From NCBI GenBank assembly GCA_963721525.1, contig CAVRJL010000015.1:163672-227671 (forward strand): a stretch of 64,000 nucleotides of DNA, given 5' to 3'. A program made the translations under genes and the position numbers. The notes under the pieces are model-generated. The model was not told where the DNA came from. It saw nothing but the letters and a program-made list of their open reading frames with translations, and did no database searches. Below are positions 1 through 64,000 of the stretch, piece by piece. The stretch is from an uncultured Negativicutes bacterium. GTDB lineage: Bacteria; Bacillota; Negativicutes; JBAXTZ01. Within the stretch, counting starts at the first letter, position 1; every line of letters starts with the position of its first letter.

Positions 1-318
1 ACTAGCGCACCAGTAATTATCATTTCTAGGGTCATTTACTCGATACAAATTTGTATCTATTACTAATTTATTACATTGTTCATTAGGTAAATAATGTCTT
101 GGAAAAACATCTATAAGAGATCCAAATTGCTTACCTCCATTATAAAATGGCACCGAACAAGTCATTTCGATATCATTATCGTTTTCTCGCACGACTTCTA
201 AAGGAGTTCTTTTTTTTATAAGGAATATAAATTTAGCCTCACCTTGTATTTTAACAAATAAATACCAACACAAACAAATGAATATAAATATTAAAATTGT
301 AATTTGCATTGCTATCAT
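1..318 (-). CDS. Hypothetical membrane-anchored protein, 3' end outside the window
   Basis: Not in the ORF track. ATG at 318, directly after murI, and open to base 1: MIAMQITILIFIFICLCWYLFVKIQGEAKF...GKQFGSLIDVFPRHYLPNEQ...PRNDNYW. N-terminal hydrophobic helix. Confidence 0.7.
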   Translation of the reverse strand, partial: MIAMQITILIFIFICLCWYLFVKIQGEAKFIFLIKKRTPLEVVRENDNDIEMTCSVPFYNGGKQFGSLIDVFPRHYLPNEQCNKLVIDTNLYRVNDPRNDNYWCAS

Positions 319-325
319 ATATACT

Positions 326-1126
326 CTACTCCTTAAAAACTTTCTTTTGTATCATAAACTTTGTATTCAAATACTTATTTGCAATTTTCCGTACTATATT
401 TAAATTACCGCTAAAATATAACTTTGTTTTACCATAGCTCCTCTTATAGCTTAATATTTTTTTTTGAGCTAAACTTTTAAAAACATCATTCGCTGTATCT
501 ATTGATGGATCAACAAACCAAACTTTAGTATTAAAAAAATTTTTTAAGCTTTCTCTTATAAAAGAGTAGTGCGTACAAGCTAAAATGATCGTATCTACTT
601 GCGCTTTAATTAATGGGTTTGTATATTTTGTAAGCAATTTTTTAAAGTTTGTATCCATTATTTTATTTTTATCAATTGAATCAGCCCATCCAGGGCATGC
701 CTGTGAAAAAACACTTATAGAGTTATCTGCTTTTTTTATTTCCTTTTCATGATACTCACCCATTATAGTTGCTTGTGTGCTTAGAATACCTATTTTTTTG
801 TTTTTGGTCAAATCAACTGCCTGCTTTACTCCATTATTTACTCCAATTATTCCCACTTGCGAAAATTTTGTTCTCAAGCAATTTAAAGTGTTAATAGTTA
901 AAGTATTACAAGCTAAAACTATTAGCTTGCAGTTCTTAGAAAGTAAAAAGTCTGCAATTTCACAACCTATTTTTCTTAATTCGTTTTCTGGACGCGACCC
1001 AAATGGACATCTTGCACTATCCCCAAAATAAATATAATCCTCATTTGGCATAAATTTTATTAGTTGATTTAATATATTAAATCCCCCTATTCCTGAATCT
1101 AATACTCCTATAGGTAAATCCTTCAT
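326..1126 (-). CDS. murI: Glutamate racemase
   Basis: Motifs IGVLDSGIGG, GDSARCPFG, LACNT and LACTHY (two catalytic Cys). Confidence 0.96.
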   Translation of the reverse strand: MKDLPIGVLDSGIGGFNILNQLIKFMPNEDYIYFGDSARCPFGSRPENELRKIGCEIADFLLSKNCKLIVLACNTLTINTLNCLRTKFSQVGIIGVNNGVKQAVDLTKNKKIGILSTQATIMGEYHEKEIKKADNSISVFSQACPGWADSIDKNKIMDTNFKKLLTKYTNPLIKAQVDTIILACTHYSFIRESLKNFFNTKVWFVDPSIDTANDVFKSLAQKKILSYKRSYGKTKLYFSGNLNIVRKIANKYLNTKFMIQKKVFKE

Positions 1127-2022
1127 ATTATTTCTCTTTTCTTTTGTTAGCTATTTTTTAATGAATTCTCGCTTAAGTTCTACAAACAGATGTATTTAAC
1201 ATATTTAATAACAATTTTAATAATATCACGTCTTTAAAAAACGGCAACAATAAAAATTATTTTATTGTATCTTTTCTTTTAAATAACTACCAATAAACAA
1301 CCATAAAATATCTTATAACTGAAGTAAAAATACTCTAATCTTTTTATGAAAAAAAGTTAAGTTTATTTTTTTATAAACCTGTTTATACTTTAAATTCGAG
1401 TATTCCATCTAATAATAAAAATTTATGTTGTACAGTAAAAGCTACCGCATATGAGTATGAAGCTATTAATATTCTATATACAGTAAATTATCAGGATCAT
1501 ATCGATATAGATTATTATTATTATGAATGATATTTCCCTCTAAAATATTCTATAATTAATATTCTAAAGGTAATTAAATCATAACTTGATCTACCTTGAT
1601 CTACATTGTATAATTATGAAATTACTTAGATCCCTAGCAAAAACACTACCATTTATAAATAAATTATCCCCAGAAGATTTTTAAGCTGAAAGTTATTGGA
1701 AACAATTTTCTAATGAGCATTTCAGCACAAACATCGAAATAATTTCTTATAGAACAATTATTTTCCATCAACTGTTCTTGCCTAATTAAAAATATTTCTG
1801 AAAAATTATCTATTTCTATCTTTACTCTTTATCTCTAAACTGTGAAAAATTCAACTTCTTTTTATTCCACTAATATAAATTAAAAAGACGCTACTAATAC
1901 TCCTTTATATTTATCCATTAAAAATTTCCAATTTTTTTAATTTTTTATGAATAACTGAAACATTAATATAAAGAAAATATTTTTCTTCCACAAATAATTA
2001 GTCTTTTATAAATATAAAGTTT

Positions 2023-2098
2023 ATTTAAAGATCATAATTACCATTAATAACAGAAACAATTATATCCTCCAAATAACGAGTAATTATGATCTTTAAAT
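2023..2098. repeat. Perfect 19-bp inverted repeat with 38-bp spacer
   Basis: ATTTAAAGATCATAATTAC (2023-2041) and GTAATTATGATCTTTAAAT (2080-2098). Confidence 0.9.
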
Positions 2099-2568
2099 TC
2101 AACCATTTTTAATAATTTATTTTACTCTAACTTTTGATTTTAAGGTAATCAATCTTACTTTATTCAACAACACTACACGAAGTGTTCTCTGCTTTAAGAT
2201 CATTTGGTATCGTTATTTTACTTGTCAAATAATTATCGGTTATTTATATTTTTTCTTAGCTATATATGAATTATTTTTCGTCTGTAAAATACTTTTACCG
2301 GACTTATTTTTACCAATGATTGTATAAAATTATACATTGTTAATCCTAAGATTAATTACTTTTTAAGCACACATATACTTTTTTTAAAATGAAATAATTA
2401 TATATTTTCTTATAATATAATCATTTCGGAATTTTTCTTTTAACGACTACGATTTTCATATCCATATTCTTTAAATACTAAATTCACCAATAAAATATTA
2501 ATAACAATGAAAATACTATCTTTTGTTCTATTTGTTCTATTACTCAATACTTAACTTAAAAATTATTT

Positions 2569-2880
2569 TCAATTAATACTATTTAAATAAAACTTTATTA
2601 TTTTCATTATTTGGTTTTTAGTTATTCCTTCAATTTTCACCAACTTATTTCTACTTATTTTACCTTTTATTATACTTACAAATTTTTTATGTATTTTAAG
2701 CAACTCAGATAAAAACTCACAACAAGATTTATTGGCTTTTCCATTTACAGGTAATGATGACAAACTTATTTTTAGAGCATTGCCATACAAACCACAAATA
2801 GCATTTTTCTTCGAATTAGGCTGTAATTTTATTTTGAGTGTAACATATCTATCATATTCTTTTATTTGTAACATTATCAT
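2569..2880 (-). CDS. yggU: DUF167 / YggU family protein
   Basis: KIKLQPNSKKN, LKISLSSLPVNGKAN, IIKGKISRNKLVKI; lies in the yggS-sepF cluster. Confidence 0.88.
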   Translation of the reverse strand: MIMLQIKEYDRYVTLKIKLQPNSKKNAICGLYGNALKISLSSLPVNGKANKSCCEFLSELLKIHKKFVSIIKGKISRNKLVKIEGITKNQIMKIIKFYLNSIN

Positions 2881-3128
2881 AAACTAAAAAACTTACCTTT
2901 ATATGTTTAGTTCTAATAAATTTACTATTAGCGTATAAATCAATATTTTTATATTATACAGAAATAATTTGCGCAATAATGAAAAATTAAGAATTAAAAA
3001 ATTCGCTTATATTATATTTTTTAAAAAACAGTTTCAACTAAATTGCATAATTATGTTATTATATTATAATATATTTTTTTATTACTTCATAATAGCGTAA
3101 AATATTTTATCTAGTTGCCTTTATAAAT

Positions 3129-3581
3129 CTATTCCCATTCTTTACTTGTTTTAATATCAGTATTTTCAGGTACAAAAATAAAAGTAGTTGCACTTACTTT
3201 TTTTCCTGTTCCTCCAATAGTATAAACAGCCCCACTCATGAAATCTAATATACGTCTAGATATATCTTTGGAAGTTTCAGAACAATCAATAATTACCTGT
3301 TGATTTTTTTTTATACAATCTGCAGCTTTTTGCGCGTCTTCAAATTTTTCAGGTTGAATAACAACTAAATCTATATCTAACTTAGCGATATATTCTTGGA
3401 ATTTTTCTTTTTTTGTGCCATACACATAATTTTCTTCTAAATTTTTTACATTTCTAGATTTATCAATGTTTTTCTTGTCATCCAAACGATTGAATAAATA
3501 AGGTAATGAAGTATCTTTTCCCTTTTCATTTTCTTCTTCAATATCTTCTAATCCCAGTATTTTCCATATTTTTTTAAACAT
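3129..3581 (-). CDS. sepF: Cell division protein SepF
   Basis: PEKFEDAQKAADCIK...RRILDFMSGAVYTIGG...FIFVP; AGGAGG SD before the ATG at 3581; follows yggS. Confidence 0.93.
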   Translation of the reverse strand: MFKKIWKILGLEDIEEENEKGKDTSLPYLFNRLDDKKNIDKSRNVKNLEENYVYGTKKEKFQEYIAKLDIDLVVIQPEKFEDAQKAADCIKKNQQVIIDCSETSKDISRRILDFMSGAVYTIGGTGKKVSATTFIFVPENTDIKTSKEWE

Positions 3582-3594
3582 TTGTATATACCTC

Positions 3595-4275
3595 CTAGAA
3601 TCTAGCGCCAAAAATATTACTACCTATCCTTACCATGTTCGATCCTTCTTCAATAGCTATTTGGAAATCGGAGGACATACCCATTGAAAGATAAGTAATA
3701 TTATTATTTCCATAAATATTTTTAAATTTTTGAAATAAGCTATTCATATCGCTAAAACACCGTCTTATTTCTTCAGGATTTTTTGTATAAGGTGCTATTG
3801 CCATTAATCCTTTTAGTTTTACATACTTTAAAAGTAGGATTTTTTCAATTAAATTTTCGCTTTTTTCTTTATCTATACCATATTTTTGTTTTTCGTTTCC
3901 AATATTTATTTGAATCAGTACTTCCTGAAGTTTGTTTATCTTTTCAGCTTCTCTATTTAATTTTAAAGCTAAATAATCGCTGTCTACAGATTGTATGCAT
4001 CTAAAAATTTGTATAGCCTGTTTAACTTTATTTGTTTGCAAATGTCCTATTAAATGCCATTGCGTAGTTAAATTATTCTTTTCTTTTTTTAAAATTGCTT
4101 CCTGAACTTTGCTTTCACCAAAAATATTTACACCAAGATTCATCGCTTCAATAATAGAAGATGTTGAATAATTTTTACTTACAGCAACTAATTGTACGTT
4201 TCCATTATCAATTTTTCGATTATTATAAGCTTTTTCTATTTGTAAATAAATATTCTCTATCCTTTGTTTTAACAT
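3595..4275 (-). CDS. yggS: PLP homeostasis protein YggS/PipY
   Basis: LVAVSK, FGESKVQE, WHLIGHLQTNK, LSMGMSSDF, MVRIGSNIFG. Confidence 0.96.
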   Translation of the reverse strand: MLKQRIENIYLQIEKAYNNRKIDNGNVQLVAVSKNYSTSSIIEAMNLGVNIFGESKVQEAILKKEKNNLTTQWHLIGHLQTNKVKQAIQIFRCIQSVDSDYLALKLNREAEKINKLQEVLIQINIGNEKQKYGIDKEKSENLIEKILLLKYVKLKGLMAIAPYTKNPEEIRRCFSDMNSLFQKFKNIYGNNNITYLSMGMSSDFQIAIEEGSNMVRIGSNIFGARF

Positions 4276-4661
4276 AATTATTTTAACAACCTTTTAGAAA
4301 AATTTTATTTTTTAAAAAAATAATTATTAAAAAGTGGCCTGTATCTTTTTACTCTTTTCTGCAAAAAATATTTCATTATTATAATAAATACATATATCTT
4401 CTTTTTATATATTTTTATTATGTAGGCCTATATTTTTATAGTTATTCATTTATTTTAACAGTTTTTTATGCTTATCAACAATAATTTGTTCCTTATTCCC
4501 TATGTTAAATCCCATATTCTAGTTATCTAATCTATTTTTGTTTAAAAAACCTAAATAAGTGGATAATGCATTCTTTAAATTATATTTATTTAATAAATAT
4601 AATTTGTCTAACCAACAATTAACCCATACTTTTCTACATTGCATAACTTAAAAATCAAAAA

Positions 4662-5180
4662 TTAAATTTTCAATGAAAAATCAGCGTTTATTATCTTTCT
4701 TTTTAATAAGCTTTCTTGCACATCGATAATTTTTTGATTGCGAGATCCTCTATAAGCTAATTGTAAATCGCGTTCACTTTTTATGTATTTCCCATCTATA
4801 ATCCAATCCGTAAATTGTAATAATTTTAATATAGAAATATCCTTTTCTCCTAATTTCAATAATTGTTCATAACAATAACCTGTATAAATTAATAAATTAT
4901 ATTTCTTATTGTTTTTAATATAAGATGCTAAATTAAGCAACTTATACGCTTGTAAAAAAGGTTCTCCTCCCGAAAAAGTTACTCCACGTATTAATCTAGC
5001 TTTATCAATTATATTTATAAGTTCTTTTTCTTGAAATTCCTGTCCACCTAATAAACTATGTGTATCCGGATTATGACAATTCGGACAATTATGTAAACAA
5101 CCTTGAAAAAAAATAACCAATCTTAATCCTGGTCCATCAACTACACTTTCATTAACAATTCCTGATACTCTAATAAACAT
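4662..5180 (-). CDS. nrdG: Anaerobic ribonucleotide reductase activating enzyme (radical SAM)
   Basis: [20 protein letters not shown] (CxxxCxxC), [14 protein letters not shown]. Confidence 0.96.
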
Positions 5181-5206
5181 ACTTCCCCACATAAATTATA
5201 TCTTTA

Positions 5207-7153
5207 TTATTTATTCTTTATTTTAATAGTACTTTTTAAAGGGACACAACATATAGGACAACCATTATCTTGGATTAGCCCAAAGTATTTGCAATTTACG
5301 CAAAAATCAACCGGGAAATTTATTCCTGCATAACCTATATCGCAATTTTTCATATGCTTTAATAAATCTTCTACCGCTTCATAATTATTAATCGGTGAAG
5401 ATACAAGCTCTACATAACTTATATGTCCAGCATTCGTATATTTATGGAACGCTCCTTCAATCTTTATTTTTTCGAAAGCACTTATGTTGTATTTTACAGG
5501 AATATGAAAGGAATTTGTATAATAATCTTTATCAGTAATTTTGTCTATTATACCAAATTTTTCTTTATCAATCTTAACAAATCTACCTGCTAATCCTTCG
5601 GCTGGAGTAGCAAGAAGAGTATAGTTCAACTTATAATAATTTGTGTATTCGTCTGTTTTTTTACGCATATAAGATAAAATTTTTTGTCCTAATTTATGAG
5701 CGTCTTCATCTTCTCCATGGTGTTTTCCTTCCAAACCAATTAAAGTTTCTGCTAACCCTATAAATCCTATTGACAAAGAACCATTTTTTATGGCATTTTG
5801 TATATAACTATCTACTTTTAAATTTTCCGACCCTAAATATAACTTTTGTCCCATTAAAAAAGGCATATCTTTAACTTTTAATTTAGCCTGTATATTATAT
5901 CTATGAAATAATTGCCTGGCTGTAAGATTCAATATTTCATCAAGTAGTTTGAAAAATATATCTATATTCCCTTTGGCTTTAAGTGCAATTCTAGGTAAAT
6001 TTACAGTAGTAAAACTTAAATTTCCCCTACCGTCTGTTTGTTCTAATCCGTTTATATTGGAAATTACGCGTGTACGACAACCCATGTATGCTATATCTGT
6101 TCCATAAGCAGAATTAAAAGAAGAGTCCATAAAACTAAATGTAGGATTAAGTCTACGGGATGCAACTCTGATAGCTAACCGAAATAAATCATAATTAGGA
6201 TCTGACTTATTAAAGTTTATACCTTCTTTAATTCTAAAAATAATGTTAGGGAAAATAGGACTTTCTCCATGTCCTAATCCTTTTTCATAGGCCAAAAGAA
6301 TGCCTTTTGTTACAGCTCTGGCCGCAAAAGACGTTTCACATCCTAAATTTAAACTGGAGAATGGAACTTGAGCACCTGCCCTACTATGCATACTATTTAA
6401 ATTATAAATTAAAGCTTCCATAGCTTGATAAATTTCATTTTCATTAGCATTAAACATAAAAGGAGCCATATCGCGATCAAAAAAAGCAAAAGACTGTCCT
6501 CCATGCATATCGTTTTGAGAACTTTGCAGTATTATTGCTGCTAACGCTGTTGCCGAAGCTGGCCTTTTAGGCGAACGAATATAACCATGCCCTGTATCAA
6601 AACCTAATCGTAAAAGTTTTCCTAAAGGTATTTGAATACATGTAAGGGTTTTAGCATAAAAGTCTAAATCATGAATATGTATATCTCCATTAATATGTGC
6701 GTTTGCCATTTCTTCAGGTATCAACCTATGTAAATAATAAGCTTTTGATGCAACTGATGCTATTTGCAGCATTTTAGCTGAAGGAGAATTCGAAATATTA
6801 GCATTTTCTTTACTTGTTTCAATTAAAATTTCTGAAACAGCGTCCATCAAATCAGATTTACATTCTCGAATACGATTTCTACGGTTTCGATATAATATAT
6901 AAGCTTTAGCAGTTTTGGCATGTCCAGTATCTATAAGTATTTTTTCTACTGCATCCTGTATCTGCTCAACAGAAAAAATTTTTCCACTATATATGGTAGT
7001 TTTTAAATAATCCAGAACCACGCCAGTAAGCTCAATTGCTTGTTGTTTATTTTCTCCTCCTATATATTCGGCTGCAGCAAAAATGGCTCTACTTATTTTA
7101 TTTATATTAAATTCTACAATTCTGCCATCTCGTTTTTTTATATGCGAAAACAT
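5207..7153 (-). CDS. nrdD: Class III ribonucleoside-triphosphate reductase large subunit, C-terminal glycyl-radical loop absent
   Basis: N-terminal ATP cone (IKKRDGR), HIHDLDF, TLTCIQ, YMGCRT, GRGNLSFTTVNLPR, YYTNSFH, C-terminal Zn site CVNC..CPIC, then a stop with no RxxGY motif. Confidence 0.93.
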   Translation of the reverse strand: MFSHIKKRDGRIVEFNINKISRAIFAAAEYIGGENKQQAIELTGVVLDYLKTTIYSGKIFSVEQIQDAVEKILIDTGHAKTAKAYILYRNRRNRIRECKSDLMDAVSEILIETSKENANISNSPSAKMLQIASVASKAYYLHRLIPEEMANAHINGDIHIHDLDFYAKTLTCIQIPLGKLLRLGFDTGHGYIRSPKRPASATALAAIILQSSQNDMHGGQSFAFFDRDMAPFMFNANENEIYQAMEALIYNLNSMHSRAGAQVPFSSLNLGCETSFAARAVTKGILLAYEKGLGHGESPIFPNIIFRIKEGINFNKSDPNYDLFRLAIRVASRRLNPTFSFMDSSFNSAYGTDIAYMGCRTRVISNINGLEQTDGRGNLSFTTVNLPRIALKAKGNIDIFFKLLDEILNLTARQLFHRYNIQAKLKVKDMPFLMGQKLYLGSENLKVDSYIQNAIKNGSLSIGFIGLAETLIGLEGKHHGEDEDAHKLGQKILSYMRKKTDEYTNYYKLNYTLLATPAEGLAGRFVKIDKEKFGIIDKITDKDYYTNSFHIPVKYNISAFEKIKIEGAFHKYTNAGHISYVELVSSPINNYEAVEDLLKHMKNCDIGYAGINFPVDFCVNCKYFGLIQDNGCPICCVPLKSTIKIKNK

Positions 7154-7671
7154 TTATATTTTACCTGCTTTTGCTTTCATATTTTATTTCCCAATTGCAA
7201 ATATTTTACTATTAATATAAAATTTACTATGCTTTCATATTGCTTGCAAATTGAAAGCAAAACGTACACAAAATACTTTATCAATGCTTTATAAATTATT
7301 TTCCTTATTGCCTAACTTATTATTTCACCTCAATAAATATTACATATTTTCCGCCTTTCTTCTCAATTTAATAACCAAATTTTTAATAAAATCATTTGAG
7401 GGTTATACTTTTGTTCAATAAACAAATAATTTCACAAAATCTATCATTTCTTACTACTAAAAAATTTACTTATTTTATTGACTTATATGGTGTAAATATT
7501 TTATCGTAACGCAAACATTTGAAATGGCTTCTAACGGGATTTTTTTAATATGCAACACTTAATTTACTACTTTTATATCAGATATATATTAATAAAAAGA
7601 AAATATATAAACAACTCTAAAAACATATTTCAAACAAAATTTCTACATGTAAACTATATATAGCACTTTAA

Positions 7672-7707
7672 AAAATGTTATATACTGTAAAATGTTATAT
7701 ACTGTAA
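7672..7707. repeat. Tandem duplication of a 17-bp unit
   Basis: AAAATGTTATATACTGT x2 between tRNA-Ile2 and nrdD. Confidence 0.85.
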
Positions 7708-7823
7708 TTTGCGTTTTAAAGGTAACTATATTTATTTTCTAAATTTATATTATAATTAATTAATAAAATTATAATTTACTGATAAAAGTAGAAAAGGAAA
7801 GCTCTCGCTTTCCTTATTTTTTA

Positions 7824-7898
7824 TGGTGGGCCTACCTGGAATCGAACCAGGGGCCAACCGGTTATGAGCCGGTTGCTCTACCGCTGAGCTATAGGCCC
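7824..7898 (-). tRNA. tRNA with CAT anticodon, probably tRNA-Ile2 (lysidine)
   Basis: GGGCCTATAGCTCAGCGGTAGAGCA ACCGG-CTCATAA-CCGGT ...GGTTCGATTCC...GGCCCACCA. The acceptor stem resembles Ile2 rather than fMet. Confidence 0.9.
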
Positions 7899-7950
7899 AT
7901 TCGCCTAACACAAAATTTATTATATACATTTCAGCATATATAGTCAATAA

Positions 7951-9069
7951 TTAATCTAAAAAATCTCTTAGTTTTTTACTTCTAGTGGGATGCCTTAATT
8001 TTCTCAAAGCTTTAGCTTCAATTTGCCTAATGCGTTCCCTTGTTACACCAAAATATTTACCCACATCCTCCAATGTTCTAGATTTACCATCCCTTAAACC
8101 AAATCTTAACTGTAAAACTTTTTTTTCTCTTTCTGTTAAAGTTTCTAATACTTCTTCTAATTGCTCTTTCATTAACACGAAGGAAGCTTCTTCATTAGGT
8201 GCTATTGCTTCATGGTCTTCAATAAAATCTCCCAAATGAGAATCTTCTTCTTCTCCAATAGGAGTCTCTAATGAAACAGGTTCTTGAGCTATTTTCATAA
8301 TTTCTCGAATTTTATCTTCGCTAATACCCATTTCCTTAGCTATTTCTTCTACATTTGGATCTCTACCGAAACTTTGCAATAAATGCCTTGAAATACGCAT
8401 AAACTTATTTATCGTTTCAACCATATGTACAGGTATCCTTATTGTACGCGCTTGATCGGCGATTGCTCTTGTAATAGCCTGCCTAATCCACCAGGTAGCA
8501 TATGTACTAAATTTATATCCTTTTTTATAGTCGAATTTTTCCACAGCTTTTATTAAGCCAAGGTTACCTTCCTGAATTAAATCTAAAAAAAGCATACCGC
8601 GACCTACATATCTTTTAGCGATACTTACTACTAACCTTAGATTTGCTTCAGCTAATTCGTTTTTTGCTTTTTCGTCGCCTTCTTGAATTCTCATTGCTAA
8701 AGATATTTCTTCATCAGCTTTTAATAAAGAAACTTTTCCTATCTCTTTTAAATACATTCTTACAGGATCATCAATATTTGTTACCTGAAGAATACTTAAA
8801 TCTACATTATCTATTTTAAGTTGATTTTCATTTACCAAAACTTTATCGATTTTTTCAATCAAAGAATCATCGGACAATCCATTAGTAACTTCTTTTCCCA
8901 TATTTTTCAACTCATTAAGTAAAGCATCCATATCTTCAGGTAAAAATTCATCGGGAATTACATTATTAATATCATCAAAACTAACCTGATTATTTTTTTG
9001 AGCGGCTATATCTATTAATTTTTTTAGTAAGTAGTTATATTTATTATTTCTTTTTTCATTCTCTTTCAT
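7951..9069 (-). CDS. rpoD: RNA polymerase primary sigma factor
   Basis: [71 protein letters not shown]. Confidence 0.99.
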
Positions 9070-10885
9070 TGTCTCCTCCGTTCAATAAAACAATCTTTTT
9101 ATTTTTCAATAATTCTTTTTCCTCGCTTAGTTTAGCCGCAATCCTAAATTTTTCAATATACTGTTCGTTACCTTGTTTTTCTAATAATTCAGCTTCTATT
9201 ATATGCATATTTATCCTATTTTCTAAATTAAATAAATATCTTCTGAGAAAAAAATCATCAATAAAATTTTTTAAATCTTGCTTGCAATCATCTAAACTCG
9301 TACTCGTTAAAATTTCTGAAAATAAAGAATTAAAGTTTTTATCAAGATCCAAAAACATCTGTGAATCAGATAAAAATTTTCTATTTTTTACATAAATTAC
9401 ATATATATATTCCCATAAGGATCTCGTATTTTTTGAAAGAAAATTACTCGTCTTTAGATATTCACAAATTTTACCTCTTAAATGTTCGTTTTCAAGGAAA
9501 ATACGAATTATTTTCTTTTCTTCCTTTTCTTGTTTATCAATTTTAGTAGCTACTTCTTTCAATAAACGCTTATTAAAATATTTATTTTTCCCCCTTATTT
9601 TATTATATTCTTCAATAATTAATTTTTCAGATATTTTTAATTTATTAGAAACTAAAGGCAAATAACTCTCCACTTCTATTTTATTAGGATATAAACAAAA
9701 AAAGTTTAATATATTATTAAGTGCCTTAGCTTGATTATCTAAATCAAAGCTTTTCATTGATTTTACGTTGTCCTCAATCATAAATTCCAGCACACTAAAA
9801 GTATTATTCATTAAATTTAAAAATTTTTCTTTACCAAATGTTCGAACATATTCATCCGGATCTTTAGCATCAACAATAGTAATCGGAAAAACTTTTACTC
9901 CACTATGTTTAATGGCATCATACGCTTTTAATGTCGCAGCCCGTCCTGCGGGGTCATTATCATATGCAAAATATATAGATGATGAAAATTTGGAAGCGAG
10001 TGCCGCTTGGCGAGCTGAAAAAGCAGTTCCCATTGTTCCTACCGTATTTTTTATACCATAACTATGCAAGATGATAACATCAAAATAACCCTCTACTATA
10101 ATAAGTTTGTTTGTTTCGCGTGCAGCAATACCCGCAATATTCAATCCATATAAGCAGTTTCTCTTGCTAAATAACTCCGTATCAGGTGTATTTAAATATT
10201 TGGGTTGAACATCAGTTATTTTTCTGCCACCAAATCCTACTATCCTATTCATCAAATCGAATATTGGTATTATTATTCTATCTCGAAATATATCGACATT
10301 TCTATTAATTAATTTTTTTTTACTTAAACCTGCTCTTACTAAAATATCAGCTTGGATATTTCGCTTAATCAATGATTGAGTTAGCTTGTCGTAAAAATTT
10401 GGGGCATAACCTATCTTAAATTGTTCTATTATTTTTAAGTTGATTCCTCTTTTTTTTAAATATTCCAATGCTTTCTTACCATAATTTGTTTTTAATAAAC
10501 AAGCATGAAAAAAATCACTTGCTAATAAATTAGCTTTTACTATTTCATTTCTTTCATTTTCAGCTTTTATATTTTTAGAATTTACTTGTGGTAAACTTAT
10601 TCTAAATCGTCTGGCTAAATTATACACAATATCAATAAAAGGCCTATTTTCTATCAGTGTTAAAAATTTAAATATGTCGCCTCCTATTTGACAACCAAAA
10701 CAATAGAATAGTTTTTTTTCGCTGTTAATCGAAAAAGAAGGAGTTTTTTCATTATGAAAAGGACAACAACCCCAAAAATTACGCCCTCTTTTTTCTAAAA
10801 CAACATATTCAGATATTAAATCTACAATATCAGCTATCTCCTTAATTTCAGAAACCGCGCAAATAAAGGCCGAATCAAGTGACAT
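9056..10885 (-). CDS. dnaG: DNA primase
   Basis: [11 protein letters not shown]...CFGC zinc finger, PKYLNTP, VEGYFDV, YDNDPAG, KDPDEY. Confidence 0.98.
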
Positions 10886-11099
10886 AATACCTCTTAAATT
10901 TTAAATAATAAAATATATATTGTTATAATTACAGTTATTGTATATTAATTCTACGATACATTCTGTTATTGCAGATAACTATCTTTTAAACCTACAAAGT
11001 AAAGCAAAAGTCAAGTTTTCCTCCCTATAATTTAAAATTTCTCCTATGACTTATTGAATTAAATTTAATCCGTTTTTTTCTTTTGATAGAATTCAATAT

Positions 11100-11340
11100 T
11101 CCTATATTTTACTCATTATGATTAAAACGTCTTACTTTTCTTGTAGGTTACAAATCTTTTTTCTGTGCTATGTCCGAAAGTAGTATGCTTTACACATAAC
11201 TAAGTGGCTGCTACACTTTCAATTAAACTTTAGTTTAAACACAAATCATACGCGCTCATTACCATAATTTACGCAACCACTAAACAATTAAACGAGTTCG
11301 ATGATGATTATCATATTTTGATAAAAACTTGTTCTCATTT
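11100..11340 (-). pseudogene. dgt: Decayed deoxyguanosinetriphosphate triphosphohydrolase remnant
   Basis: Minus-strand fragments EQVFI / DNHHRTRL / VVA*I...LCLN*SLIESVA...HTTFGHSTE align in order with the dGTPase motif TQVF..DHYRTRL..LEVAQI..LNEDL.EAIA..HTPFGH.GE. Contains stops and a frameshift; sits at the usual position upstream of dnaG. Boundaries approximate. Confidence 0.72.
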
Positions 11341-11371
11341 AATTCATTTTGCTCTCTTAATAATTATAAAA

Positions 11372-13495
11372 CTATCCCACTATTTTTGTACAATTAAAAA
11401 ACCTGCAACTTAATTCTTTAATATTGATTAATAAATTTAAACGATTATTTTTAACTTTTTCATCATCAACCATAATCAGAATTTTATCGAAAAAATTATT
11501 AATAATATAAACTAATGTTTCGAGTTTTTCAAAATATTCAGAAACATTAATATCTTTTTCAGAAATTTTATTTAAATTTTCAATCTCTCTATAAGCTTTG
11601 TATAGTTGTAATTCAGCTTTTTCTACAAATAAGTCTTTATCTATTTTCTTTTGTTTTTGTTCAGGTAAATAATTTTTACTTATATTTATTATTCTAGTAT
11701 ACGCATTAATAAGTTGCTTAAATCCATCTTTCTTACTAACTTTATTTATAATATCTGCTTTTTCTAATATTTTTTGCGGATAATTCAGTTCATTGATTGT
11801 TAAAACAGCATCAATAATATCGTATCGTATATTATGTTTTTGCAGCACTCTCTTTAACGTTTGATTAAAAAACCTCTTAATAATTTTATAAACAGAATCT
11901 TTTCCATTACCGCTTTTTATATTATAGTATTGTTTTTTAGAATGATTAAAATTGTTTAAGGATTTAAAAATAATAAAATCTATAGACAATTTATCAATAC
12001 TTGTTGCTAAAATATTTACAATAGCCATTATTTGTCTTCGTATTCCATGAGGATCTTGCGAACTTGTTGGTATTTCCCCAGTAATTATACAAGCACAAAT
12101 ATTATCTATTTTATCCACCATGGATAATATTTTGCCTATTATTGAGTTCGGCAAACTATCTCCAATAAAACGAGGTAAATAATGTTCGTATATAGCATCT
12201 GCTACTTCTGCGTTTTCACCAGCAAGTAACGCATATTCCCGCCCCATATAACCTTGAAGTTCAGGAAATTCACCTACTATATTTGTTGTTAAATCCGTTT
12301 TAGAAAGGTAAGCTGCCCTTTCTAAGTTAGTAAAATCAACCTCCTTTCCCTTGCTATAATTTCCGCCATAATATGTATACAAAAATTCATACGCTAAATA
12401 TTTAATTCGTTTAGTTTTAGCTAAAAGAGAATTTTCAAGTAAACCTTCATAAAAAACTATATGCTCAAGCTTACTTACTCTATTTACTGGTTTTACTTTA
12501 CAATCTTCATCAAAAAAAAATTGTGCATCTGCCAAGCGCGCACGCAATACTCTTTCATTTCCCTTTTTTACTAAATCCAATTGTTCATTATTACCATTAC
12601 GCACCGCTATAAATTTATTTAATAAATTCCCTTGAGTATCTTTTACAGGAAAATATTTTTGATGTTCTTTCATCGGCGTTATTATTACTAGTTCTGGTAA
12701 TTTTAAATATTTTTTCTCAAATTCACCCATAAAAGCATAAGGATATTCCACCAAATAAGTAACTTCGTTAAGTAATTTTTCATCTATTTCGACTTTAATA
12801 TTGCTATCCGAAGCTAATTTTTCTATTTGCTTTTTTATTTCATTTTTACGTTCATTCTGGTCTATAATTACAAAATTTTTTGTTAATTCGGTAAAATAAC
12901 GATTAATAGAATTTATTTTTATCGCTTCTTTAGTTAAAAATCTATGCCCAAACGTGAATCTATTTGACTTAATACCAGCAAATTCCATATCTATCAAGTC
13001 TTTATCCAGCAAAGCAAGTATCCAATGGATAGGGCGAACAAATTTTGTGTTCGATGTACCCCAACGCATAGTTTGAGAAAATTTCAATGTATTTATTATT
13101 TGAGTTAATATATTCGGCAAAATTTCTTGTGTTGCTATACCTTTGATAACTTTATTAGCATAGATATATCCTTCTTTTTGAACCAGACTATTTAATTCAA
13201 CATTTTGTGAACGGGCAAACCCCTCTCCTGCTTTTGTCCAGGCACCTTCTTCATTTAAAGCAACTTTTATTGATGGCCCTTTAATAGATATTTTTCTATC
13301 AGATTGTTTTTCTGGTAAACTTTTAATAAACAATACTATCCTGCGAGGTGTTCCTAAAGATTCTATTTTACTATATTTTAGTGCATTTTTAAAAAATATA
13401 TTTGCTGCTATCTCTTTTATTTGACTTAAAATATTATCCATAAATCGTGCAGGTATTTCTTCTGTTCCTATTTCCAATAAAAAATCCTTAAACAT
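11372..13495 (-). CDS. glyS: Glycine--tRNA ligase beta subunit
   Basis: FLLEIGTEEIP, TPRR, FVRPIHWI, LVEYP, GNERVLRARLADA, EFPELQG, NRLNLL. Confidence 0.97.
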   Translation of the reverse strand: MFKDFLLEIGTEEIPARFMDNILSQIKEIAANIFFKNALKYSKIESLGTPRRIVLFIKSLPEKQSDRKISIKGPSIKVALNEEGAWTKAGEGFARSQNVELNSLVQKEGYIYANKVIKGIATQEILPNILTQIINTLKFSQTMRWGTSNTKFVRPIHWILALLDKDLIDMEFAGIKSNRFTFGHRFLTKEAIKINSINRYFTELTKNFVIIDQNERKNEIKKQIEKLASDSNIKVEIDEKLLNEVTYLVEYPYAFMGEFEKKYLKLPELVIITPMKEHQKYFPVKDTQGNLLNKFIAVRNGNNEQLDLVKKGNERVLRARLADAQFFFDEDCKVKPVNRVSKLEHIVFYEGLLENSLLAKTKRIKYLAYEFLYTYYGGNYSKGKEVDFTNLERAAYLSKTDLTTNIVGEFPELQGYMGREYALLAGENAEVADAIYEHYLPRFIGDSLPNSIIGKILSMVDKIDNICACIITGEIPTSSQDPHGIRRQIMAIVNILATSIDKLSIDFIIFKSLNNFNHSKKQYYNIKSGNGKDSVYKIIKRFFNQTLKRVLQKHNIRYDIIDAVLTINELNYPQKILEKADIINKVSKKDGFKQLINAYTRIINISKNYLPEQKQKKIDKDLFVEKAELQLYKAYREIENLNKISEKDINVSEYFEKLETLVYIINNFFDKILIMVDDEKVKNNRLNLLINIKELSCRFFNCTKIVG

Positions 13496-13498
13496 TTA

Positions 13499-14371
13499 TT
13501 AAACACCTTTCAATAATGGAAATCCCATTTTTTCTCTTTGTCTCACATATGTTTGTGCACATAATACAGCTAATTTTCTCACTTTAGCTATATAAGTTGC
13601 CCTAGCACCAACCCCAATAGCTCCTCGAGCTTCCAATAAATTAAATACATGGGAACACTTTAAAACGTAGTCATAAGCAGGCATAACTGCCTTTTTATTT
13701 ATTGTTTTTTCTGCTTCAAGCTCATATTTATCAAATAAATCAAACAATAAATTTATATCAGCAAATTCAAAAGCGTATTTAGAATTTTCATATTCATTTT
13801 GTTTAAATACGTCTCCATAAGATACTCCTTTTACACATTCTAAATCATAAACATTTTCTACTCCTTGCATATACATAGCAAGACGTTCTAAACCAATAGT
13901 AATTTCAGCAGCAATAGGATTACATTCTAAACTCCCCACTTGCTGAAAATAGGTAAACTGTGTAATTTCCATACCGTCTAACCATACTTCCCAACCTAAT
14001 CCCGCTGCTCCAAATGTAGGATTTTCCCAGTTATCTTCTACAAATCTTATATCATGTTTTAAAGGATCAATCCCAGTTTCCATTAAACAATTTAAATATA
14101 TTTCTTGTATATTAAATGGCGCTGGTTTCATAAGAACTTGAAATTGATGGTGCTGAAATAAACGATTAGGATTCTCTCCATATCGCCCGTCTTTTGGTCG
14201 ACGGCTAGGTTCTACATAGGCAACATTCCAAGGCTCGGGGCCGAGTACCCTTAAAAAACTAGCAGGATTAATTGTACCCGCTCCTTTTTCTATATCATAA
14301 GGCTGAGCTATAATACAATTTTGCATTGCCCAATAATTCTGTAGCTTTAAAATTAAATTCTGTAAGGTCAT
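13499..14371 (-). CDS. glyQ: Glycine--tRNA ligase alpha subunit
   Basis: [52 protein letters not shown]. Confidence 0.99.
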
Positions 14372-14626
14372 TTATCCTCCATAATACAAAATATTTACTC
14401 AACGTTTTTTATGAAATCACTTTTCATATAATATGCTTGTATTATTCCCTTATCATCATATATTCCTGCTATATCAATTTTACAATTAATTTATTGTATA
14501 AATTAATTGTTATTAATAATGTTTAGCTACTTTAACTACATTTGCTATTTCACTTCTAGTAATAATTTTCATAGGTAAGTCTAATCTTGTAAATCTATTT
14601 GTTTTTATCTAAGTCATAAACGTAAG

Positions 14627-15421
14627 TCAATCTATTACCCTTGTCTGGCTGTTTAATATTATCGAAATAGGAGAAAATGTTTTTCTATGTTCGCTTGTAA
14701 TTCCATATTTGAATAAGGCTTCCATATGTTTTTTTGTCCCATATCCTTTATGTTTGACAAATCCATACCAAGGATATAGTTCATCAAGTTTGTCCATTAT
14801 CTCATCTCGAATAACTTTTGCCATAATGGAAGCTGCAGCCACAGATAAACTTTTTTCATCCGCCTTTGTAATACTGAAAACCTTGGCATCTTTTATATCT
14901 GGCAACGGCATAGCATCGCTTATTATAACTTTAGGTCTTAATTTTAAGCCCTCTATTGCTTTATACATGGCTAATTTGCTTGCCTGATGAATATTAATTT
15001 TATCAATTGTTTTCACATCCACTATTGCAAAATTATAAGTAAGTGCTTTTTTTTTTATTTCAACAAATATTTTTTTACGCATTGATTGAGATAATTTTTT
15101 CGAATCATTTAAATTTATTATTTTTATATTTTTCAGAAAAATTACAACCGCAGCAACAACAGGTCCAGCTAACGATCCTCTCCCTACTTCATCTATTCCT
15201 GCTATTAAAGAATACCCTTGGTTAATAAACATATTTTCATATTGTAGCATTTTTTCTAAACGTATATCTTCTTTTATTTTATTTTCCAAACGTTTTTTAT
15301 ACTGTTTTACTAATATTTTTACCGTTATTCTTTTATCTTTTTCTAATTGATATAAAGCATTATTGCTAATATTTCCTTTTTTTAATAAAATAGAAATCTG
15401 AGCACTTGTTAAATTATTCAA
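14627..15421 (-). CDS. rnhB: Ribonuclease HII
   Basis: AGIDEVGRG.LAGPV, DSKKL, VAAASIMAKVIRD, HKGYGT, HRKTF. Confidence 0.97.
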   Translation of the reverse strand: MNNLTSAQISILLKKGNISNNALYQLEKDKRITVKILVKQYKKRLENKIKEDIRLEKMLQYENMFINQGYSLIAGIDEVGRGSLAGPVVAAVVIFLKNIKIINLNDSKKLSQSMRKKIFVEIKKKALTYNFAIVDVKTIDKINIHQASKLAMYKAIEGLKLRPKVIISDAMPLPDIKDAKVFSITKADEKSLSVAAASIMAKVIRDEIMDKLDELYPWYGFVKHKGYGTKKHMEALFKYGITSEHRKTFSPISIILNSQTRVID

Positions 15422-15828
15422 AATATTTTCCTCTTAGTTTTGTTAACCTAAAATAATGCGCGTTGAAATTATAATTTAATATAAAGTTCTTCGCATTTTA
15501 TCTAATATTAATTTTTATCTATATTTACATATTACTTTATTATTGCTCTGTTTATATATTTTATAATTAAATATTTCTTTATCTTTTAAAAAAGTTTAAT
15601 CTAGCAATTAACGTTTTTTACTATCAGAAGTGTGTACTATATTTTTTATGTACAGAAAATTTCCACGCATTGGTCCGGACGCAGCCTTTAATAGTTGGGT
15701 TATTCCTATCATTACACTAAAAAAATAACTATGGTCTATATAATATTTTTTAGATATCTTGCTAATTATTTTTATCGTTTTAATTTCAATTATTATTAAC
15801 CATTTTAAGTTTTTTTATTTCGTAAGGT

Positions 15829-16377
15829 TTAATTAGAATCAATGTTATTTACGTTTTCAATATTTTTCTTATTAATATTTTTATAAGTTTTGATAAGTTC
15901 TATATAAATTTTTGCGGATTGTTTTATTTTATTTATTTCGTTATCAGTTAATTTTCTTATAAATCTCGCTGGAATCCCAGCAAATAAAGAATAAGAGGGA
16001 ACAACTTTATTTGCAGTTACTACTGATCCTGCCGCTATTAACGCACAGTCAGATATTTTAGCTCCATTTAATATTATGGCTCCCATACCTACTAATACAT
16101 TGTCCGAAATTGTACAAGCATGCACCACAGTATTATGACCCATAGTAACGTTACAACCTATTCTACAAGACTTCTCTAAATCTCCATGTATTACAGAATT
16201 ATCTTGTATATTCGTATTTCTTCCAATAATAATTGGACCACAATCTCCTCTTAATACAGTATTAAACCAGATGCTTGAATTTTCTTCTATTTGTACATTG
16301 CCAATAATCCTTGTTCCTGCCGCAATAAAGCAACTTTTGTCGATTTTAGGACAATATTCTTTATATTTATAAATCAT
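15829..16377 (-). CDS. Gamma carbonic anhydrase family protein (YrdA-like)
   Basis: SIWFNTVLRGD, TNIQDNSVIH, TMGH..VVHAC, hexapeptide repeats. Confidence 0.92.
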   Translation of the reverse strand: MIYKYKEYCPKIDKSCFIAAGTRIIGNVQIEENSSIWFNTVLRGDCGPIIIGRNTNIQDNSVIHGDLEKSCRIGCNVTMGHNTVVHACTISDNVLVGMGAIILNGAKISDCALIAAGSVVTANKVVPSYSLFAGIPARFIRKLTDNEINKIKQSAKIYIELIKTYKNINKKNIENVNNIDSN

Positions 16378-16416
16378 AAAATTTCCTCTGAATACGTAAA
16401 TTATTTAAACTCTAAT

Positions 16417-18504
16417 TTATTTACCATTTACTCCTAATGATGCTTTACGAGATAAGTTTATTCTACCCATTTTATCAATTTCACTAACTTTTACTTTTAC
16501 TTCATCTCCTACTCTTATAACATCTTCAACTTTATTTACTCTTTCATTACTAAGCTGAGATATATGCACAAATCCTTCTTTATAAGGTAAAATTTCTATA
16601 AAAGCACCAAATTGCATTATACGAGTGACTTTCCCAATATATATTTTACCTACCTCTACTTCAGCAGTTAAAAGCTCTATCATTTTTTTTGCTTTTTCTC
16701 CTGCTATTGAGTCAATGGCAGCTATGAAAATTTTTCCATTGTCTTCAATATCAATTTTTGCTCCTGTCTCCTCGATAATCTTTTTTATAATTTTCCCACC
16801 AGGGCCTATAACATCTCGTATTTTGTTTGGATTAATTGATAATTTTATAATTCTCGGCGCAAAGGGTGATAATTCAGATCTAGGTTTATCAATAATTTCA
16901 AGCATTTTTTTCAATATATGAATTCGGCCTATTTTTGCTTGTTGCAAAGCATCATGTAATATTTCGTAGTTTAATCCATCTATTTTTACGTCCATTTGTA
17001 TAGCGGTAATTCCTTTAGAGGTTCCTGCTAATTTAAAATCCATATCCCCAAGCTTATCTTCTAATCCTTGTATATCTGTGAGTATACTATAATTATCCCC
17101 ATCTTTAACAAGCCCCATAGCTATTCCTGATACAGGCTCTTTTATAGGTACTCCTGCGTCCATTAAAGATAAAGTACTACCACACACACTTCCCATTGAA
17201 CTGGATCCATTTGATTCCAAAACTTCTGAAACTAAACGCATTGTATAAGGAAATTCTTCGTCAGTTGGTAACACAGGTAAAAGTGCTCTTTCAGCAAGTG
17301 AACCATGTCCTATTTCCCTTCTTCCCGGACTTCGTTGAGGTTTAACCTCTCCAACGCAATAACCCGGAAAATTATAATGATGCATATACTTTTTCGATCC
17401 TTCAATGCCAACCCCATCTAAAATTTGTTCTTCGCTTAAACAACCTAATGTGATTATTGTCATCACTTGTGTTTGCCCTCTCGTAAAAAGAGCTGAGCCA
17501 TGAGTTCGTCTAAATAAATCTACTTCGCAGCTTATAGGACGAATCTCATTAAGTGTTCTCCCATCCGGGCGTATTTTATCAACAACTATCATTTTACGAA
17601 CAATATCTTCTACAATTGCTAATATTATATAAGAAATGTCTTTTTCATTATCAGGATATATTGAAATAAAATATTCTTTAGATTGTTTAACTACTTCAGC
17701 AATTGCTTCTTCGCGTTGAAACTTATCAGTATTTTTAACAGCGATTTTGAGATTATTTCCAACATATTCTATAAGCGCTTCTTCTATTGCCTTAGGTGGA
17801 ACATACGCCTCCACTTCCTTTTTCTCTTTTCCTATCGCAGCAACTATTTTTTCTTGAAAAGTTACTATTTTTTTAATTTCTTCATGTGCAAAAATAATTC
17901 CATCAAGAATAACTTTTTCAGGCAATTGATCTGCTTCTCCTTCAACCATAAGTATAGCGTCTTTTGTGCCGGCAATAACCATGTTCATAGGACTATTATC
18001 TAATTGTTCTATATTAGGATTAATAATATAATTTATACCATCAAACCCTACTTTTACTCCTGCTACAGGTCCGTTAAAAATAATATCAGATATCATTAAA
18101 GCAGTTGATGCACCTATTATTGCCGCTATTTCAGGACTATTATCAGGATCAACAGATAAAACTGTTGCAATGACTTGAACATCGTTTCTTAATCCAGCTT
18201 TGAATAAAGGTCTTAATGTCCTATCTATTAATCTACTTGTCAATATAGCGGATTCCGGTGGTCGCCCTTCTCGTTTAATAAATCCTCCAGGTATTTTACC
18301 AACAGAATAAAGTTTTTCTTCGTAGTCTACATTAAGTGGGAAAAAATCTATGCCCGCTCTAGGTTCTTTAGATTGAGTGACAGCTACTATTACAGCCGTA
18401 TCACCATAACGTACAAGAACCGAACCATTAGCTTGTTTCGCCATTTTTCCGAACTCAAGAATAAACTCTCTACCAGCAATATTTATTTTAAAAAATCTAT
18501 GCAT
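16417..18504 (-). CDS. pnp: Polyribonucleotide nucleotidyltransferase
   Basis: [50 protein letters not shown] and S1 domains. Confidence 0.99.
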
Positions 18505-18590
18505 ATTCCCTCCTATTCATTTGAACTTTAGACAAAACAAATATTTTTGATTCCCCAAAAATTCAGACTCGACTATATAATATTTTTAAT

Positions 18591-18614
18591 AAAAAAACGG
18601 GGAAAAACCCCCGT
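18591..18614 (-). terminator. Rho-independent terminator after rpsO
   Basis: Minus strand ACGGGG-GTTTTT-CCCCGT followed by a T run. Confidence 0.8.
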
Positions 18615-18619
18615 ATATA

Positions 18620-18886
18620 TTACTTTCGAACATTCAGTTTTTCAATAATATTACGATAACGTTCGAGTGAATTAGCTTTTAAATAGTTTAACAACCCTCT
18701 ACGTTTTCCGACTAGTCTTAATAATCCTCTGCGAGTATGATGGTCTTTATTGTGTTTTTTTAAATGTTCTGTTAAATAGGATATACGTTCTGTTATTAGC
18801 GCAGTTTGTACTTCAGGTGATCCTGTATCATTTTCACCGCGCGAATATAATTTTATAATTCCCGACTTTCTTTCTTTTGTTAACAT
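18620..18886 (-). CDS. rpsO: 30S ribosomal protein S15
   Basis: [37 protein letters not shown]; precedes pnp. Confidence 0.99.
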
Positions 18887-18909
18887 AATAATCTCCTCTA
18901 ACTCAATTT

Positions 18910-18960
18910 AACGCTCTGTACAGTAAACTATTGAGGAAATAAATAAACCATACAGGCGTA
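18910..18960 (-). promoter_or_regulatory. Possible S15 autoregulatory leader stem
   Basis: Complementary arms ACGCCTGTA...TACAGAGCGT just upstream of the rpsO SD (GAGGAG). S15 leaders occupy this position in Firmicutes. Confidence 0.45.
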
Positions 18961-19152
18961 TAATTAATAAGTGTAGCATAAAAAATATAATTAGCAATTA
19001 TTAGTAAATAGAAAAGCTTATACAAATAATACTATGTTATTTTTTTACTTTTAATAAATATAATTATAAACATTAAATTTTTATTGGTTTATTAACTTTT
19101 TATAAAGTATAATAGAATATGTTTTAAGTATTTAAAGAAAAAGGTTTTATTT

Positions 19153-20247
19153 ATGAAAGTTATACATGAAGAACTAGATATCTTAAGAGGATTTGCTCTT
19201 TTAGGACTAATCTTAAGAAATATAACATATACCTTTAACACAATCAAATTTAATGAAAAACCTATATTTTCTTTTGGCATTAATTTCGTTACAGATGTGA
19301 CATTTTTTTTTATGTTTTTAATAGGAATTACAATGTTTTTGTCAAAAGAAAATAATATAGCAGAAATAATTTTAAAAAAAGGTTTAAAATTTCTAATTGC
19401 TGGATTTACTTTAAATAGTTTTAGAGCTTTAATTTTTTATCTCATAGCTAAAAAAACGTATGGAGTAGCTAATTTAATTCCTGTAGGAGGAATAAGCTGT
19501 TTTAGTCCTATATTTAATGGAGATTTTTATCATTTTTTAGGATTGTTTTTTTTACTTTTCGGCTTAATTCTTTTTTTAAAAATACCTATAAATACTGCTT
19601 TTATTACGATTTTAGTCAGTATTTTTTTAATAAAACCAATTTTTTTAAAGGAAAATGAAATAATTTACTGGATCTATTTTTTGGGCTATTTTTATCCTCT
19701 AAAATCGTATACTGGGCATATGCTAATTCCAATATTTTTCCCGCTATTAAGCTGGATTTTTTATCCATTAACAGGTTATTTTTTCGGATATCTGATTCAA
19801 AAATATGAAAATGATAAAGAGAAGATGTATCGAATTTTGCTTAAAATAAGTTTTTTTGTATGTATAATACTAACTTATGTATTAATCATAAAACATCCTT
19901 TATATAATCCGTTCGGATTAGGAAAAAATAATACGCAATATTATCTACAAGATAGTATTGCGTATATCTCGATATCCCCCTATATAATCTTCGTATTAAG
20001 TTTAATCTTTTCTATTAAAGATATTATTATTCCACAAAAAGTAAAAACTTTCCTAATTCACTTAAGTAAAAATATCATTACTTACTATGTGTTGCAATGG
20101 ATAATAGTTGATTCTTTAAGATTATTAATCGGGCAATATTTCAACAGTAGTTATATTCTATGGATCATCTACTATTTTTTAACATTAAGTTTAATTGTTA
20201 TATTTGCAAATATATGTTTAAAAATTAAAAAAATAATAATAATATAG
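19153..20247 (+). CDS. Multi-pass membrane protein, DUF1624 / HGSNAT-like acyltransferase family
   Basis: N-terminal LDILRGFALL motif, FPLLSWIFYPLTG, many TM helices. The only plus-strand gene in the AT-rich segment. Confidence 0.7.
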   Translation: MKVIHEELDILRGFALLGLILRNITYTFNTIKFNEKPIFSFGINFVTDVTFFFMFLIGITMFLSKENNIAEIILKKGLKFLIAGFTLNSFRALIFYLIAKKTYGVANLIPVGGISCFSPIFNGDFYHFLGLFFLLFGLILFLKIPINTAFITILVSIFLIKPIFLKENEIIYWIYFLGYFYPLKSYTGHMLIPIFFPLLSWIFYPLTGYFFGYLIQKYENDKEKMYRILLKISFFVCIILTYVLIIKHPLYNPFGLGKNNTQYYLQDSIAYISISPYIIFVLSLIFSIKDIIIPQKVKTFLIHLSKNIITYYVLQWIIVDSLRLLIGQYFNSSYILWIIYYFLTLSLIVIFANICLKIKKIIII

Positions 20248-20253
20248 ATTAAC

Positions 20254-22617
20254 TTACTTTAAACTAATTTTGTCTACAATTGCTAAAGCAACCTTCTCAG
20301 GAGACATTGGTAAAGTATAGAAATTAATACCGATTGCATCATAAAGAGCATTAGCAATGGCCGAAGGTACAGAAATCATTGGATGCTCTCCGATACCACG
20401 AGCGCCAAACGGTCCATCTGCTTGCGGATATTCTATAATAATGGGTATAATTTCAATAGGAATATCTTTAGATGTTGGAATTTTATTATCTGTAAAAGAA
20501 GAATTCAGGAGATTTCCATCCTTGCTAAATTTAAAAGATTCCACTAAAGCCGAACCTATTCCTTGTAGTACGCCACCTATTATTTGTCCCTCAACTAATT
20601 TTCTATTGATGGCCTGTCCCACATCAAATGCAGATACTATTTTTATAATCTTGATTTCTCCTGTATCAATATCTACTTCAATTTCTACCCCATGCGCTCC
20701 AAACGTCCAATCTAAAGCTGGAAGACCTTGTCCAGTATCAGGGTTGAGGTAGGTTAATCCTTCAGCCATATAAATACCGTGAGCAATAACTGGTCCCCCA
20801 ATACCATTCCCATCCTCATATACATACCCCATAGCTAAATCTTTATAAGAAATGCGCTTATGAGTATGTTGGATATGAAAAATAGTTCCCATGCCATAAT
20901 CTAATTCTTCAATTGGACAACGCAATATCTGAACAGCAATTTCTTTCATTTGCTTCACCATATTGTGCGCACATCTTTTTACTGCATTCCCACCCATAAA
21001 TGTATATTTAGACGCAACGGTTGACCAATCATAAGGGTGTCTATCAGTATCATTCTCCTGAATTACCTTAACTTTTTCTAACGGAATATCCAAAACTTCA
21101 GCAGCAATTTGCGCTATTGCCGTATTCGAGCCTTGTCCCATATCTACTGCTCCAACCATAACACTGACATTACCGTCCTCATCCATTTGCATAATTGCTG
21201 AAGACGAAGTATTAGGAGGCATGGCAGGGGCTTTTTGCAAACAAGCTATACCTTTACCACGAACTTTACCTGTCTTTATTGCTGCTTGTTGCTTCTCCTT
21301 CGAACGATATCCTTCCCATTCTATTGCCTTAATTACCGCTTCAATACATTTAGCAGGCTTACCTGAATTTTCAGTAATATGCTCCCCGCTAATAGTAATC
21401 GAGTTGGCGCGCAAAATATTTTTCATACGGAACTCGTAAGGATCCATGCTAAGCTTTTGTGCAACTAAATCCATCTGACGCTCGATAATCCAATGTGTTT
21501 CCAAATGGCCGAACCCACGATAAGCTGTACTAAAAACTTTATTAGTATATAACGTGCGAGAATGCAATTCAATATTGGAAATATCATAAGGCCCTGCTCC
21601 TGAATAAATAGCAGCTCTACCAACATTTACCCCATAATCAGCATAGGCTCCACTATCCCAATCATAATAAATTTCCATAGCTATAATTTTACCGTCGTTA
21701 GTGACTCCTGTTTTAATGCGACCACGCATACCAGCACGACAAGGTAATTGATTGAATTCTTCTTCACGCGTAGCGGTTAATTTAACAGGGCGTCCTTTAC
21801 AAGCTTTTGAAAGAATAGCTACTAATGGTTCAAGATGGATACCTGCTTTACCACCAAACCCACCTCCTACATAAGGTACAATTATTTGAATCTCTTGCCT
21901 AGAAATTCCTAATGCCTTAGCTAAAAGCTGTCTTACGCCAAAGGGAGATTGTGTCGAAGACCAGACTTTTAATTGATTAGAATATGGGTTAGCTTGAGCA
22001 ATCGCTACATGAGTTTCTATCGGTACATGCCCCACTGGTGGTAAACTCAGCTCATTTTTTACAATCAAATTTGCTGCGATAAATCCTTTTTGTATATTCC
22101 CCTTTATAGTTTTATTCCAGCTTGCAATATTAGAATCATTCTGAGGGAAAAATACTCCTTTAATATACTCTAATTCATTAATATCTTCATGAACTAATAT
22201 TTTCCCCTCTAAAGCCTCATCAATTGTTTTTACGCTGGGTAACTTATTGTATTTAACCTTTATAAGAGCAAGTGCGCGTTCGGCAGTTTCTTCATTAACA
22301 GCTGCTACGGCTACAACCGGCTCGCCTTGGTATCTCACTTTTTCTCTCGCTAAGATTCGTTTATCTACCATATATAATCCAAGTAAATATGGAATATCTT
22401 TGCCTGTAAGAATAACCTTTACTCCTGCTAATTTTTTTGCAGCACTTATGTCTATAGATACAATTTCCGCTCTGGCATGTGGAGAATGCAAGCATTTTGC
22501 ATAAAGCATTCCAGGTAATTCCATGTCAAAAGTATAAACTGCTCTTCCTGTTACTTTTTCACAAGCATCTATTCTCAAGGGAGATTTTCCAATATATCGA
22601 TATTGTTTTTCAGCCAT
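20254..22617 (-). CDS. Xanthine dehydrogenase family molybdopterin-binding subunit
   Basis: KVTGRAVY, SPHARA, GGGFGGK, AYRGFG, DMGQG, VEGQIIGG, ARGIGEHP (catalytic Glu). Confidence 0.95.
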   Translation of the reverse strand: MAEKQYRYIGKSPLRIDACEKVTGRAVYTFDMELPGMLYAKCLHSPHARAEIVSIDISAAKKLAGVKVILTGKDIPYLLGLYMVDKRILAREKVRYQGEPVVAVAAVNEETAERALALIKVKYNKLPSVKTIDEALEGKILVHEDINELEYIKGVFFPQNDSNIASWNKTIKGNIQKGFIAANLIVKNELSLPPVGHVPIETHVAIAQANPYSNQLKVWSSTQSPFGVRQLLAKALGISRQEIQIIVPYVGGGFGGKAGIHLEPLVAILSKACKGRPVKLTATREEEFNQLPCRAGMRGRIKTGVTNDGKIIAMEIYYDWDSGAYADYGVNVGRAAIYSGAGPYDISNIELHSRTLYTNKVFSTAYRGFGHLETHWIIERQMDLVAQKLSMDPYEFRMKNILRANSITISGEHITENSGKPAKCIEAVIKAIEWEGYRSKEKQQAAIKTGKVRGKGIACLQKAPAMPPNTSSSAIMQMDEDGNVSVMVGAVDMGQGSNTAIAQIAAEVLDIPLEKVKVIQENDTDRHPYDWSTVASKYTFMGGNAVKRCAHNMVKQMKEIAVQILRCPIEELDYGMGTIFHIQHTHKRISYKDLAMGYVYEDGNGIGGPVIAHGIYMAEGLTYLNPDTGQGLPALDWTFGAHGVEIEVDIDTGEIKIIKIVSAFDVGQAINRKLVEGQIIGGVLQGIGSALVESFKFSKDGNLLNSSFTDNKIPTSKDIPIEIIPIIIEYPQADGPFGARGIGEHPMISVPSAIANALYDAIGINFYTLPMSPEKVALAIVDKISLK

Positions 22618-23152
22618 TTCCCCTTGCCTCACTTTCCAGTTTAGCCGCTGCTAATATAGCTTTAATAATTGGGGTATATCCCGTGCATCTGCAAAAATTA
22701 CCGGCAATCGCCTCTTTTATTTCCTCAATAGTTGGATTTTGATTTCGATCCAATAAAGACCGTGCTGACATTAACATTCCCGGAGTACAAAAACCACATT
22801 GCAAAGCATCATAATTTATAAACGCTTGTTGTAAAATTGAAAGCTTTCCATCTTTGCTTAAACCTTCTACTGTAATAATTTTTGCCTTTTCAGCCTCAAC
22901 CGCTAAAACCATACACGAATTTACCGTTTTACCATTCATACTAACAGTACAAGCTCCACATTCTCCTTCTCCGCAACCTTCTTTAGTCCCAAAAAGTTTC
23001 AGCGTATTACGTAAAAAACTCAACAAAGTCATTGTCGGGTCAATCATTGCTTCCACCTGTTCACCATTTACAGAACAACTAAGTTTAACGCGTGGAAAAC
23101 TAGAATCAATATATATAAAACAATTCTGTTTATCAGTATAATTTTCGCACAT
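22610..23152 (-). CDS. Xanthine dehydrogenase family (2Fe-2S)-binding subunit
   Basis: GTKEGCGEGECGACTV, QCGFCTPG, NFCRCTGY; GAGGT SD before the ATG at 23152. Confidence 0.96.
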   Translation of the reverse strand: MCENYTDKQNCFIYIDSSFPRVKLSCSVNGEQVEAMIDPTMTLLSFLRNTLKLFGTKEGCGEGECGACTVSMNGKTVNSCMVLAVEAEKAKIITVEGLSKDGKLSILQQAFINYDALQCGFCTPGMLMSARSLLDRNQNPTIEEIKEAIAGNFCRCTGYTPIIKAILAAAKLESEARGNG

Positions 23153-23162
23153 TTTAGAGACC

Positions 23163-24008
23163 TCACATATCCAATAACTTAGAGATGCCACGCTTTACCA
23201 ATATTCCTGCAATATGAAGTCGATATTGAACACAGGAGCGCACATCAGAAATAGGATTGATTTGTTTACGTACTTCATCGCATGCTAAATTAGCAAGTTC
23301 ATGTGTTAATGGCTGAGAACTAAGGAATTTTTCCAATTTAGTAAGACGTATTGGAGTCGGAGCTATTGCTGCCATAGCTATTAAGAAGAATTTTTTTGAT
23401 ACAAATCTTATCGCTACTCCAACAATCGTTAAATCATGTCCTTTTATTCGTGATTGCTTAGAATATACGCTATTATCATCAATATCTACATCAGGTAACG
23501 ATATGCCAATCACTAGTTCTCCAGGCAGGAGAACTGTTTTTTTTACACCAATAAAAAAATCTTTAATATTCACAATACGTTTGCATTGATAACCAGCAAT
23601 ATGTATTTTTGCTTCGTATATTAAAAGTGCAGGAGCCAAATCAGCTCCAGGAGATGCATTACATATATTTCCTACTACAGTAGCACGGTTACGTAACTGG
23701 TAAGATGCTAATAAATTCGCTGCCTGTATTAAAGAGCTGTACTTGTTTTGAATAAAAACGGATTGAGCTACCTGATTAACAGTAACTGCAGCCCCAATAA
23801 ACAAGCCTTCTGATGGTTTATATTCTAATAATTGAGCTTCAGGTATTGATTTAATATCTAAAATATGATTAGGAGTTTCTAGATTATGGCGTAATCTTAC
23901 CATTAAATCAGTACCCCCAGCAAGAATTTTAGTACCATTATTTTTCTTTAAATAAATTAAAGCTTCTTCAAGATAATACGGTCTTATATAGTTGAACTTA
24001 CTTAACAC
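23163..24008 (-). CDS. Xanthine dehydrogenase family FAD-binding subunit
   Basis: LAGGTDL, QLRNRATVVGNICNASP.AD, PISDVR..YR; GTG start after GGAGG. Confidence 0.95.
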   Translation of the reverse strand: MLSKFNYIRPYYLEEALIYLKKNNGTKILAGGTDLMVRLRHNLETPNHILDIKSIPEAQLLEYKPSEGLFIGAAVTVNQVAQSVFIQNKYSSLIQAANLLASYQLRNRATVVGNICNASPGADLAPALLIYEAKIHIAGYQCKRIVNIKDFFIGVKKTVLLPGELVIGISLPDVDIDDNSVYSKQSRIKGHDLTIVGVAIRFVSKKFFLIAMAAIAPTPIRLTKLEKFLSSQPLTHELANLACDEVRKQINPISDVRSCVQYRLHIAGILVKRGISKLLDM

Positions 24009-24110
24009 AGTGCCTATCCCTCCCAACCTTTTTGCCGTAAGGCAATGATGTATAAATACCCTATTTGCTTAATTAAAATTTTTAAAGCCTAATGAGAGAT
24101 AATTTCGTTT

Positions 24111-25010
24111 TTATTTACACTTACTTTTAATAATAATTTTACTATGTTCAAAAGGACATTTTCCAGGTCTCAGGATACCACTGACAGCTTGAAGATTTCG
24201 GTCTTCTACATGGTCAAAAAGCATAGGGGATTTAGAGCCATATGTAATATATTTCAACGGTTCGGCAGACAATTTTGCTGAAACTATTTCTTCAGTTCCT
24301 CTAGCTTGAGCTAAACGTTGTGCGATTGGACTTACTATCATACTATGCCCCGCAAAATAATTATTACTTGCATCAGGACCCACTGCATTAGTTGCTATAA
24401 CATACACGTGATTATCGTAGGCTCGAGCACGACATGTTAGTTCCCAAATATCAAAGCTTCGCATAAAAGCCGAAGGACGAGTAATTATTTCTGCTCCTTT
24501 AAGAGTAAGCTTTCTAACAAGCTCTGGAAAATCTCCATCATAACAAATTATCATACCGATTTTACCTAGGGCAGTATCAAACACCGGCGTTTCTATTCCA
24601 GGAGTTGTCCAACCTCCACCTTCAATTCCTTCTGTAGAAAAAGGATGAGTTTTTCGATAAACACCAATAATTTTACCGTCAGGCCCTATTAATACTGAGG
24701 AATTATATATTATGGGACTTGTATCTCCTTTTTCGTACATTGGCCAAACTACATGAACTTCTAATTGACGTGCAACTTTGCCTACTTTACGAGTAATATC
24801 TCCTGGAATGACATCAGCTAATTGCTCATATATATTCTCTACGGGAATATTAGGGCTAAATCCAGTAGTCACATTCTCTGGGAAAACTACTAATTCCGCT
24901 CCATGTTCGCTAACTGCTCTGTTAAGCCATTCAAGTGCTTTAGCAGTATTATACTGTACATCATTCGGCTTAACTGCAATTTGCACAGAGCAAGCTACAA
25001 AATCTTTCAC
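24111..25010 (-). CDS. Carbon-nitrogen hydrolase (nitrilase superfamily amidase)
   Basis: Glu-Lys-Cys triad: VFPE, YRKTHP, ICYDGDFPE; also RARAYDN and GHSMIVSP. Confidence 0.93.
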   Translation of the reverse strand: MKDFVACSVQIAVKPNDVQYNTAKALEWLNRAVSEHGAELVVFPENVTTGFSPNIPVENIYEQLADVIPGDITRKVGKVARQLEVHVVWPMYEKGDTSPIIYNSSVLIGPDGKIIGVYRKTHPFSTEGIEGGGWTTPGIETPVFDTALGKIGMIICYDGDFPELVRKLTLKGAEIITRPSAFMRSFDIWELTCRARAYDNHVYVIATNAVGPDASNNYFAGHSMIVSPIAQRLAQARGTEEIVSAKLSAEPLKYITYGSKSPMLFDHVEDRNLQAVSGILRPGKCPFEHSKIIIKSKCK

Positions 25011-25093
25011 TATTTATTGTCTCCTTATTTCATAATAGAAATATTAACAAAGAAATACCGTATGTTTTTATTATATTTCGTTCTAAAGTTAAA

Positions 25094-25879
25094 TTATTCT
25101 TCATCATAAGCTACTATACGGCAAATAGAAGATTCACCCCCTTCAAATCGCCAAGGATAGCATCCTATAATTAAATGTTTATTAAGAATTTGAGTAATTT
25201 CACCGCCGATGTTTTCAGCATGAATAATGTCATGTGGAAAAAGATCTATATGCATTAACTGATAATGATCATTAGGAAAGATATCAGAAATACTCTTATT
25301 ATATTTTGCTTGAAAATATGATTCGCACTCAACAGCCTGTTTCGGACACCAATCTCGAATTTTAGTATTCATAGGATGATCTGCAGATCCACAATCTACT
25401 CCAATCAATTTTATTTCCATATCACGGCACCATTTAGCAAATTCACGAGTAGGACCAGGATGTTTAACCATATAACGAACCTCGTCAGCTCCTGGTTGAT
25501 CCCAAGCATATTTAGAATATCCTGTATGAATAATCAATATGTCTCCTTTATGGACTTCTACACGGTCCGTAATATCTTTCGATGTATATATACCATAATC
25601 TTCAGCTATATCGCTCAAATCAACTACAACCCCGAGACCTATAAGGTCTGAAAGAGGTATACTGGCAATATCACGACCATGAGTACAAAAATGTAAAGAT
25701 CCATCTAAATGAGTACCTACATGGTTAGAAGTTGTAATCAATTGACCATTAGCTCCATTAGAACTAAGCCTCTTAAAAAATTTAATTTGTAAAGGCTCAT
25801 AAGTAGGCCATGGCGGAGTAAGATGACTTAATTTCTGTGTAAGATCATACATTTTTACTTTGTTCCAATTTTTTACCAT
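25094..25879 (-). CDS. Cyclase family metal-dependent amidohydrolase (KynB/isatin hydrolase fold)
   Basis: YDLTQ, HVGTHLD metal motif, GDILIIHTG, GVDCGSAD, HAENI. Confidence 0.92.
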   Translation of the reverse strand: MVKNWNKVKMYDLTQKLSHLTPPWPTYEPLQIKFFKRLSSNGANGQLITTSNHVGTHLDGSLHFCTHGRDIASIPLSDLIGLGVVVDLSDIAEDYGIYTSKDITDRVEVHKGDILIIHTGYSKYAWDQPGADEVRYMVKHPGPTREFAKWCRDMEIKLIGVDCGSADHPMNTKIRDWCPKQAVECESYFQAKYNKSISDIFPNDHYQLMHIDLFPHDIIHAENIGGEITQILNKHLIIGCYPWRFEGGESSICRIVAYDEE

Positions 25880-25903
25880 TTCATTAGCTCCTTATTTGAT
25901 AAT

Positions 25904-27319
25904 CTATTTAATACGCTTTGCTAAAGCTAAAAGCGCTTTTTCAAAACATTCGGCAGGGGGATTTACTATGCCAGCTCCTACTTGTCCAATTCCAGAATCT
26001 TTATGAGCCATACCAGTATTGATAACTGGCAAAATCCCACTAGCAATAACTTTACGTACGTCAATACCTGTCGATGCACCACGAAAATTTAAATTAGGAT
26101 TAGCATAATTTTGATTTTCTCCTAAAGTAATTTCAGCCATTCTTTCCGAATAAGCTAAGGCATCGTCCACAGAGCCCCCAACAAATTGTACAATAGCCGG
26201 AGCTCCGCCCATGGCAAAACCACCAATACCTAAAGTTTCAGTGATAGCGCTATCTCCAATATCTGGATTAGCATCTTTTATTGTATAACCGGGAAACATA
26301 AGTCCTTGAATCATTTGTGCTGGTCCAGTGAACCACGTATTACCCGGACAACCACTTACACGAATACCAAATTCCACTCCATTTCGACACATAGTAGTCA
26401 CAACAGTGCTATTTTCAATACCATGCGCAGCATCTAATGCCGATTTGCAAGCAGGCATAGATAAATTCAAGAAAAAATGGTCATTAGAATTGATAAATTC
26501 AACAACCCGAATAATGGCTTGCAAATCAGCATTGACTCGTAATAGAGAAGGCGTAATACTCCTAACAAACAGGCTTGTTCCTGCTTTATTGCGATTATGA
26601 CACTCATCCCCCATTTGTACTGCTTGAGCAATAAGACTACGTATATCAATTCCTCCGGATAGTTTAATAGCTTCTTTTACAATCGGACCGAACTCAGTTT
26701 CAATCCATTTTAGTTTATTAATAACTTCTTGATCATAAGCACCAAAACGTAATACTTTTCCAAGCCCTTCGTTAAATGAACAATATGCGAAGTTACCGTG
26801 GGTTTTATTCTCAATTACCTGTACCGGCATTGATGCTGACAAAATACCTGCCATTGGACCTACTGCATTATGTTCATGGCAAGGAGAAAATTTTATTTTT
26901 CCCGAAGCAGCTAAATTGCTAGCCTCATTTTCATTATTAGCCAACCCTTCATAAATAAGCGCACCAACAATAGCTCCCTTCATAGGTCCAGCCATTTTTC
27001 TCCAACTAATTGGAGGACCAGCGTGTAAAATGGTATATTTAGTCATTCCAGGGATAATATTAATAGCTGTGTCTATATCTACTAAAAATGGATGAGCCTT
27101 TATAATAACATCTACAGCTTTGGCATTAGCAACATTAATTTTATCAATATTATTTAATTTATCCAATACTTTAATAAGTTCGGGATTTCCTCCGGCAGGC
27201 GGCTTCCAATCTAACTGGATAGCATTTATTCCTTGCAATTTAAGTTCTGCTGTAAAAGTTTCAGCACCAATATTTAAAACCGTAATTTCATTTTTAAATA
27301 AATTATCTATTGTATTCAT
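25904..27319 (-). CDS. DUF1116 / YlbE (AllG-like carbamoyltransferase subunit)
   Basis: LDWKPPAGG, ILHAGPP, PCHEHNAVGPMAG, EGLGKVLRFGA, MGDECHNRN, DIGDSAITET, INTGMAHK..GQVGAG. Confidence 0.92.
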   Translation of the reverse strand: MNTIDNLFKNEITVLNIGAETFTAELKLQGINAIQLDWKPPAGGNPELIKVLDKLNNIDKINVANAKAVDVIIKAHPFLVDIDTAINIIPGMTKYTILHAGPPISWRKMAGPMKGAIVGALIYEGLANNENEASNLAASGKIKFSPCHEHNAVGPMAGILSASMPVQVIENKTHGNFAYCSFNEGLGKVLRFGAYDQEVINKLKWIETEFGPIVKEAIKLSGGIDIRSLIAQAVQMGDECHNRNKAGTSLFVRSITPSLLRVNADLQAIIRVVEFINSNDHFFLNLSMPACKSALDAAHGIENSTVVTTMCRNGVEFGIRVSGCPGNTWFTGPAQMIQGLMFPGYTIKDANPDIGDSAITETLGIGGFAMGGAPAIVQFVGGSVDDALAYSERMAEITLGENQNYANPNLNFRGASTGIDVRKVIASGILPVINTGMAHKDSGIGQVGAGIVNPPAECFEKALLALAKRIK

Positions 27320-28875
27320 ATATACATTTCCTCCCGTTTTTTAACAATTAAACTTGCTAAACGAGCGGCCTGCGCATTACTTTTTGCCAATAATACTCCT
27401 GCTGAAGCTAATTTTTGCATCTGTATATTGCTTCCTTGTATGTCTTGTTCAGTACCGCACACATAACCAATTATTTCTAAATTTCGTCCTGATTCTATTG
27501 CAATGCGCTTAGCTTCTATAATAGTCGGCAACGTACTCCCAACCGGATCAGGGTGGGAACCATATCCAAGCACAAAATCCATTAAAATAACTGCTGTTTC
27601 TGGATCAGCCGCTTCTTTTAAAATACGAGGTAACCGTAAAGAAGGTTCAATCATAGGATGTGGTTTCCCTTTGGTAAATATATCATCTCCTAAATCAATA
27701 AAAGTATTCCCTTTACTAATATTATGAGGATCATCTAAAATTTCTTCTGTGTTTTTAGTAATATTAGAATAAATTTTTAGTCCGTGGTCTTTAACTATAT
27801 TTATAGCTTCAACACATAAAGTACCACCACAGAATAGACCACGAATATATTTTTGACTGATTAAAAATTTTGTATTTGTAGGTATGGCTAAATCATTAAT
27901 TTTATTCTCATAGGTTAGTATATTTTCCTTTTTACAAATAGCTACAGCTGTGTGAGCTGTGGCTTCCAAAGTCTTACAAAAATATACTCCTGTTTTTTCC
28001 ATTTGGACATCTTTATAATTAAGAAAGCAAATCACAATAGGTTTCGATATATTTTTCAGTTTATCAAATATTTTATTTGTTACTTTTTTGGATGGTGGCT
28101 TAGAAATTAAAACAATAATTTCCGTATTGTTGTGTCGCTGTAATGCATCTAAAGAGTCCAGCATAGTAATACCACCAACAGCTTCACTTAAATCTCTTCC
28201 ACCAGTGCCTATAACCTGAGAAATACCTTCGCCTAAACGATCAATTAACACTGAAACTTCCTGAGTACCTGTTCCCGATGCTCCGATTATACCAATATTT
28301 CCTGCTTTAACTACGTTGGCAAAACATAATCCAAAATTATTTATTATAGCTGTTCCGCAATCCGGGCCCATTATTAAAAGTCCTTGTTTGTGAGCAAATT
28401 TTTTTAAGGCAATTTCTTCTTTTATACTTACGTTATCACTAAATATCATAACATGTAAATTGTTTTTTAAAGCTTGCATAGCTTCGCGAGCTGCATATTG
28501 TCCAGGAACTGAGATAATAGCTAAATTAAGATTTGAGACCATTTTTATTGCAGATTCTATTGATGAAGGATTAATTTGTTTACCGTTTTTGCGAAAAGAC
28601 TGCTTTTTAGTTAAAGTTTCCTCTACTGTTTGAATAGCTCCGATACAAATAGATTCGTTTTTTGCTCTAACTGCAATAATTAAATCATTGGTTCCGGCTA
28701 TATCAATCTCTTTATTATAAATTTCTATACGTTGTAACAACTCCTTATTCATATCAGTTGCCATAACTACAACAGCGTCATTTACTCCTTCTATAGCAGC
28801 AATCTTACCGGACAATGCCATTAAAGTTACAGAATCATGATATGAATCTTTTTTTATTAAGATTTTTAAATTCAA
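27316..28875 (-). CDS. fdrA: FdrA family protein (AllF-like, succinyl-CoA synthetase alpha fold)
   Basis: YHDSVTLM, ISVPGQYAA, MGPDCGT, GASGTG, GTGGRDL, RGLFCGGTL, DLGDD.FT.GKPHPMI, DFVLGYG. Confidence 0.93.
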   Translation of the reverse strand: MNLKILIKKDSYHDSVTLMALSGKIAAIEGVNDAVVVMATDMNKELLQRIEIYNKEIDIAGTNDLIIAVRAKNESICIGAIQTVEETLTKKQSFRKNGKQINPSSIESAIKMVSNLNLAIISVPGQYAAREAMQALKNNLHVMIFSDNVSIKEEIALKKFAHKQGLLIMGPDCGTAIINNFGLCFANVVKAGNIGIIGASGTGTQEVSVLIDRLGEGISQVIGTGGRDLSEAVGGITMLDSLDALQRHNNTEIIVLISKPPSKKVTNKIFDKLKNISKPIVICFLNYKDVQMEKTGVYFCKTLEATAHTAVAICKKENILTYENKINDLAIPTNTKFLISQKYIRGLFCGGTLCVEAINIVKDHGLKIYSNITKNTEEILDDPHNISKGNTFIDLGDDIFTKGKPHPMIEPSLRLPRILKEAADPETAVILMDFVLGYGSHPDPVGSTLPTIIEAKRIAIESGRNLEIIGYVCGTEQDIQGSNIQMQKLASAGVLLAKSNAQAARLASLIVKKREEMYI

Positions 28876-28896
28876 ATTCTTTCCCTCCTGATTCGA

Positions 28897-29787
28897 TTAT
28901 TTAGTCAATTCTACACCAAGTTCCAAACCGCTAATTAAACCAATTGCTAAGTCTGTTCCTGATAATGAACCAATTTTAAGTATTTTCAAGATAGCATTTT
29001 TTAGCGGTTGTGACGATATAGCTGCACGTAATAAAGCGATTATATTTTCTCGGGTCTTTCCTTGCGCAGCTAATATAATCATTTCTTGACTAACAGCCGT
29101 AGTTTGCTTTCGAGCAATAGTTGCTAAATCGAATCCTAAATTCTTATACTCCTCATCAAAAGGACTGTTGCACATATGAAAAATTGTAATTATCCCAGCA
29201 CAAAAGTCATCTCCCGATGGAGTAAGACCACCACCTAATCCAATTAATTTAGATCCCCAAAGATGCGCATCCTGAAAATTTTTTATATATAAGGCCTTTA
29301 AAAATTTTTGTGAATTTTTCGCTAAATGTTCAGTATAAATATTATTCGCTTTTATTTTAGTATTATTAGAATGTGATTTTAATAATCCGCCTCCCCTGCC
29401 ATAATTTACTATATATTTTCGCAAAATATGTAAATTATTTTTTAACAACAACATATCCTGTTTCTTTGGGAAAGCAGGTAATACCGATTCCCATACTAAT
29501 ACGCTGTTTAATTTAATGTTCATATTTCCAACATATAAAACTCCAGAAATAGCCGTTACTATATCTCCAAGTTTAATTTTCATATCTGTAAAAGAAAATT
29601 TCGCATCTACTCGTAAAGTACGAGGAGCATTATCCTGCTGTTGTGAAGCAATGCTATACATTTTACCATCACTACAATTAATATTGATAACTTGACGAAA
29701 TATGCTATGTATTTGTCCAAAAAATACCGAATGTAAAATCAGCTCTACAAAAGCAATATCTCCACTAAGAATCTTTACTTGCGAAAT
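28897..29787 (-). CDS. DUF2877 / YlbF (AllH-like subunit); probable non-canonical ATT start
   Basis: LIGLGGGLTPSGDDFCAG and IGSLSGTDLAIG. The frame stays open 42 codons upstream of the track's Met (…GQIHSIFRQVINI…) to an ATT preceded by AGGTGA. Confidence 0.85.
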   Translation of the reverse strand: MSQVKILSGDIAFVELILHSVFFGQIHSIFRQVININCSDGKMYSIASQQQDNAPRTLRVDAKFSFTDMKIKLGDIVTAISGVLYVGNMNIKLNSVLVWESVLPAFPKKQDMLLLKNNLHILRKYIVNYGRGGGLLKSHSNNTKIKANNIYTEHLAKNSQKFLKALYIKNFQDAHLWGSKLIGLGGGLTPSGDDFCAGIITIFHMCNSPFDEEYKNLGFDLATIARKQTTAVSQEMIILAAQGKTRENIIALLRAAISSQPLKNAILKILKIGSLSGTDLAIGLISGLELGVELTK

Positions 29788-29858
29788 ATATCACCTACTT
29801 TGTATATATTTGAAATATATACTTCTATAAATTAACTTAATTTTCTCATGGCCTATTT

Positions 29859-31127
29859 TTATTTCACACTCTTTTCTACAACATCATTCATTAAAGAACA
29901 CATTTCCAACACTTTAAAAGTTATACTAACTATGATAGAAACAATAGTAGCTAAAACCATTCCTTTCATTTCTACTGAACCAATGTTAATATGAGCACCA
30001 CTAATACCGACAATAAAAACAACCGAGGTTAATATTAAATTTTTTACATTATTATAGTCTACTTTAGATTCTACTAGTATACGAATACCAGACGCGGCAA
30101 TAACACCAAATAATAACATTGAAATACCGCCCATGACAGAAATGGGAATGCTTTGAATCACAGCAGCTAATTTCCCAACAAAAGACAAAGTAATAGCCAT
30201 AATGGCAGATCCTGCAATAACATATACGCTATATACCTTAGTAATAGCCATAACGCCAATATTTTCTCCATAAGTAGTATTTGGAGTAGAACCAAACAAA
30301 CCAGAAATCAATGTGGATACACCATTACCTAGTAATGAGCGATGTAAACCAGGATCTTTAAAAAGGTCTTTTCCAACAATATTACCAGTTACCATCAAAT
30401 GTCCCATATGTTCAGCGATGACTACTAAAGTAGCCGGTATAATTATTATAATGGCATTAAGTTGAAAGGATGGTACGTAAAAAGTAGGGATAGCAAATAA
30501 AGCAGCTTTGGCTATACCACTCATGTCTATAATTCCAAGAAAAAGAGCTAAAATATAACCGCTAAATACTCCAATAAGAATAGAAATAATAGATAAAAAC
30601 CCACGAAAAACAACTGAACCCAGAATAGTAACTACTAAAGTAAATAGCGATACTGTTACTATTTTAGGATCAAAGCTTTTAGCTGTAAATCCTGCCATGT
30701 TTGCCGCTACAGGAGCTAATTCTAAACCAATAAGAGCAACAATCGCTCCCATAGCAGCTGGTGGGAATATTATATCAAGCCACTTCACCCCAACAACTCC
30801 AATTACTAAGGCCGCTAAAATAAATATTAATCCAACTACAATAAAACCTCCAAGAGCTGCCTTATATCCATATTGAGATAAAACGACGATTACTGGAGAT
30901 ACAAAAGCAAAGCTCGAGCCAAGATAACCTGGTATGCGTCCTTTGCTAATAAAGATATAAAGCAATGTTCCTATCCCATTGAATAATAATACAGTAGCAG
31001 GATTTACTTTAAATAGGATAGGAACAAGAACAGTTGCTCCAAACATAGCAAATAAATGCTGTAGGCTAAGAGGAATACATTCTAACAAAGATGGGCGTTC
31101 ATGAACATCGATAACTCGCTTGACCAT
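29859..31127 (-). CDS. uraA: Uracil permease (NCS2 family, UraA/PyrP type)
   Basis: LSLQHLFAMFGATVLVP, YLGSSFAF, EHMGH, TPNTTYGENIGVMAITKV (UraA-type NAT signature), LLFGVIAASG. Confidence 0.93.
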   Translation of the reverse strand: MVKRVIDVHERPSLLECIPLSLQHLFAMFGATVLVPILFKVNPATVLLFNGIGTLLYIFISKGRIPGYLGSSFAFVSPVIVVLSQYGYKAALGGFIVVGLIFILAALVIGVVGVKWLDIIFPPAAMGAIVALIGLELAPVAANMAGFTAKSFDPKIVTVSLFTLVVTILGSVVFRGFLSIISILIGVFSGYILALFLGIIDMSGIAKAALFAIPTFYVPSFQLNAIIIIIPATLVVIAEHMGHLMVTGNIVGKDLFKDPGLHRSLLGNGVSTLISGLFGSTPNTTYGENIGVMAITKVYSVYVIAGSAIMAITLSFVGKLAAVIQSIPISVMGGISMLLFGVIAASGIRILVESKVDYNNVKNLILTSVVFIVGISGAHINIGSVEMKGMVLATIVSIIVSITFKVLEMCSLMNDVVEKSVK

Positions 31128-31432
31128 TTTTTCACCATATTTCCATTTACTTAATTCGCTTTCAGTTTAATATATTAATTTACTACTAGTATTAAACTTA
31201 AATATAAGCGGGTAATCTTTTATTAGTAATTTTATTTAAAAATCGTTATATATTGCAACTTATAACTTTATAATATTTTCAATCAACAACCAGCTGCTTC
31301 CTGACCATAAGTACAACCAATAAAATAATTTATTTAAATAGTATAGTCTAGTCTCATTCATAATACTTATTAAGGCTCAAAAACAACATTAATTATTTAA
31401 AAAATATCCTTTTTACTTATTCTCTCATATTA

Positions 31433-31522
31433 TGGCGGAGAGAGTGGGATTTGAACCCACGAGAGCTTTCGTTCTACACGATTTCGAGTCGTGCGCCTTT
31501 AACCAGACTCGGCCACCTCTCC
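31433..31522 (-). tRNA. tRNA-Ser(CGA)
   Basis: GGAGAGGTGGCCGAGTCTGGTTAAAGGCG CACGA-CTCGAAA-TCGTG, long variable arm, GGTTCAAATCC, CCA end. Confidence 0.96.
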
Positions 31523-31575
31523 AATTTCATTTATTGTTACTTGTAGGAGAAATTTAAAACTAACTATACATTATT

Positions 31576-32022
31576 TTATCTTTTATCTTTAAAAAATTCA
31601 ACTAATATTTTGCTACATTTTTCTTCTAATATCCCTCCGATCGTTTCCAATCCATAATTGAAATTTTTATCAAAAGGTATACCTAACCTAGAATGTATTG
31701 CTCCATGTTTATTGTCTGAAGCACCGTAAACAAGTTTTTTTATTCGAGCATTTACTATAGCTCCTGCACACATAGGACAAGGTTCAAGAGTTACATAAAT
31801 ATTAGTATTATTTAACCGCCAACTATTTAAGGATTCACAAGCTATCCTCATAGCCAGGATCTCAGCATGAGCAGTAACATCTTTAGTTGATTCTCGTTTA
31901 TTATATGTTGTAGCTAGTATTTTATCACCTAGCGTCAATACCGCTCCTATAGGAACTTCCCCTACTCTACTAGCTTTTTTTGCTTCCAAAAGAGCTATTT
32001 TCATAATTTCCTTATCATTCAT
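31576..32022 (-). CDS. tadA: tRNA adenosine(34) deaminase
   Basis: GEVPIGAV, HAEILA, TLEPCPMCAGA. Confidence 0.96.
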   Translation of the reverse strand: MNDKEIMKIALLEAKKASRVGEVPIGAVLTLGDKILATTYNKRESTKDVTAHAEILAMRIACESLNSWRLNNTNIYVTLEPCPMCAGAIVNARIKKLVYGASDNKHGAIHSRLGIPFDKNFNYGLETIGGILEEKCSKILVEFFKDKR

Positions 32023-32273
32023 AGAATCACCAAAATTTTTTATATTTAAACTTCGATTGAAATATAAATTTAATTAATTTCAATTTTTATTAATAAATGT
32101 ACCTCTGTATCTTGAATTAAAAATGTTTGTTTAAATAAATTTATCTCTTTATCTGATACACTTTCTTGCCTTTATCGTTTTCCCTATAATTTTGGCTCTC
32201 ATTATTTCTATACTTTATTTTTTGTTGTAATAATTCGCATTTTTGAAATTTTTAACTTAAGTCCACGTATTGT

Positions 32274-33584
32274 TTATTTGCATTCTCCTAAAAAGGCTCC
32301 TCTTACTTCATTTAACATATACAAAGAACCACAAACAACAATAAGTTCATCTTTTTCTACTTGTTCTCTCAACCAATTAACTGCCTGCGAAATTTTACAA
32401 AATGAAATCGCTTCTTTACTGTTTTTCAAAAATTGTTTCGTTAGTTTATTCCTAGATAACCCTAAATTATTCGAAACCGTTACAGTTGCAGCTTTATATA
32501 TGAGTGGAGCAAGAATTTTAATAGCTTCTATGTAATTTTTATTTACTAACATTCCGAATAATAAGTATATTTTTTTGTTTAAAAAATTTTCGCTTAAAAA
32601 CTCTGCTAAACTTTTTATTCCTTGAGAATTATGTGCTCCATCCAAAATAATTATAGGATTAAAGCTTATTATTTCTAAACGACCAGGCCACCTTGCGTTG
32701 TTTAACCCATTAGTTATATCTTTTTCACTTATTTTTAATTTTCCACTTTTTACTATTTCTTCGATCGCAGTTATAGCTAACGCTGCATTTTGTAGCTGAT
32801 ATTTACCAATTAATTGTATTGTCAAGTTTTTATAAACGCCGAAATCAAAAACCTGCTCAGTTAATGTATTTTTTTTTAATAAAATTTTATTAAAATTGAC
32901 AATATTCAGTTGAGAGTTTTTTTTATTTACTTTTTTTTTTATAATTTTATCTACTTCGTTTTGCTGTTTGTAAGAAATAACTTTACAATTATTCTTTATA
33001 ATACCACATTTTTCATCTGCTATTTTCGTCAAAGTATTTCCTAAAAAATTTGCATGATCAAAATCTATTGTTGTAAGCACTACCGCTAAAACATCGTCAA
33101 TCACATTCGTAGCATCAAGTCTTCCCCCTAATCCTGTTTCTAATACAACAATTTCACAATTTTCGTCAGCAAAAAATAAAAAAGCAGCCACAGTCAATAT
33201 TTCGAATCCGCTTAATTTTAATCTTAAAAATTTTTCTCTTTTTAATACTAAATTGATGTTATAACAAAATACTTTTTTTTTTATTTGTTCATTATTTATC
33301 TTTATTCGTTCTGTATATTCAGCTAAATGAGGTGATGTATATAAGCCTACTTTATATCCTGCTTCTCTTAAAATTTCGGCAATAAATATAGCTGTAGATC
33401 CTTTCCCATTTGTACCTGCTAAATGGATAACCTTAAATTTCTTTTCTGGATTGCTTAGACTTGTAAGTATTTCTTTAATCATTTGCAAATCATTTTCATT
33501 GACAGATAAATTTGTTGTTTTATCCACTCTTCTATTAAGTTCATGACATATTTGTTTATAATAAAATTCTGGTTCTCTTTTCAA
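32274..33584 (-). CDS. folC: Folylpolyglutamate synthase / dihydrofolate synthase
   Basis: HLAGTNGKGST, YTSPHL, ETGLGGRLDATN, WPGRLE, LDGAHN, GSLY. Confidence 0.97.
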   Translation of the reverse strand: MKREPEFYYKQICHELNRRVDKTTNLSVNENDLQMIKEILTSLSNPEKKFKVIHLAGTNGKGSTAIFIAEILREAGYKVGLYTSPHLAEYTERIKINNEQIKKKVFCYNINLVLKREKFLRLKLSGFEILTVAAFLFFADENCEIVVLETGLGGRLDATNVIDDVLAVVLTTIDFDHANFLGNTLTKIADEKCGIIKNNCKVISYKQQNEVDKIIKKKVNKKNSQLNIVNFNKILLKKNTLTEQVFDFGVYKNLTIQLIGKYQLQNAALAITAIEEIVKSGKLKISEKDITNGLNNARWPGRLEIISFNPIIILDGAHNSQGIKSLAEFLSENFLNKKIYLLFGMLVNKNYIEAIKILAPLIYKAATVTVSNNLGLSRNKLTKQFLKNSKEAISFCKISQAVNWLREQVEKDELIVVCGSLYMLNEVRGAFLGECK

Positions 33585-34023
33585 AAGAATTATTTTCTCC
33601 TTATTATAAGCAACTAATTTTTTATAATATATTTTATACTTATTTAATAATTTATGCGCGAATAAGTCATTACTAGTAATTTTATTTTTTGCTATGAGAT
33701 CAAGCGTTTCTAAAATAAATCACCATTCACATAACTGGAAATATAGTTAATATTTAATAAATATAAAGTATTTGTCAAATTGCTTTTATAATCACTATTT
33801 TTTTGCAATCACTTATAACAGTACTAAATACTTTTTTAAACTCTTCTATTTCCAATATATTATCTGATATTTTTTTATAAAGTTTAAATCCTCAATATTT
33901 TCCTCTACGTTGTTTCTTAAATAAGCTGTTAGATAATACCTTAGATCCTTCTCTTTTTTTTTATCACAAACTTTATAATTCACCATATTTATCATATAAT
34001 AAATAGTCTCTCCTTTAAAATTT

Positions 34024-36602
<2,579 letters not shown>

Positions 36603-36628
36603 TAATACCTCACTACATCACAAAAAAA

Positions 36629-37081
36629 TTAAAATCCAGTACTACCAAATCCACCGTTCCTATTTTTATTCGCCACATCATTGTCAGTCTTTAAATATTT
36701 ATAAAAAATTCCTTGCGCTATTCTACTAAATTTTTTTATTAATACATTAAATTTTCCCATATTAAAAAAAGGAAGCATAATATGTCCTTCATTTGTTGGA
36801 TTGTTATAATAATCACTATCTATTATTCCTTGAGAATTAAGTAAAATAATATTGTATTTTATTGCTAAACTTGAACGAATATGTATACCTAAATATTCAT
36901 CCTCTTGCATATAAGATTTGATTCCGGTTGAAATCAAAATTAATTTATTTATAGGAATTATTACATCTTCAATCGCTCTTATATCGTAGCCTGCACTATT
37001 TGTAGTTCTGCGCTTAGGTAAAGGAGTTTTCAAAATACTATCATTATATTTTGAAATATATTCAAACCCTCTAATTCTCAT
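36629..37081 (-). CDS. dut: dUTP diphosphatase
   Basis: SAGYD, RSSLA, GIIDSDYY, RIAQGIF, RNGGFGSTG. Confidence 0.96.
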   Translation of the reverse strand: MRIRGFEYISKYNDSILKTPLPKRRTTNSAGYDIRAIEDVIIPINKLILISTGIKSYMQEDEYLGIHIRSSLAIKYNIILLNSQGIIDSDYYNNPTNEGHIMLPFFNMGKFNVLIKKFSRIAQGIFYKYLKTDNDVANKNRNGGFGSTGF

Positions 37082-37122
37082 ATTTTAATATATCCTTTAT
37101 TTTTATATATTGTCTAATATAA

Positions 37123-37850
37123 TCAATTATTTTTTTCTAAAAACAATAACGCTTTAGCTGCGGCACTTTGTTCGGCTTGTTTTTTGTTTTTTCCTTCTCC
37201 GTAGCTAAAAAATTTATTATCAATAAAAACTTCTACATTAAACCAAGGCGCATGATCAGGCCCTGTAGTAGATATTAATTTGTATTCAATAATTTTCTTT
37301 ACAAATTTTCTATTTCCTTGCACAATTTCTTGTAAAAGTGTTTTGTAGTCTCTATATTTACCTAAAGAGTTTAAATTTTCCTCAAATAAGGAAAAAATGA
37401 CTTTTTCAGTAATTTCTATGCCTTGACCTATATAAATAGCTCCGATTAAAGCCTCAAGTGTATCTGCTAATATAGATGGACGCTTTTCTCCTTTCGACTT
37501 CCTCTCCCCTCGTCCTAATCTTATATATTTACCTACTCCTATCTTAATCGCCAATTGAGCTAAAGTTTTTTCACGAACTATTTCTGCTCTTAATTTTGTT
37601 AATTCTCCTTCATTAACTTTCGGAAAATGTTCAAATAAAAACCGACTTATTACTAAATCCAATACAGCATCTCCTAAGAATTCTAATCTTTCATTACTTT
37701 GAATATTTTTAATAACACTTTTTTCATTAGCATAGGAACTATGAATTAATGCTGTATAAATAAATTTATTAAAAGAAAAATCTATTCCTGTGTATTGCTT
37801 GAGTTTAGGAGGTATAATATATTTTTTTTTTTTATTAAGTTATTTATCAA
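37123..37850 (-). CDS. rnc: Ribonuclease III; 5' end out of frame at an A12 tract
   Basis: TALIHSSYANE...SNERLEFLGDAVL (upstream of the track's ORF), ADTLEALIGA, DYKTLLQE, GPDH, KKQAEQ.AA. No canonical in-frame start; the TTG at 37850 is one frame off. Confidence 0.93.
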
Positions 37851-37956
37851 TGTATTTTTTCACCACCAAGGACATATTATGTTCTTAAAAATCAAAACAT
37901 TTTAATATAGCTACCATAATTTGTTCTTTTTAAAGTTTTTAAAAGAACAAATTTGA

Positions 37957-38019
37957 ATCTAATTAAGATCATGATTTTTTAGATGTATTGTAGATTAATT
38001 TATTTGATCTTAATTAGAT
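37957..38019. repeat. Perfect 15-bp inverted repeat with 33-bp spacer, next to a second hairpin at 37918-37953
   Basis: ATCTAATTAAGATCA / TGATCTTAATTAGAT; the adjacent hairpin is AATTTGTTCTTTT...AAAAGAACAAATT. Confidence 0.85.
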
Positions 38020-38099
38020 CATAAATATATGTATTAAAAGATCGTTTATTTTCAATAATTATAGTTCCTCTGCCTTAAATATTGCGTCGTTTAATGACA

Positions 38100-38360
38100 A
38101 CGACACATACTTATAGCGTCTAAATCTTTATGAAAATTATCTACGTTAGCTCTATTTATGGTTTAAGACATATTTTTTTATTGCAAATTTATCTCTAACT
38201 CCCTAAAACGAATACGAAGAATATTTCGGTTAATTATTATGAATAAACAATTAAGTCTGTAAACTTTTTTTATCAATATATTTTCAAAAATCAAGATAAT
38301 CTGAACTAAGTTGACGTTACTATACTCACTTCTGTTATACTAACCCCATTTTTTATAGAA
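38100..38360 (-). pseudogene. Possible heavily decayed fabF remnant
   Basis: Occupies the acpP-fabF-rnc position. Fragments KNGVSITEVSIVTST* and GVRDKFAIKKYV weakly resemble FabF KRRVVITGLG.VTP and GEVKDFD..Y. Confidence 0.35.
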
Positions 38361-38407
38361 ATAATTTAACTAGCCAATTATTAAAGTTTTATCCTCATTA
38401 AAGTAAG

Positions 38408-38665
38408 TTAAAGTTTATTGCTTTTTTCCGTAATTAGTTGCACAATATCATTTATTGTTTTAATCCTTTCGGCAACATCATCTGGAATTTCAATTTCAAA
38501 TTTTTCTTCAAATGACATCATCAGTTCTACAATATCAAGAGAATCTGCTCCTAAATCATCTATAAATGTAGCTTCACCCATAATATCATCTGAATTTATT
38601 GTTAATTGTTCAGCAACAATATCTCTAACTTGGTCAAAAATTTTACTATCTGCCGATGTGCTCAT
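38408..38665 (-). CDS. acpP: Acyl carrier protein
   Basis: [21 protein letters not shown] (phosphopantetheine Ser). Confidence 0.98.
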
Positions 38666-39061
38666 ATAACCATCTCCTTAACTTAGTTACTTCATTAATA
38701 TTTCCCAATCTAACCAAAAAATTTGTCTATATCCTCTTAATTTACTACAGCTATACTATTTTTTGTCAATAAAACTAGGAAAGATAATATTCATTCTAAT
38801 ATTGCATGAAGATAACTAATTAGATAAATATTTTACTAATCCTATAACTTCAGCTTTCGCTACTAAACAATTAACTTATGCTATATTATCTATGAAAATC
38901 GTGTTAATTTTACAATGCCTACGTTGTAAAGTCCAAATATTTATAGCATCTAACTTTTTTTGTATGTGATTACTGTCTTAATTATACGTAAGAAGATTAA
39001 AATTAAATTTACAGTAGTTGCTGTTGCTATTTTTTAATCTTTACACGTTCAACTTAATCAA

Positions 39062-40114
39062 TTATTTACTAAATTTATTTATTGCTAACATAATTAAACA
39101 ATCAATCAATTCACTATATTTTATGCCACTTGCTTGCCAAAGTTTAGTGTACATACTTATAGAAGTAAATCCAGGCAAAGTATTAATTTCATTAATAAAA
39201 AACTTTTCGTCTTTAGTAAGAAAAAAATCTATTCTCGCCAGCCCACTACAACATAAAACTTCATATGCTTTAACTGCTAAATTTAAACACTCTGTTATTT
39301 TTTTTTTCGGCAAATCTACAGGAATTTTAAATTTTGTGTTTTTACTATCAATATATTTAACAGCGTACGAATAAAAGCGCTTATTTAATATTATTTCTCC
39401 TGGCAAAGATATTATAGGATGCTCATTACCTAGTACAGCGCATTCTATTTCTCTTACTTCATAAAACTTTTCCACTAAAACTTTATTATCATATTTAAAA
39501 GCTAAATCAATTGCCGAAAAAAATTTTTTTTCGGAAAATATCTTGCTTATTCCTATAGAAGAACCCATATTTGCTGGTTTTATAAATAAAGGCAAGCCGA
39601 GCTTTTCTTTGACTTTTAAAAAATCTAATTTCTCATTTTTTTTAAAACTTAAAAATTCTACTATCGGTAAATTTGCATCGCGAAATAAACGTTTAGAAAT
39701 ATCTTTATCCATGGCTAAAGCTGAACCCAACACATTCGATCCAACAAAAGGTATTCCGAGTAAATTTAATAATCCTTGTATTGTGCCATCTTCACCATTA
39801 GGTCCATGTAAAATAGGAAAAACTACATCATATTTTACTGGGGTTTTATCATCTTTAAAAAAAATTCCATCACCAAGTCTTATACTAAGCGGTCTCCCCT
39901 TTATATTTAAATGCACCTCTCTAGAATCAGTATAATTTATCAAGAAGTTTTCATTTTCTAATAAATACCAATACCCATCTTTATCTATACCAATTATAGA
40001 TATTTCATATTTATCTTTATCTATTGCTTTATTTATATAATAAGCAGATATTAATGATACCTCGTGTTCTGCTGATTTGCCCCCACACAAAATCGCCAAT
40101 TTTATTTTTTTCAT
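39062..40114 (-). CDS. ddl: D-alanine--D-alanine ligase
   Basis: GGKSAEHEVS, LHGPNGEDG, KPANMGSSIG, YSYAVKY, NEINTLPGFT. Confidence 0.97.
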   Translation of the reverse strand: MKKIKLAILCGGKSAEHEVSLISAYYINKAIDKDKYEISIIGIDKDGYWYLLENENFLINYTDSREVHLNIKGRPLSIRLGDGIFFKDDKTPVKYDVVFPILHGPNGEDGTIQGLLNLLGIPFVGSNVLGSALAMDKDISKRLFRDANLPIVEFLSFKKNEKLDFLKVKEKLGLPLFIKPANMGSSIGISKIFSEKKFFSAIDLAFKYDNKVLVEKFYEVREIECAVLGNEHPIISLPGEIILNKRFYSYAVKYIDSKNTKFKIPVDLPKKKITECLNLAVKAYEVLCCSGLARIDFFLTKDEKFFINEINTLPGFTSISMYTKLWQASGIKYSELIDCLIMLAINKFSK

Positions 40115-40494
40115 TTTTCACCCATTATATTCTACAAGTTTTTAAAAGTCAATTTATACTTTATTACATTACAAAATTACATTACAAAACAACATGTATT
40201 TAGCGTTAGTTTTTTTATCTTCTAATTTCTACACTAATTTTTTAGCCAAGCTTACTCTATATTTCTTAAAATTTTCTAAACTATATCTATATTATTCTTA
40301 TTAACATAGCTGCCAAAATTACAATCTTGTTGTTACCTATATATTACATCTTTATTAATTAAATATACAACTTTTTTCTTATAAGTTAGTGACTTTTAAT
40401 TCTATTTATTGCTTTTTTTAAATTTCAATTATCCAATTATTAATTTATTTTAGAAAGAATTATAACATGATAATAACAAGCGCTGTGTTTATAT

Positions 40495-41679
40495 TTAATA
40501 AATAGATTTTGTTTTTTGTATTTTTAACCTTATTTTCTTCATATAAATCAAAATAATAAGAAAATTTATTAAAAGCACTATGATGGAAAAATTTAGTTTT
40601 ATATTTATTTTTTCACTATAACTATATATACTCATTCCAATTAACATAGCACTATTTTCCATCATATTTTGACACGCTACCGCTCGACCTGTACCGATAG
40701 TGGTATAACCGATTTTTTGCAAACAAGCATTTAATGGAACAACAAAAACCGCTCCAAAAACTCCTATAAACAGTAAAGATATTATAACTAAAATAAATGA
40801 CTTTATAATTAAAAACGATGATAACATTAGTGCTACACCATATCCCCCATAAAATATTCTATGAATACGTTGCATTGAAATAAAATAAGGCACAATAAAA
40901 GAACCTAAAATTAAGCCTATTCCTGTTAAAGAAAAAAATAAACTTATATACGAAGTATTTGTTAAAGACCATCGTAATTGTAACCACATAATAAATATCA
41001 TTCTAAATACTGTTGCAACCATCCAAAAACTTGAAGTCCCCATTATCGCAAATTTACTTATAGAATTACTAAAAAGAATCTGAAAATCTTTAATGAAAGA
41101 AATTATAAAATCGTTTAGTTTTAGTTCTTTTTTTGGCATATCTTTTGGAATACCAAAACTAAATACTATCGAAATAATGAAAACTATAAAACTTAATACG
41201 ATGGAAAACTTTAAAGAATAGTTAACTAAAAATCCCCCTGTTATTCCGCCGCATAAAATAGCTACTATTGTAGTAGCTTCCATCCAGGAATTATATTTTA
41301 CAAGATATTCTTCTTCATTACATAACCAAGGCAAAAGTCCGTATTTAGGCATGGTATAAATTGCTGCTCCGCATCCTATTATAAAATAAACTACTATTGG
41401 ATTTGCTATATTAAATAGCAAAACCATACTAATTAATTTAACTAAATTCCCAACTTTTAAGACATGAGTTTTAGGATATTTATCTGTTATACGTCCTAAA
41501 ATTGAAGAAAATAATAAATAAGGAACTAAAAAAAAAGTTTGAGCTAAAGGAACATAATAATGAGGGTAATTATAACATTTCACAATATTAATAATTATAT
41601 AAATAATCATATTATCGCCTACTGCAGCAAAAAACTGTGATATTATTAAGAAATTTATTGGTTTATTTAAACAAATCAT
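40495..41679 (-). CDS. lplT: Lysophospholipid transporter LplT (MFS)
   Basis: SQFFAAVGDN, PKYGLLP, VVPLNACLQ..G...G.GRAVACQN..EN; directly downstream of aas. Confidence 0.88.
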   Translation of the reverse strand: MICLNKPINFLIISQFFAAVGDNMIIYIIINIVKCYNYPHYYVPLAQTFFLVPYLLFSSILGRITDKYPKTHVLKVGNLVKLISMVLLFNIANPIVVYFIIGCGAAIYTMPKYGLLPWLCNEEEYLVKYNSWMEATTIVAILCGGITGGFLVNYSLKFSIVLSFIVFIISIVFSFGIPKDMPKKELKLNDFIISFIKDFQILFSNSISKFAIMGTSSFWMVATVFRMIFIMWLQLRWSLTNTSYISLFFSLTGIGLILGSFIVPYFISMQRIHRIFYGGYGVALMLSSFLIIKSFILVIISLLFIGVFGAVFVVPLNACLQKIGYTTIGTGRAVACQNMMENSAMLIGMSIYSYSEKINIKLNFSIIVLLINFLIILIYMKKIRLKIQKTKSIY

Positions 41680-41725
41680 TTTAAAAAACTTCTACCCCAA
41701 AATAAAATTTTAATACTTCGTAGAT

Positions 41726-43885
41726 TTATTCCTCCTTTTTCTTCCTTTCATATAAGCCTTTAAGAGCTATATAATCGGTTTTTCCATTACCTAGTAAAGG
41801 TAAGTTATCAACTAATATTACTTCTTCAGGATAAGCAAGCATGGTTTGACCTGTAGCATACCAACATTTTCTTAAACTTTTCAAATCGATATGCAATAAA
41901 GCAATAAATACTATTATTTTTTCGCCTCGTTTTTCATCATAAACATTTATAGCCGCACATTTAACTTTATTAAGACAAATAGAGATATTTTTTTCTACCA
42001 TATCTAAACTAATCATCTCGCCGCTTATTTTCGCAAACCTTTTTAATCGTGATACAATTTTTATATAATCTTCCTCGTCAATAGAAATCACATCCCCTGT
42101 GTCATGATAATTATTCTCTAAGGGAATAAAACCCTTACCGTGCACAATATAGCCTTTCATTACATTAGGCCCTTTAACTTTCAATAAACCTACTTTTGTA
42201 TTTTCTTTATAATTTAATCCTTCTATAGGTTCTATAATATATTCGATTCCAGGTAATATTTTCCCTACACAACCTTTTTTGTGAAAGAGTTTGCTACTTA
42301 TAGAAAGAAAAGGAGAAGCTTCCGTAACCCCATATCCTTCCATAACCATTATAGAAAACTTTTCCAACCATTGATTTCTTGTAAAGTCTGTTAATTTTTC
42401 TCCCCCAGAGACAACATATCTTATACTATTAAAATCATAGTGATGTGCATAATTAGCATATCCATTTAGAAAAGTTGGAGTGCTCAAAAGGATTGTAATA
42501 TTAAAATCATAACAAATTTCAGGTATTTCTTTATAATGCAATGGCGAAGGATATAATAGTAGAGGTATTCCTTCGATTAAAGGTAAAATAGCTCCTGCCA
42601 TTAGTCCAAAAGCATGAAATAAAGGTAAAGCATTAAACATAAAATCTGCTGGAGTTATATCAAAAACGCTTATCCCTTGGCATATATTAGCCAAAATTGA
42701 CTTATGAGTAAGAACAACTCCCTTCGGAATACTTTCAGTTCCACTTGTAAATAAAATAATTTCCTGGTCGGTATTATTTTTAGCTTTAAATAAAAGAACA
42801 GTTTTAATCCAACCTATAAATTTATCTAATATATTTATTCTTTTACTAATATCCTCTAGGTAAATTAAATGGCATTTTTCTTGTAATTTTTCTTCCAAAG
42901 ATTCCAGGTTTGCTTTTTTTATAAAAGTTCTTGAAGTTATTATGGTTTTAACTTGTGTAGTTGCTATGCATAATAAATTATTAGTTAATCCTAAGGTATA
43001 ATTAATCATTACAATGTTTTTATTTATAGAGAATAAACCAAATAAAGTAGGAATAATAGAAAGAATATTGGGTAACATAATTCCTATATATCTTTCATTT
43101 TGTAAAATATTTTTAAATACTTTGCCTAAAATATTAGTAGCAATTACAACCCCCTTATAGCTTAATTTTATTTCATTATTATCATAAATAATATGCTTAT
43201 CCCAACCATGTTTATCTGCAGAATCCAATAATTTATTAAATAAGTTATTAATATTTCTATTTTGATACATACATGCTTTAGCCTTTAACTCCTGTAATAT
43301 ACTAATTATTTTATCAGCATAAATACGTTTATAAGAATTTATAATAACATTTTCCTTAAAAGATAAATTAAAAGCTTTACCGATACATAAAGTTATTTCA
43401 TGAAACCAAAAAGTCTTATATTTATTTTTGATAAAAGTAAATCTACTATGTTCTAACCCAAACGTTCCTATAGGTAAGATTTTCGCATTGCTTTTTGCTG
43501 CTATCCATACTATACCACTATAGCCCTTCATGGTTATCCCTGTAGTTGTTAAGCGACCTTCTGGGAAAATAAATACATGTTTTTTTTCATTTAACTTTTT
43601 TATTATATTTTTCATAGAATAAGCATTTTTTTGATTAATAGATACAAATTCACACGCATATTTAAAAATCCAATTAAGTTTTTTTACATATTGCGAATGA
43701 ATTACATAAAAAGTATCTTTAGGCATTATAGTATAAAATAATATTGCATCAATAAAAGAGACATGATTAGCTATAAATATAGTAGGTTTTTCTATTTTCT
43801 TAAGTTCATTTTTGTTGACAATCCTAACAGTATAAAAAATTTTTATTACTAATTTACATAATAAACGCAATAATGATCTAATCAA
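41726..43885 (-). CDS. aas: Bifunctional acyl-ACP synthetase / 2-acylglycerophosphoethanolamine acyltransferase
   Basis: N-terminal PlsC domain (NHVSFID, FPEGR) fused to an AMP-binding domain (FTSGTESIPKGV, EGYGVTE, DTGD, RLKRFAKISGEM, GKTDY). Confidence 0.93.
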   Translation of the reverse strand: MIRSLLRLLCKLVIKIFYTVRIVNKNELKKIEKPTIFIANHVSFIDAILFYTIMPKDTFYVIHSQYVKKLNWIFKYACEFVSINQKNAYSMKNIIKKLNEKKHVFIFPEGRLTTTGITMKGYSGIVWIAAKSNAKILPIGTFGLEHSRFTFIKNKYKTFWFHEITLCIGKAFNLSFKENVIINSYKRIYADKIISILQELKAKACMYQNRNINNLFNKLLDSADKHGWDKHIIYDNNEIKLSYKGVVIATNILGKVFKNILQNERYIGIMLPNILSIIPTLFGLFSINKNIVMINYTLGLTNNLLCIATTQVKTIITSRTFIKKANLESLEEKLQEKCHLIYLEDISKRINILDKFIGWIKTVLLFKAKNNTDQEIILFTSGTESIPKGVVLTHKSILANICQGISVFDITPADFMFNALPLFHAFGLMAGAILPLIEGIPLLLYPSPLHYKEIPEICYDFNITILLSTPTFLNGYANYAHHYDFNSIRYVVSGGEKLTDFTRNQWLEKFSIMVMEGYGVTEASPFLSISSKLFHKKGCVGKILPGIEYIIEPIEGLNYKENTKVGLLKVKGPNVMKGYIVHGKGFIPLENNYHDTGDVISIDEEDYIKIVSRLKRFAKISGEMISLDMVEKNISICLNKVKCAAINVYDEKRGEKIIVFIALLHIDLKSLRKCWYATGQTMLAYPEEVILVDNLPLLGNGKTDYIALKGLYERKKKEE

Positions 43886-44030
43886 AGTATACCTCCGTAT
43901 TTGAAAATAATTACTAAGCTTTTTATTTTCAAATTATTGTAAGGTTCTAAAAAAAGTAAAGATATAAATTTACGTAAAATTAAAATAAACGGTATTTATT
44001 ATTCGTCAAAAATTGAATAAAAATATTTTA

Positions 44031-44068
44031 CAAAACTTACAAACATTTTAAATTCAAAACTTACAAAC
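44031..44068. repeat. 14-bp direct repeat upstream of aas
   Basis: CAAAACTTACAAAC at 44031-44044 and 44055-44068. Confidence 0.75.
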
Positions 44069-44403
44069 TGAAACTGTAGTATTCTTTTGTTTGTATAATT
44101 GCATATATCCAATCATTTAGATACTTATAAGACAAAATTTTAACCCATTGTTCAGCTAATCCAAAAACTTTGGCTAATTTAAGTTGATCTGCTGAAGCAT
44201 GGATATTCTCTATACTGAGCTTTGCAGGTAATAATAAAACTATTTCTCCTTGAAAATATAATTATAAAACAAAGAAATTCAGATACTTAGAAAATAAGAA
44301 CTCCACTTTAGCTGTTGTGCAATTTTTACTAATTTCATCCTAAATAAATATTTATAATTTACTTTATCTAGAAATTGTATTTCTATCATATTCATTTTAC
44401 CCT

Positions 44404-45405
44404 CTACATGAAAAAAGAACTTAACACTTCTATAATTTTGTAAAATAATCCTCCAATAACCATTGAAAAAGGAATAGTCCAAATCCAAGCTAGAAACATT
44501 TTTTTTATTGTTGCCCATCTTACAGCATTAAATCTTTTAGCCGCTCCAACACCTGCTATAGAGCAGGATACAATATGCGTAGTACTTACAGGTAAATGTA
44601 ATGAAGTTGCAGTAAAAATTATTAATGATGAACTGAAATCAGCGGCAAATCCTGACAAAGAATCAAGCTTAAAAATTTTACTACTCATCGTTTTTATTAT
44701 CTTAACACCACCCATGCTGGTCCCTGCTGTCATTGCTAATGATGCCGCAAGTTTTACCCAAAAAGGTACTTCTATATTTGATAACCAACCAATAGAAAAT
44801 AAAGATAATGTAATAATACCCATACCTTTTTGGGCATCATTTGACCCATTAGAAAATGCCATCATTGCTACAGAAACAATTTGCAACTTTTTAAAGCGCC
44901 TATTGATATCTCTTGGAGCCCATCGACCAAACATCCAAAAAAAAGCTATCATAATACAAAAAGCTATTGTTAGCGCTATCAATGGCGAATAAATTAAAAA
45001 TTGAAGTATTTTTATGATGCCTTTTATTTTTAAAACAGAAACTCTGCTAGAAGCTAATATTGCTCCGATTAATCCTCCTATTAAAGCATGAGACGAACTT
45101 GAGGGTATTCCTTTCCACCACGTAAATAGGTTCCAAAAAATCGCTCCAATTATTGCTGCTAATATTACCTTTAAATTTATTCGATTAGCAAAAACTATAT
45201 CGTTAACAATAGTTTTTGCAACTCCTGTCGAATACATTGCACCAAAAAAATTCATCACCGCAGATATTGCTACAGCTTTTCTTGGAGTTAATGCCCGTGT
45301 CGAAATAGCAATAGCAATAGCGTTAGCTGCATCATGAAATCCATTTATATAATCAAAAACTAACGACCCAACTATAATAACAATAACTAAAGATACACTA
45401 AGCAT
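44404..45405 (-). CDS. pit: Inorganic phosphate transporter (PiT family)
   Basis: NGFHDAANAIA, GIPSSSSHALIGG, GSNDAQKGMG, PVSTTH. Confidence 0.96.
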   Translation of the reverse strand: MLSVSLVIVIIVGSLVFDYINGFHDAANAIAIAISTRALTPRKAVAISAVMNFFGAMYSTGVAKTIVNDIVFANRINLKVILAAIIGAIFWNLFTWWKGIPSSSSHALIGGLIGAILASSRVSVLKIKGIIKILQFLIYSPLIALTIAFCIMIAFFWMFGRWAPRDINRRFKKLQIVSVAMMAFSNGSNDAQKGMGIITLSLFSIGWLSNIEVPFWVKLAASLAMTAGTSMGGVKIIKTMSSKIFKLDSLSGFAADFSSSLIIFTATSLHLPVSTTHIVSCSIAGVGAAKRFNAVRWATIKKMFLAWIWTIPFSMVIGGLFYKIIEVLSSFFM

Positions 45406-45870
45406 ATTTCATTACTAATCCTCGAATTATATGAGCAAAATCATCACAATGATCAAGAGTGTTTTCTAGCAGTTCGTATATTTCTTTCCACTTTATTATT
45501 TCTATGGGGTTTTGGCATTCAATGAATAAATTAGCTAACTCTCGATTGTAAATTCTATCTCCTTCATCTTCTAGTTCAATAACATTATAACATTGCTCTA
45601 AAATTTGTTCTCTATTTGTTTTCATATCCTGTAGAAACTTAAAAATTAAAAATAATTCGTCAGCACAAGATGCTAATAAAGTACACATTTCTAAAGCACC
45701 TGGAATAGTTCTTGATATTTTAAATACAACCATCCTATCAACTATTTCTTTAATCATTCCAACAAAATTTTTAAGTTTTTTTATGATTAAAAAAATCTCT
45801 TCCCTATCAATCGGAGTAATAAAGCTTTGATTTAATTTGTCAATAACTGCCTCATGCAGTTCAATTATTG
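45398..45870 (-). CDS. DUF47 (PhoU-like) phosphate transport regulator; 5' part cut by a sequence junction
   Basis: KLNQSFITPIDREEI upstream of the track ORF, LEDEGD, IKWKEIYELLE..D.C.D; coupled to pit. Confidence 0.88.
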
Positions 45871-45877
45871 AATAAGC

Positions 45878-46990
45878 ATAGTTGGTGTACTGGGTTAGTG
45901 GGGAAGACGTGTTCGTAAAGAGTTGATGGAGCTGGGAGATTTTGTTGACCTCGTTATAGGCCCGGACGAATACCGCAAGCTTCCCGCACTTATAGAAGCA
46001 GCGGACGATGGTGAAAAGGGAGTCGCCGTGAAACTTTCCCGTGTCGAAAAGTACGACGACATTATCCCTTTCCGCACGATGGAATAAGTGCCTGGGTTTC
46101 TATTATGCGCGGGTGCGATAAATTTTGTACCATACTGTGTCATCCCTGCACACACCAGCCGCGAGCAAAGCCAATCGCTGGCTTCTATTATTGTATCGGA
46201 AATAAAAACTTCGCGCCGTGACTTTAAGGAAGTAACACTGCTTGGTCAGAACGTGAACTCATACAGCGATGGTGCATTCGATTTTGCAGATTTGCTGAAT
46301 ACCATTGCCGAGGTTGATAAGAACATACGTGTAAGGTTCATGACTTCCCATCCCACGGATATATCAGCGAAGCTGATTACAGCCATTGCATCGCGGGACA
46401 ACATTTGTAATTACCTACACTTACCTGTGCAATCAGGTTCAAATAGAATTTTAGAATTGATGAACAGAACATACACAAGAGAGCAGTACCTTGCCCTTGT
46501 CCACAAAATCAAAAAAGTTATTCCCGATATAAGTCTCTCTACTGATATTATTTCAGGCTTTCCGACTGAAACGGAAGATGACCACAAAAAGACATTAGAT
46601 TTATTGCGAGAAATAGAATTTGACGGCGCCTATACATTCAAATATTCTCCGCGAGAGAATACGAAAGCCTGGCATATGGGTGATGACGTCCCCGAAGAAG
46701 AAAAGAATCGCCGGTTAAGCGAAATCATTGATCTTCAGCGTCCTATTTCACTCAGTCGCAACTCAACGATGATTGGTACCATAGTAGAAGTTCTTGTTGA
46801 AGGGCTCAGTAAAAAATCCGTACATGATTTTTGTGGCAGAACCGATACAAATAAAATGGTTATCTTTCCCAAAAACGGCGATGCCATTGGTGATTACATC
46901 GGCGTCCATATTGAACGTGCAAATTCGGCAACATTGTTTGGTTCCAGAGCCGGACACCTGCTTCCTCAATTTGCAATGCTCACCACATAG
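45878..46990 (+). CDS. miaB: tRNA-2-methylthio-N6-dimethylallyladenosine synthase, partial with apparent frameshifts
   Basis: IVGVLG, GPDEYR, IMRGCDKFC/YCVIP, LLGQNVNSY, HLPVQSGS, TDIISGFPTET, TRAM domain GRTDTNK. Confidence 0.9.
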
Positions 46991-47003
46991 GAAGATTAAT
47001 GCC

Positions 47004-47696
47004 ATGAAAACGTTTATCAAAACGATTATTCGTACGATTTATATTTTCGTTTTATTCACAGGAACGCTTTCCGCTCAAACAAACTCGGGGGAGCCGGATA
47101 TTCGGCGTCGTCTCGAAATGATTGAGAAGGGTCAAGCGGAAGCAGTTCGGGCTGAGCTTCCATCGCTCATGACGAACTATCAGAACAATCCCGGCGTCAT
47201 GTACTTACAGGCAGTGCTCACTGCAGATGGCGCAGAAGCGGCAAAATTGTACCAAAATATTGTCGATAATTTTCCAAAATGTGAATGGGGCGATGATGCG
47301 CTCTACAAGCTTTATCAATATTATTATTCTATTGGCCTGTACAAAACAGCCGATCAAAAACTGACACAATTAAAAGAAGAATATCCATTTTCTGCATATG
47401 CGGCGAAAAAAATCCGGCAGTGGAAGAAAGCAAGGAGCGAAAGAAAAACCGACAATGGTGAACCGAAAAGGAAACGTGCCAAAGTTTGCAACAAACTCAC
47501 CGTAGAAGTCGGTGAGTTTTCGACGCTTCAAAACGCCGGCGAGTTGAAAGCAAAATTTGAAAAAGAGGGCTATCAATCAAACATCTTTACCATTGTCAGT
47601 AATGGTAAAAAACTTTACAAAGTTTGGGTGGGTGAATTCCAGACTTATAAGGACGCGACAAAATTCACTGCGGAAATTAAAAGCAAATCAATTTAG
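47004..47696 (+). CDS. Exported TPR/SPOR domain protein
   Basis: Signal peptide MKTFIKTII..., helical repeat region, C-terminal SPOR-like VEVGEFS..NA..L...GY...YKVWVG.F. Confidence 0.75.
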   Translation: MKTFIKTIIRTIYIFVLFTGTLSAQTNSGEPDIRRRLEMIEKGQAEAVRAELPSLMTNYQNNPGVMYLQAVLTADGAEAAKLYQNIVDNFPKCEWGDDALYKLYQYYYSIGLYKTADQKLTQLKEEYPFSAYAAKKIRQWKKARSERKTDNGEPKRKRAKVCNKLTVEVGEFSTLQNAGELKAKFEKEGYQSNIFTIVSNGKKLYKVWVGEFQTYKDATKFTAEIKSKSI

Positions 47697-47721
47697 CATC
47701 GATGGTTGTCTCACGTTTTTA

Positions 47722-48842
47722 ATGGACCGAGAAGAATTCCAGCAAATATACGGCATTGTTGGGAAATCGCCGGAGATACAGGAAATTGTTGATGTCGTTC
47801 AGCAAGTAGCACCGACCGACATTACTGTGCTTATTTCTGGAGAGAGTGGGACGGGTAAGGAAATTATTGCCAAGGCGATTCACGGTGCAAGCAAGCGATC
47901 TCAACACGCTCTCGTTTCAGTTAACTGCGGAGCGATTCCGGAAGGTCTTATTGAAAGCGAGCTATTCGGACATGAAAAAGGCGCGTTTACCAGCGTTGCG
48001 GATATGCGCCATGGATATTTTGAGATTGCAGATGGTGGAACCATTCTCCTCGATGAAATCGGCGATATGCCGCTCTCGACACAAGTGAAGTTATTGCGCG
48101 TGCTGGAAAGCGGAGAGTATATCAGAGTCGGCTCATCGTCGGCACGCAAGACAGATGTGCGTGTCATCGCCGCGACGAACAAACTGCTGGATTATGAAGT
48201 TCAACAAAAACATTTTCGTCCTGATTTATATTTTCGATTACGCTCGGTTAATATTCATTTACCACCGCTCCGGAACAGGAAGGAAGATATTCCTGCGCTT
48301 GTTGAGCAATTTGTGAAAGAGATCTCGGACAAGAACAAGATTCAGTTTGGCGGATTTACCGATGATGCAACCGAACTATTGATGAATTATAGCTGGCCGG
48401 GAAACATCCGTGAACTGCGAAATGCAATCGAAAGTATGCTTATTCTAGAAAATGGCAAGCGCCTTGATGGGCGACGACGTAAGAAAATATCTTCGTGAGC
48501 AGCCCTCGGTGCTGACGGAACGAAATCTGCCTGTTGTTTCAAACAAAACCGTTGAGCAAGCAGAACGTGAGCTCATTTATCGTGCCTTGGTGGATCTTAA
48601 ATCCAATATTATTGAGATGAAAGAGCTGTTGACCGGGCGGATCTCTCATACGAGTGAATTCGATGGTAATAACACACAACCACACAACGGCAATGGTATT
48701 CTGACTATGGATGAAATGGAACGACGGATGATTTCCAGCTCACTGAATCGAAACAAAGGGAATCGTGGTCTCGCCGCAAGAGAATTGAACATTCAGCGAG
48801 CGGACGCTGTACCGAAAAATAAAAGATTTTGGACTTCAATGA
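47722..48842 (+). CDS. Sigma-54-interacting Fis-family transcriptional regulator (frameshift near 48470)
   Basis: GESGTGKE, NCGAIPEGLIESELFGHEKGAFT, LDEIGDM, WPGNIRELRN; the HTH part is in another frame. Confidence 0.88.
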
Positions 48843-48886
48843 AAAACAAAAAAATGCAAAACAGAAACTGTAAAACGTTAAGTAGA

Positions 48887-49404
48887 ATGTCGAATCCAGG
48901 GAATCTTTTTTTCATTTCATTTTATTTTTCATTTTTCGTTGTACCTGTCGGATGTTCCTTATTCCTTCAAAGGTGGATCGGTACCGCCTCATTTAAAAAC
49001 AATTGCAATTCCTGTTGTGGAAGATGTCAGCCCATATGGTGATCCGACACTTCGGACGACATTCACAAATCAATTAGTGGCTTTATTTACCGGCGATAAT
49101 ACACTTCAACTGACAGATCGTAATCCAGCAATTCCTATGCTCGAAGGTGTGATAACAGATGTGACAGATGTGCCCTTGGTGTGCAGGGCGGTGAACAGGT
49201 CGCCCAGCGTCGTATCACGGTTACCGTACAGAATCGACGTTCAGGATTTGAAACTTCGCAAGAAAATATGGGAAAAAAGTTTTACGCAGCTGGGGAGATT
49301 ATCCTTCGGGTGGCGGTTTTGCACAGCGCGCAGCGAAGGAACTACAGAGGCGGTCAGAAAAAATAACAGAAGATATTCTCAACGAAACAGTCGCAGGATG
49401 GTAA
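48887..49404 (+). CDS. lptE: LPS assembly lipoprotein LptE family (frameshifted)
   Basis: Lipoprotein signal followed by YSFKGGSVPPHLKTIAIP...LEGVITD...RRITVTV; usual position after this regulator in FCB-group genomes. Confidence 0.7.
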
Positions 49405-49471
49405 TATGACACTCGCAATATTTTTATTTAGACAGGAAATTATAGAAAATCCAGCATTCTCGGATTTCGTA

Positions 49472-50465
49472 ATGTATCTCTATTTTATTTCGTTGCTCAT
49501 TCTCTTCGCATTCGGTGCACACGGATTTGTGATGGTGTATCATTTATGAAACAGCGCGGCACTGCAAGCGTTCAACCGCCTCTGAAAGAGACACCCGTCG
49601 TGACGATACAGCTCCCGTTGTTCAACGAACTGTATGTTGCCGATCGCTGATCAGATGCAGTATGCGCGCTTGATTATCCCAAAGATAAATTGGAAGTGCA
49701 GGTGCTAGATGATTCGACAGATACAGACGGTTAATTAGTGGAGACAGCTGTGATCGCGCTATCGTGCTCTCGGATATGACATAAAACATTTATGTCGATC
49801 ATCTCGTTCTGGATATAAAGCGGGTGCCCTGAAATACGGACTCGAGACCGCGCGCGGTGAATTCATAGCGATCTTCGATGCAGACTTTATCCCCAATACG
49901 GATTTTCTTGAAAAAACTATTCCTCATTTTTTCACCGACCCAAAAATCGGCGATCGTACAAACACGCTGGGAACATATAAACCACGAATTTCAATGCTTA
50001 CCCGTGCACAGGCCTTTGCGCTTGACGGACACTTTGTTGTGGAACAAGATGTGCGCAACAAAGCGGGATTCTTCATTCAGTTTAATGGTACGGGAGGGGT
50101 TTGGCGCAAGGCAACCATTCTTGATGCCGGAAATTGGCAATCAGATACATTGACGGAAGATTTAGATCTAAGTTACCGCGCACAACTTCGGGGGTGAAGG
50201 TTCAAATATCTCACCGATGTCACCTCACCGGCTGAATTGCCTGCGGAAGTAAATGCTTTGAAGTCCCAACAATTTCGCTGGACGAAGGGAGCTATCGAAA
50301 CTGCCACGCAAAATGATTCCAGAAGTATGGAAATCAAACATACCACTGCGTATTAAAATTCACTCAACATTTCATTTAACAAGTAATATTGTTTATCCAT
50401 TTATTGTATTCGCTGGAATATTGAACAATAGGTTCCAGCTTATTTTCATAAAACAACAAGGAGCG
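49472..50465 (+). CDS. Glycosyltransferase family 2 (CslA/cellulose synthase-like), partial with many frameshifts
   Basis: Fragments [53 protein letters not shown] and QQFRWTKG. Confidence 0.85.
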
Positions 50466-50469
50466 ATTC

Positions 50470-52034
50470 GCTTGGACCCGGTCTACCTCGGCGTGTCGAT
50501 CAACGGCGTTCGCGCGGCCAGCGCCGAAAAGGCGTCCCGGGAATCCGCGTTGGACGTCTTCCCGTCCAACCTGGTCGCCTCGATGGAAGTGACCAAGGTG
50601 ACGACGCCCGACATGGAGAGCGACGCCATCGGCAGCGTCAACGTGCTCACACACAACGGCCTCGAGCAGCAGGGGGCGTACGGAATGTTTTCCGCCGGGG
50701 GCAGCTATGCCAACCAGTTGCAGAAGACGGGCGGCTTTGCCGTGGCCGGCAACTACGGCGACACGATCATGAATGGCAAGCTCGCCTTTGCCGTCGGGTT
50801 GGCGGCGGACAAGCGCCTATCCTCGACTTTCTCCGAACCGGAGACGACCGTCTGGTCGCAGCTCAAGTCGCCGACCGACGGCCAGATGCACTGGATTCTG
50901 GGCGGACAGGATTTTCGCGACTACGATTCGATGCGCGCCCGCCAGGGGGCGACCGTTTCCGTCGACTACAAATTCAGCGACACCAGCAAGGTCTGGGTCC
51001 GGCTGCTCAGCTGCGCCTACCTCGAACGAAACGAGCAGTGGCTGACCACGTTCAACTTCGGCGCAGGCACCGTCCAGGCGCTCACCGACACGACGGCGTC
51101 GGTCACGCTTCCATCCAAGCAGATCCTGAAGTCGATGACGATGATCGTGAATAACAAGCGCTCGAGCTCCGCCGTCGGCGGATATGAGGGAAAATTCGGC
51201 GCCTTTACCGATGATTTCACGACGGGTTACACAGCCGGCAAGTACACCCGGCCCTCCCTCCAGATCGCTTTCCAGAACACCGGCTCTACGGGTCTCACCT
51301 ACAACCTCGCCAATCCGTACGACAATGTCGTGACCCAGACCAGCGGGCCCGACATCGGCAACCCCGCCAATTATTCCCTGAGCACCAAGAGCGGCTACAG
51401 CAACACGACCTCCAACATGCACGAGGAAACGGTGCGCGACGACCTGCGCTACGACTTCACGGCCGCGGGCCGGCCGGCCTACCTGAAGTTCGGAGTGGAA
51501 TACCGCAACAAGAACAACAATCTGGACACGTTCAAAGAGGGCATCACGGCGATCCCGTGGACGCTCAACAGCGGCACGATCTATCCCGGATATGACACTC
51601 GGACGAGCTTTGGGCATTTTGCGAATTTCCAAATCCGCCAGGAGCAGGTGGAGAGCTTCTACCAGACCCAAAGCCAGTACACCCAGGCGATGACGCCAGC
51701 GACCACCTATGGCGGCGCCTTCGTGGCGCTGGAGGACATTTCCTCCGCCTACGTCATGGGTGGCATGACCTTTGGCAAGCTAAAGGTCATGGCCGGCTCG
51801 CGTTTTGAGCACACGCATTTCTGGATCGACGGCTGGCAGTACGATGCGACAACGGCGGTCGCGACGCCGGTCATCTACGTGAAGAATTATGACAACGCGC
51901 TGCCCTCCGTGGTCTTCACGTACGAATTCACCCCGCAGACGATCGGGCGGGCATCCTGGAGCAACACGCTGGCGCGGCCGGATTACCAGGTGACCGCCCC
52001 GGGACGGGCGATCAACGATTCTGCCCGCACGGTG
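50470..52034 (+). CDS. TonB-dependent receptor, internal fragment
   Basis: Plug-domain end (LDVFPSNLVASMEVTKVTTPDMESDAIG), beta-strand pattern, GSRFEHT, RASWSNTLARPDY; abrupt rise in GC. Confidence 0.85.
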
Positions 52035-52725
52035 TATGTCCTCCAGTTCTTTTAATGAATGTACGATATAGGTGGGCCGGACTGTCGGGGGGATATGCAG
52101 GTGATCAATATAAACCTGGTCCATGCCCACATTCATTGCCCCAATAATATCCGCTTCCACATTGTCCCCGAGCATAATGCTTTCCTCTTTTAACGCACCG
52201 GTTTTCTGGAGCGCATATTCAAAAATTTCCTTCTGTGGCTTTAGACTGTTGGAACTCTCCGAGGTGATTACTTCCCTAAAAAAATAATCCGAGCCCGGAA
52301 CTTGCCAGTTTGTTATGCTGGGTTTTTTCAAAACCATTGGTTATCAGGTGAAGCTGGTAATTCTTTTGGGTCAGGTATTCCAGTATTTCTTTGGCATAGG
52401 GGAATAATATTTTTCGGGTAGGGAGGGATTCCAGGAAATACACCCCCATTTCCCTGGCCAGTGGTTCACTTCCTATTTTAAAATCCAGCAATGTGAGCCA
52501 CATTCTTTTCCATCGGAGTTCCTCTGCCTTGATAAAACCATTTCGGTACCGATCCCAGAGTCTTTCATTGTGAGCCAGGTAATTTTTATGAAACCGGTCA
52601 AAATCATCCACCCCTTTTGACTGTAACTGCATCGTGTGATACAATTCCAGCAGGGTCTGCCTGCTGTTGGCTTCAAAATCCCAAAGCGTATGGTCCAAAT
52701 CAAAAAAAAGGTGACGGTATTTCAT
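52035..52725 (-). CDS. yjjG: YjjG-family HAD pyrimidine nucleotidase (frameshift near 52280)
   Basis: MKYRHLFFDLDHTLWDF, ITNGF, KPQKEIF, MLGDNVEADIIGA. Confidence 0.88.
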
Positions 52726-52797
52726 GTGCACAATGTACGATCTTGAGGGAAGATTGTCATTTTTGTCCTTAACTTGCCAACGATAAAAAACGGGTCC

Positions 52798-53499
52798 ATG
52801 AATGTGATTATCACTGGGGCATCGAAAGGATTGGGCAAAGCAATGGCGGAATCCTTTGCCGCCCAGGGACATTCCCTGTTCCTTTGTGCGCGCAATGAAT
52901 TTACCTTGTACCAGGCAATGGAGGAACTGACCGTAAAGTATCCATCGGTCCGCATTAAAGCAAGGCCATTTGATCTCAGCAAAAAAGCAGATGCGGAAGC
53001 CTTTGGCGAATGGGTGTTGGCCTTCGGGGTTTCCATCGATGTGCTGATCAACAATGCGGGTAGCTTTGTCCCCGGAAATATCAGCAATGAACCATCCGGC
53101 GCCCTTCAGGAAATGCTGGAGGTGAATCTTTTTGCTGCTTATCATCTTACCCGGACGCTGCTCCCCGCCATGAAAAAACAACGGCAGGGCCACATTTTTA
53201 ATATCTGTTCAATCGCTTCCCTGCAGGCCTATCCGAACGGGGGAGCCTACAGCATCAGCAAATTTGCACTGGCTGGTTTTTCCAAAAACCTGCGGGAAGA
53301 ATTAAAGACGGATGCTATTAAGGTAACCAGCGTTTACCCAGGGGCCGTATATACGGATTCCTGGTCGGGCAGCGGGGTAGACCCAAATCGGATCATGCGG
53401 GACACAGATGTGGCACAAATGGTTTATTCCGCCTCCCAGTTGTCGCCGCAGGCGGATGTCGAGGAATTAGTAATGCGTCCACAACTGGGCGATCTTTAA
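52798..53499 (+). CDS. SDR family oxidoreductase
   Basis: TGASKGLG, NNAG, YSISK (YxxxK). Confidence 0.92.
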   Translation: MNVIITGASKGLGKAMAESFAAQGHSLFLCARNEFTLYQAMEELTVKYPSVRIKARPFDLSKKADAEAFGEWVLAFGVSIDVLINNAGSFVPGNISNEPSGALQEMLEVNLFAAYHLTRTLLPAMKKQRQGHIFNICSIASLQAYPNGGAYSISKFALAGFSKNLREELKTDAIKVTSVYPGAVYTDSWSGSGVDPNRIMRDTDVAQMVYSASQLSPQADVEELVMRPQLGDL

Positions 53500-53640
53500 T
53501 CCGGCCGGTATAGAGGACAAACGATAAATCTTAACTGGTTTTTAACCCTATCAACCCAATGATCCGACCTTATCCCTGTTTAAATTTGCAATGAACGGCG
53601 CATGATTAGTGAAATGTATCGGAAGGAACAAGTTAATTCC

Positions 53641-55507
53641 ATGAGTATCGAAAATTTTGTACGCAACAGTTTTATGGGTTTGATCATGGGTTTATCGCTG
53701 ACAGGCGCAGCGATTGGACAGGTCAAATTCACTACTGTGCTCAGCAGCAAGGAAATTGGGCACGGCGATTTGTTACAGGTGGAATTCATTGTCGAAAATG
53801 CAAATCAGATTGATAACCTGGTTCCTCCTTCCTTCCCGAATTTTAAGATAGCGGAAGGCCCCATCCAATCCAGTGGCATGAGTATCATTAATGGGAATAC
53901 CTCTCAGTATAAGGGAGTCTCCTATGTTTTGCAGCCGCTAAAGCCAGGCAGGTTTACCATCGAAGGTGCCACGGCCAAAGTCGATGGTAAGCTGATGCAC
54001 TCTAATACGGTTTCAGTTGTCGTGAGCACCGCCGCGACGGTGTCCCCGGTGCCTTCATCCATGCAACCCCTATGGCCGGGGGAGCCTGCCAGCCGGAGCA
54101 GGAATACATCCTAAAGCCTGGTGAAAAACTTTCGGAAAAGATTAAAAAAAATATTTTCGTACGGGTAGAAGCAGATAAAACAAGCTGTTATATCGGGGAA
54201 CCGCTCGTCGTGACATATAAATTATATTCCAGATTAAAATCAGAATCTAAAGTCACCAAAAGGCCTTCCCTGAATGGGTTCAGTGTCTATGATATGATGG
54301 AATCCTGCCAGCGATGCACAGACTGTGGAGACGGTCCATGGCAAAACATTTGCCGTGCATGTTATCCGCAAGTCCCAGGTAATCCCCTTGCAGCCAGGAA
54401 CGATTGCCCTGGACCCCGCGGAAGTGGACAACAAGGTTTATTTTGTGAAACAGTCTCAAGCCAGCAGAAAAAAGACGAGTCTGCTGGATGAACTCTTTGG
54501 CCAATCCATGGGGGACCCAGGGGAAGAAGTGACCCAAAACATCACCCTGCAAAGTCAGCCCCTTTCCATTACTGTAAAACCACTGCCAGAGTTAAACAAA
54601 CCGGCCGACTTCAATGGAGCAGTGGGACATTATACCATCGAGGCCGGTATCGAGAACAGAAAAATAGCTGCGCGCGATGCAGGTACCCTGAAAGTGATAC
54701 TACAGGGTACCGGGAACCTTCCTATCGTCAATGCCCCACAGGTAAACTGGCCGGACTCCATTGAAGCCTTTGATCCTACCGCCAAAGAAAAAGTGGACAA
54801 TACGATAGCACCCCTGGCTGGTTCGAAAACCTTCGAGTATGTTTTTACGCCCCAAAAGCAGGGAAAGTATAAACTCGGACCTGTCGCTTTCTCCTATTTT
54901 GACCCTACCAGTGCGAGTTACAAAACCATCGAAAGCCAACCCCTGGATATCGAAGTGGAACCTGCTGCCATTCAAAAATCAGGGGTAATGGCCTCCATCG
55001 CAACCAAAGGGAGTAATTTCCGCCAATTATTCCAGCCTTACCTGGAATGGATACTCGCTGTGTTTGCCCTGTCTGTGCTGGCCTATTATCTCTGGAATAC
55101 AAAATGCGCGGTTGCGCAAAGAGGATGCTCAGGCCAAACTGATCAGCAAGCCACCTCCATCCCTGGAGGAAAAACTGATTCCCACCGTTCTGCCCGAACC
55201 GGTGGATCCGTTTCTCAGGGCAAGGAGGATGCTTGCCCAATCTGATTTTAGTGGATTTTACCGGGAGTTCAGCCAGTCATGGGATACCCTGCGGGATGAG
55301 CTTAAGATACCCTCGAGCGAGTTAAATAAACAAAATATTGTAGCCGCCCTTTTGCAAAAGGGCTGGGATGGACAAACTATTTCTACCCTGCAAAAAATTC
55401 TAAATGATTGTGAGATGAACCTATACTCCCAGAATCACAATGAAAACAATATGCAGCAGATGCTGGAGCAGGCAGAAACCATCTGCAATTGCTTAAAAAT
55501 GGCCTGA
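53641..55507 (+). CDS. batD: BatD family protein (frameshifts near 54090, 54300 and 55090)
   Basis: SSGMSIINGN, CYIGEPLVVTYKLY, VKPLPE..KPADFNGAVG, GTGNL, FSYFDP, DCEMNLYS. Confidence 0.8.
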
Positions 55508-55521
55508 TCATGGCCTGAGGA

Positions 55522-56229
55522 TCATTCCGTGTATTTATAGCCGACCCCTCTCACGGAATGGAAAAATTTTGGCTTGCGGCTGTCTGCCTCAAAGTATTTT
55601 CTAAAACTTAAAATGAAGTTATCAATCGTTCTGGTAGTCGGATAAACATTATAGCCCCAAACCGCCTGGAGTATTTTTTCACGGGTCACCACCTCGTTTT
55701 TATTTTCAATCAGAAGTTTCAGGAGCATCGCTTCCTTTTTACTGAGCTGTATGCGTTGCCCTTTCTGGATGATCGCCTCCTGAGCCTTAAAATCAATGGT
55801 ATTCTTTCCGAAACTGTAGGTGTCCCCCAGGGAATCTTTATCCTGTAGTTTTTTGTTTTTTTCTATGAGTTTATGCACCCGCAGGATGAGTTCTTCCAGA
55901 TTAAAAGGTTTGGTAAGGTAATCATCCGCCCCTTTTTTCAAACCCAGGACCCGATCCGCCCCGGTATTTTTGGCGCTAAGCATCAAAATCGGCACTTCGT
56001 TATTCTGAACCCGTATACTCTGCGTGACATCAATGCCATCCATTCCCGGCAGCATCACATCCATAATAATCAGGTCAAAATATTCCTGCTGGACAATCTT
56101 GATGGCCTGTGTGCCATCAAATGCTGAACTGACGGCGTAACCTTCCAGTTCCAGGTTCAGTTTCAGGGCCTCATGCAGGTTTTGCTCATCTTCAACCAGG
56201 AGGATAGAAATTTTATTTTGTTCGCTCAT
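55522..56229 (-). CDS. OmpR-family two-component response regulator
   Basis: ILLVEDE, MDVMLPGMDG, GADDYLTKPF, winged helix RTIDNFI...SVRGVGY. Confidence 0.95.
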   Translation of the reverse strand: MSEQNKISILLVEDEQNLHEALKLNLELEGYAVSSAFDGTQAIKIVQQEYFDLIIMDVMLPGMDGIDVTQSIRVQNNEVPILMLSAKNTGADRVLGLKKGADDYLTKPFNLEELILRVHKLIEKNKKLQDKDSLGDTYSFGKNTIDFKAQEAIIQKGQRIQLSKKEAMLLKLLIENKNEVVTREKILQAVWGYNVYPTTRTIDNFILSFRKYFEADSRKPKFFHSVRGVGYKYTE

Positions 56230-56473
56230 AGACGTGTGATCCAAAGCTTATTTTATACAATGTCATGCAAAAATAATGGCTGGACCTGAATTTGCCGAAA
56301 CCCTTCCCCCTTTTTGACCCGGTATATATGGTAATGGGGGTAGGAATTGGCTCTGAATCACGGGTTTTTACGATGCCCGGATCCGATTTATACGAGGACC
56401 AAAAGATTTCTGCTTTTTAACTTGCACCGCAATTTTAACGCAGTAATTTCGTTATGTAATTCGTACCCTAAAA

Positions 56474-56602
56474 ATGAAAAACATGAAGAAAAATTTTGTA
56501 TTAGCTATTGTGTTAATTTCTTTTTTGGCCGCCTGTAGCCGTTCTGTAACGCCTTACGAAGCCGCCAACAATCATTATGGACATTGCAGACCCGTGAGAT
56601 AA
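56474..56602 (+). CDS. Small 42-aa lipoprotein
   Basis: Not in the ORF track. MKNMKKNFVLAIVLISFLAAC-SRSVTPYEAANNHYGHCRPVR has an LAAC lipobox; a hairpin plus T run follows at ~56650-56680. Confidence 0.7.
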   Translation: MKNMKKNFVLAIVLISFLAACSRSVTPYEAANNHYGHCRPVR

Positions 56603-56716
56603 ATAGATAAATAAATGATTGCGTCCTACGCACCTGTCAAATTTTTTAAGTGGTTGCTCTCAAACGGCAGCCATTTTTATTTTTAATCAGTACTTTTACC
56701 GCCTAATTCTCCGGGC

Positions 56717-57193
56717 ATGACGCTTCAGTTTACTTATGATAAAAAACAGGTCCTGGAAGGCCTTCGCAGTCATTTTTTTGGCAGGACCGAAATCAGGACC
56801 CTATTTATCATCACCAATGTATTTGCCATTGTATCGGCGATTCTTTTTTATTTTAAGAAAATACAGCCCCTGTCTTTTCTGATTTTTTCTCTGCTTTGGT
56901 TTATGCTTTGGATTACCGTAAGGCGCATTTTGCCCTTAAGTATTTATAAAAGGTCGGAGACTTTCCAGGATTCCTTTATCCTGCATATTGAAGAAAATGG
57001 GTTGATTCTGCACAGCAGTAAAAACGAACAGGCCTGGCAATGGAGTGATTTTATGATGTATAAGGAAACCCTCCACTTCTTCTTACTCTATTTTGACGGG
57101 AAATCATTTTTTATGGTTCCCAAAGAGGCGTTTAAAGACCTCACCGAAATCCAGGCTGTACGGGAGCTCCTGCGTACAAAGATTACCAAATGA
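56717..57193 (+). CDS. YcxB family membrane protein
   Basis: Two TM helices then W.W.DF..YKET.HFFLLY....FFMVPK.AF. Confidence 0.75.
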   Translation: MTLQFTYDKKQVLEGLRSHFFGRTEIRTLFIITNVFAIVSAILFYFKKIQPLSFLIFSLLWFMLWITVRRILPLSIYKRSETFQDSFILHIEENGLILHSSKNEQAWQWSDFMMYKETLHFFLLYFDGKSFFMVPKEAFKDLTEIQAVRELLRTKITK

Positions 57194-57380
57194 TTAACTA
57201 AGATTGGTTCGATGGTTTAATTTCCCAATTACCCCGTTTCGGCGTATCTTGTGGCGTCAAATGCCATTAATCCTTTGGGGGATTATAAAAGATTCTGCAG
57301 ATTTTTTTCTCAGCTTTTTTATGCGTTTGGCTGGATTAACTCAGTAAGACTGGTTAACGTTAACCGATAAAAAACGCTTT

Positions 57381-58463
57381 ATGTCTAAAATTTCTTTCAA
57401 CAATAAAAGTCATGCTTTCTACGATACGCTAAAATATTCCGTTGATCAATATTTCAGCAATAATCACCTTAAAAAAACCGGGAACTGGAAGTTATATGCA
57501 AAGAGCAGCATCCTGATTCCGATGGCTATCGGAATCTATATCTCCCTGCTTGTTTTTTCGATGCCCGCTGCGCTTGGCATCGCCCTTTCCTGTCTGCTGG
57601 GTCTGGTTCTGGCGAGCATTGGTTTCAATGTGATGCATGATGCATGCCACGGAAGTTATTCAAGCAAAGGCTGGGTGAATGAAATCATGGGGCTCAGCCT
57701 GAATGCGCTGGGAGGAAACGCATTTATCTGGAAATTCAAGCACAATATCATCCACCATACCTATACCAATGTGGACGGCATTGATGATGACATAGCCAAA
57801 AGCCCGCTGATGCGTCAGTGCACGACCCAAAAATGGGTGCCTGCCCACCGGTTTCAACAATATTATGTGGTGTTGGTATATGCCATCTCCTCCTTTGCTT
57901 GGGTTACGATGATGGATTTTAATAAATATTTTAAGGGGAGGATACAAAGTATGCCCCTGCAGAAAATGAGTTTGAGAGAGCACTTTGTATTCTGGCTAAG
58001 CAAGGTTTTATACCTTTCCTTTTATGTAGTCATCCCGATTGCTGTGCTGGGCTGGAAGCCATGGGCAATAGGATTTGCCTGCATGCATCTTGCGTTGGGA
58101 CTGACCCTGGCCATGGTATTCCAGCTGGCTCATGTGGTCGAACATGCCGAATTTGAATATGTCGCCGAGAATGAACATAAGAAGATTGATGAAGAATGGG
58201 CTATTCATCAAATTAAGACTACCGCTAATTTCGCGCCTAAGAATAAGATCATCTCCTGGTATGTGGGAGGGCTTAATTTCCAGATTGAACATCACCTCTT
58301 TCCCCGGATAAGTCATGTACATTATCCTGCTATCAGCCAGATTGTAAAACAAACCTGTGAGAAATTTAATTTGAATTATAATGAGTTTCCTACCATGATG
58401 GCTGCCATTGGATCTCATTTCAGGATGATGAAGCAATTGGGGCAGAAACCCGTCCTCTCCTAA
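57381..58463 (+). CDS. Acyl-CoA / fatty acid desaturase
   Basis: Three His boxes: HDACH, HNIIHH, QIEHH. Confidence 0.93.
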   Translation: MSKISFNNKSHAFYDTLKYSVDQYFSNNHLKKTGNWKLYAKSSILIPMAIGIYISLLVFSMPAALGIALSCLLGLVLASIGFNVMHDACHGSYSSKGWVNEIMGLSLNALGGNAFIWKFKHNIIHHTYTNVDGIDDDIAKSPLMRQCTTQKWVPAHRFQQYYVVLVYAISSFAWVTMMDFNKYFKGRIQSMPLQKMSLREHFVFWLSKVLYLSFYVVIPIAVLGWKPWAIGFACMHLALGLTLAMVFQLAHVVEHAEFEYVAENEHKKIDEEWAIHQIKTTANFAPKNKIISWYVGGLNFQIEHHLFPRISHVHYPAISQIVKQTCEKFNLNYNEFPTMMAAIGSHFRMMKQLGQKPVLS

Positions 58464-58813
58464 CAGCCAACAGGGTTTTGGCGGAGGGAGTTCACGGTAT
58501 CCCCCTTGCGGAAAGCCTCGATTTCATCCAGAAATGTACGGGCTGCCAGTACCGATTTATATTCGGGCCCCATACTCATAAAAATCCGGACCCATTTTCT
58601 GTCCATTCTTTCCAAGCGGATATTCCGGTATAAAATCCAGCTCAGCCAGCAAAATAAAAGGGCAATCGGGAATGCAATGAACCAAAAATAGGGGTCACCC
58701 GATGCTATCCAATGACTATTCCAGTACCAGGTGGTATAAAAGGGCAACTGTAACCAGGCAAAGCGTGTTGCCCCAAGAGTTGAAATTTGCAGCCCCGTCA
58801 ATTTTTGCTGCAA
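58460..58813 (-). CDS. Hypothetical membrane protein, 3' fragment cut by a junction
   Basis: LQLPFYTTWYW followed by a TM helix; Bacteroidota-like composition; no native start visible. Confidence 0.55.
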   Translation of the reverse strand: MQQKLTGLQISTLGATRFAWLQLPFYTTWYWNSHWIASGDPYFWFIAFPIALLFCWLSWILYRNIRLERMDRKWVRIFMSMGPEYKSVLAARTFLDEIEAFRKGDTVNSLRQNPVGC

Positions 58814-58856
58814 CTCGGCTACCGGCTTAATCCCGAATCCGCAATCCGCAATTCAC

Positions 58857-60655
58857 ATGAGACGCACCCATCACTGCAACCAATTGCGTCCCGCTCACGC
58901 CGGCCAATCCGTCGTCCTCTCCGGCTGGGTCCATTCCCGCCGCGACCTCGGCGGCCTCATCTTTATTGACATCCGCGACCGCGAAGGCCGCACCCAGACC
59001 GTCTTCGATCCCTCCGATTTGCCCCGCGAACTGTTCGACCGCGCCGCCTCCCTCCGCAGCGAATGCGTCGTCACCGTCCAGGGCAAGGTCCGCGCCCGCC
59101 CCGCCGGCACCAACAATCCAAAAATTGCCACCGGCGAAATCGAAGTCGCCGCCTCCGCCCTCGAAGTCCTCAACATGGCCGAGGTCCTTCCCTTTCCCGT
59201 GGACGACCCGGAAATCGCCCGCTCCGTCAACGAGGAACTCCGCCTCCAATATCGCTACCTGGACCTGCGCCGCCCCGAAATGGCCCGCAACCTCCGCCTC
59301 CGCAGCCAGGTCGCCGCCGCCACCCGCCTCTACATGGACGAACAGGGCTTCATCGAAGTCGAGACCCCCATTCTTTTCAAATCCACCCCGGAAGGCGCGC
59401 GCGAATTCCTCGTCCCCAACCGCCGCGACCCGGGCACCTTTTACGCCCTTCCACAATCGCCCCAGCAATTCAAACAAATGCTCATGGTCGCCGGCCTCGA
59501 ACGCTATTACCAAATCGCCCGCTGCTTCCGCGACGAAGACCAGCGCGCCGACCGCCAGCTCGAATTCACCCAACTCGACCTCGAAATGAGCTTCATCGAG
59601 CGCCAGGACATCTACGACCTCGTCGAAGGCCTCCTCCAGCGCCTCTGGAAACTCGCCCTCAACCTGGACGTGCCCGCCCCCTTCCCGCGCTTTTCCTTCG
59701 CCGACGCCCTCAACCGCTGGGGCAGCGACAAGCCCGACACCCGCTTCGGCATGGAACTGGCCGATTTCACCGAAGAATTTCGCGCCAGCAAATTCAAAGT
59801 CTTCAGCGGCGCCGTTGCCGCCGGCGGCGTTGTCAAGGCCCTCAATGTCAAGGGCCTGGCCGACGCCACCCAGGGCCAGATCGAAACCATGACCGACTAC
59901 GCCAAGAGCTTCGGCGCTCGCGGCCTGGCCTACATCAAAGTTGAAAACGGCGAATGGAAATCCCCCATCGTCAAATTCTTCAACCCCGCCGAAAAAGCCG
60001 CCCTCGCCCAAAAACTCAAAATCGAGGAAGGCGACTTGATCCTCTTCGCCGCCGACCAATGGCTCAACGCCTGCGAAATCCTCGGCAAAATCCGCCTCTA
60101 CTGCGCCGACATTCTCAAGAGCCAGGGCCGCCTCGCCATTCCCGCCGGCCAATTCAATTTCCTCTGGGTCATCGAATTCCCGCTCCTCGGTTTCGACCGC
60201 GAACAAAACCGCTGGTACTCCAGCCACCATCCCTTCACCGCGCCCGTCGCCGAAGACATTCCCCTCCTGGCCAGCGACCCAAAAAAAGTGCGCGGCCAGC
60301 ACTACGACATCGTCGTCAACGGCGTGGAATTGGGCGGCGGCTCCATCCGCATCCACCAGCCCGAACTCCAGAAAATCATCTTCGAGCAACTCCTGCAAAT
60401 CCCGCCCGACGTGGTCAAAGCCAGATTCGGCTACATGCTCGAAGCCTTCAAATACGGCGCTCCGCCCCACGGCGGCATTGCCCTGGGCTTCGACCGCTGG
60501 TTGCCATGCTTTGCGGCACCTCCAGCATCCGCGACGTCATTGCCTTCCCCAAGACCGCCAAAGGAGCCGACCTGATGACCGACGCTCCCGCCGCCGTGGA
60601 ACCCAAACAACTCCGCGACCTCCACATCGAACTCAAAGCCGCCAAGCCTGGCTGA
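58857..60655 (+). CDS. aspS: Aspartate--tRNA ligase (frameshift near 60500)
   Basis: [74 protein letters not shown]; [10 protein letters not shown] lies in the next frame. Confidence 0.97.
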
Positions 60656-60672
60656 ATGGAAATCAAGAAAGT

Positions 60673-61574
60673 ATGAGCCAGCCCGGACGCAATGATCCCT
60701 GCCCGTGTGGCAGCGGGAAGAGTACAAAGAATGCTGTCTGCCCCGAGACGAAGCGGCGCGGCGCCAGGAGGAGACGGCGCGCCCCCGCTTCAGGACCGAA
60801 GATGGTGAAAAGCCCTATGTCGCTGAATTGCGCCCCGACCTGGATGAGGAGGTGGATCGCTTGCTGCAACGGTTGGAATCGGGCGAGGGCCGCGCGGTGG
60901 AACCAGCGATCAAGGCGCTGCTCGAAAAACATCCCCGCTATCACACGACCCACTATGCGATGGGCGTTTATTTCCTAATGGTTATGAACGACCCGTCCAG
61001 CGCAATCCCTTATTTTGAACGGGCGGTGCAAATTCTTCCGCCTTTTGCAGAGGCTCATTACAATCTGGGAGGCGCCGCCATGCACGCTGGTGACGCCACC
61101 AAAGCGGTTGCGGCCTACCGGGCGGCCGCGCGTTACTCTCAAGCTGGGGATGGAATTGCGGAGAAGGCGCGCAGCCAACTCCACTTCCTTGAAAAGCTCG
61201 TGCTCAAGAATTCGACTTTTCCAACTTTGGATGCGTATATGGCGAACGCAAAGCTGTTTGATGAAGCGTTCGAGTGTCTGGCCCATCAGGACTTCGAGCA
61301 AGCGGTCCAGCTTTTCAATCGCGTCCTGAGCGAGAACCCGACGCATGTGCAATCCTTCGGCAACCTGGCCCTGGCCTACGCCGGACTGGGCAAGCGGGCC
61401 GAGGCGCTGGAGTGTTTCGATCGCGCCCTGGCGCTGGACCCCCGCTATGAGCCGGCCATTGTCAACCGGCGCATCACGGAGCGAATGCGCGAAGGAGAAC
61501 CCTTCATCCCGGACGGCATGAAAGAGGTATATTACTACGCGGAACGACTCAAGGAGGAGAAGCGGGCGAATTGA
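60673..61574 (+). CDS. SEC-C motif + tetratricopeptide repeat protein (frameshift near 60720)
   Basis: GRNDPCPCGSGK / YKECC, then TPRs (AEAHYNLG, QSFGNLALAYAGLG, FDRALALDP). Confidence 0.85.
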
Positions 61575-61575
61575 A

Positions 61576-61695
61576 TGGGCGCATCTTGACACTGCCCCCA
61601 TGCAGTTTTTTTCATTCCCTCGCCCCACGAAGTGGGGAGAGGGTTAGGGAGAGGGGATCGCTCCATCGAACGGGGGCAGTGTCAAGATGCGCCCA
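61576..61695. repeat. 24-bp perfect inverted repeat enclosing a GC-rich palindromic REP-like unit (MITE-like)
   Basis: TGGGCGCATCTTGACACTGCCCCC (61576-61599) / GGGGGCAGTGTCAAGATGCGCCCA (61672-61695); internal CCCTCGCCCCAC-GAA-GTGGGGAGAGGG hairpin. Confidence 0.85.
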
Positions 61696-62292
61696 ATTCC
61701 ATTTCCGCGCGCGGGGTGGACGAGATAAAAGTGGGGGGCTGCTTGAAAAGGAGTCAAACTATAGTATTGGCCTGTACCAGGTGCAAAAGATTGCAGGTCA
61801 AGTATTTATGGCGAAACAAGAATGGCGTATTCCCTGTCCACCGTCCCGTCCTCCGTCCCGTCCACCGTAAGCCCTGTGAAGGTGGAAGGCTCAGCGAAGG
61901 AGGATGGCGAAGGCGGACGTGGTTCAGTTCTTTGCTTGCCGCTCCACCGTGTTGCCCGAAGATCTTTACCATCCCGATTCCGAATCGGGAGATGGCACGG
62001 ATTTCTCTTCCACAGGAGGGCACGGAGGCAACGGAGAAATAACTCTGCGCTCTCTGTGTGCTCCTGTTCAAAAGAGTTTGCCTTAAATTCCTTTGGTTGC
62101 GGGTTTGCTGCGCTGGGCTTCTCTGCGCGGTTCGACGGCTCGACTGAGCTCGCCGAAGTCTGACTCACCGAAGTCCCTTCGCAGCAATCCCGCCCTCCCA
62201 GTGCTTGCAGAATTCACCATTCAAAATTCACTATTCCTAAGTCTCTAACGACCAGGCCCTTGCAACCATCCGCATTTTTTCGCATTTTTCCA

Positions 62293-62321
62293 TTGACATC
62301 AATACTTATCAGCTATATAAT
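62293..62321 (+). promoter_or_regulatory. Perfect-consensus sigma70 promoter
   Basis: TTGACA (62293-62298), 17-bp spacer, TATAAT (62316-62321). Confidence 0.75.
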
Positions 62322-62855
62322 TGCCCGCGTATGGTAAGGAACGTGGTAAGGAACGAATGGACGAATGCGGAAAGGAGGAACGCGGGATGCCCTTCAATGG
62401 CGGCCATGCATTGGGTTCTTCACACGGACTGCCTGCCCTCCGGCCCGTCCTCCAAAGGCCCGGCGAAGGAGGAAGGCTTTGCGGAGGAGGGCGGCCAGGT
62501 CAGATCGCGACAGGACGAAGAAGGGTGTGCCGTTCTTCGGCCTCCACAATTTCTCCTTTCTGCTTTCTGTTTTCCAAATTTCTGCTTTTCTTCCAGGGCC
62601 ACCCCAATCAAGGTCAATAAAGGCAAATTAAGCCAAATTAAGCCAAAAAAATGAGTTTTATGTCACGGCATGGCAAAAAATGGCTGGTTTCGGCGAACTT
62701 CCACCCCGGCTTTTGGACTCAACGCCAGACGCACTCCAAGAACCCAGGCAATTCACTATTCACTATTTTCAATTCACCATTCTGCCCCTGCCCGCCTTTT
62801 TGCGGCAAATAAGTGCCTCTCCATGAACTATTTACACCTCAAACTGAGTTTTTCC

Positions 62856-62892
62856 AATCAACCCTAATCAAGCCTAATCAAACCTAATCAAG
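62856..62892. repeat. Degenerate 10-bp tandem repeat
   Basis: AATCAACCCT AATCAAGCCT AATCAAACCT AATCAAG; a related array lies at ~62606-62648. Confidence 0.8.
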
Positions 62893-63075
62893 TTATTTGC
62901 TTGTGCCTTGACCATGAACAGCCACCCAAACCAATCGCGTCTTCCTGCCAGCCATTCAAATGAGACTGGAGGAAAATGCTCCCCGACAGGCATTTTATGA
63001 ATTGGCCCCGGCGATTTCAATTCCGCGCGCGGAACAGCTTGAAATTGGGCTGCCGTTTTTGTATGGTTCTCCCTC

Positions 63076-63309
63076 ATGCCGAAGGTTTTTGAGAAAGACG
63101 GATACAAATTCGCGTTCTACAGCAACGAGCACCGCCCGATTCACGTCCATGTCCGGTACGGCGGTGGTGAAGCCATATTCGAGGTCGAGAATGAGGTCGA
63201 ACTGCGCGCGTCGCATGGTTTGAAAGTCGGCGAATTGTCCAAGGCGCAATCACTTGCGGAAACGAATAGAGAGATGATAATATTGAAGTGGCATGAATAC
63301 TTTAACTGA
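63076..63309 (+). CDS. DUF4160 domain protein (putative toxin)
   Basis: MPKVFEKDGYKFAFYSNEHRPIHVHV...W.EYF. Confidence 0.85.
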   Translation: MPKVFEKDGYKFAFYSNEHRPIHVHVRYGGGEAIFEVENEVELRASHGLKVGELSKAQSLAETNREMIILKWHEYFN

Positions 63310-63547
63310 CATCGCTCGTTCCGCTGCTTACGTTGATGGTTGGATCGTCATCCGCATGGTCAGCGGCGCGGAGATTCGTTTTCCGGTTGCGGAAAATCCG
63401 CGTCTCGCGTCTGGCACGCCCCAAGAGTTGAATCATATCGAGATTTCCCCGTTCGGTGTCCATTGGCCTGATTTGGACGAGGACCTGTCGCTTCACGGCT
63501 TGCTCGAAGGCAACCACGGCCAGTTTCAGAACATGGCCAAGGTCTGA
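63293..63547 (+). CDS. DUF2442 domain protein (putative antitoxin)
   Basis: [33 protein letters not shown]; overlaps the DUF4160 gene. Confidence 0.87.
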
Positions 63548-63603
63548 ATCGATCAACACTTCGCAATCCACATCGTCATTTTGTCCAATCAAGGTATCTT
63601 CTT

Positions 63604-64000
63604 ATGAACCCAATGACTGCACCCAAAAGCAAGGAAAACGCCTCAGTTCTCAAACCATCCGGCCCGCCCAACCGTCTCGAACAATTGCGCCAGTTCACCC
63701 GCGTGGTGGCCGACACGGGGGATTTTGCCCTGATGAAGGAATTCGCGCCGGAGGACGCCACCACCAACCCCAGCCTCATCCTCAAAGCGGCGCAAAAGCC
63801 GCATTAACCATCCCCTCCTCCAGCAGGCCATCGCCGATGGCAAAAAGGCAGGGAGTTCGACCGGCGACCTCATGCGCCAAATCCTGGTGTTGTTTCGGCT
63901 GTGAGACTTTAAAGGTCGTGCCCGGCCGGGTTTCCACCGAGACCAGCGCCCGGCTGGCCTTTGACACGGCGGCGCTGATTGACGAGGCGCGCGTTTTCAT
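63604..64000 (+). CDS. tal: Transaldolase, partial and frameshifted
   Basis: [17 protein letters not shown]...[13 protein letters not shown], then [15 protein letters not shown] in another frame. Confidence 0.9.

Follow-up and report, generated by a model that had tools for sequence, protein, structure and literature searches.

The class III ribonucleotide reductase (RNR) of this genome is encoded in two genes, one for a 648-residue NrdD body that ends without the glycyl-radical loop and a distant one for a 96-residue protein that carries the loop, and the two very probably make up one working enzyme. The body is truncated, the two proteins complement each other along the family profiles, and both are conserved under purifying selection. 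Judged by its sequence, the pair agrees with a class III RNR in every feature tested, apart from the glycine, which sits on another chain. The nrdD and nrdG genes lie in the window (the whole stretch of 64,000 nucleotides that was analyzed), and the loop gene lies outside it in the same source genome (G000).

4662..5192, minus strand: nrdG, encoding the radical SAM activase; translation likely begins with the ATG at 5180
5207..7153, minus strand: nrdD body of 648 aa; has an ATP cone, a zinc site and the catalytic barrel (Cys172, Cys359) but no glycyl-radical loop
5207..5248, minus strand: leftover 13-residue tail and stop of NrdD; the end is at +13 after the last CPxC
5249..5302, minus strand: zinc-site cysteines C618/C621 and C632/C635, on the large subunit, from the alignment with full-length relatives
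7651..7666, strand unassigned: degenerate NrdR-box-like site that precedes nrdD by ~500 bases; the 10-base core is intact, and 4 of 16 positions mismatch
Contig C6 18028-18318 (= L001 6029-6319), minus strand, outside the window: small loop gene, 96 aa, Gly72 in RRITGY; own ribosome-binding site and terminator

The NrdD body and the separate loop gene

The body matches the NrdD families TIGR02487 (552 bits, cut-off 326) and PRK07111 (966 bits) in an NCBIfam-type profile search. It keeps the ATP cone (residues 4-93), both active-site cysteine regions (Cys172 and Cys359) and both zinc motifs (C618-C621 and C632-C635), as the earlier note had read from the letters, and also the GRGNLS stretch; the two cysteines and the zinc motifs align with full-length relatives. 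The C-terminus reads CPICCVPLKSTIKIKNK, followed by two TAA stops, and the protein covers the Pfam family NRDD at positions 1-527 of 562 only. It stops 13 residues past the zinc site, at the position of the radical glycine in close full-length relatives; this glycine comes 13 residues after the last CPxC in 23 of 23 full-length short-type NrdD rows. The adjoining nrdG is intact, as had been stated (TIGR02491, 139.8 bits, cut-off 126), and the gap from the first nrdD stop is the previously noted 26 bases if nrdG starts with the ATG at 5180, or 14 if it starts with the ATG at 5192. The absence of RxxGY near the end of NrdD also holds, now in all six frames of 5101-5400. A frameshift or read-through at this end was considered and is rejected, because no frame contains the motif and nrdG follows within 26 bases.

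The probability that the end of nrdD reflects an assembly error or a local deletion, which the 16 contigs and 81% completeness of the genome (769 kb, ~31% GC) might suggest, is negligible. A 179-base contig of public run X4 (depth 3; the run may be the source sample itself) aligns to 5158-5336 without a single difference or gap and so crosses the junction, including the stop and the start of nrdG; in the four public runs compared, only short pieces were covered, and their small shares are uninformative on habitat. Furthermore, 41 of the 78 NrdD rows examined end without the loop, and both other same-family genomes share the truncation, which refutes an assembly error, a possibility that the earlier note had named.

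As one alternative, that note had proposed that the enzyme is split and that a small protein from another locus forms the radical domain, and the genome contains a candidate for exactly such a protein. The motif RRITGY has a single copy in the genome, on contig C6, the five other hits being RxxG[FY] look-alikes in unrelated frames. The radical glycine absent from the barrel chain is found as Gly72 of a separate gene. The match of the 96-aa protein begins where that of NrdD stops: it covers NRDD positions 533-562 of 562, and within the 746 positions of PRK07111 the body ends at 709 and the small protein covers 710-743. This complementarity agrees with the proposed split, in which the small protein would carry the radical. 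The small protein matches NRDD but not the Pfam family Gly_radical and has no cysteine cluster; all 117 sequences aligned share Gly72, Tyr73 and Arg69. The genes for HydE and HydF, the [FeFe]-hydrogenase maturases, lie beside the small gene. On the same locus, L001:8009-9061 (minus strand) encodes a protein of 350 aa in which ~70 residues are repeated exactly; we take its C-terminal domain to resemble an NlpC/P60 peptidase.

It is extremely unlikely that RNA or protein trans-splicing or recoding makes a single chain from the two genes in the cell, which would leave no separate subunit. The arrangement in 13 loci of one family, where the small gene lies directly behind nrdD and before nrdG, would suit such joining; elsewhere it stands alone, and here each of the two genes has a contig to itself and lies far from the contig ends. 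A ribosome-binding site and a terminator belong to the small gene alone (1 hairpin found, 0.1 expected; a promoter scan nearby gave nothing above chance), and its product begins with a 60-residue domain that has no counterpart in full-length NrdD. An Rfam search of the window returned two tRNAs and nothing else, and NCBIfam and Pfam searches found no intein domain in either protein.

Selection, distribution and regulation in relatives

The source genome holds one nrdD and one nrdG. Neither a large nor a small subunit of a class I or class II RNR was found in this 81% complete assembly, from which another RNR could be missing for that reason; class III is thus the only class to be listed, a point on which the earlier note had sought an inventory. 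A radical domain of the pyruvate formate-lyase (PFL) type was likewise not found in the 81% complete assembly, the only Gly_radical match being a weak one inside NrdD, and neither was thymidine kinase; the sole dNK-family match over the cut-off is dTMP kinase, and ThyX is present.

With 769 kb, compared to 2.4 and 3.4 Mb in its same-family relatives, G000 is a strongly reduced genome, possibly that of a symbiont, and RNR has been lost in some endosymbionts (PMC10121223, in the portion available). Accordingly, nrdD could be viewed as a recent pseudogene of a shrinking genome fed with host deoxynucleosides, and the small gene as a leftover; a truncated-type nrdD broken by stops does exist in another relative (G182:C1:1648238-1649712, near a stand-alone small gene; that genome also has two NrdD of a different type, both intact). 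This view is nonetheless very unlikely to be correct. In both other same-family genomes (G001 and G002, 97-98% complete), NrdD likewise ends without the loop, so that homologs do end at the same point, and the small gene is flanked by the same neighbors as in G000. Between these two larger genomes, nrdD has a pN of 0.036 and a pS of 0.78 and the small gene has a pN of 0.053 and a pS of 0.73, values by which both genes are under purifying selection; no dN/dS ratio is given because the synonymous sites are saturated, and the low GC content of G000 inflates pS. A truncation common to both genomes at saturated synonymous distance does not fit the very recent inactivation that had been offered as an alternative to the split, and the low pN speaks against relaxed selection on nrdD. 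The catalytic and zinc cysteines are intact, the assembly has revealed neither thymidine kinase nor deoxynucleoside kinase while ThyX is kept, and G214, a single-contig genome, has the split enzyme only. The pseudogene reading is thereby largely refuted; a split and a selective constraint shared by same-family genomes indicate neither a pseudogene nor an assembly error.

Among 94 pooled genomes of the class (inferred to be Negativicutes), the small gene was found in 39 of the 40 with truncated NrdD, with G106, in which the loop is decayed and not cut off, counted as truncated, and also in 29 of the 54 that have only intact NrdD. The first panel (21 genomes) had it in 7/7 genomes with truncated NrdD and 10/14 with only intact NrdD, and the second (73 genomes picked at approximately one per genus from 301) in 32/33 with truncated NrdD and 19/40 others. 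The single miss is the truncated-only genome G254 (93% complete, 220 contigs), whose three congeners have the small gene. As for the 21 non-truncated genomes of the second panel without it, most of their NrdD tails match the tail profile weakly or not at all, and Pfam searches found no short-frame match in them either. Single-contig genomes include four that combine only truncated NrdD with the small gene (G214, G030, G082 and G190) and three with intact NrdD and the small gene (G055, G149 and G067). A class I or II large subunit was found in none of the five truncated-only relatives tested, one of them a single-contig genome. No P value is attached to the co-occurrence because kin are not independent.

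In the databases, the small proteins of relatives are labeled “anaerobic ribonucleoside-triphosphate reductase” or hypothetical, and the genera in their names, which point to Negativicutes as the class, include Selenomonas, Propionispora, Anaeromusa and Anaerosinus. A search of cluster representatives gave 173 matches, and nearly all of the 150 listed are 50 to 150 residues long; an annotated phage collection contributed 7 unannotated records that match the loop only. Two NrdD frames of ~1180-1200 residues, L017 (from G015) and G077:C96, carry a long central insertion that is probably an intein.

At 14 paralogous loci (L211-L224, seen from partial matches), the N-terminal domain of the small protein is kept without a TGY loop, for example, at L212:1446-1913, L215:1488-1775, L220:1427-1750, L222:1515-1865 and L217:1479-1706. 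Several of these in one family stand behind a gene for what looks to us like an Rrf2-type regulator, and in other families they lie between genes that we take to be TetR-like and efflux-like. Such paralogs could be radical-less competitors or regulators.

Regulation probably links the small gene to RNR even where the enzyme is complete. With the NrdR-box consensus, which is also given in PMC4009431 (as far as available), and up to 3 mismatches allowed per site within the first 210 bases examined at each gene start, box-like sites precede 21 of 46 small genes, compared to 0 of 61 other open reading frames of the same loci that served as controls. The small genes with boxes include those of the only-intact-NrdD genomes G098, G019, G146, G012 and G009; the small gene therefore probably belongs to the RNR regulon also beside intact NrdD. 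Only 7 of 50 nrdD upstream windows pass the same test. In G000, the small gene, like nrdD, is preceded by a box-like site (C6:18349), both having 4 mismatches; only 10 sites have an intact core, and these are two of them. A search of this 81% complete genome did not reveal nrdR.

Predicted fit of the two proteins

In the AlphaFold2 model (117 sequences), the N-terminal domain of the small protein is folded (residues 2-60), with a mean pLDDT of 88 for the whole protein. A Foldseek search of the model against the PDB gave no match at an E value of ≤0.001, and only the last 37 positions of the protein match solved NrdD structures, namely, the glycyl loop and tail of the P. copri and phage T4 enzymes. 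Modeled together with body residues 100-648, the small protein reached a complex score of 0.78, compared to 0.00 for the best of 3 controls, a mark attained by 116 of 157 solved pairs and 2 of 215 mismatched pairs; at least 97% of the contacts agreed between runs, and the pLDDT of the partner was at least 84. A pass is partly expected because the halves of a split gene resemble the solved one-chain NrdD, and the model supports the fit of the two proteins, which falls short of proof of binding.

In the predicted interface, Cys359 faces the loop around Gly72, and the small-protein strand 63-68 pairs with body residues 615-619, taking the place of the body's own last strand. The modeled contacts include body residues 118-119, 517-520 and 358-360, which by our reading of the available part of PMC11226230 correspond to the flap, substrate-loop and cysteine-loop regions touched by the P. 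copri radical domain. The model also predicts strand pairing between the leftover tail of the body (639-643) and small-protein residues 53-58. As no solved relative was found for the domain involved, likeness to known structures is a less likely source of this pairing.

According to the preferred two-gene reading, NrdG would place the radical on Gly72 of the small protein, which would dock on the body so that its loop reaches Cys359, and the radical would pass from Gly72 to Cys359 as in one-chain class III RNR; the folded N-terminal domain is predicted to hold residues 639-643. Radical transfer to the cysteine is established for the one-chain enzymes (PMC12662201 and PMC11226230, in the parts available). 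Compared to those of P. copri (8P23) and phage T4 (1H78), the present system has the same ATP cone, barrel, active-site cysteines, zinc site and nrdD-nrdG operon. Here, the loop and C-terminal tail come from a separate gene and the body keeps the zinc site. The small protein also has an additional domain of 60 residues, folded by prediction, that has no match among solved structures.

The small protein might instead bind NrdD as a regulator or structural plug without a working radical. The loop-less paralogs found in many relatives indicate that its N-terminal domain can serve without a radical, and it is kept beside intact NrdD, where catalysis has no need of it. Still, truncated-only genomes have yielded no other source of the glycine, the loop residues Gly72, Tyr73 and Arg69 do not vary, and the model puts the loop at Cys359, which makes a radical-free role very improbable.

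Resemblance to spare parts and history of the split

All 41 truncated NrdD rows keep a tail of 11 to 28 residues after the zinc site. In glycyl radical enzymes, the radical glycine is where oxygen cuts the chain (PMC13450708, in the part available). The cut in NrdD falls at that position, so the truncated bodies resemble the cleaved enzyme. A tree was built from the 78 NrdD rows after the loop and everything behind it had been removed. On this tree, the truncated/intact label has to change 12 times, compared to a mean of 26 for shuffled labels, and at least 8 of the changes are forced by strongly supported branches. These are LG+G4 quick trees, with long branches flagged at the outgroup; in the change counts, losses and re-fusions look alike, and transfer is outside the tree model. 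A single origin of the truncated short-type NrdD (17 truncated of 43 rows) was rejected with a p-AU of 8e-6, the group having been defined by the truncation trait, although the 78-row tree had been inspected beforehand. The tail type of the small protein is that of the truncated NrdD of its own genome in 21 of the 21 cases listed.

Two loci show decay of other kinds. In the G106 nrdD (L157), the loop is still present but decayed, with RRGTGY ahead of a diverged tail, in a genome that has a stand-alone small gene, possibly an intermediate stage of loss. At L225:770-1926 (G044), a gene presumed to be nrdR-like, a 43-codon nrdD remnant reading RRITGC and nrdG stand in a row, forming a decayed class III operon.

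The closest known counterparts of the small protein are the PFL spare parts GrcA/YfiD of E. coli and Y06I of phage T4, which are likewise small stand-alone proteins in which an additional N-terminal part precedes the glycyl loop at the C-terminus. YfiD duplicates a strand kept by cleaved PFL, and the retained strand is needed for rescue by YfiD (PMC8683613, available in part); here, similarly, strand 63-68 is homologous to the body's own tail, and both are placed in the model, with predicted geometry. The differences are that GrcA/YfiD acts on PFL and the small protein would act on NrdD and has no Gly_radical match, and that the N-terminal part is disordered in YfiD but predicted to be folded here (pLDDT about 90). 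Since its partner is genetically truncated, the small protein would be an obligatory subunit, unlike GrcA/YfiD. A loop gene beside an intact enzyme, which is the GrcA-type arrangement, is not seen in G000 but is the state of 29 of the 54 relatives with only intact NrdD. By these analogies the small protein would resemble GrcA/YfiD in its working, yet it is not a member of that family.

Other separate or small subunits are less similar. In the split class II RNR NrdJa/NrdJb, the C-terminal part is also a separate gene (PMC9669993, available in part), but the class and cofactor differ. The small subunits of BSS, HPAD and MASS are also small partners of a glycyl radical enzyme (PMC13450708, in part); they are iron-binding accessories with the radical on the large chain, in contrast to the small protein described here, which carries the glycine itself.

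The two-piece class III RNR probably derives from a GrcA-like spare part. The small gene would first have stood beside an intact NrdD and in the same regulon, and because of this the loop could then have been lost from NrdD repeatedly, as we infer to have happened many times. We lean, by a modest margin of belief, toward the small protein serving as a spare part beside intact NrdD and having been the ancestor of the split state. It would then be an NrdR-regulated radical cartridge that plugs into oxygen-cleaved NrdD, its N-terminal domain gripping the leftover strand, and NrdD would have become genetically “pre-cleaved” at the oxygen scission point at least 8 times, turning the repair part into an obligatory, exchangeable subunit. 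Alternatively, beside intact NrdD it may be an extra or regulatory radical module that has no repair role.

According to a 2026 review, to the extent available, pyruvate formate-lyase is the only enzyme with known spare parts (PMC13450708); the review calls the spare-part question open and does not treat class III RNRs in depth. No description of a split class III RNR or of an NrdD spare part was found in the literature covered, mostly papers outside subscription and without their supplements, where RNR sequence tables might bear on this result. The available parts of PMC9669993, PMC9531940, PMC13450708, PMC8683613, PMC12288474, PMC3019208, PMC11226230, PMC12662201, PMC4009431 and PMC2795772 mention neither.

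The spare-part question is directly testable, as cultured genera carry the small gene both beside intact NrdD and as the sole source of the loop. If the two-gene reading is true, the small protein would offer a 10-kDa natural substrate for structural work on NrdG, and what the databases list as short “anaerobic ribonucleoside-triphosphate reductase” proteins or as NrdD without the loop would be genuine parts and not fragments. The family would then document a route from a repair protein to a fixed subunit that has been taken many times.
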